From a virus (Duplodnaviria; Caudoviricetes): 30,472 nt of DNA. The notes under the pieces were generated by a model, which worked only from the letters and a program-made list of their open reading frames with translations, did no database searches and was not told the DNA's origin. Shown here piece by piece: positions 1-30,472 of this stretch. The stretch covers positions 1-30,472 of the IMG/VR virus record IMGVR_UViG_3300043391_000022; one strand, 5' to 3'. Numbering within the stretch: position 1 is the stretch's first letter; each line of letters begins with the position of its first letter. The translations under genes were made by a program, and so were the position numbers.

Positions 1-1
1 G

Positions 2-157
2 GATAAAGACGGAAACCTGTTATTTACTCTCAAAGTGTTTGACGCTAACTGTTGCACGATGAGCATCACCAATTCTCTACTGTTGGACAGTGGCAATCTG
101 GAAGAAACCTTGGACGCCGTGCGCCGTGGCGTAAAGTTGTTGGGGATTGAACAATGA
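2..157 (+). CDS. partial hypothetical protein (5' truncated by window edge)
   Basis: Frame 2 is open from the window start (DKDGNLLFTLKVFDANCC...GVKLLGIEQ*); its TGA overlaps the next ATG (ATGA at 154-157). Confidence 0.7.
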   Translation, partial: DKDGNLLFTLKVFDANCCTMSITNSLLLDSGNLEETLDAVRRGVKLLGIEQ

Positions 158-366
158 GCACTACGGCCACCAAAACCTTTACCCCTTTTCAATGGAAGAA
201 AGATCCAAGACCCAGCATATTTTTAATAGACCCGCATTTCAGAAGCCGCTTCAAAGCAGGGCTGATCGACGATGACGATGGCCTTAAGTACAAGCAGTTT
301 GGTACTAACCATTTGTCACCCATTCCTTTAGCAAAAAAACTAACAAACAACGATGACCAAAATTGA
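154..366 (+). CDS. hypothetical phage protein (70 aa)
   Basis: Tightly coupled ORF overlapping both neighbours. Confidence 0.65.
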   Translation: MSTTATKTFTPFQWKKDPRPSIFLIDPHFRSRFKAGLIDDDDGLKYKQFGTNHLSPIPLAKKLTNNDDQN

Positions 367-1147
367 CATTAACAAAATCCGCATTGATGGCGGTACACAA
401 TCTCGTAAACAGGTTTACGAAGACACTGTTAAAAATTACACCGAGCTGCTATTGGAAGGCGTGATCTTCACTGGGGTCACAGTTTTTAATGACGGCAAGA
501 ATATCTGGCTGGGTGATGGCTTCCACCGTTATCACGCTCACAATCGAGCTGGTCACAAGACTATTGAATGCAATGTCATAACCGGAACCAAGCGTGATGC
601 TTGGATATTTTCTCGCAGTGCGAACGCCGACCATGGGTTGCAACGTACCAACGAAGAGAAGCGCGACATTGTTATTTCAGTGTTGCAGGACATTGAGTAT
701 GCAGACGCAACAGACCGTGAGATAGCCAAGATTTGCAGAGTATCGGCAATGACCGTTGGCCGTGTACGCAAGGCTTTGGAATTAAACAAGAAGCAGGATC
801 TTCCGCCACCGCCAGCAGCCAAGCCTAGCATCAAGCCAACCGAATCTGAAGCGCCACAGGACCACTCTGAGGATGACAAGATAGAGGAGATGAAGTCCGA
901 GATGCAGTTTATCGCAGAAGAGAACGCCAATTTGAAAGACAAACTTGCCGTCATGAACATGAACGTTAATGACGAAGCTCAAGTTCAAGTGGCAATGACC
1001 ATTGAAGAGTTGCGTGCCCAAGTAAAGGACTTGGAGATACAGCTCAAAGCAGTAACCATGTCTCGCAATGACTTTCAGAACAAATTTGCTGAAGCGATTA
1101 AGCAGGTGAACTACTGGAAGAAACGAGCTGAGAAAGCTGGGAAGTAA
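353..1147 (+). CDS. ParB/Srx-domain protein with HTH and C-terminal coiled coil
   Basis: GTQSR and WLGDGFHR ParB N-terminal motifs; HTH-like TDREIAKICRVSAMTVGRVR; Pro-rich linker; heptad-rich C-terminus. Confidence 0.85.
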   Translation: MTKIDINKIRIDGGTQSRKQVYEDTVKNYTELLLEGVIFTGVTVFNDGKNIWLGDGFHRYHAHNRAGHKTIECNVITGTKRDAWIFSRSANADHGLQRTNEEKRDIVISVLQDIEYADATDREIAKICRVSAMTVGRVRKALELNKKQDLPPPPAAKPSIKPTESEAPQDHSEDDKIEEMKSEMQFIAEENANLKDKLAVMNMNVNDEAQVQVAMTIEELRAQVKDLEIQLKAVTMSRNDFQNKFAEAIKQVNYWKKRAEKAGK

Positions 1148-1152
1148 TTAAC

Positions 1153-1180
1153 GCGAAGCTGGGCGCTTTCCCAGCAGGAG
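1153..1180 (+). promoter_or_regulatory. hairpin / small H-type pseudoknot abutting the helicase RBS
   Basis: gctggg(1158-63)/cccagc(1170-75) stem; loop cgc(1164-66) complementary to upstream gcg(1153-55); AGGAG follows immediately. Confidence 0.45.
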
Positions 1181-1186
1181 ATTCAA

Positions 1187-2656
1187 ATGCTTTCATTGCG
1201 TCCCCACCAATCTGAAGTGGTGGAAAAGATTACCCAAGGTTTTGCGGATGGGCACCGCTGCCAGTTGCTGTATGCACCGACTGGTTTTGGCAAGACTGAG
1301 GTAGCCATGGCTATCATGAAAGAAGTCTCGCGCAATTTCAAGAAGACGGCCATGGTCTTGGACCGGATCGTTTTGGTAGATCAAACCAGCGCCAGACTGT
1401 CACGCTACCACATAGACCATGGCGTCATGATGGCAGGGCACTGGAGGTACAGGCCGCACGAGCGTATTCAGGTTTGCAGCGCAGCCACACTGGAGAGGCG
1501 CAAACAAACTTTGGACATCGAGCTGCTCATCATTGATGAATGCCACATCAACCGCAAAAGCACAATCGAGTTGATCAAAGCCAACCCTCAAATGAAGGTG
1601 ATTGGCTTGACGGCCACACCCTTCACGAAAGGGTTAGGTGATCTGTACACACATGTGGTCGGTGCCAAATCTACGGGAGCATTGATTGAGGATGGTTGGC
1701 TGACACCTCTGAGGATCTTTATTGCCAAAGAGATTGATATGACGGGGGCCAAGAAGGTAGCCGGCGAGTGGGCGCAAGACGAGGTAAGCGAACGCGGCAT
1801 GAAGATCACAGGCGACATTGTGGCCGAGTGGATCAAGCAGACCAACCGGATCTTTGGCAAGCCCGTAAAGACGGTGGTGTTCTCTGCTGGGGTAGCGCAC
1901 GGTCAGGACTTAGCGCGTCAGTTCAAAGAGCAGGGCTACAACTTTGTGTCCATCTCTTACAGGGAGGATGATGAATACAAGCGTTCAATGATCGAGGATT
2001 TTGCCAAGCCAGACACTGAGATACACGGGTTGATTGCCACCGACATTCTTACGCGAGGGTTTGATGTCCCCGATGTGATGATTGGCGTATCGGCTAGGCC
2101 ATTCTCAAAGTCATTTAGCTCGCACGTCCAGCAGATGGGGCGAATAATGCGTCCGTTTGAGGGCAAGAAGTACGGTGTTTGGCTTGATCATTCAGGTAAC
2201 TACCTACGTTTCAGGGCAGATTGGGAGAAGCTTTTTACAGAAGGAGTGACGGAACTCACCAAAGATGGCGAGAAAGCCAAGAAAGAGCCAGATGAAAAGG
2301 AGAAGAAAGAATCCAAATGTCCAGTGTGCGAAGCTTTGTGGACGTTTAGCAGCAATATCTGTGGGTCGTGTGGTTATATAAAGCCGATAAAGAGTGTGGC
2401 TTCGGTGGCTGGAGAGCTGCACGAGCTTGCCGGGGAGGGCGATAGAATGCGTGCCGAGCAGCAGTCGTTCTATTCTGAATTGTTGTTTTACGCAAGGTCG
2501 CGTGACTTCAAAGAAGGTTGGGCAGCGCACAAATACAAAGAGAAATTTGGCGTTTTTCCACGAAACTTGAGTTCAAGCTCTTTACAAATTACAAACAAAA
2601 CATTGAGCTGGATCAGGTCGCGCAACATAGCGTGGGCCAAATCCAAGAGGGCATAA
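1187..2656 (+). CDS. superfamily 2 DExH helicase (RadD/YejH-like) with C-terminal Zn finger
   Basis: Q motif LRPHQ, Walker A APTGFGKT, Walker B IIDECH, motif III TAT, TRGFD, motif VI QQMGRIMR, CPVC..CGSC; AGGAG RBS. Confidence 0.93.
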   Translation: MLSLRPHQSEVVEKITQGFADGHRCQLLYAPTGFGKTEVAMAIMKEVSRNFKKTAMVLDRIVLVDQTSARLSRYHIDHGVMMAGHWRYRPHERIQVCSAATLERRKQTLDIELLIIDECHINRKSTIELIKANPQMKVIGLTATPFTKGLGDLYTHVVGAKSTGALIEDGWLTPLRIFIAKEIDMTGAKKVAGEWAQDEVSERGMKITGDIVAEWIKQTNRIFGKPVKTVVFSAGVAHGQDLARQFKEQGYNFVSISYREDDEYKRSMIEDFAKPDTEIHGLIATDILTRGFDVPDVMIGVSARPFSKSFSSHVQQMGRIMRPFEGKKYGVWLDHSGNYLRFRADWEKLFTEGVTELTKDGEKAKKEPDEKEKKESKCPVCEALWTFSSNICGSCGYIKPIKSVASVAGELHELAGEGDRMRAEQQSFYSELLFYARSRDFKEGWAAHKYKEKFGVFPRNLSSSSLQITNKTLSWIRSRNIAWAKSKRA

Positions 2657-2658
2657 GA

Positions 2659-3453
2659 ATGAATTTTGAACAGTTTGCAGAAATGCACGGGTTACTCATT
2701 CGTAGCCTGATGCTGGACAAATGGGTGCGTGTTCCGACCTTGGATCACCCCAAGAAAATGAACGGTGCGTACATCTTTGACGGCCAGTCTGGTGCCATAA
2801 TCAATTTTGCCATGCACGAAAAGCATATTATTTTCAAGTCAGATGAACCGTACAGGCCAGACCCACAGATGAGGGCCAAGCGCGAGCAGGCAGAAAAAGA
2901 GCGTCATGCCAGACAACAACAAGCCGCCGGTAGGGCTGTTGGCATTGTCAAATCTGCGGTGCGCGGCCACCATCCGTATCTTGACCGGAAAGGATTCCCG
3001 GAACAGGAAGGTATTGTTTGGCTTGGCAGTCTGGTCCTGCCGATGCGCATTAAAGACAAAATAGTTGGCTGCCAGTTAATAGGTCCAGATGGCACAAAGC
3101 GTTTTCTGGCCGGCCAAATCACCAAAAGCGCCAGTCTGGTGATTGACAACAAGGGACCGGATGTGTTGGTGGAGGGGTTTGCTACGGGCCTGTCGGTGCG
3201 TCGTGCGCTCAAATCTGTGCGGCAGCGGTATCGGATTCACGTTTGTTTTTCGGCAGGGAATATGCTTGAGATAGCCAAAGGGATGCAAGACCCGTTGGTG
3301 GTCGCCGATAACGATGTCAGTGGAGTAGGCCAAGGTGCAGCCAAAAAAATATCCTCACGCATCTGGCTAGGCCAATTGGGGGAGGATTTTAATGATGCCG
3401 AGATACGCATGGGTACCTCGGCAGCTGCGGATTTACTTCGTCAATTCTTCTGA
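2659..3453 (+). CDS. Toprim-domain primase-like protein
   Basis: HPYLDRKG, VEGFATG, ADND and GEDFND Toprim motifs; likely start is the ATG at 2659, two bases after the helicase stop, not 2518. Confidence 0.85.
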   Translation: MNFEQFAEMHGLLIRSLMLDKWVRVPTLDHPKKMNGAYIFDGQSGAIINFAMHEKHIIFKSDEPYRPDPQMRAKREQAEKERHARQQQAAGRAVGIVKSAVRGHHPYLDRKGFPEQEGIVWLGSLVLPMRIKDKIVGCQLIGPDGTKRFLAGQITKSASLVIDNKGPDVLVEGFATGLSVRRALKSVRQRYRIHVCFSAGNMLEIAKGMQDPLVVADNDVSGVGQGAAKKISSRIWLGQLGEDFNDAEIRMGTSAAADLLRQFF

Positions 3454-3630
3454 AGGCCAGTCGTGAAACTTGACGAACAGGTCGCCAAAGGCTTGGACTA
3501 GCCTTCCTGCATTGGTAGAGTCTGCGCGGAAGAATGCTTGTGCAATGGCACTGGCAAAGCTTCCGCCGATTTTCTCCATGGTTCTCGCAGATTTAAATAG
3601 TTGGTCGTAGGTCAAGTCGGTGGCATTCAT
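3433..3630 (-). CDS. hypothetical early phage protein (65 aa)
   Basis: Last gene of the - strand operon; GGSFASAIAQAFFRAD motif; overlaps the upstream gene by ATGA. Confidence 0.75.
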   Translation of the reverse strand: MNATDLTYDQLFKSARTMEKIGGSFASAIAQAFFRADSTNAGRLVQAFGDLFVKFHDWPSEELTK

Positions 3631-3920
3631 ACAAACTCCTTTGGTATTTCAATTTGGTCATTCCATTTGTAAACAACGTAGCAGCGCATGGCGGCCATCA
3701 AGGGTGTATCCCCACTGCAAGGTGCGTGCGTGCCTACCATTGCCCACCACCCCCGCCCAGCTCGCGAAAGTTCAATGCCCTCGCGTTCAATTAAGGGACC
3801 GCCCTGTGCCCAGTCAGTCGATGGGTGATAGTCTTCTATGGCCAAGTTGCTGCGGCCATGGCTATAAGCCACAGCGTAGTCCAAGGCTTGACCTTGCAGC
3901 TCGCGTGTGTTAACTCGCAT
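3627..3920 (-). CDS. DUF2591/NinX-like phage protein
   Basis: ELQGQALDYAVA, YHPSTDWAQGGPLIERE and PLMAAMRCYV motifs; start at 3920 preceded by AAGGAG. Confidence 0.75.
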   Translation of the reverse strand: MRVNTRELQGQALDYAVAYSHGRSNLAIEDYHPSTDWAQGGPLIEREGIELSRAGRGWWAMVGTHAPCSGDTPLMAAMRCYVVYKWNDQIEIPKEFV

Positions 3921-4092
3921 TTGTTGCTCCTTTGCGGCACTCGTCCATCCAAGCAAATAGCGCGGCCTTTGCTTCGGACCTGCTCATGTCAAATGTATCT
4001 TCAAGATAGGGCACGGCCCCGAACATATTGGTTATGCCCGAGTCGCGCAAACCTTCAAGATATGCGTTGATGTCTTCAGTTGTGTGTTTCAT
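3910..4092 (-). CDS. hypothetical early phage protein (60 aa)
   Basis: YLEGLRDSGITNMFGAVPYL motif; AGGA RBS; overlapping operon organisation. Confidence 0.75.
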   Translation of the reverse strand: MKHTTEDINAYLEGLRDSGITNMFGAVPYLEDTFDMSRSEAKAALFAWMDECRKGATNAS

Positions 4093-4294
4093 GTTTGATT
4101 CCTAGTTCGATTAAGTGTTTTTCAAATTGCTCCAGTACTTGGCGTCTGGTGCCTTTGAATCCGGTTTCGGCTTTGATGATCTGGTAGCAGCTGCGGCCCC
4201 GCATCCTCATTCCCCTTACTTCAAGCTTTAGACCCGAGAGTAGAGTCAGCAGCCGGAAGTTGAGAATCTGATCAGCGTCAGTCATGATGGTCAT
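4076..4294 (-). CDS. hypothetical early phage protein (72 aa)
   Basis: Coupled ORF in the - strand operon. Confidence 0.7.
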   Translation of the reverse strand: MTIMTDADQILNFRLLTLLSGLKLEVRGMRMRGRSCYQIIKAETGFKGTRRQVLEQFEKHLIELGIKHETHN

Positions 4295-4492
4295 TCAATA
4301 GTCCTCATCAATTCGTTCGTCAACGTCCGATTGGTCGTATCCGGTCAGGATGTGCGGTCGGTAACGATACAGTTTGTAGACTTCGCATTTTTCGCAGACA
4401 CGGCACAGCGGGATGCCTTGTGCATCGCTAATCCACCATGAACCGTCTTCAGTGTTGTGCATTTTGCAAGGGTCTTTCATACATTTATCCAT
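4295..4492 (-). CDS. small Cys-rich hypothetical protein
   Basis: DAQGIPLCRVCEKC motif; abuts neighbours. Confidence 0.7.
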   Translation of the reverse strand: MDKCMKDPCKMHNTEDGSWWISDAQGIPLCRVCEKCEVYKLYRYRPHILTGYDQSDVDERIDEDY

Positions 4493-4674
4493 TTGAGTTT
4501 GAAAACAGTTGGGAAATACTCTTGAGAATATTCCTCTACCCAGACCCGTCCCGTACTGGAGGGTTTGTGCGGTGGTCTGCCACCTTTGATGTGAAAGTCT
4601 TCGACCTTCTCGTTCTGCTCTACGGGAACGCCAGTGTCAGCGTGGACCAATACCCAGTTGTCTACAGTAATCAT
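4477..4674 (-). CDS. hypothetical early phage protein (65 aa)
   Basis: GGRPPHKPSSTGRVWV motif; ATGA overlap with upstream gene. Confidence 0.7.
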   Translation of the reverse strand: MITVDNWVLVHADTGVPVEQNEKVEDFHIKGGRPPHKPSSTGRVWVEEYSQEYFPTVFKLKWINV

Positions 4675-5354
4675 GCTGATATCCTTCTAAGTGGAATGAC
4701 CCGTCTTGCGAGCAGGTCGGCTTGCTTGGCACGCATACCATGTGCGCGAAACCCAATGATTGATGTCCGGTCCGCCCGTTGGCACAGGCCACAAGTGGCA
4801 CACGTTATGTGGTTTGTCGTTTGTGCAGGGCACACAAGGATGTAGCGTCCCTCTGGAGTCATGGAATGCTTGGGTGTGTCCATGGGCACCACAACGGCCA
4901 CAGGCAGTCCATGCTTTGCGAGTCGGTCTGCGTGCCCTGCATCGTCTGCCGATAGGTTAACGGTGAATCCCCAAGCAGTCGCGTGCTTTGCCCATTTGAT
5001 GGCTTTCTTGGAATGCTTGTGTGTGTACGCAAACCCTCTACGTCCTTTGTTGGCTTTGACGATCTGGCCTAATGCGTAGGCGTCAACGTCTTCACCCAGA
5101 CCGGCCAAGTCACCGGCCACACCGTAACGCCAAAGTTGATTCTCAGGCAGCAGCGTGATCTGGTGCGTCAGCTCATCCAGTTCGATGCCCTTGTCGTCCA
5201 CCCGATTCCAATTCAGTCGGGTGTGGAATTGCTCAGCGTAGCAAGTCGTGCGGTAATGCACGCAGCTCGGAGGGCACGTTGACGATGCGTTATAGGTCTG
5301 GGGTATCGGACCCGTCTTACGGTTTGCGCTCGTGCGAATGAACAGGTATTTCAT
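4671..5354 (-). CDS. Cys-rich putative Fe-S / radical-SAM-like phage protein
   Basis: NRKTGPIP, CPPSC-x6-CYA, WRYGVAGD, AYTH, VNLSAD and C-terminal CPAQ..CATCGLC; AGGAG RBS. Fe-S function is inferred. Confidence 0.7.
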   Translation of the reverse strand: MKYLFIRTSANRKTGPIPQTYNASSTCPPSCVHYRTTCYAEQFHTRLNWNRVDDKGIELDELTHQITLLPENQLWRYGVAGDLAGLGEDVDAYALGQIVKANKGRRGFAYTHKHSKKAIKWAKHATAWGFTVNLSADDAGHADRLAKHGLPVAVVVPMDTPKHSMTPEGRYILVCPAQTTNHITCATCGLCQRADRTSIIGFRAHGMRAKQADLLARRVIPLRRISA

Positions 5355-5364
5355 GTCGTCTCCT
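5350..5364 (-). repeat. 15-bp start-associated repeat, copy 1 (AGGAGACGACATGAA on -)
   Basis: ttcatgtcgtctcct is identical at 5350-5364 and 5630-5644. Confidence 0.9.
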
Positions 5365-5367
5365 TAT

Positions 5368-5634
5368 TTAAAGATCAACTACTTGGTCAAGTGAGTCGTT
5401 GATGCTGTCGCAGGCATCACCAATTGTGTTGGCAAGGTCTTCCATCAAACTGATAGCCTCTTCCATGGCTTGTCCCTTTTCGGAACCTTGCAAGCCCTCT
5501 GGCATATTGTCAAAAGCCTCTTGCTCTTCGTTCTGCACGTCCTCCATATCTTGCTGACAACTGTTCAGTTTTTCCAGTGCCGATAAGATGCGTTCTTGGA
5601 CTTTGGCAATTGTTTTGCGGCGATCTGCGTTCAT
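5368..5634 (-). CDS. acidic coiled-coil phage protein (88 aa)
   Basis: MNADRRK...EEQEAFDNMPEGLQGSEKGQAMEEA; AGGAG RBS. Confidence 0.8.
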   Translation of the reverse strand: MNADRRKTIAKVQERILSALEKLNSCQQDMEDVQNEEQEAFDNMPEGLQGSEKGQAMEEAISLMEDLANTIGDACDSINDSLDQVVDL

Positions 5635-5644
5635 GTCGTCTCCT
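5630..5644 (-). repeat. 15-bp start-associated repeat, copy 2
   Basis: Identical to 5350-5364. Confidence 0.9.
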
Positions 5645-6027
5645 CAATGCGTCTTTAGTGCAGTGACATTCATACGAACCGATTCTTCTCCGGTGGTCGT
5701 ATGCGCAGCAATTAGTTGGCGGCTAGGCTTAAGCTTGGTAGCGACTGCCTTCCAGTTGATCTTTACGGCCCCTTTGCAGCTCGCAAAAGAAACGCGATAG
5801 AAGTCTCCCTCGATTTCCTTCAGGCCTGCATCCTCCAGCTCGGTCCGCAGCGTGTCTAGCTCGGTCTGGGTTTGTGCCAAGACAGCACGCAGCAGCCCAA
5901 TGCGGTCGGCCTTGCGTGCAGCAGCTGCAGCAGCGGTGGGCACATCGGTAACATCTCCAGATGTGTGGATTCGTGGCATTGCGCGTGCAAGGCTTTGCGC
6001 AAGTTCAATCATGTCGTTCGGTTTCAT
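5644..6027 (-). CDS. hypothetical early phage protein (127 aa)
   Basis: Likely start ATG at 6027 with AGGAG RBS; DRIGLLRA...INWKAVA motifs. Confidence 0.75.
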   Translation of the reverse strand: MKPNDMIELAQSLARAMPRIHTSGDVTDVPTAAAAAARKADRIGLLRAVLAQTQTELDTLRTELEDAGLKEIEGDFYRVSFASCKGAVKINWKAVATKLKPSRQLIAAHTTTGEESVRMNVTALKTH

Positions 6028-6044
6028 GTGTACTCCTAGTCGGG

Positions 6045-6088
6045 AAGATTCCCCCCAAGCCCTGCACGCAAGGCTTGAAGTCAATCTC
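6045..6088 (-). promoter_or_regulatory. long intergenic stem-loop with internal loop (RNase III site-like)
   Basis: On -: gagatt-gac-ttcaagccttgc..gcagggcttggg-gg-gaatctt; G-U pairs favour the - strand RNA; lies between a stop codon and the next RBS. Confidence 0.55.
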
Positions 6089-6242
6089 AGCCTCTCCAAG
6101 CCAGCAGCAGACCGATCAGACCGATCACAAGCAGGCAGGCCACAGTGATCAGAAAGTCAACTACGGCAGCAGCTCGCTTTTCTACGCGGGTTTCAAACAG
6201 TCGGCGATTGATCTCGCGTGCGTATTGGGTGTGTTTGTTCAT
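6087..6242 (-). CDS. small membrane protein (51 aa; not in ORF track)
   Basis: MNKHTQYAREINRRLFETRVEKRAAAVVDFLITVACLLVIGLIGLLLAWRG*; AAGGA RBS; C-terminal TM helix. Confidence 0.75.
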   Translation of the reverse strand: MNKHTQYAREINRRLFETRVEKRAAAVVDFLITVACLLVIGLIGLLLAWRG

Positions 6243-6245
6243 GGC

Positions 6246-6416
6246 TTAGTCCTTGTCAAAGTAAAACTCGTTCAGCGGGGCATCTACGTTGCCCTCCTTG
6301 TATACGGTGATAACCATGCCGTCTTCGTTTGTGTGTATGCGCACAGAGAATTGATTTACATCAATCCATGCAGCACCATCGGTCAGGGTGTAGTCGTTGT
6401 CGGTCAAGGGGATCAT
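6246..6416 (-). CDS. small acidic protein (56 aa; not in ORF track)
   Basis: MIPLTDNDYTLTDGAAWIDVNQFSVRIHTNEDGMVITVYKEGNVDAPLNEFYFDKD*; AAGGA RBS. Confidence 0.75.
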   Translation of the reverse strand: MIPLTDNDYTLTDGAAWIDVNQFSVRIHTNEDGMVITVYKEGNVDAPLNEFYFDKD

Positions 6417-6499
6417 GGCTTGGTCCTTTGTTGTTGGCGCATTTCTTCAATTGTGAGGATGAGTCTGGCTCGGGCAATAAGGGCAAGTAGTTTGTTCAT
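6413..6499 (-). CDS. 28-aa microprotein (not in ORF track)
   Basis: MNKLLALIARARLILTIEEMRQQQRTKP*; ATGA overlaps at both ends. Confidence 0.55.
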   Translation of the reverse strand: MNKLLALIARARLILTIEEMRQQQRTKP

Positions 6500-6888
6500 T
6501 CGTCCGCCTGATGAATGTCTTCGGCCATAGTCCAAGTCACAGTGGAGTTATTCAAGATCTTCTCAGCGAGCACATCATCGAAGTCGAATCGTTCACCATC
6601 AGGCAGCAGGATGATGACTGGCTCATTGGGCCAACAGGCATTGCTCTCACGTTCGTCATACAGGGCAGCAGCCAAGTAGGCACGCAGATCTTCAACGGTG
6701 TTATCGCTGTAAGAAGCAGGGACCATAGGCCAAGGACAAGTGTCGCAGTCTCCGCCCTCGTAACGCTTGAACAGGATAGACGGCAGCTCAGGCCGGTTAT
6801 AGCTCTCAGGTCCATAGCGGTCCATGTCGTTTCCCCCGTGTGGGAAGTGGAGATAGCCGTTCTTTTCAATCAGTTGGAATGTCTTCAT
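6496..6888 (-). CDS. first gene of early operon, acidic hypothetical (130 aa)
   Basis: AAGGA RBS upstream; directly downstream of the leftward promoter. Confidence 0.75.
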   Translation of the reverse strand: MKTFQLIEKNGYLHFPHGGNDMDRYGPESYNRPELPSILFKRYEGGDCDTCPWPMVPASYSDNTVEDLRAYLAAALYDERESNACWPNEPVIILLPDGERFDFDDVLAEKILNNSTVTWTMAEDIHQADE

Positions 6889-6907
6889 CTCAGTCCTTTA
6901 GGTTGGT

Positions 6908-6938
6908 TGCAATACATGGGTCTAGCCCATGTATTGCA
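6908..6938. repeat. perfect 13-bp inverted repeat
   Basis: tgcaatacatggg-tctag-cccatgtattgca. Confidence 0.9.
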
Positions 6939-6986
6939 TTACAGCATAGATATTTAAGGTCTTGCAAGCTTTTTTTAAATTATTTT
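6938..6986 (-). promoter_or_regulatory. leftward sigma70-like early promoter with UP-like element
   Basis: On -: A-rich tract, TTGCAA (6967-6962), 18 nt, TG-n-TGTAAT (6943-6938). Confidence 0.55.
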
Positions 6987-7018
6987 GCTTAGGCCGCGTT
7001 GGTCTGGGTCCGGTCTGG

Positions 7019-7034
7019 GTGTAACAAGTTACAC
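7019..7034. promoter_or_regulatory. palindromic operator-like site GTGTAAC-AA-GTTACAC
   Basis: 16-bp palindrome; near-identical copy at 7902-7916. Confidence 0.7.
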
Positions 7035-7057
7035 AAGGCAGCTCGCGCATGGGGGGA

Positions 7058-7086
7058 TTGCAAGGCAGCTCAAGATCATGTATCGT
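7058..7086 (+). promoter_or_regulatory. rightward sigma70-like promoter for terS
   Basis: TTGCAA (7058-63), 17 nt, TATCGT (7081-86), upstream of ATG 7119. Confidence 0.55.
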
Positions 7087-7118
7087 GGATACTCATTGTG
7101 TACCCAAGCAAACAGACC

Positions 7119-7862
7119 ATGACCGAACAGACCCAGACCGCAAAGCCCGCAAAGTCTAAGCCTATGAAAAAGCTTACTCGCGCACAGATCACGCAAGGAC
7201 TAGAACAGTTCCCCGTAGAAGTGTTACTCAGCAGCGGTAAGGGCAAACAAGCGCAGCTCACCACAAAGCAAAGAGAGTTTGCTCACGGCCTGGCAATGGG
7301 CAAGACCAAGGCTCAGGCATACAGGGATAGTAGGCAAGGCAAGCCAGCACCGTCCACAATCGTTTGCCAACCTTACAAGCTCGCAGCTGACGCAAGGATC
7401 CAACAAGAGGTCGAAGCCTACAAACTGGCAATAGAGGCAGAGAAACATCGAACCCCTGCTCAATTGAAGTCTTTACTCGTACAGCAGCTCGTTCAGCACA
7501 CGTTGGATGAGGACTTCCCCCCTGCTCAGAGAGTCCAGTGCTTGAAGCTACTTGGCCAGTTGTTCGAGGTCGGGGCCTTCGTTGAGCATAAACAAGTGAC
7601 GACCATCAACCGATCTGGTGACATCCGCGCGCGCATACTGGAGACACTCAAGGATGTGACTGATGTCTCTGCTCTGGACGATGGCCTAGACCTGCTCGAA
7701 GAGATCAGCCAAACGGCCAGTGTGAGCAGCGGCCCATCCGCCGACCCCACCACCGGGGCACCCCCACATTCTGACGTGGCCGCGCCTGAGGTTACTACGC
7801 ATACTATTCCACTCACTAAATCCCAAGAAATATCCGATGGCCCCCTTGAGTTCCAAACGTAA
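7119..7862 (+). CDS. terS: terminase small subunit (putative)
   Basis: HTH-type LTTKQREFAHGLAMGKTKAQAYRDS typical of TerS; located upstream of terL; start at 7119 or a slightly later ATG. Confidence 0.7.
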   Translation: MTEQTQTAKPAKSKPMKKLTRAQITQGLEQFPVEVLLSSGKGKQAQLTTKQREFAHGLAMGKTKAQAYRDSRQGKPAPSTIVCQPYKLAADARIQQEVEAYKLAIEAEKHRTPAQLKSLLVQQLVQHTLDEDFPPAQRVQCLKLLGQLFEVGAFVEHKQVTTINRSGDIRARILETLKDVTDVSALDDGLDLLEEISQTASVSSGPSADPTTGAPPHSDVAAPEVTTHTIPLTKSQEISDGPLEFQT

Positions 7863-7901
7863 AAGTGCCATATATATTTTTTGTATAAAAAAGCATTACA
7901 A

Positions 7902-7916
7902 GTGTAACTAGTTACA
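7902..7916. promoter_or_regulatory. palindromic operator-like site (G)TGTAAC-TA-GTTACA
   Basis: 14-bp perfect palindrome in the AT-rich spacer after terS. Confidence 0.7.
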
Positions 7917-7950
7917 TTGATAGAAAATTAGTATTCAAAAAGGAAATTTT

Positions 7951-8187
7951 ATGATCAAATTGGATGGTTATGATGATGCGATTGTTGGGCCTGCGATGAT
8001 TTGGGTGGATAAGGAGAGTGTTGATGTATTGGTATACGACGCTGAGACTATCAGGGAGATCTTGATGAGTAGGGATGGTATGGGGTCTGATGAGGCTCGG
8101 GAGTTTATTGAGTTCAATATTGAGGGTGCATATATGGGGCTGGGTACACCTATTTTGGTGTGGCCGGAGGATGTATGGAGCGAGTAA
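7951..8187 (+). CDS. acidic hypothetical phage protein (78 aa)
   Basis: DGYDDAIVG...EAREFIEFNIEGAYMG..TP; AAGGA RBS. Confidence 0.8.
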   Translation: MIKLDGYDDAIVGPAMIWVDKESVDVLVYDAETIREILMSRDGMGSDEAREFIEFNIEGAYMGLGTPILVWPEDVWSE

Positions 8188-8216
8188 GGGATGTGGATGG
8201 TGGGATGGAGAGATTG

Positions 8217-8441
8217 ATGACGCCAAAGCAGAAGATGATATTTTTGTGTGTGGACGAGTACTGGAAGAGGTTTGGGTATGGTCCGTCGATTGATGACATT
8301 ATGAGGTTGACGGGGGACCGTGGGAGGGGGAATGTGAACAGAGTGTTGAAGAAGCTGTGTGTGTTGGGGGTGTGTAAGAGGGTGCCTAATACGGCGAGAT
8401 CGGTGAGGCCGGTGTATATAAATTTCAGGAAAATTGAGTGA
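8217..8441 (+). CDS. LexA-type winged-HTH DNA-binding protein without peptidase domain
   Basis: MTPKQKMIF..VDEYWKRFGYGPSIDDIM...LG..KRVPNTARSV resembles the LexA N-terminal domain; GGAG RBS before 8217. Confidence 0.8.
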   Translation: MTPKQKMIFLCVDEYWKRFGYGPSIDDIMRLTGDRGRGNVNRVLKKLCVLGVCKRVPNTARSVRPVYINFRKIE

Positions 8442-9940
8442 TGCAAAATATTGATGCGATTGCAAAGGCTATAGCTCAATTGCCGGTGAATGTGCAGGAG
8501 CAGGTGTTTGATGATTTGTTTGAGTTGAAGAGGGCAAAGAAGAGGGAAGAGGCGCAGGCTTCGTTCGCTAAGTTTGTGAAAGCGATGTGGCCGGGGTTTA
8601 TTGATGGACGCCACCATAAGGTAATGGCGAAGAAGTTTGAAGAGATTGCTGCGGGGAAGTTAAAGAGGTTGATTATCAATATGCCGCCTCGGCACACGAA
8701 GTCGGAGTTTGCTTCTTTTCTTTTGCCGAGTTGGTTTTTGGGGAAGTACCCGAACAAGAAGATTATCCAGTCATCCAATACATCTGAGCTGGCCGTGGGG
8801 TTTGGCCGCAAGGTGAGGAACTTGGTGGACAGTGAAGCTTATTCCGATATCTTCCCGAATGTTTCTTTGAGGGCTGACTCCAAGGCTGCGGGGCGGTGGG
8901 CGACGAATGCTAACGGGGAGTATTTTGCGATTGGTGTTGGAGGTACGGTAACGGGTAAGGGCGCTGATCTTTTAATTATTGACGACCCACACTCTGAGCA
9001 AGAAGCCAAGTTAGCGCAGTCTAACTCTGAAGTGTTTGATCAAGTCTATGAGTGGTACACCTCTGGGCCTCGGCAGCGACTTCAGCCGGGAGGGGCGATT
9101 GTTGTTGTTATGACGAGGTGGTCAAAGAAAGATTTGACGGGCCGGATCTTACAGTCGATGGTGGATAAGGATGGTGAGACTTGGGATGTGATTGAGTTCC
9201 CTGCAATTTTGCCGAGTGGAAATCCTTTGTGGCCGGAGTTCTGGAGCTTGGAAGAATTGATGGCTCTGAAGCTGGAGCTGCCTGCGGCAAAATGGAATGC
9301 TCAGTACCAACAGACACCTACTGCTGAAGAGGGTGCAATTGTTAAGAGAGAGTGGTGGAAGCTGTGGAAAGAGGACCGGCCTCCTCGGTGTGAGTTTGTT
9401 ATTCAGTCTTGGGATACGGCGTTTACCAAAAGTGAAAGGTCGGACTATTCGGCTTGTACGACATGGGGGGTGTTTTACATGAATGAGAACGAAAATGACC
9501 CGCACGTTATTTTGCTGGATGCTTTTAAGAAGAGGATGGAGTTTCCAGAGCTGAAGGAAAAGGCGTTTAACCACTATAAAGATTGGGAGCCGGACGCATT
9601 TATTGTTGAAGCCAAGGCGTCTGGTGCGCCGTTAATCTTTGAGTTAAGGCAGATGGGGATTCCTGTGAGTGAATTTACACCCAGCAGAGGGAATGATAAG
9701 ATGGTCAGGATAAATTCTGTTTCCGATTTGTTTGCGAGCGGTAAGGTTTGGGCACCTGAAACACGGTGGGCAGATGAGTTAATGGAAGAGATGGCTGCGT
9801 TTCCAAATTCGGACCATGATGACTTGGTGGACTCGACCACTCAGGCTTTAATTCGGTTCCGCAAGGGCGGCTTCCTTAGACTAGAATCTGACGAACGCGA
9901 TGAAGTGCAATCTTTTCGCCGTAAAAATGTTTACTATTAA
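8438..9940 (+). CDS. terL: terminase large subunit
   Basis: INMPPRHTKS Walker A, GADLLIIDD Walker B, VMTRW motif C, QSWDTA nuclease Asp, HDDLVDS. Confidence 0.96.
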   Translation: MMQNIDAIAKAIAQLPVNVQEQVFDDLFELKRAKKREEAQASFAKFVKAMWPGFIDGRHHKVMAKKFEEIAAGKLKRLIINMPPRHTKSEFASFLLPSWFLGKYPNKKIIQSSNTSELAVGFGRKVRNLVDSEAYSDIFPNVSLRADSKAAGRWATNANGEYFAIGVGGTVTGKGADLLIIDDPHSEQEAKLAQSNSEVFDQVYEWYTSGPRQRLQPGGAIVVVMTRWSKKDLTGRILQSMVDKDGETWDVIEFPAILPSGNPLWPEFWSLEELMALKLELPAAKWNAQYQQTPTAEEGAIVKREWWKLWKEDRPPRCEFVIQSWDTAFTKSERSDYSACTTWGVFYMNENENDPHVILLDAFKKRMEFPELKEKAFNHYKDWEPDAFIVEAKASGAPLIFELRQMGIPVSEFTPSRGNDKMVRINSVSDLFASGKVWAPETRWADELMEEMAAFPNSDHDDLVDSTTQALIRFRKGGFLRLESDERDEVQSFRRKNVYY

Positions 9941-9948
9941 GGCACACT

Positions 9949-12405
9949 ATGAGCATTGAACAATCAATTAGTCAAGCGCCCTTGGGTTTGGACAGTCTCT
10001 TACAAGATGAAGGCCCGGGGATCGAGATCCAAATTGAAAATCCAGAGGGCGTGCAAATTGGCTTCGACGGCATGGAGATTGATTTAATGCCAGAAGCCGA
10101 TGAGATGGATTTTGACGGCAACTTGGCTGAAGAGATGTCTGGTGGGGAATTACAAAAAGTAGCCAGCGACATTGTTGAGATGGTGGATGCTGACATTAAC
10201 AGTCGCAAAGACTGGGTTGAGATGTATGTAAAGGGCTTGGAAGTCCTTGGCATGAAGTACGAAGAGCGCACTGAGCCGTGGAATGGCGCTTGCGGTGTGT
10301 ACTCAACAATCTTGACCGAATCTGCTATCCGATTCCAGAGTGAAACGATTTTAGAGACCTTCCCTGCGGCTGGCCCAGTCAAGACTGAGATCATTGGCGC
10401 TATTGATAAGCTGAAAGAAGACGCAGCCGAGCGAGTTCGTGATGACATGAACTACCAATTGACTGAAGCAATGCCTGAATACCGGCCAGAGCATGAAAGA
10501 TTGCTGTATTCATTGGGTTTAGCCGGCGCGGCGTTTAAGAAAATCTACTTTGACCCCGGTTACGACCGTCAAATGGCTACGTTTATACCGGCTGAAGACG
10601 TAATCATCCCTTACGGAGCTTCAAGTTTGTTCAATGCAGAGCGTGTTACCCACGTTATGCGTAAAACAAAGAACGAAATTAAAAAATTACAAGTTTCTGG
10701 CTTCTATTTGGACGTAGAACTGGGTGAGCCGGTCACTATTCACACTGATGTAGAGAAAAAGAAGGCCGAAGACCAAGGTTACAGCCTGACTGACGATGAC
10801 CGCTACCAGATTTTGGAAGTCCACATCGACTATGACCTACCCGGCTACGAAGATGAAGACGGAATTGCTCTTCCATACGTGATTACGATTGATCGCGGCA
10901 CAAATGAAGTGCTGGCTATCCGTAGAAACTGGGAAGAAGACGATGAGCGCAAGGTTAAGCGCGAACATTTCGTTCAATACACGTACATACCGGGCTTTGG
11001 TGCCTATGGATTGGGTTTGATTCACCTGATTGGTGGTTATGCACGGGCTGGAACCAGCATTATTCGCCAATTGGTGGATGCTGGAACGCTGTCTAACCTG
11101 CCGGGCGGCTTAAAAGCGCGTGGTTTGCGCATTAAAGGCGACGATACACCTATTGCTCCGGGTGAATGGCGCGATGTAGACGTTCCCGGTGGTTCGGTGC
11201 GTGACAACATCATGCCGTTGCCGTACAAAGAGCCAAGCCAAGTTCTGATGAGTCTGCTCAACCAAATTACCGAAGAAGGCCGTCGTTTGGGATCTATTGC
11301 TGATATGAACATCAGTGATATGAGTGCTAATGCTCCAGTAGGTACGACTTTGGCGTTGCTTGAGCGCCAGCTTAAGAACATGTCGGCTGTGCAGGCCCGA
11401 GTTCACTTCTCAATGAAGCAAGAATTCAAACTGCTACGCGACATTATCCGAGACCACACCCCGGGCGAGTACGCCTACAACCCGATTGAAGGTTCCCGCA
11501 AAGCCAAGCGCAAAGATTACGACATGGTGGATGTTATCCCTGTGTCTGATCCCAATAGCTCGACAATGGCCCAGCGGATCATGCAGTATCAGGCGGTTAT
11601 TCAGTTAGCCCAAGGTGCTCCGCAGATTTACAACCTCCCACAGTTGCACCGCCAGATGATTGAGGTGCTGGGTATCAAGAACGCCGATAAGTTAGTTCCG
11701 ATTGACGACGATCAATTGCCAAAAGACCCAATCAGCGAAAACATGGGGTTTTTGACTGGCAAGCCGCAGAAAGCTTTTATCTACCAAGACCATGACGCAC
11801 ACATTGGTGCCCATACTTCGATGATGCAAGACCCCAAGGTGATGGGTCAGATCGGCCAAAACCCAATGGCCCAGCAAATCCAAGCGGCCATCATGGCTCA
11901 CATTGCAGAGCACGTTGCATTCCAGTATCGCAACGGTGTGCAAGAACAACTGGGTGCCACACTGCCTGAACCTAATGCTGAGTTGTCTAAAGAAGTGGAA
12001 GTTCAGTTGTCCAAGTTGGTAGCTAAAGCTTCTGCTCAATTAACTCAATTGAATAAAGGACAGGCCGCGCAGCAACAGGCTCAACAGCAGATGCAAGACC
12101 CTCTTGTACAAATGCAACAGGCTGAATTGCAAATTAAACAGCAAGAAGTTCAGATCAAAGCGCAAAAAGTGCAGGGCGAATTGCAACTGCAAGCGCAAGA
12201 GCTGCAAATGAAGCAGCAAGAGATGATGATGAAGAATGGTGAATCTCCTGAAATGATTGCGGCTCGTCATGATCAGGAAATGCAGCAACAACTTCAACGT
12301 CATCAAATGGAGTTGATGCAATCACAACAAGTGCATCAACAAAAGTTAAGCCAAGCAGATCAGGCCGCACAGGCTAAAGCCCAGCAGATGGCTCAAAGGG
12401 GTTAA
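9949..12405 (+). CDS. portal protein with Gln-rich C-terminal coiled coil
   Basis: 818 aa directly after terL; podovirus-type portal size; Q-rich barrel-like tail. Confidence 0.9.
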   Translation: MSIEQSISQAPLGLDSLLQDEGPGIEIQIENPEGVQIGFDGMEIDLMPEADEMDFDGNLAEEMSGGELQKVASDIVEMVDADINSRKDWVEMYVKGLEVLGMKYEERTEPWNGACGVYSTILTESAIRFQSETILETFPAAGPVKTEIIGAIDKLKEDAAERVRDDMNYQLTEAMPEYRPEHERLLYSLGLAGAAFKKIYFDPGYDRQMATFIPAEDVIIPYGASSLFNAERVTHVMRKTKNEIKKLQVSGFYLDVELGEPVTIHTDVEKKKAEDQGYSLTDDDRYQILEVHIDYDLPGYEDEDGIALPYVITIDRGTNEVLAIRRNWEEDDERKVKREHFVQYTYIPGFGAYGLGLIHLIGGYARAGTSIIRQLVDAGTLSNLPGGLKARGLRIKGDDTPIAPGEWRDVDVPGGSVRDNIMPLPYKEPSQVLMSLLNQITEEGRRLGSIADMNISDMSANAPVGTTLALLERQLKNMSAVQARVHFSMKQEFKLLRDIIRDHTPGEYAYNPIEGSRKAKRKDYDMVDVIPVSDPNSSTMAQRIMQYQAVIQLAQGAPQIYNLPQLHRQMIEVLGIKNADKLVPIDDDQLPKDPISENMGFLTGKPQKAFIYQDHDAHIGAHTSMMQDPKVMGQIGQNPMAQQIQAAIMAHIAEHVAFQYRNGVQEQLGATLPEPNAELSKEVEVQLSKLVAKASAQLTQLNKGQAAQQQAQQQMQDPLVQMQQAELQIKQQEVQIKAQKVQGELQLQAQELQMKQQEMMMKNGESPEMIAARHDQEMQQQLQRHQMELMQSQQVHQQKLSQADQAAQAKAQQMAQRG

Positions 12406-12605
12406 TGATGGAAACAAAAATCTTTGAAATCCTTAACAACAAGTTTGAAGAGGAAGTCAGAAGCGTAATACAAGTTTTGAGTGATGGTGGAGCTAAATCC
12501 TACGATCACTACAAAGAGTTGAGCGGAATTATCCGAGGTCTCCGAACCGCTCAACGTGAACTCGGTGACCTCGTGCGTAAATTAAAGGACTCTGACGATG
12601 ACTGA
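12405..12605 (+). CDS. small helical protein downstream of portal
   Basis: TAATG overlap with portal; YKELSGIIRGL motif. Confidence 0.75.
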   Translation: MMETKIFEILNNKFEEEVRSVIQVLSDGGAKSYDHYKELSGIIRGLRTAQRELGDLVRKLKDSDDD

Positions 12606-12996
12606 ATTTGATGTAAGTGCGATTGACCTTTCAGGTGTGCTTAATACCACCACTGAAGAAAAGGCAAAGCAAGTACCTGATCCGGCAACCTATCACCTTC
12701 TGTGCATGCTTCCTGATGCAGAAGAGGAATACGAAGGTGGCTTATTGAAAGCAAAAGAAACCATGCATTACGAGGAGCTTCTCTCCCCCGTATTGTTTGT
12801 AGCCAAGATTGGCCCTGATGCTTTTCAAGACAAGACACGCTTCCCATCTGGCCCATCTTGTAAAGTTGGAGATTTTATTTTGGTTCGGCCTAACACCGGC
12901 ACCCGCATGAAAATCCACGGTACTGAATGGCGCTTGATTAACGATGACTCAGTGCAAGCTGTTGTGCAAGACCCTCGCGGCATCCAACGCCCATAA
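12598..12996 (+). CDS. groES: GroES-like co-chaperonin
   Basis: Mobile loop EEEYEGGLL, VAKIGPD, CKVGDFIL, RLINDDSVQAVV. Confidence 0.85.
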   Translation: MTEFDVSAIDLSGVLNTTTEEKAKQVPDPATYHLLCMLPDAEEEYEGGLLKAKETMHYEELLSPVLFVAKIGPDAFQDKTRFPSGPSCKVGDFILVRPNTGTRMKIHGTEWRLINDDSVQAVVQDPRGIQRP

Positions 12997-13005
12997 GGAA
13001 TCATC

Positions 13006-13965
13006 ATGGCCGAAATTGAAAAAACAGAATTTGAGTTTCCCGACATGGCTGAGGAAAAGAACTCTCGCGCAGGCGGCAGGGTTGTAACCCCGGACAATGA
13101 CGATAAACCAGAAATTGAGGTAGTGGATGACACTCCCTTAGCAGATCGTAACCGTAGTCCGATGGTGGAACCACCAAAGGAATTTAACGATGACGAACTA
13201 ACCAAATATGACGAGAGCGTTCAAAAGCGCATCAAGCATTTCACCAAGGGTTATCACGAAGAGCGCCGCGCAAAAGAATCGGCTCAACGTGAAAAAGAAG
13301 AAGCAATTCGAATAGCTCAAGCCGTAATGGCCGAGAACAATCAGCTCAAAGGTTCTGTTAATCAAAACCAAACTGCGCTGCTTGAACAGGCCAAACGGGT
13401 TGTTGGTAATGAAGTAGATGATGCCAAGCGCATGTACAAGGAAGCCTATGAATCTGGCGATTCAGATAAACTCTTGGAAGCGCAAGAAGCTCTTACAAAT
13501 GCAAAGATCAGGGCGGATAAAGTTAACAACTTTCGTCCAACGCCTTTACAAGTACGGGAAACTCCTGTACAAATCGAGTCACGGCCAACCAGAGCCGCTC
13601 CTGTTGATGAAAAACTACTTGCATGGCAAGATAACAATCAGTGGTTTGGAAGCAACAAGCGCATGACTGCCTATGCTTTAGGCCTTCATGAAGATTTGGT
13701 TGGCGAAGGAATTCCTGCTGGCAGCGAAGAATACTATCGACGTATCGACTCTGACATCAGGTCAAGATTCTCGGATCAGTTTGGAACCGATGAGTCCGTT
13801 GATGCTAAACCTCAACGCACTAAATCCAACAATGTTGCACCTGCGACGAGAAGCACAGCGCCTAAAAAGATCGTGCTTAATCAATCGCAAGTGAATATCG
13901 CTAAGCGGCTTGGTGTTCCTTTGGAACTCTATGCTCGTAAAGTTGCTGAAGAAATGAGGAAATGA
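13006..13965 (+). CDS. capsid scaffolding protein
   Basis: Acidic N-terminus, long coiled coil, C-terminal IAKRLGVPLELYAR; position before the capsid genes. Confidence 0.75.
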   Translation: MAEIEKTEFEFPDMAEEKNSRAGGRVVTPDNDDKPEIEVVDDTPLADRNRSPMVEPPKEFNDDELTKYDESVQKRIKHFTKGYHEERRAKESAQREKEEAIRIAQAVMAENNQLKGSVNQNQTALLEQAKRVVGNEVDDAKRMYKEAYESGDSDKLLEAQEALTNAKIRADKVNNFRPTPLQVRETPVQIESRPTRAAPVDEKLLAWQDNNQWFGSNKRMTAYALGLHEDLVGEGIPAGSEEYYRRIDSDIRSRFSDQFGTDESVDAKPQRTKSNNVAPATRSTAPKKIVLNQSQVNIAKRLGVPLELYARKVAEEMRK

Positions 13966-14420
13966 AAATGGAAAAAGCTGTACGTCCAAGTCGTGATCTT
14001 GAAACCCGCGAAACCGTGGAACGTCCAAAACAATGGATGCCTCCACAACTCCTACCCGATCCAAACCCGGAACCCGGTTATGCATTTCGTTGGATTAGGA
14101 TCAGCACTTTAAACAAGGCTGACGCCACTAATCTTTCCGCCAAGTTACGTGAAGGCTGGGAACCCGTTAAGGCTTCTGACCATCCCGAGATTCGCCTTTT
14201 TGGAACGACCAACGGTCAATTCCAAGACAGTGTGGAAGTCGGCGGTTTGTTGCTTTGCAAAACCCCGGTGGAGTTTACTGAGCAGCGTGATGCGTATTAC
14301 CGCCAACAGGCAGAGGCGCAAATGCAATCAGTGGATAACACCTTCATGCGCGAGAATGATCCCCGGATGCCTATGTTCAAAGAACGTAGCTCTAAGGTCA
14401 CTTTCGGTAAAGGTATTTAA
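13962..14420 (+). CDS. head-module protein of unknown function
   Basis: GYAFRWIR, REGWEPV and VGGLLLCK motifs; ATGA overlap with scaffold. Confidence 0.75.
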   Translation: MKMEKAVRPSRDLETRETVERPKQWMPPQLLPDPNPEPGYAFRWIRISTLNKADATNLSAKLREGWEPVKASDHPEIRLFGTTNGQFQDSVEVGGLLLCKTPVEFTEQRDAYYRQQAEAQMQSVDNTFMRENDPRMPMFKERSSKVTFGKGI

Positions 14421-14438
14421 TCTTTTTGGAGTCTTCAG

Positions 14439-15053
14439 ATGGCATATCCTACCATTGACAAGACGTATGGCTTTAAACCACTCAATCGACTTGATGGTTT
14501 GCCTTACGCCGGAGCGATCCGTCAAATCCCCGTGGCAGCAGCTTACGCTACTGCAATCCTGAATGGTGATACCGTTCAAGTGGATACAAACGGCTACCTC
14601 GTAGCTGCTACTACCACCAACTCCGGTAACATCATTGGTGTGTTGGTTGGTTGCTCGTATGTGAACTCGTCTGGTCAGCCAGTGCAAGGTCAGTACTACC
14701 CCGCAGCTCAATCGACTTCTACTGCATTGGCTTTTGCCTATGTTGTGGATGATCCAAGTGCTATTTTTAAAGTGTGTGCCACTGTGGCCGCTGGAACAAC
14801 TCCTACAGCTTATAGCCGTGCGATTGTTGGTTCTAACGTAGCTTTGGTTGCTGGCGCAGGTTCTACCACCACTGGTGATTCTGCCTACGGTATTGACGGT
14901 TCTTCCGCCAACACCACCAATACACTACCCGTCCGCGTGGTTGACGTTGTTCCTGATACTGCAACTGGCGCTGCCAACGTTGCTGCTACCACGTACTACG
15001 AGTTCCTCGTGAAGTTCAACACCGCCCAGTACAACAGTACTACCGGTATCTAA
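14439..15053 (+). CDS. capsid decoration/cement protein (putative)
   Basis: A/T/G/V-rich beta protein immediately before the MCP; GGAG RBS. Confidence 0.65.
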   Translation: MAYPTIDKTYGFKPLNRLDGLPYAGAIRQIPVAAAYATAILNGDTVQVDTNGYLVAATTTNSGNIIGVLVGCSYVNSSGQPVQGQYYPAAQSTSTALAFAYVVDDPSAIFKVCATVAAGTTPTAYSRAIVGSNVALVAGAGSTTTGDSAYGIDGSSANTTNTLPVRVVDVVPDTATGAANVAATTYYEFLVKFNTAQYNSTTGI

Positions 15054-15064
15054 GGAGCTAAATC

Positions 15065-15976
15065 ATGGCTATTTCACGCGCACAACTGCTCAAGGAATTG
15101 CTCCCCGGTCTGAACGCTTTGTTCGGCTTGGAGTACGCTAAATACGGCGAAGAGCACAAAGAAATCTACGAAACAGAGACATCTGAGCGTAGCTTTGAAG
15201 AAGAAACGAAACTGTCTGGTTTCTCTGCTGCACCTGTTAAGAACGAAGGCTCTGCCATCGCTTATGACAATGCACAGGAAGCATGGACTGCTCGTTACAC
15301 CCACGAAACCATTGCAATGGGCTTCTCCATCACGGAAGAAGCAGTGGAAGACAACTTGTATGACTCGTTGTCCAGCCGCTACACCAAAGCTCTGGCCCGT
15401 GGTATGGCTTACACCAAGCAAGTTAAATCTGCTTATGTGTTGAACAACGCATTTACTGGTGGCCCTACTTACGGTGACGGCGTGGTTCTGTGTTCTACTG
15501 CTCACCCGCTGGTGTCTGGTGGTACTAACAGCAACCGTCCTTCCACTGGCGCTGACTTGAATGAAACATCGTTGGAAAACGCTGTTATTCAAATCGCGGC
15601 TTGGACAGACGAGCGCGGTCTTTTGATCGCTGCTAAGCCTAAGAAATTAATCGTTCCTCCATCTTTGATGTTCGTTGCAACTCGTCTCCTAGAGACTGAA
15701 TTGCGCGTCGGCACAACCGACAACGACATCAACGCCTTGAAGAACAACGGTTCAATTCCTGAAGGCTATTGCGTTAACCACTTCTTGACAGACACCAACG
15801 CTTGGTTCTTGTTGACTGACGTGCCAAACGGCCTGAAGCATTTCATTCGTACTCCGCTGCAAAACAGCATGGACGGCGACTTTGACACAGGTAACGTTCG
15901 TTACAAAGCCCGTGAGCGTTACAGCTTCGGCGTGTCTGACCCATTGGGCATCTTCGGATCACCCGGTTCGTCCTAA
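15065..15976 (+). CDS. major capsid protein (Mu gpT-like, HK97 fold)
   Basis: MAISRAQLLKELLPGLNALFG, KPKKLIVPP, DGDFDTGNVRYKARERYSFG; TAAGGAG RBS; followed by terminator. Confidence 0.92.
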   Translation: MAISRAQLLKELLPGLNALFGLEYAKYGEEHKEIYETETSERSFEEETKLSGFSAAPVKNEGSAIAYDNAQEAWTARYTHETIAMGFSITEEAVEDNLYDSLSSRYTKALARGMAYTKQVKSAYVLNNAFTGGPTYGDGVVLCSTAHPLVSGGTNSNRPSTGADLNETSLENAVIQIAAWTDERGLLIAAKPKKLIVPPSLMFVATRLLETELRVGTTDNDINALKNNGSIPEGYCVNHFLTDTNAWFLLTDVPNGLKHFIRTPLQNSMDGDFDTGNVRYKARERYSFGVSDPLGIFGSPGSS

Positions 15977-16004
15977 TAAAACAGCCCCACAAGGGCAAGT
16001 TTGG

Positions 16005-16030
16005 AGGCCACTTTCGGGTGGCCTTTTTAT
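16005..16030 (+). terminator. rho-independent terminator
   Basis: aggccact-ttcg-ggtggcct followed by T tract. Confidence 0.9.
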
Positions 16031-16033
16031 TTG

Positions 16034-16062
16034 TTGCAACAGTTTAAACAACGTGTTATAAA
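16034..16062 (+). promoter_or_regulatory. sigma70-like promoter
   Basis: TTGCAA (16034-39), 17 nt, TG-n-TATAAA (16057-62); predicted start about 16068-70. Confidence 0.7.
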
Positions 16063-16067
16063 TACGC

Positions 16068-16145
16068 ATCCGGGCTTTCCGGTGTGTCAAACTGTCCCGG
16101 CAGACATCATGCAAGATTGACGCACCTTTAACTGCATGAAGGAAA
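16068..16145 (+). ncRNA. multi-pseudoknot RNA, candidate Mu-gpT-DE-like motif
   Basis: Four interleaved helices: ccggg/cccgg, ggtgtgtcaa/ttgacgcacc, ctg/cag, tcatgca/tgcatga; directly downstream of a Mu-gpT-like MCP gene. Confidence 0.7.
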
Positions 16146-16149
16146 TATC

Positions 16150-16614
16150 ATGGGATTCGCAACTCACCTTGGCCCTTGGCTCTTGGGCACAACCAAAAAC
16201 ACAACTGGCACAACCGCCGCAACTACTCGTAACACGGGTTGCGCCATCGTATCTCAGTCTGCAAACGTAGTGTTTGGTACATTGACCGGCAACGCTATTG
16301 CCGTCCCTGCTGGCGCACAAATTACATCAATTAAAGTTGTTACCACAACCGTGTTTAGCGCAGCCACTACGTTGTTGTTAAGCATTGGTGGTACAGCGTT
16401 TACGACCACAGGCACTATTACAGCAGTTGGCAGTGTAAATTTGGAAGCAAATGCAACTACCCCCACCAATTGGTTAAATGTGGGTTCTACGGACACCTTC
16501 ATTACCTACACGTTGGCAGGCACGTCTTTGACCACCGGCGCTGCTACGATCATCATTAACTACTCAGTTCGTGATTCCGACGGCAATCAATCCCAGCCTG
16601 CCCAACAACAGTAA
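16150..16614 (+). CDS. Thr-rich virion structural protein
   Basis: MGFATHLGPWLLGT; beta-rich; AAGGA RBS. Confidence 0.7.
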   Translation: MGFATHLGPWLLGTTKNTTGTTAATTRNTGCAIVSQSANVVFGTLTGNAIAVPAGAQITSIKVVTTTVFSAATTLLLSIGGTAFTTTGTITAVGSVNLEANATTPTNWLNVGSTDTFITYTLAGTSLTTGAATIIINYSVRDSDGNQSQPAQQQ

Positions 16615-16622
16615 TTGATCTT

Positions 16623-16642
16623 GGGGGCTTCGGCCCCCGTTT
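16623..16642 (+). terminator. GC hairpin with UUCG loop (weak terminator or stabiliser)
   Basis: gggggc-ttcg-gccccc followed by gttt. Confidence 0.6.
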
Positions 16643-16657
16643 ACAAGGAGATTGATT

Positions 16658-17164
16658 ATGAATCAGACCAACGTACAACAAGCGCACCTAAACGGTAGCG
16701 GGTTCTTGGTTCTTGGGCGAAATCGCATCAAAGGCATTTCATTTGTAGGAACAAGTTCTGCTGGGTTTGTGGCTTTGTTTGATACAACAACTGCGCCTGT
16801 AACCACAGCTACTTATGGCCGTTCTGGTACAACCGTTACGATTACGCAAGCTTCCCACGGGTTTACAACAGGTCAGACAATCGGTATTGACTTTGCGGCA
16901 GGTACAGGTGGCACGGCTACTAACGGAAACTACGTAGTAACCGTTACCAACTCAAGCACTTTTACCGTTACGGACATTAACTCTGGAACCATCACTGCTT
17001 CCCCAACGCTTGTTTACTCAAGCAAATGGCTGTTGAGTTATGACGTAAGCGCCAGCGATACATACAACAACTCTCCATTTATCTCTGATGATGGCGTGTT
17101 GGCTGCAAACGGCATTTATGCCTATCTGTCTAACGTAGCCGCTTGCAACATTTATTATGGCTGA
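16658..17164 (+). CDS. virion protein with Thr-rich beta domain
   Basis: AAGGAG RBS; internal TVTITQASHGFTTGQTI...GNYVVTVTNSSTFTV module. Confidence 0.7.
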   Translation: MNQTNVQQAHLNGSGFLVLGRNRIKGISFVGTSSAGFVALFDTTTAPVTTATYGRSGTTVTITQASHGFTTGQTIGIDFAAGTGGTATNGNYVVTVTNSSTFTVTDINSGTITASPTLVYSSKWLLSYDVSASDTYNNSPFISDDGVLAANGIYAYLSNVAACNIYYG

Positions 17165-17885
17165 AGCTAAACAAGCAAGCCTGAATGGGCGGACGCTGTT
17201 TATCGGCATCCCCGCCTATGACGGGAAACTGAACATCAAGACTGCTTTTGCTCTGGCGCAGCTTATGCCCAAAGCGATGAGTCTTGGTGTGTCGGTTATC
17301 CTGTCCGATTTGTCTAACTGCTCCATCATCACAATGGCGCGTAATGCCTTAGTGCATGAGTTCTTGAAAACAGACGCAACAGAGTTGCTGTTTATTGATG
17401 CAGATGTAGTTGCTACAGCCGACGACATGCTGCGGTTAATGGCTCAGAGCAGAGACATCACCACTGGCGCGTACCCACGCAGAGCCAAAGACCAAAACTT
17501 TTTTGCTGACCTGTACTTTGACGCTAATGGCGATCTGGAGTTTGACGGGTCACTGATGCGTGTTGAGCGTGCGCCTACAGGGTTCATGCTGATTCAACGT
17601 CACGTTATTGAGAAGCTGGTAGCCGCTCACCCCGAGTGGATATACGAGAAGTCCCCCACGGAGAAGATGTCAGCAGTGTTTGACTTTGCTATCGTTGACG
17701 GCAAGTATGTGGGCGAGGACTACTTGTTCTGCGACCGGGCTACCCAGATGGGGTTCAAGGTTTACATTGACGTAGACATCAGCCTGCCGCACGTAGGCTC
17801 AAATGAATTCAGTCGTAATTTCCGCGAAGAGGTTGTAATGCCTATGCTGGAAAACATCTACAACTCTAAGTTGAAGGCGGCGTAA
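17157..17885 (+). CDS. GT-A fold glycosyltransferase (GT2-like)
   Basis: LFIGIPAY, ARNALV, LLFIDADV (DxD), APTGFMLI, VGEDYLFC, LPHVG. Confidence 0.85.
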   Translation: MAEAKQASLNGRTLFIGIPAYDGKLNIKTAFALAQLMPKAMSLGVSVILSDLSNCSIITMARNALVHEFLKTDATELLFIDADVVATADDMLRLMAQSRDITTGAYPRRAKDQNFFADLYFDANGDLEFDGSLMRVERAPTGFMLIQRHVIEKLVAAHPEWIYEKSPTEKMSAVFDFAIVDGKYVGEDYLFCDRATQMGFKVYIDVDISLPHVGSNEFSRNFREEVVMPMLENIYNSKLKAA

Positions 17886-18145
17886 TGGCAACAAAGAAAA
17901 AAGGCCCATCACTGGCTGTTGGCCGTGGGGAGAAGCTCCCAGTGTCTAAGGGCGCTGGCTTGACTGCCAAAGGAAGAGCTAAATACAATGCAGCTACGGG
18001 CAGCAACCTCAAGGCTCCGCAGCCACAAGGCGGCCCAAGGAAAGATTCATTCTGTGCCCGAATGTCAGGAATGCCCGGCCCGATGAAAGATGAAAAAGGC
18101 AAGCCTACCCGCAAGGCGGCTTCCTTAGCAAGATGGAAATGTTGA
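17885..18145 (+). CDS. small basic protein (DUF6321-like, from recall)
   Basis: GLTAKGRAKYN, NLKAP, SFCARM and SLARWKC motifs. Confidence 0.7.
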   Translation: MATKKKGPSLAVGRGEKLPVSKGAGLTAKGRAKYNAATGSNLKAPQPQGGPRKDSFCARMSGMPGPMKDEKGKPTRKAASLARWKC

Positions 18146-18146
18146 G

Positions 18147-18407
18147 ATGGACGTAAATCTTATATGGACAGCCGGATTGTCAATCATCATGGGTGTATTT
18201 GGATTCTTTATCCGAGAGAAACTCGGACAGGTCAAAGACATCAGTGAGGATGCCAAACGCATTGAGCGTCTCATTAACATCACACGCGAGGAGATTGCCC
18301 GTGATAACGTTACTCAAGCAGAAATTCAGCGAATTACTGACCACATTGACCAACGCTTTAACAAGCTTGAAGCAAAAATTGACCAACTTATTCAAGCGGG
18401 GCGATGA
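18147..18407 (+). CDS. N-terminal TM plus coiled-coil protein
   Basis: LIWTAGLSIIMGVFGFFI; RFNKLEAKIDQL. Confidence 0.7.
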   Translation: MDVNLIWTAGLSIIMGVFGFFIREKLGQVKDISEDAKRIERLINITREEIARDNVTQAEIQRITDHIDQRFNKLEAKIDQLIQAGR

Positions 18408-18940
18408 TGCCAAGTAGCTCAAAGAAACAAGCGGATTTTATGCGTGCGGTGGCTCATAGCCCATCGTTCGCCAAGAAGGTAGAAGTCCCACAATCTGTGG
18501 GCAAAGACTTTTCAACTGCGGACAAGGGCCGCAAATTTTCTAAAGGTGGCGACATGAAAAAGATGAATATGGGCGGATATGCAGATGGCGGTATGACTAT
18601 GGTTAACAAAGGCGGCAAAATGGTTCCCGACTTTGCTGCTGATGGCGTAGGCAAAATGGCTAAAGGCGGTGCTGTAGGAATGCACAAAATGCCTGACGGC
18701 AAAATGATGAAGGACTCTGCCATGACAAAAATGGCTAAAGGCGGCATGGCCGAAGGCGGCAAAGCTGATATGGCCCAAGACAAAGCCATGATTAAAAAAG
18801 CTTTTAAACAACACGATATGCAAGAGCACAAAGGCGGCAAGGGTACTTCCTTGAAGCTGGCTAAAGGCGGCGGCATTGAGTCTCGGGGTAAAACCAAGGG
18901 CACGATGATTACCATGAAGTCCGGCGGCAGAGCCTGTTAA
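18404..18940 (+). CDS. Lys/Gly/Met-rich protein with repeated hydrophobic-x-x-GG motifs
   Basis: FSKGG, MNMGG, YADGG, VNKGG, MAKGG x2, MAEGG, LAKGG, MKSGG. Confidence 0.75.
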   Translation: MMPSSSKKQADFMRAVAHSPSFAKKVEVPQSVGKDFSTADKGRKFSKGGDMKKMNMGGYADGGMTMVNKGGKMVPDFAADGVGKMAKGGAVGMHKMPDGKMMKDSAMTKMAKGGMAEGGKADMAQDKAMIKKAFKQHDMQEHKGGKGTSLKLAKGGGIESRGKTKGTMITMKSGGRAC

Positions 18941-18950
18941 GGGGAATATT

Positions 18951-19388
18951 ATGAAAACAAATAAATCTAACAGCAGCGGTTTAAATATAATGGAAATACT
19001 GAGACGCCCGGAGCGTTACGAAAGCGTCCGGCCTTCGGGTTTTGAAAAAAGAATTACATCCGCCAAAAATGAAGCTATTGGAGAAGGCATGCGTGGCGCT
19101 GGTTCGGTTTTAAAAGAAGCTGGAAAAGTTGCCGCTACGCTACCTATGGGCGGAGTAGGTATTATGGGCGTTAATCGCCAAGATGCAGAAGGCGGTGTTA
19201 GTGACGTTAAAAATGCCATTGAGAAATATCGTAGAGCTTCTACAGAGCAAGATGCCGCTGATAGAGAAATGGAAGCGCAAGATCGCCGTGAATCTCGTGG
19301 TATGAAATCGGGCGGGTCTGTAGGTTCAGCTTCCAAACGTGCTGATGGTTGTGCTGTCAAAGGCAAGACCAAAGGTCGGATGATCTGA
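18951..19388 (+). CDS. hypothetical protein with C-terminal MKSGG and ADG-x-A-x-KGKTKG motifs
   Basis: C-terminus MKSGGSVGSASKRADGCAVKGKTKGRMI. Confidence 0.75.
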   Translation: MKTNKSNSSGLNIMEILRRPERYESVRPSGFEKRITSAKNEAIGEGMRGAGSVLKEAGKVAATLPMGGVGIMGVNRQDAEGGVSDVKNAIEKYRRASTEQDAADREMEAQDRRESRGMKSGGSVGSASKRADGCAVKGKTKGRMI

Positions 19389-19389
19389 T

Positions 19390-19569
19390 ATGGCAACCGT
19401 AAAACCAGCCGCTAAAGTAGTTAAGTCTTTAAAGAAGGCTGGGTTTTACGGCGCGGCTGAACCTAAACGGCTGGCTATTATCAACAAAGTTACAACCAAA
19501 CCCCAGCGGATAGAGATGGTTGATAAGTTGTTTTTAGCCAAGAAACCCATGAAGGGCAGGACAAAATGA
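19390..19569 (+). CDS. small basic protein (59 aa; not in ORF track)
   Basis: MATVKPAAKVVKSLKKAGFYGAAEPKRLAIINKVTTKPQRIEMVDKLFLAKKPMKGRTK*; fills the gap exactly; ATGA overlap downstream. Confidence 0.7.
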   Translation: MATVKPAAKVVKSLKKAGFYGAAEPKRLAIINKVTTKPQRIEMVDKLFLAKKPMKGRTK

Positions 19570-19814
19570 TAGCAAGTCGCGGCATGGGGGACATCTCCCC
19601 CTCTAAGATGCCCAAGGGTGTAAAGAAAGCCCGAAGGGATAACACTGACTTCACGCAGTATGCCGAAGGCGGGCCTGTTGGCTTGTATGCCAATATCAAC
19701 GCCAAAAAGAAACGCATAGCCGCTGGCTCTGGTGAAAAGATGCGCAAGCCCGGGGCTAAAGGCGCTCCCACTAAGCAGGCGTTTGTGGATTCATTAAAGA
19801 CAGCAAAGAAGTAA
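19566..19814 (+). CDS. small basic protein with YAEGG motif
   Basis: MIASRGMG...YAEGGPVGLYANINAKKKR. Confidence 0.75.
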   Translation: MIASRGMGDISPSKMPKGVKKARRDNTDFTQYAEGGPVGLYANINAKKKRIAAGSGEKMRKPGAKGAPTKQAFVDSLKTAKK

Positions 19815-19817
19815 AAC

Positions 19818-20750
19818 ATGACCACAACAGGCAGCACCCTCTTCAACATGGACTTCACCGAGATTGCGGAGGAAGCGTGGGAGCGTGCTGGCCGTGAAAT
19901 GCGTTCAGGTTATGACCTGCGTACTGCTCGTCGTTCAATGAACCTAATGACCATCGAGTGGCAAAACAAAGGTATCAACATGTGGACGATGGAGCAAGGC
20001 TTCATTAACCTCACGCCCGGCTTGGCTACGTATGCGCTACCAACCAACACCATTGATTTGCTGGAACATGTAATCCGTACAGGGTCTAACACCGCTTCTA
20101 CACAAGCTGACTTAACAATCACACGTATTAGTGTTTCTACCTATGCAACCATCCCAAACAAGCTACAGCAGGCAAGACCGATTCAGGTATGGATTCAGCG
20201 GCTATCTGGTGAGGTTAATCCTACAAGCTCTGTTCTCGCCTCGACAATCACCTCCACCGCAACCACGATCACGCTTGACACGGTGGTTGGATTAGCTGGG
20301 GCCGGTTTTATTCGGTTAGATACGGAAGACATTTACTACACATACATCACAGGCAATGTCCTTGGTGGTGTGTTCCGTGCCCAAAACAACACAACCGCAG
20401 CGGCCCATACAGCCAGTACGGCGGTCTACGTGCCCCAATTGCCAGCGGTAACTGTCTGGCCTACACCTGATAACAGCACAACCTACCAATTTGTTTATTG
20501 GAGACTTCGCAGAGTGCAAGATGCCGGCGCTGGCGCTGAGACCGCAGACATGAATTTTAGATTTTTGCCATGTGTAGTTGCCGGATTGGCTTATCACATT
20601 GCAATCAAAACTCCTGAGTTAATGCCCCGCATTCAAATGCTCAAACAGATTTACGATGAGACATTTGAAACTGCGGCTGGTGAGGACAGAGAAAAAGCTG
20701 CGGTACGGTTTGTTCCTCGGCAAATGTTTATTGGCGGTGGTGGTTACTAA
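19818..20750 (+). CDS. head-tail connector/adaptor protein (putative)
   Basis: IAEEAWERAG, TARRSMNL, TVWPTPD, VAGLAYHIA; contains a central Thr-rich segment. Confidence 0.65.
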   Translation: MTTTGSTLFNMDFTEIAEEAWERAGREMRSGYDLRTARRSMNLMTIEWQNKGINMWTMEQGFINLTPGLATYALPTNTIDLLEHVIRTGSNTASTQADLTITRISVSTYATIPNKLQQARPIQVWIQRLSGEVNPTSSVLASTITSTATTITLDTVVGLAGAGFIRLDTEDIYYTYITGNVLGGVFRAQNNTTAAAHTASTAVYVPQLPAVTVWPTPDNSTTYQFVYWRLRRVQDAGAGAETADMNFRFLPCVVAGLAYHIAIKTPELMPRIQMLKQIYDETFETAAGEDREKAAVRFVPRQMFIGGGGY

Positions 20751-21214
20751 TGGACGACAAACTGTTTCTTGCTTGGGCGGCAGGTTTCTTTGATGGCGAA
20801 GGTTGTGTTTTGGTCAGCCCGCGAAGCAATGGAAAATTTCATTCTTTGTTTACAAGCGTCACGCAGCAAGAACCAACGGCATTGCATCTTTTTAAACAAC
20901 GTTTTGGCGGAAATGTTACGCCAGATAAAACTGCCACTTCCGATTCTTATGAAAGAAAACGAGGGGCTGTGCTTGTTTGGAGATGGAAAGCCTCTAGCAC
21001 AGAAGCTTATGCTTTTTTAAAAACCATTGAGCCGTATTGCGTTGTTAAAGCCGAGCAAGTGCGTGTTGCGTTGGAGTTTCCGTCTGTTGGTGTAAGATTT
21101 GTTTCCAATAATCCCATCCCTGAAGCAGTCAGAATTAAGCGGGATCAGGTCATGAGGTCATTGCAAGACATTCGCAAAGCACAAAAAGTGTATTTGGAGG
21201 TGGCAAATGGGTAA
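20750..21214 (+). mobile_element. free-standing single-motif LAGLIDADG homing endonuclease gene
   Basis: LAWAAGFFDGEGCV, FKQRFGG, FLKTIEPYCVVKAEQ. Confidence 0.88.
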
Positions 21215-21596
21215 TCGTTTTGCTTCCGGTCGAATTGCAATTGCCGAATGTGACAGATGCGGCGGCCAATTCAAACTGAAGAAGCTCAAAGAAGAGATCA
21301 TCAAGCAGCGCAAGTATCAGTTGCTGGTGTGCCCTGAGTGTTGGGATCCAGATCAGCCACAGTTGATGCTTGGAACGTTTCCAGTGGATGACCCGCAGGC
21401 GTTGCGTAACCCACGCAGGGACACAACGTATGTGACTTCAGGGGTGAACGCGGCAGGTAACTTGTCTGGTGGTTCAAGAGATATTCAGTGGGGATGGAAC
21501 CCAGTGGGTGGAAGTAAGTTTTTTGATGCGAGTCTGACCCCGAATTACTTGGTGGGAACGACATTTGTTGGTACAGTTACGGTATCCGTTTCATAG
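21207..21596 (+). CDS. Zn-ribbon protein of the structural module
   Basis: CDRC...VCPECWD, QALRNPR; GGAGG RBS. Confidence 0.75.
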   Translation: MGNRFASGRIAIAECDRCGGQFKLKKLKEEIIKQRKYQLLVCPECWDPDQPQLMLGTFPVDDPQALRNPRRDTTYVTSGVNAAGNLSGGSRDIQWGWNPVGGSKFFDASLTPNYLVGTTFVGTVTVSVS

Positions 21597-21605
21597 GAGT
21601 TAATC

Positions 21606-21794
21606 ATGACATTTAAACGTGCAGCCGATGGCATTGCTCAAAAAGGCAAAACAGACGGCACAAACTTGGGCAATAGCGGCCCTACCCAAAAAGAAATGAT
21701 GGGCGGCAAGGGTAAAGCCAAAGGCGTAACGGGCGAGGCTATGCGTGCAGTAGGCCGCAACATGGCCCGTGCCAACAATCAAAAGCGAGGCTAA
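21606..21794 (+). CDS. small basic protein (62 aa)
   Basis: AGGAG RBS; ADGIAQKGKTDG; GRNMARANNQK. Confidence 0.75.
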   Translation: MTFKRAADGIAQKGKTDGTNLGNSGPTQKEMMGGKGKAKGVTGEAMRAVGRNMARANNQKRG

Positions 21795-21796
21795 TC

Positions 21797-22063
21797 ATGG
21801 CTACATACAGCAAAAAGATGATGGGTAAGGAAGTTGGCTCAGCCAGCGTCTATGCCAAGCCACACACTATGAGTGGCAAAGCTGTCAAGATGGAAACCAA
21901 CCCCGGCAAAGAACCAAACAAAAGCAAGCTTGATACGCTTGATATGAGCGTTGGTGCTTTTAGCAAATCGGCTGGCGATGAGCAGGTCAAAACCAGCGGC
22001 ATCAAAATCCGTGGTACTGGCGCAGCAACTAAAGGCGTGATGGCCCGAGGCCCAATGGCATGA
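21797..22063 (+). CDS. small basic protein (88 aa)
   Basis: C-terminal GIKIRGTGAATKGVMARGPMA. Confidence 0.75.
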   Translation: MATYSKKMMGKEVGSASVYAKPHTMSGKAVKMETNPGKEPNKSKLDTLDMSVGAFSKSAGDEQVKTSGIKIRGTGAATKGVMARGPMA

Positions 22064-22713
22064 CCTACACCGAACTCGTCATTTTGGTAAGTGACTACTG
22101 TGAGAACACGTTTCCCACGGTAGACATGAACACGTTCATTAAGCAGGCAGAGCAGCGTATTTATAACACTGTTCAGCTTGCTAATTTGCGTAAGAACGTG
22201 ACGGGCACAATTACATCTGGCAACAAATACTTGTCCTGCCCAAATGATTTTCTTTCGGTATATTCATTGGCTTTGTTTCCTGTTAGCGGCGGAGATTATT
22301 TGTACTTGCTGAACAAAGACGTAAACTTTATGCGAGAAGCCTATCCAAATCCAACAACTACAGGCAAGCCTAAGCATTACGCCATCTTTGGCCCTCAGTC
22401 TAATGATGTTAATGAACTGTCTTTCATTGTTGGCCCAACTCCAAGCGTTGCATATAGTGCTGAACTGCATTATTACTACATCCCTGAATCAATCGTAACC
22501 GCTGGCAATACGTGGTTAGGCGACAACTTTGATTCAGCGTTGCTGTACGGCACGATGTGCGAAGCAATCACCTACATAAAGGGTGAGGCTGATATGGTCA
22601 AACTGTACAACGACCGTTACGTTCAAGCAATTGCTCTGCTCAAGAACTTGGGTGACGGCAAGCAACGCATGGATGCGTACCGTGACGGGCAAGTTAGGGT
22701 TCCTGTGTCATGA
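22060..22713 (+). CDS. tail adaptor / tubular protein A-like
   Basis: MTYTEL, FIKQAEQRI, GKPKHYA, VGPTP, TWLGDNFDSALLYG. Confidence 0.7.
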   Translation: MTYTELVILVSDYCENTFPTVDMNTFIKQAEQRIYNTVQLANLRKNVTGTITSGNKYLSCPNDFLSVYSLALFPVSGGDYLYLLNKDVNFMREAYPNPTTTGKPKHYAIFGPQSNDVNELSFIVGPTPSVAYSAELHYYYIPESIVTAGNTWLGDNFDSALLYGTMCEAITYIKGEADMVKLYNDRYVQAIALLKNLGDGKQRMDAYRDGQVRVPVS

Positions 22714-23129
22714 GTTCAATTCTTCAAACCCAGACCACCAGCTTCAAAAAAGAGCTGTATCAGGGCGTTCACGACTTGTCTACCGACACGATTAAGATTG
22801 CCCTGTATACCGCTGCCGCAGATTTAAACGAAGCCACTACCGTTTACTCAAGTAGCAATGAGGTTGTAGCGTCAGGCTATACAGCAGGCGGTCAGGTTAT
22901 GACGGGCGTGCAAATCAGCAGTGATGGTTACACGGCCTATGCCAACTGGGACAATGTAAGCTGGACGACCGCAGTAACGGCTCGATGTGCTTTGATGTAC
23001 AACGTGACTCAGGGCAATAAATCCATTGCTGTGCTGGACTTTGGTTCAGACAAAACATCTACCACCACATTCCTCATCACCATGCCAGCCAACACATCAA
23101 CGGCTGCGCTTATCAGGAGTTCAAATTGA
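22710..23129 (+). CDS. tail-associated beta protein, paralog 1
   Basis: TTSFKKELYQGVHD, KIALYT, YTAGG, AVLDFGSDKTS. Confidence 0.7.
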   Translation: MSSILQTQTTSFKKELYQGVHDLSTDTIKIALYTAAADLNEATTVYSSSNEVVASGYTAGGQVMTGVQISSDGYTAYANWDNVSWTTAVTARCALMYNVTQGNKSIAVLDFGSDKTSTTTFLITMPANTSTAALIRSSN

Positions 23130-23317
23130 TTGTTACCACCACCAAAGGCGACATGGACGATTCTCTTCTTGAGAAAAAAGAAGGTTCCGTCGATAATGAC
23201 AATGAGTACACATCATGGGTTGAGTATTGGTTGGATGGAGAGCTTGTTCATCGCTCCGCACATGTTGCCCTGAAGAGAAACCCCACATTCGCTGTTGGCG
23301 AAGCAGCAATTATTTAA
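23126..23317 (+). CDS. small acidic protein (63 aa, TTG start)
   Basis: AGGAG RBS; WVEYWLDGELVHRS. Confidence 0.7.
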   Translation: MIVTTTKGDMDDSLLEKKEGSVDNDNEYTSWVEYWLDGELVHRSAHVALKRNPTFAVGEAAII

Positions 23318-23327
23318 GGAGCCAAAA

Positions 23328-23804
23328 ATGGCAAACACGCAAAGCATGACAACCTCGTTTATGGGGGAACTCATGACAGCTACCCATAACTTTGGCGTAG
23401 CACCTACACGCGGTACGACTGCTGCCGATACGTTTAAAGCGGCCCTGTACCTGACTTCGGCCACGATTAATGCGGCCACCACAGCGTACTCTGCAACAAA
23501 TGAAGTATCGGGCACAAACTACACCGCTGGCGGCGTGACGGTGACCAACGCAACGGCTCCTACCGCAACCAATTCTTCGGCCACGGCTGGTGTGGCGTAC
23601 TGGACTCCTTCAGCTTCGATCACATACACGACTGTAACTTTGAGTACTGCATTTGATGCGGTCTTGATCTACAACAGCACACAGTCCAACAAGGCGGTGT
23701 CGGTTCACACGTTTGGCTCTCAAACCATTACGGCGGGTACGTTTACACTGACCATGCCATCAAACACTACTACAACCGCTTTGCTGCGCTTGTCTACCAC
23801 CTGA
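23328..23804 (+). CDS. tail-associated beta protein, paralog 2
   Basis: TTSFMGELMTATHN, KAALYL, YTAGG, SVHTFGSQT; TAAGGAG RBS before ATG 23328. Confidence 0.7.
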   Translation: MANTQSMTTSFMGELMTATHNFGVAPTRGTTAADTFKAALYLTSATINAATTAYSATNEVSGTNYTAGGVTVTNATAPTATNSSATAGVAYWTPSASITYTTVTLSTAFDAVLIYNSTQSNKAVSVHTFGSQTITAGTFTLTMPSNTTTTALLRLSTT

Positions 23805-23814
23805 TAGGTAAGCC

Positions 23815-24636
23815 ATGTCTCTCGGCTGGGGCGACGGCGCGTGGGGAAGTAATGGCTGGGGCGGTACTCTTGACGCTACGGGCGTTGTAGCTACTGGCGC
23901 AGTCGGAACGGCCACGCCTGTTATCTCGGTTGCGTTGACTGGTGTTGGTGGATCGGGTGCAGTCGGCACGGTTGTTGAGTCTCAATCAATCCCTGAAACT
24001 GGGGATGCCGCAGTTGGTAATGTTGGCACGGTTGATATCTCAATATCGGTAGCTCTGACGGGCGTTGGTGGTGCTGGCGCTGTTGACACGGTTGTCGCAG
24101 CAAAGTCTTTTGCACTGACTGGGGTTGGTAGTTCGGGCAGTGTTGGTTCTGTTGTACCGTCAAGCACGGTAGCTCTGACGGGTGTTTTGGCTTCTGGGTT
24201 GGTGGGCACGGTCAGCGCGGACAAGAACGTAGCGATAACGGGTGTTGCGGGATCGGGCGCAGTTGGTACGGTTGTTCAGTCTGCCTCAGTAGGTTTGACG
24301 GGCGTTGCAGCGCAGGGCGTAGCAGGCGGGGTTATTGTCCCACTCCCGTCCAATCAAGCCGATGGAGCAGTAGGTTCAGTTACAGCAGATCGTAGCGTTG
24401 CACTGACGGGGGTGGGCGGGTCTGGCGCGGTTGGCACAATGACGATTGCTGCACGGATTAAAGCCCTGACTGGGGTGGGCGCAACAGGTCAAGTTGGTAA
24501 TGTAGTTGCGGTATATTGGAAACTGATAGATGACAGCCAGACAGCAAACTGGCAAAATATCGGTAATTCACAAACGCCTGCTTGGGGCGCTATTGAAACA
24601 GCACAAACCCCCAACTGGGTAGAAGTTGTAACTTAA
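23815..24636 (+). CDS. repetitive fibre protein (VALTGV..SGAVGTV repeats)
   Basis: Roughly 19-aa tandem repeats; N-terminal GWG motif; C-terminal periodic Trp repeats. Confidence 0.75.
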   Translation: MSLGWGDGAWGSNGWGGTLDATGVVATGAVGTATPVISVALTGVGGSGAVGTVVESQSIPETGDAAVGNVGTVDISISVALTGVGGAGAVDTVVAAKSFALTGVGSSGSVGSVVPSSTVALTGVLASGLVGTVSADKNVAITGVAGSGAVGTVVQSASVGLTGVAAQGVAGGVIVPLPSNQADGAVGSVTADRSVALTGVGGSGAVGTMTIAARIKALTGVGATGQVGNVVAVYWKLIDDSQTANWQNIGNSQTPAWGAIETAQTPNWVEVVT

Positions 24637-24646
24637 GGTTTTAAAC

Positions 24647-26827
24647 ATGACTACAGCATATTCAACGCTTCTTGGTTTGGCTCTTCCAGTCACGGGTGAA
24701 CTCTCGGGCACATGGGGAGACACGGTAGACAACGGTATCACAAGGTATCTGGATATTGCTGTTGCGGGAACTGTAACTCTGACCAATGACGGCGCAGTTA
24801 CCCTGTCGCTGACCAACGGCGATGCAAGCGCAACCAACATCGTATCAAGCCTAACAGGCGCGGGGACTGTCACAGCACAGTTTGCCCTCATCCGGGTGAC
24901 GGGAACACTCACAGTTGCTAAAGTGCTGACGGCCCCATCGTCCAGCCGTACATACGTAGTGGTGAATGCTGCTACAGGCAGCACCGTAACAGTTAAAGCA
25001 TCGGGCCAGACGGGTGTTTCTATTGCTGTAGGCGAGACAGCATTTGTTTATTTTAACGGCACGGACTACGCAAAGATTGTGGGTACGGCTACGGCTGGCG
25101 CGGCTGGCGGGTCTACTACGCAGGTTCAGTACAACAATGCTGGTGTCTTAGCAGGAATTACTGGCGCTACAACCAACGGCACAGCACTGACTCTTGTTGC
25201 CCCAATTTTAGGAACCCCCGCCTCCGGTGTAGCAACTAACTTAACAGGTCTACCTCTGACAACTGGAGTCACTGGCATATTACCTACTGCCAATGGCGGT
25301 ACAAACTTGGGTGGTGCTACTCCATTCACTGCTAACGGTGTGGTCTACGCAAGCTCTACAAGTGCATTGGCTACTGGCTCTGCGCTGAGTTTTAACGGGA
25401 CAAATGCTTTAACGCAAACAGCAAATAGTTCTGAAATTTATTTGGCGGGTGGAAGTTCTGCGGCTCAAGGAGGTTACGTGTCAATCTCCCGTGGCGGTAC
25501 AACAAAAGTTATTTTAGGAACTGCAAGCAATGTGATTGGCGGTGGAAGCAATACAAGCGATGACCTAGCTTTATTTGCAACCGCAGAGTCAAGGTTTTAT
25601 GCGTCCAGCACAGAACAAATGCGCCTGACCAGCACAGGGTTGGGTATTGGGACGAGTTCGCCGGGAGAAAAACTGCAAGTCGCTGGGGCCATCCGTGCAA
25701 CAGGTGCGGTCGCTGCAAACGCCACGGGCGGCATTTTGGCTTATCAAGGCTCATCCACTGTAATGCTTGGTTCTTGGGGAGCAGATGCAAGCACCTATGG
25801 AGCAATTCAGTTTTATCAATCAAACAGTACAGGAACGATAAACCGAACAGGAATGTTGCTCGACTCCTCCGGTAACCTTGGACTGGGTGTTACTCCGAGT
25901 GCTTGGAGTGCAAGCTACAGAGCTTTGCAAAGCGGAAATGGGTCTTCGTTTGTTGGGTTTTCTGGAAACGATCAAACATTTGTTGTTAGCAATGCTTACA
26001 ACGATGGCTCATGGAAATATAAAAACACAGCAGGTGCAGGTTATTACGGGATTCAAGGTGTAAGTAGCGGCGTTCACGCTTGGTTCAACGCCCCCTCTGG
26101 CACAGCAGGAAACGCCATCACGTTTACTCAGGCGATGACACTGGATGCCAGTGGGAATTTGGGTATTGGGACGACTTCGCCGGGGGCAAGGCTTGGCGTA
26201 TCAGATGGTAGCACTGCTCTTTTACAAATTGCTCCGAGTGGCGGCGTAACAACTATCTCTAGCCGAAACTCTGCAAATTCTACTTATGTGAGCGCCATTT
26301 CAGACGCTACACAGCACATTTGGAAGGTCTCGGGAACAGAATACGCCCGTATAGACTCAAGCGGTAACTTGTTGGTGGGGACTACAAGCGATGCTGGATT
26401 AGGAATAACATTAAGACCTTCGTCAACAATTATTCAAAACAATAATGCAGAAGCAACAGGCTTTACATTTTCAGCGTTTAGAAGAAGTTCGACAACTATC
26501 GGCTCTATTACCCAATCAGGCACAACAGCAGTCCTGTACAACGTCACATCTGACCAGCGCTTAAAAGAAAACATCCAAGATGCCGCGCCTTCATCTGACC
26601 TAATTGATGCCATTCAAGTACGTCAATACAACTGGAAGTCTGATGGTTCATTCCAGCGTTATGGTTTTGTTGCCCAAGAACTTGTAACTGTTGCTCCTGA
26701 AGCAGTACATCAACCCGCTGACCCTGATGACATGATGGCAGTGGACTACTCCAAACTTGTGCCCATGTTGGTCAAGGAAATTCAATCATTACGTAAACGC
26801 CTTACGGCACTGGAAGGAAAAGCATGA
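24647..26827 (+). CDS. tail fibre with C-terminal intramolecular chaperone (peptidase S74)
   Basis: Repeated (L/I)DxSGNLGIGT modules; SDQRLKENI, YGFVAQEL, VDYSKLVPMLVKEIQ. Confidence 0.9.
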   Translation: MTTAYSTLLGLALPVTGELSGTWGDTVDNGITRYLDIAVAGTVTLTNDGAVTLSLTNGDASATNIVSSLTGAGTVTAQFALIRVTGTLTVAKVLTAPSSSRTYVVVNAATGSTVTVKASGQTGVSIAVGETAFVYFNGTDYAKIVGTATAGAAGGSTTQVQYNNAGVLAGITGATTNGTALTLVAPILGTPASGVATNLTGLPLTTGVTGILPTANGGTNLGGATPFTANGVVYASSTSALATGSALSFNGTNALTQTANSSEIYLAGGSSAAQGGYVSISRGGTTKVILGTASNVIGGGSNTSDDLALFATAESRFYASSTEQMRLTSTGLGIGTSSPGEKLQVAGAIRATGAVAANATGGILAYQGSSTVMLGSWGADASTYGAIQFYQSNSTGTINRTGMLLDSSGNLGLGVTPSAWSASYRALQSGNGSSFVGFSGNDQTFVVSNAYNDGSWKYKNTAGAGYYGIQGVSSGVHAWFNAPSGTAGNAITFTQAMTLDASGNLGIGTTSPGARLGVSDGSTALLQIAPSGGVTTISSRNSANSTYVSAISDATQHIWKVSGTEYARIDSSGNLLVGTTSDAGLGITLRPSSTIIQNNNAEATGFTFSAFRRSSTTIGSITQSGTTAVLYNVTSDQRLKENIQDAAPSSDLIDAIQVRQYNWKSDGSFQRYGFVAQELVTVAPEAVHQPADPDDMMAVDYSKLVPMLVKEIQSLRKRLTALEGKA

Positions 26828-27117
26828 CTACACTCTGGACAATTACACAGACCGACTACCTTGTTGCCGATGGATTTATCCAAACGGCGCATTGGACGGC
26901 AACAGCAACAGACGGCACTTACACTGCCTCTGCCTATTCCACTTGCAGCTTTGCGCTTGCAACCCCCGCCATTCCCTACGCCAGCGTGACTGAGCAAGAG
27001 GTGCTGACTTGGTGCTGGAACAACGGTGTGGACAAGGATGCTACTGAAGCAAGTCTTGCACAACAGATTGAATTGCTCAAGAATCCTGTGACTGCCGCTG
27101 GCGTTCCTTGGGCTTAA
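26824..27117 (+). CDS. tail-fibre-associated small protein
   Basis: ATGA overlap with fibre; IPYASVTEQEVLTW..GVPW. Confidence 0.75.
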   Translation: MTTLWTITQTDYLVADGFIQTAHWTATATDGTYTASAYSTCSFALATPAIPYASVTEQEVLTWCWNNGVDKDATEASLAQQIELLKNPVTAAGVPWA

Positions 27118-27120
27118 TAC

Positions 27121-27157
27121 GGGGTTACGCCGCTGCCCCATTTCAGCGGTACTGGAG
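27121..27157 (+). ncRNA. H-type pseudoknot abutting an RBS
   Basis: gggg(27121-24)/cccc(27136-39); gccgctg(27129-35)/cagcggt(27144-50); GGAG at 27154. Confidence 0.6.
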
Positions 27158-27165
27158 AACTTTAA

Positions 27166-27336
27166 ATGAGTGAAGAACTGAACACGTCCATCAACCTGAC
27201 TTTGCCTTTGGGCGCAGTGAATATGGTTTTGTCTGCTTTGGCTAAAGCGCCTTATGAGCAAGTTGCTGACTTGGTGCAAAACATCAGGGCACAGACAATC
27301 CCACAAATCCCCGCACCTCCAGAGGAGACCGAATAA
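27166..27336 (+). CDS. small protein (56 aa; not in ORF track)
   Basis: MSEELNTSINLTLPLGAVNMVLSALAKAPYEQVADLVQNIRAQTIPQIPAPPEETE*; GGAG RBS. Confidence 0.8.
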   Translation: MSEELNTSINLTLPLGAVNMVLSALAKAPYEQVADLVQNIRAQTIPQIPAPPEETE

Positions 27337-27400
27337 CCCAGACCGTTACTCCGGGTAAAGGGGGTGCTGGCAGACCATCCTATTGGGTTAACGTCTGCCC
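27334..27400 (+). ncRNA. three-way-junction pseudoknot RNA upstream of lysis cassette
   Basis: taaccca/tgggtta, ttact/ggtaa, ggggtg/catcct and loop-tail ggcagac/gtctgcc helices. Confidence 0.6.
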
Positions 27401-27417
27401 CAAATTAAGGAGTTGAT

Positions 27418-27717
27418 ATGGATGACAAAGGCGCTTTGATAGAAAAAATCACGTTTGCTTTGTTGCCATTGCTGTTTTCGTGCGTCGTTTATTTAATGTC
27501 TGCTTTGTCAAATTTAGCGCATGAAGTAACCATTCTGAACAGCAAAATCAGCCTTGTTGTTACGTCAGACAATCGTCAATCACCAAACTCAGGGGCCGAG
27601 CTTGCCCGTGAAAAACTACGCCAAGACTTGGAAAAAGAAATCCAAAAAAACCGCGACGACATTGCAAACAATCGGCAAGACATTGCTCTCATTTACGAAC
27701 GACTGAAAGGAAAATAA
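27418..27717 (+). CDS. membrane-anchored coiled-coil protein (lysis-associated, putative)
   Basis: TM ITFALLPLLFSCVVYLMSAL; TAAGGAG RBS. Confidence 0.7.
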   Translation: MDDKGALIEKITFALLPLLFSCVVYLMSALSNLAHEVTILNSKISLVVTSDNRQSPNSGAELAREKLRQDLEKEIQKNRDDIANNRQDIALIYERLKGK

Positions 27718-28211
27718 TGTTTGATTTACTATCGGGCGGTATTTTAGGATCAATATTTGGCGGTGTATTCCGCCTTGCTCCCGAAGTCTTAAAGTTCTTT
27801 GATAAAAAGAACGAGCGCGAGCATGAGCTTAGTATGTTCAGCCGACAGTGCGAATTGGAAACATTGCGCGGTCAGCAGAAGCTGGCAGAAATTGGCGCTC
27901 AACGTGAAGCGGCAGTTGATGTGGGCGTGATGGATGCGTTCAATGCGGCAATCAATCAGCAAGCTGAAATGGTTAAAGCGGCAGGCGGTTGGGCGGCTAG
28001 TTTATCGGCCTCTGTGCGGCCCTTGGTGACGTATTGGGTCTTGTTCATCTGGTCGTTTGTCCATGTATGGTTTGCGTGGAATGCATGGCTTGCTGGCGCA
28101 GCGCCCGTAACTGTGTTTACAACAATGATGACACCAGACTTCTCTGCGCTGTTAGCAGGAACAATAAATTTTTGGTTTTTGGATCGCACTTTAGCCAAGC
28201 GTGGGTTATGA
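27717..28211 (+). CDS. holin (putative)
   Basis: SASVRPLVTYW, multiple hydrophobic segments, FWFLDR; directly upstream of lysozyme. Confidence 0.65.
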   Translation: MFDLLSGGILGSIFGGVFRLAPEVLKFFDKKNEREHELSMFSRQCELETLRGQQKLAEIGAQREAAVDVGVMDAFNAAINQQAEMVKAAGGWAASLSASVRPLVTYWVLFIWSFVHVWFAWNAWLAGAAPVTVFTTMMTPDFSALLAGTINFWFLDRTLAKRGL

Positions 28212-28651
28212 ACCTAGAGATTGCTGCTGCACTGTGTAAACAGTTTGAAGGCTACAGGGCTAAGCCATATTTGTGCCCGGCGGGTATACCTACAATTGGT
28301 TACGGCTCTACTTACTACGCAGACAAACGCAAGGTAACTTTAGAAGATTCCCCGATGGATGAACCCACGGCAAAGGCTCTGTTGATGATTGAGCTTGAGC
28401 ACACGTACCTGCCCGGCGCTTTACGGAACTGCCCCGGTCTGGTTACAGACGTTCGTAAGTGCAATGCGATTGTAGATTTTGTTTACAACTTGGGTATTGG
28501 GCGCTTGCAAACCTCTACGTTAAAGAGGAAAATCAATGCCAATGATTGGGAGGGAGCAAAAGAACAATTGATGCTCTGGACTAAAGGTGGCGGTCGGGTA
28601 CTGCCGGGACTACTTAAACGCCGCACGGTTGAGTGCGCCCTACTGGATTGA
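28208..28651 (+). CDS. endolysin, GH24 phage lysozyme
   Basis: FEG..KPYLCPAGIPTIGYG (E-x8-C-x5-T), DFVYNLG, LPGLLKRR; likely start ATG 28208 overlapping the holin stop. Confidence 0.93.
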   Translation: MNLEIAAALCKQFEGYRAKPYLCPAGIPTIGYGSTYYADKRKVTLEDSPMDEPTAKALLMIELEHTYLPGALRNCPGLVTDVRKCNAIVDFVYNLGIGRLQTSTLKRKINANDWEGAKEQLMLWTKGGGRVLPGLLKRRTVECALLD

Positions 28652-28654
28652 CTA

Positions 28655-30472
28655 ATGCTCAAGAAATTGACTTTAAAGGCGGGGGTTAACCGTGAAAACA
28701 CTCGGTACACAAACGAGAACGGTTACTACGTCTCCGATAAAGTTCGGTTTCGTCAGAACACGCCAGAAAAAATAGGCGGCTGGACACGCATCTCGGCCAC
28801 TTTTTTTTTAGGTGTATGTCGGTCGTTGTGGAACTGGATTACCCTTGGTGGGGCCAACCTGCTGGGTATCGGTACAAATCTGAAGTTCTACATTGAACAA
28901 GGTGGAGCGTACAGCGACATCACACCGCTTCGCCAAACCGTAACACTTGGTGCAAACCCATTTACCACCGTAAATTTATCCACAACAGTTACAGTTACTG
29001 ACTCTACTGGTGGCTGGGTAAACGGGGACTACGTCACCTATAGTGGCGCTACGGCTGTAGGTGGGTTAACTCTTAACGGGGAATACCAGCTTACTTCTAT
29101 AGGCGTAAGCGCAACTACTTACACAATTCAATCGGCTACAGCGGCAACTTCTTCTGCTACGGGCGGTGGTTCTGCGGTAGTAGCGGCATACCAAATCAAC
29201 GTTGGCCCCGCAATCTTTGTCCCTATAGTTGGTTGGGGCGCAGGTGGGTGGGGTTTGGGTACGTGGGGTGTTGGAGCTTCTTCGGCTTTCCCAATCCGCC
29301 TTTGGAGCCAGATGAACTTTGGTGAAGACTTAATCTTTGGCCCCCGTCAAGGCGCAATTTATTATTGGGTTAGTGCTTCTGGTTTGACTACTCGCGGAGT
29401 CCTGTTGTCTAGCACAGGCGGTTCCGTTACGTTTACCAGTGCCAGCCCTACCGTAGTCACTGCGACCACCACATTTACAGACGGCACAACTTTACAGTTT
29501 GCAGCCACAAGCTCACTTCCAACAGGCATTTCTGCGGCAACAACTTACTATGTGTCCAATGTCAGTGGCTTAACGTTTAAACTGACCGACAGCGCAGGTA
29601 CGTTAATTAACACTTCTTCCACAGGCTCTGGCGTTTACATCTCCAAAATTGTGGATGTTCCAACCGTACAGAACTACCTATTGGTGTCTGATGCGTCAAG
29701 GTTTGTGTTTGCCTTTGGATGTAATGACTACGGCAGTAGCGTCCAAAACCAAATGTTGTTGCGTTGGTCAGATCAGGAAAACGCAAAGCAGTGGACTCCT
29801 GCGGCCACCAATCAAGCAGGCAGTTTGCAGCTTTCACACGGCTCACAGATTATTACTGCCTTGCAGACTCGGCAGGAAATTTTAATCTACACCGATTCAT
29901 CCTTGTACTCGCTTCAATACGCGGGGCCACCTGTAGTATGGAGTTCTCAGTTATTGGGGGATAATATTTCTATTGCCGGAGAAAATGCTGTAGCTCTTGC
30001 TTCTGGTTCAGTTTATTGGATGGGCGTAGACAAGTTCTACAAATACGATGGTCGCGTACAAACACTGCGTTGCGACTTGCTTAAATACGTTTACAACGAC
30101 ATTAACCTTGCTCAAGCCTCTCAATTTTTTGCCAGCACAAACGAAGGTTTCAATGAAATCTGGTTCTTTTATTGTTCAGCCAGTGCAAGCGAAATTGACC
30201 GATACGTTATCTTTAACTATACTGAGAACAACGGCGAAGGCGTATGGTATTACGGCAACATGGTTAGAACCGCATGGCTTGACTCCGGCCTGCGTAACTA
30301 CCCAATAGCTGCAACAGGCATAAACAACATTGTTTACCATGAATTAGGTGTAGACGACAACGCTACAGCCACAACTACTGCAATCAACGCAATCATTGAG
30401 ACCGCTGAATTTGACATTGATGATGGCGACAGCTTTGGATTTGTGCGCCGTATCTTGCCAGACATTACGTTT
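28655..30472 (+). CDS. tail nozzle / DNA-stabilisation-like protein (3' truncated; missing from ORF track)
   Basis: Open frame MLKKLTLKAGVNRENTRY...DKVRFRQNTPEKIGGW...RLWSQMNFGEDL...RWSDQE...RRILPDITF to the window end. Confidence 0.8.
   Translation, partial: MLKKLTLKAGVNRENTRYTNENGYYVSDKVRFRQNTPEKIGGWTRISATFFLGVCRSLWNWITLGGANLLGIGTNLKFYIEQGGAYSDITPLRQTVTLGANPFTTVNLSTTVTVTDSTGGWVNGDYVTYSGATAVGGLTLNGEYQLTSIGVSATTYTIQSATAATSSATGGGSAVVAAYQINVGPAIFVPIVGWGAGGWGLGTWGVGASSAFPIRLWSQMNFGEDLIFGPRQGAIYYWVSASGLTTRGVLLSSTGGSVTFTSASPTVVTATTTFTDGTTLQFAATSSLPTGISAATTYYVSNVSGLTFKLTDSAGTLINTSSTGSGVYISKIVDVPTVQNYLLVSDASRFVFAFGCNDYGSSVQNQMLLRWSDQENAKQWTPAATNQAGSLQLSHGSQIITALQTRQEILIYTDSSLYSLQYAGPPVVWSSQLLGDNISIAGENAVALASGSVYWMGVDKFYKYDGRVQTLRCDLLKYVYNDINLAQASQFFASTNEGFNEIWFFYCSASASEIDRYVIFNYTENNGEGVWYYGNMVRTAWLDSGLRNYPIAATGINNIVYHELGVDDNATATTTAINAIIETAEFDIDDGDSFGFVRRILPDITF

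What the first reader, a model, noticed from the sequence alone, without database searches (positions are those of the whole stretch)
27334..27417. Complex pseudoknotted RNA in front of the lysis cassette
Seen: nearly the whole intergenic gap can pair. P1 is taaccca(27334-40)/tgggtta(27384-90); a hairpin is ttact/ggtaa(27346-58); a stem is ggggtg(27361-66)/catcct(27376-81); its loop ggcagac(27369-75) pairs perfectly with the tail gtctgcc(27393-99). The fold ends 6 nt before TAAGGAG. P1 begins with the upstream stop codon, so a terminating ribosome would open it. G-U pairs favour the + strand. It matches no ribozyme or riboswitch core I recognise. Inference: an undescribed cis element that times or limits lysis-gene translation.
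Basis: partly seen in the sequence, partly recalled or inferred. Interest (0 to 1): 0.75.

Follow-up and report, generated by a model that had tools for sequence, protein, structure and literature searches.

The report
Conserved phage pseudoknot RNA between genes
A 66-base sequence with a conserved, covarying pseudoknot fold and no Rfam match fills the gap between two genes in dozens of aquatic phages, before lysis and non-lysis genes alike, and likely marks a spot where the host's tRNA-processing enzymes cut the phage message to tune each gene's output.

Summary
The RNA is real. We found 69 distinct copies in aquatic phage and metagenome contigs. P1, P3 and the loop-to-tail pseudoknot are 95.5-100% paired across a structure-blind alignment, with compensatory changes in all three helices. 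None of 20,000 shuffles gives the fold, and Rfam has no match.

The lysis-timing reading is only partly right. Copies precede 8 protein families; 26 of 69 sit in a DNA-metabolism operon; some genomes carry one copy in each of two opposed operons; and modelled access to the ribosome-binding site does not change when P1 is opened. The element runs from the upstream stop codon to 16-22 nt before the next start. At one junction it can be lost, or replaced or accompanied by a different stem.

Best guess (0.3): an mRNA-processing boundary whose 7-bp pseudoknot helix mimics a tRNA acceptor end (C-U|G-G start, CCA or ACC tail, RNase E-type site behind it), cut by host RNase P/E. Rivals are an uncut decay roadblock, a translational insulator and a new ribozyme. 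No function was tested.

The parts
27166..27336 (+). 56-aa upstream ORF of no known family; its TAA (27334-36) is the first triplet of P1
   Evidence: homologs carry the same arrangement
27333..27333 (+). near-invariant A immediately 5' of P1
   Evidence: 68 of 69 in the structure-blind alignment; not fixed by any collection pattern
27334..27341 (+). P1 5' strand (7 bp plus a G-U eighth pair)
   Evidence: 95.5% paired, 5 of 8 pairs changed on both sides
27343..27354 (+). P2 hairpin CCG/CGG with pyrimidine-rich loop L2 (variable stem, 3-5 bp in 66 of 69 copies)
   Evidence: 73% pyrimidine in the loops
27355..27360 (+). A-rich junction J2/3
   Evidence: three A columns at 63-67 of 69; partly fixed by the pattern
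27361..27366 (+). P3 5' strand = stem 1 of the H-type pseudoknot core
   Evidence: 99.3% paired; G-C to C-G in 22 copies, U-A to C-G in 13
27367..27368 (+). loop 1, C-U; predicted RNase P cut between 27368 and 27369 (inferred)
   Evidence: 69 of 69, but fixed by all collection patterns; analogy with PMC12710915
27369..27375 (+). pseudoknot helix 5' strand = stem 2, stacking on P3 (13 coaxial bp, inferred)
   Evidence: 100% paired, two independent compensatory changes
27376..27381 (+). P3 3' strand
27383..27390 (+). P1 3' strand (loop 3 of the pseudoknot core)
27393..27399 (+). pseudoknot helix 3' strand, after a 2-nt linker
27400..27406 (+). CCA tail (27400-02) overlapping an RNase E-type RN|WUU word (27402-06)
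   Evidence: motif definition from PMC5222698
27406..27412 (+). Shine-Dalgarno-like TAAGGAG
27418..27717 (+). 99-aa downstream ORF with an N-terminal hydrophobic segment; no family
27717..28211 (+). 164-aa membrane protein, likely 3-TM holin
   Evidence: phrog_6637, unknown function; Atlas lead
28208..28651 (+). phage lysozyme (endolysin)
   Evidence: PF00959 E 3e-31; phrog_7

Best explanation
The gap holds a conserved three-way-junction RNA with an H-type pseudoknot core that likely acts as a processing boundary in polycistronic phage mRNA, its pseudoknot helix likely mimicking a tRNA acceptor end that host RNase P and RNase E would cut. Shown by comparison: the helices, the position from the stop codon to 16-22 nt before the next start, use before many unrelated genes, and loss or replacement at the same junction. 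Inferred: RNase P would cut loop 1 (U27368|G27369), guided by the CCA or ACC tail, leaving the downstream cistron with a base-paired 5' end. RNase E would cut at 27403|27404, one base past the CCA, leaving the upstream cistron with a structured 3' end and the downstream one with a bare 5' end. Both cuts spare the stop codon and the ribosome-binding site, so the element would set the relative lifetimes of the neighbouring cistrons, here the lysis genes.
For: (1) Anatomy: a 7-bp helix starting G-G after a C-U loop and stacked on a 6-bp helix. RNase P cuts an H-type pseudoknot in loop 1 (C8-N9|G10) when a 3' RCC follows, and the T2/T4 gene 32 pseudoknot followed by ACCA is a claimed substrate (PMC12710915, passages and part 1 of section 12). 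(2) Tail: CCA directly after the helix in 29 of 43 late-operon copies, and CC at tail positions 2-3 in 13 of 69; together 42 of 69. Among distinct tails this is 27 of 50 against 1.8 +/- 1.3 shuffled. (3) RN|WUU in the first 10 nt of 27 of 47 distinct tails against about 5 shuffled, and in 2 of 34 window genes at the same distance from the start. RNase E cuts near tRNA 3' ends (PMC5222698). (4) The unrelated stem that occupies the same junction in relatives has the same signature: RCC after the helix in 20 of 24 distinct copies (about 1 shuffled), G at +1 in 23 of 24, a pyrimidine at -1 in 22 of 24. (5) No gene specificity: 16 upstream and 8 downstream clusters; one copy in each of two opposed operons in G005 and G006. 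(6) Intergenic structures next to RNase E sites set segmental mRNA stability in E. coli (PMC5927463 passages).
Against: 27 of 69 copies lack CC in either register, and only 10 of 69 have a purine before CC; the test pseudoknot without RCC was not cut. RN|WUU is in 19 of 28 late but only 5 of 17 early distinct tails, and in 2 of 14 tails of the alternative stem. The tails share ancestry, so the shuffle controls overstate significance. The C-U-G-G word was fixed by the search patterns, so its invariance is partly circular. There is no T-loop or anticodon arm (recalled tRNA features), and P2 with its loop is unexplained. The one RNA-library contig over the element spans both predicted cut sites uncut (n = 1, may be DNA). 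The host, and so its nucleases, is unknown. The neighbouring simple pseudoknot at 27121-49 has no G start or RCC tail.
Confidence: 0.3

Rival explanations
1. An uncut mechanical roadblock to mRNA decay: the 13 coaxial base pairs plus P1 would stop RNase E scanning from upstream, shielding the downstream cistron, and would stop 3'-5' exonucleases, shielding the upstream one. An xrRNA-like brace against 5'-3' nucleases is a variant of this.
For: Coaxial pseudoknots impede RNase E scanning in proportion to length (11 bp modest, 15 bp potent; PMC9943677 passages). The helix order P1-P2-P3 with an L3-to-tail pseudoknot equals that of flaviviral xrRNA (PMC7603331 passages). One RNA-library contig begins exactly at 27334, the first base of P1 (n = 1). 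Gene-independent placement.
Against: The stem that replaces it at the same junction is a simple hairpin, which the same paper says RNase E bypasses. The xrRNA 5' pairing has no counterpart here. It does not explain the CC tails shared by the two elements.
Confidence: 0.2
2. A translational insulator or ribosome-linked switch (includes the first reader's idea): the core sits between the footprints of the terminating and the initiating ribosome and would block re-initiation, so the downstream gene depends on its own start site. Loop L2 might also pair with the Shine-Dalgarno sequence.
For: Stop codon on or within 6 nt of P1 in 59 of 69; fold ends 16-22 nt before the start in 61 of 69. Of 74 homologs of the 99-aa gene lacking the element, 67 have a gap of 10 nt or less, mostly overlapping stop and start, against 79-81 nt in the 3 with it. 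Structures right after stop codons insulate against re-initiation (PMC7518266 passages). L2 is anti-SD-like and pairs with its tail better than with shuffled tails (3.23 versus 2.79 nt).
Against: No change in modelled ribosome-site access among four states (0.58-0.60). No covariation of L2 with its own tail (p 0.07; 0.20 within families). Stop offsets range from -37 to +19. Insulation needs only stability, not conserved unpaired bases.
Confidence: 0.2
3. A new class of small self-cleaving ribozyme that would process the polycistronic message.
For: Size (66 nt), a multistem junction plus pseudoknot, conserved bases and covariation match the stated criteria for ribozyme candidates (PMC10085705 section 17). 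Bacterial self-cleaving ribozymes lie near phage genes and were proposed to process polycistronic RNA (PMC6765202 passages). Multiple copies, varied genes and tandem neighbours. The fold would bring the conserved A27333 near the P3/pseudoknot junction (inference).
Against: No Rfam ribozyme hit. No invariant unpaired G. A cut at the 5' base of P1 would remove the upstream stop codon in 29 of 69 copies. Ten motifs picked by the same criteria did not cleave, nor did three others (PMC5737381 passages).
Confidence: 0.13
4. A binding site: a protein operator or antitermination element of the phage, or a ligand-sensing aptamer.
For: T-even gene 32 uses an H-type pseudoknot as a protein nucleation site upstream of an A/U-rich ribosome-binding region (PMC3014915 passages). 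One copy per operon in two-copy genomes. Conserved unpaired bases.
Against: No common downstream function. It lies downstream, not upstream, of the likely SSB genes. No terminator in the window region (0 found). No modelled expression platform. In G005 both copies sit deep inside their gene runs, far from the run's start.
Confidence: 0.1

Closest known systems
RNase P-cleaved H-type pseudoknots: biotin-aptamer pPK, TYMV/TMV tRNA-like ends, T2/T4 gene 32 pseudoknot + ACCA (PMC12710915)
   Same: H-type core, loop ending C-N before a G-C-started helix, CC-bearing 3' tail in 42 of 69 copies
   Different: Internal to a DNA-phage mRNA; carries extra P1 and P2; no T-loop or anticodon arm; tail absent in 27 of 69 and mostly C-C-A after a paired C rather than R-C-C-A; cleavage untested
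Flaviviral class 1 xrRNA (PMC7603331)
   Same: Three-way junction P1-P2-P3 with L3 pairing to the strand just 3' of P1; similar size
   Different: No 5'-end pairing with J3/1 (PK1); longer P1 and pseudoknot helix; bacteriophage intergenic context; resistance untested
T-even gene 32 translational operator pseudoknot (PMC3014915)
   Same: Phage mRNA H-type pseudoknot with two stacked helices upstream of an A/U-rich ribosome-binding region
   Different: Ends 16-22 nt, not about 67 nt, before the start; not tied to one gene; follows rather than precedes SSB-like genes
Protective intergenic structures in programmed operon decay, such as malE-malF and papB-papA (PMC5927463), and ribosome termination structures (PMC7518266)
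   Same: Stable structure between a stop codon and the next gene, near RN|WUU words
   Different: Those are mostly simple hairpins defined by stability; this is a sequence-conserved pseudoknotted family
Small self-cleaving ribozymes (HDV-like, twister, pistol, hatchet, twister sister, hammerhead)
   Same: Size, complexity, phage intergenic habitat; L3 pairing with the strand after P1 recalls HDV P1.1 (recalled, no call)
   Different: No Rfam match; recalled catalytic cores absent

Membership tests
Any Rfam 15 family | covariance-model score at or above the gathering cut-off | tested here: not met
   0 hits in the window; 3 chance hits at E 0.27-10; 0 in 20 element-bearing loci
RNase P substrate / tRNA-like pseudoknot | helix starting with G at +1 after an unpaired pyrimidine | tested here: inconclusive
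   C-U|G-G in 69 of 69, but fixed by the collection patterns; also seen in the element-bearing spacers printed from the protein-led search
RNase P substrate / tRNA-like pseudoknot | 3' RCC(A) right after the helix | tested here: inconclusive
   strict RCC 10 of 69; CCA after a paired C 29 of 69; other NCC 3; none 27
RNase P substrate / tRNA-like pseudoknot | T-loop and anticodon arm (recalled feature of full tRNA mimics) | tested here: not met
   ARAGORN 0 genes; L2 varies in length and sequence
RNase P substrate / tRNA-like pseudoknot | cleavage by RNase P | not testable with these tools
   needs an in vitro assay or end-mapping; only contigs were available
Class 1 xrRNA | three-way junction with L3-to-3'-tail pseudoknot (PK2) | tested here: met
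   definition
Class 1 xrRNA | 5'-terminal bases pair with J3/1 (PK1) | tested here: not met
   A27333 stays A (68 of 69) while its possible partner U27381 varies and covaries with G27361 instead
Class 1 xrRNA | ring threading, U-A-U triple and exonuclease resistance | not testable with these tools
   no RNA 3D or biochemical tool
Known self-cleaving ribozyme classes | class core (hammerhead CUGANGA/GAAA; HDV G1, GG after P1 and catalytic C; recalled) | tested here: not met
   absent from the alignment; no Rfam hit
Known self-cleaving ribozyme classes | self-cleavage | not testable with these tools
   needs an in vitro assay
Riboswitch | consistent downstream gene function | tested here: not met
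   8 unrelated downstream clusters
Riboswitch | expression platform (terminator or ribosome-site sequestration) | tested here: inconclusive
   no terminator; no modelled switch, weak L2-SD match without covariation
Readthrough / frameshift pseudoknot | conserved frame between upstream and downstream ORF | tested here: not met
   frames 23/17/29 of 69; a second in-frame TAA at 27406 in the window
T-even gene 32 operator | lies upstream of the SSB gene it controls | tested here: not met
   follows an SSB family member in 2 of 69 copies and a short unnamed DNA-metabolism gene in 17; never precedes one
Ribosome termination structure | stable structure immediately after a stop codon with an intergenic gap over 25 nt | tested here: met
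   59 of 69 within 6 nt; window gap 81 nt
Ribosome termination structure | reduces re-initiation | not testable with these tools
   needs reporters

The most novel reading that the evidence does not exclude
Aquatic DNA phages punctuate their polycistronic mRNAs with portable tRNA-end mimics, this pseudoknot or an interchangeable RCC-tailed stem, so that the host's tRNA-maturation nucleases (RNase P and RNase E) cut the message into cistrons of different lifetimes: a plant-virus-style pseudoknotted acceptor arm used inside a bacteriophage mRNA.
Probability: 0.2. Interest if true: 0.85.

Novelty: new variant of a known kind. Interest (0 to 1): 0.62.

Why it matters
It is a small, well-supported structured RNA family outside Rfam whose variants, natural deletions and natural replacements are already in hand, so every rival can be tested with short transcripts and two-gene reporters. 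Whether RNase P cuts pseudoknots in mRNAs in vivo is called an open question in PMC12710915; this family would make it directly testable. If it self-cleaves instead, it would be a new ribozyme class; if it blocks 5'-3' decay, it would be a phage counterpart of flaviviral xrRNA. The same phages hold at least two more covarying intergenic RNAs without Rfam matches.

Tried and rejected
Rfam: nothing at gathering level in the window or in 40 related loci; only chance-level hits by E-value. GenBank phages: no DNA match to the element. Bacterial genomes: 120 pattern hits from 27 of 64 parts of GTDB gave no full copy and one partial core, L477. A 16-base pattern matched 65 of 401 genomes of one order, with the reversed control also matching many, and none of the 20 fetched loci had the pseudoknot partner. 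The downstream gene family gave 1 weak hit in 400 genomes. The host therefore stays unknown; the terminase is nearest HTVC023P/027P-type phages at 53-57%. A pattern freeing P1 and the loop interior gave 5 perfect pseudoknots among 120 hits, all known members. Recoding was rejected on frame. L2-SD covariation was not found. Metatranscriptomes: three runs held only 4-7% of the words and only contigs, so they give no ends, strand or level; uncovered parts mean nothing. Literature: ten full-text searches listed no description of this motif. The core motif was absent from the readable supplements of PMC10690425 and PMC10085705. The alignment archives, two PDFs and one table of PMC10690425 (over ten thousand viral candidate RNAs) could not be searched, so it may be listed there. 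Earlier findings of this scan: none returned. A script meant to place P1 independently of the 5' A picked shifted registers and was not used; the A was scored on the blind alignment instead.

Full report
Setting. The window is a linear virus record, 48% complete, with terminase, capsid, tail-fibre and lysozyme genes. Its terminase is nearest HTVC023P/027P-type phages at 53-57% identity. The finding fills the 81-nt gap between a 56-aa ORF and a 99-aa ORF, which is followed by a likely holin and a lysozyme; more virion genes follow on the same strand.

Observation. Nested folding alone is unremarkable (z -0.41). A descriptor for the pseudoknot core plus P1 matched 0 of 20,000 dinucleotide shuffles (core alone 4) and only this site in the window. 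Rfam gave nothing at gathering level and three chance hits by E-value.

Family. Of the best 80 of 593 loci encoding a relative of the 99-aa protein, three had the whole element directly upstream, each behind a different gene end, and a fourth was cut by its contig end. Pattern scans of IMG/VR and JGI metagenomes, followed by a covariance model and nhmmer, gave 69 distinct copies among 731 loci plus the window. One truncated copy and copies with under 45 nt of 5' flank were dropped. True members score 53-99 bits and the next hit 24 bits. A final scan that freed P1 and the loop interior added no new member. Caveat: the patterns fixed parts of P3, loop 1 and the pseudoknot, so invariance there is partly circular.

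Structure. On a structure-blind alignment, P1 is 95.5% paired with 5 of 8 pairs changed on both sides, P3 99.3% with 3 of 6, and the pseudoknot 100% with 2 of 7. Overall 98.1% of cells pair against 90.0% in shuffles and 30-46% in slid controls. Two pseudoknot changes first appeared in a scan that left the loop free. On rough trees built without the tested columns, the P3 pair U-A/C-G needs 9 steps per column and 9 for the pair, so all changes are coupled; each pseudoknot change is a single event. The conserved P2 is a 3-5 bp stem with a pyrimidine-rich loop followed by an A-rich junction. The core is thus an H-type pseudoknot (6 bp, C-U loop, 7 bp, no middle loop) whose long loop pairs with an upstream strand to form P1. 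Stacking and 3D arrangement are inferred.

Context. All 69 copies read in the sense of a downstream gene. The upstream stop is P1's first triplet in 29, lies within 6 nt of it in 59, inside P2 in 3, and ranges from -37 to +19. The fold ends 16-22 nt before the start codon in 61. The reading frame across the gap is not conserved (23/17/29). The flanking proteins fall into 16 upstream and 8 downstream clusters. Twenty-six copies precede phrog_1123, a non-lysis protein of unknown function, in a DNA-metabolism operon; others precede a holin, lipoprotein-like ORFs and unknown ORFs. G005 and G006 carry one copy in each of two opposed operons. At the phrog_1123 junction (best 80 of 425 loci), 18 have the element alone, 5 have it in tandem with a different stem, 38 have that stem alone by a regular expression that misses a few, 15 were scored as neither, and 4 had too little flank. 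L758 and L762 show a deletion scar of the element, and L003 a remnant. Before the 99-aa gene, 67 of 74 homologs without the element have gaps of 10 nt or less, mostly stop-start overlaps. These loci are related, so the counts are not independent.

With pseudoknot bases blocked or free and P1 blocked or free, mean modelled access to the start region was 0.595, 0.590, 0.577 and 0.587 over 65 copies; the window gave 0.40, 0.52, 0.32 and 0.32. The model cannot fold pseudoknots, so this is weak evidence, but it shows no conserved switch. L2 can pair with the Shine-Dalgarno region by 2-5 bases, but no better with its own tail than with those of other copies (p 0.07; 0.20 within families). No terminator and no credible promoter were found.

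Best explanation. Three features point to host processing. First, the 7-bp helix begins G-G after C-U. RNase P cuts an H-type pseudoknot between C8-N9 and G10 once a 3' RCC is present, and the T2/T4 gene 32 pseudoknot with ACCA is a claimed substrate (PMC12710915, passages and part 1 of section 12). Second, the helix is followed by CCA in 29 of 43 late-operon copies and by NCC in 13 of 69; among distinct tails this is 27 of 50 against 1.8 shuffled. In the late type an RN|WUU word places an RNase E-type cut one base past the CCA (19 of 28 distinct late tails, 5 of 17 early; motif from PMC5222698 passages). Third, the interchangeable stem has RCC after its helix in 20 of 24 distinct copies, G at +1 in 23 and a pyrimidine at -1 in 22. 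Cuts at these places would spare the stop codon and the ribosome-binding site and would set segmental stability, as intergenic structures do in E. coli operons (PMC5927463 passages). Against this: 27 of 69 copies lack the CC; only 10 have a purine before it; the tails share ancestry; there is no T-loop; P2 is unexplained; the host is unknown; and the single RNA-library contig over the element (151 nt, depth 3, starting exactly at 27334) spans both sites uncut. I put this at 0.3.

Rivals. An uncut roadblock to RNase E scanning or to exonucleases (0.2) fits the 13 coaxial pairs (PMC9943677 passages) and the xrRNA-like helix order (PMC7603331 passages), but the xrRNA 5' pairing is absent. A translational insulator or switch (0.2) fits the spacing and the overlap junctions of relatives (PMC7518266 passages). 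A new self-cleaving ribozyme (0.13) fits size and habitat (PMC10085705 sections 12 and 17; PMC6765202 passages), but a cut at the base of P1 would strip stop codons, and similar candidates failed to cleave (PMC5737381 passages). A protein- or ligand-binding site (0.1) has the gene 32 precedent (PMC3014915 passages) but no common target.

Novelty. It is not a member of any Rfam 15 family and fails a defining test for xrRNA, known ribozyme classes, riboswitches and recoding signals. Ten literature searches and two supplement searches found no description. The alignment archives of PMC10690425 could not be read (I saw its search listing, supplement list and part 1 of one table), so prior listing as an anonymous candidate is not excluded. 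Hammerhead and HDV core features and tRNA arm features are recalled, not taken from a call. Verdict: a real, apparently undescribed phage RNA family, a new variant of intergenic pseudoknot elements, not specific to lysis, with an untested but sharply testable mechanism. Interest 0.62.

Noticed in passing
window 27121-27149: A second, simple H-type pseudoknot (GGGG/CCCC plus CCGCTG/CAGCGG) fills the previous gap and ends 16 nt before the 56-aa ORF; homologs L648, L358 and L689 show compensatory changes in the 6-bp stem. No Rfam hit.
   Followed up: partly
L750, L781, L811 and about 40 other loci, 20-110 nt upstream of the phrog_1123 gene: A different conserved stem with a loop-E-like GAAA/AGUA internal loop, a covarying outer helix and an RCC tail occupies the same junction, alone or right after the element. 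No Rfam hit.
   Followed up: partly
window 16070-16149: After the capsid-gene terminator and a promoter-like stretch, a candidate pseudoknotted RNA: a small hairpin, a 10-bp stem, and a loop strand complementary to the stretch just before the ribosome-binding site of the ORF at 16150. Not checked for covariation.
   Followed up: no
window 1148-1186 and 16615-16651: Short gaps with a 6-bp hairpin (possible small pseudoknot) and a UUCG-capped hairpin, each right after a stop codon.
   Followed up: no
L477 / L834:1798-1840, minus strand (genome G002): A bacterial assembly holds the P3 + pseudoknot core with an ACC tail but no P1 or P2, in an intergenic stretch among short genes; 24 bits with the model. 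Single case: a distant minimal form or chance.
   Followed up: partly
L110, L642, L606 compared with L607, L608: 5' halves of the element travel with the upstream gene and 3' tails with the downstream gene, with mixed P1 strands in some copies, suggesting that recombination inside the conserved core reshuffles gene modules.
   Followed up: partly
window 27334-27484: One 151-nt contig of RNA-library run X3 starts exactly at the first base of P1 with no loose end; n = 1, may be a read end, an assembly branch point or DNA.
   Followed up: partly
L833:8609-8683: Sub-threshold match to Rfam int-alpA (28.4 bits against a cut-off of 35.8, E 0.024) in a related phage.
   Followed up: no
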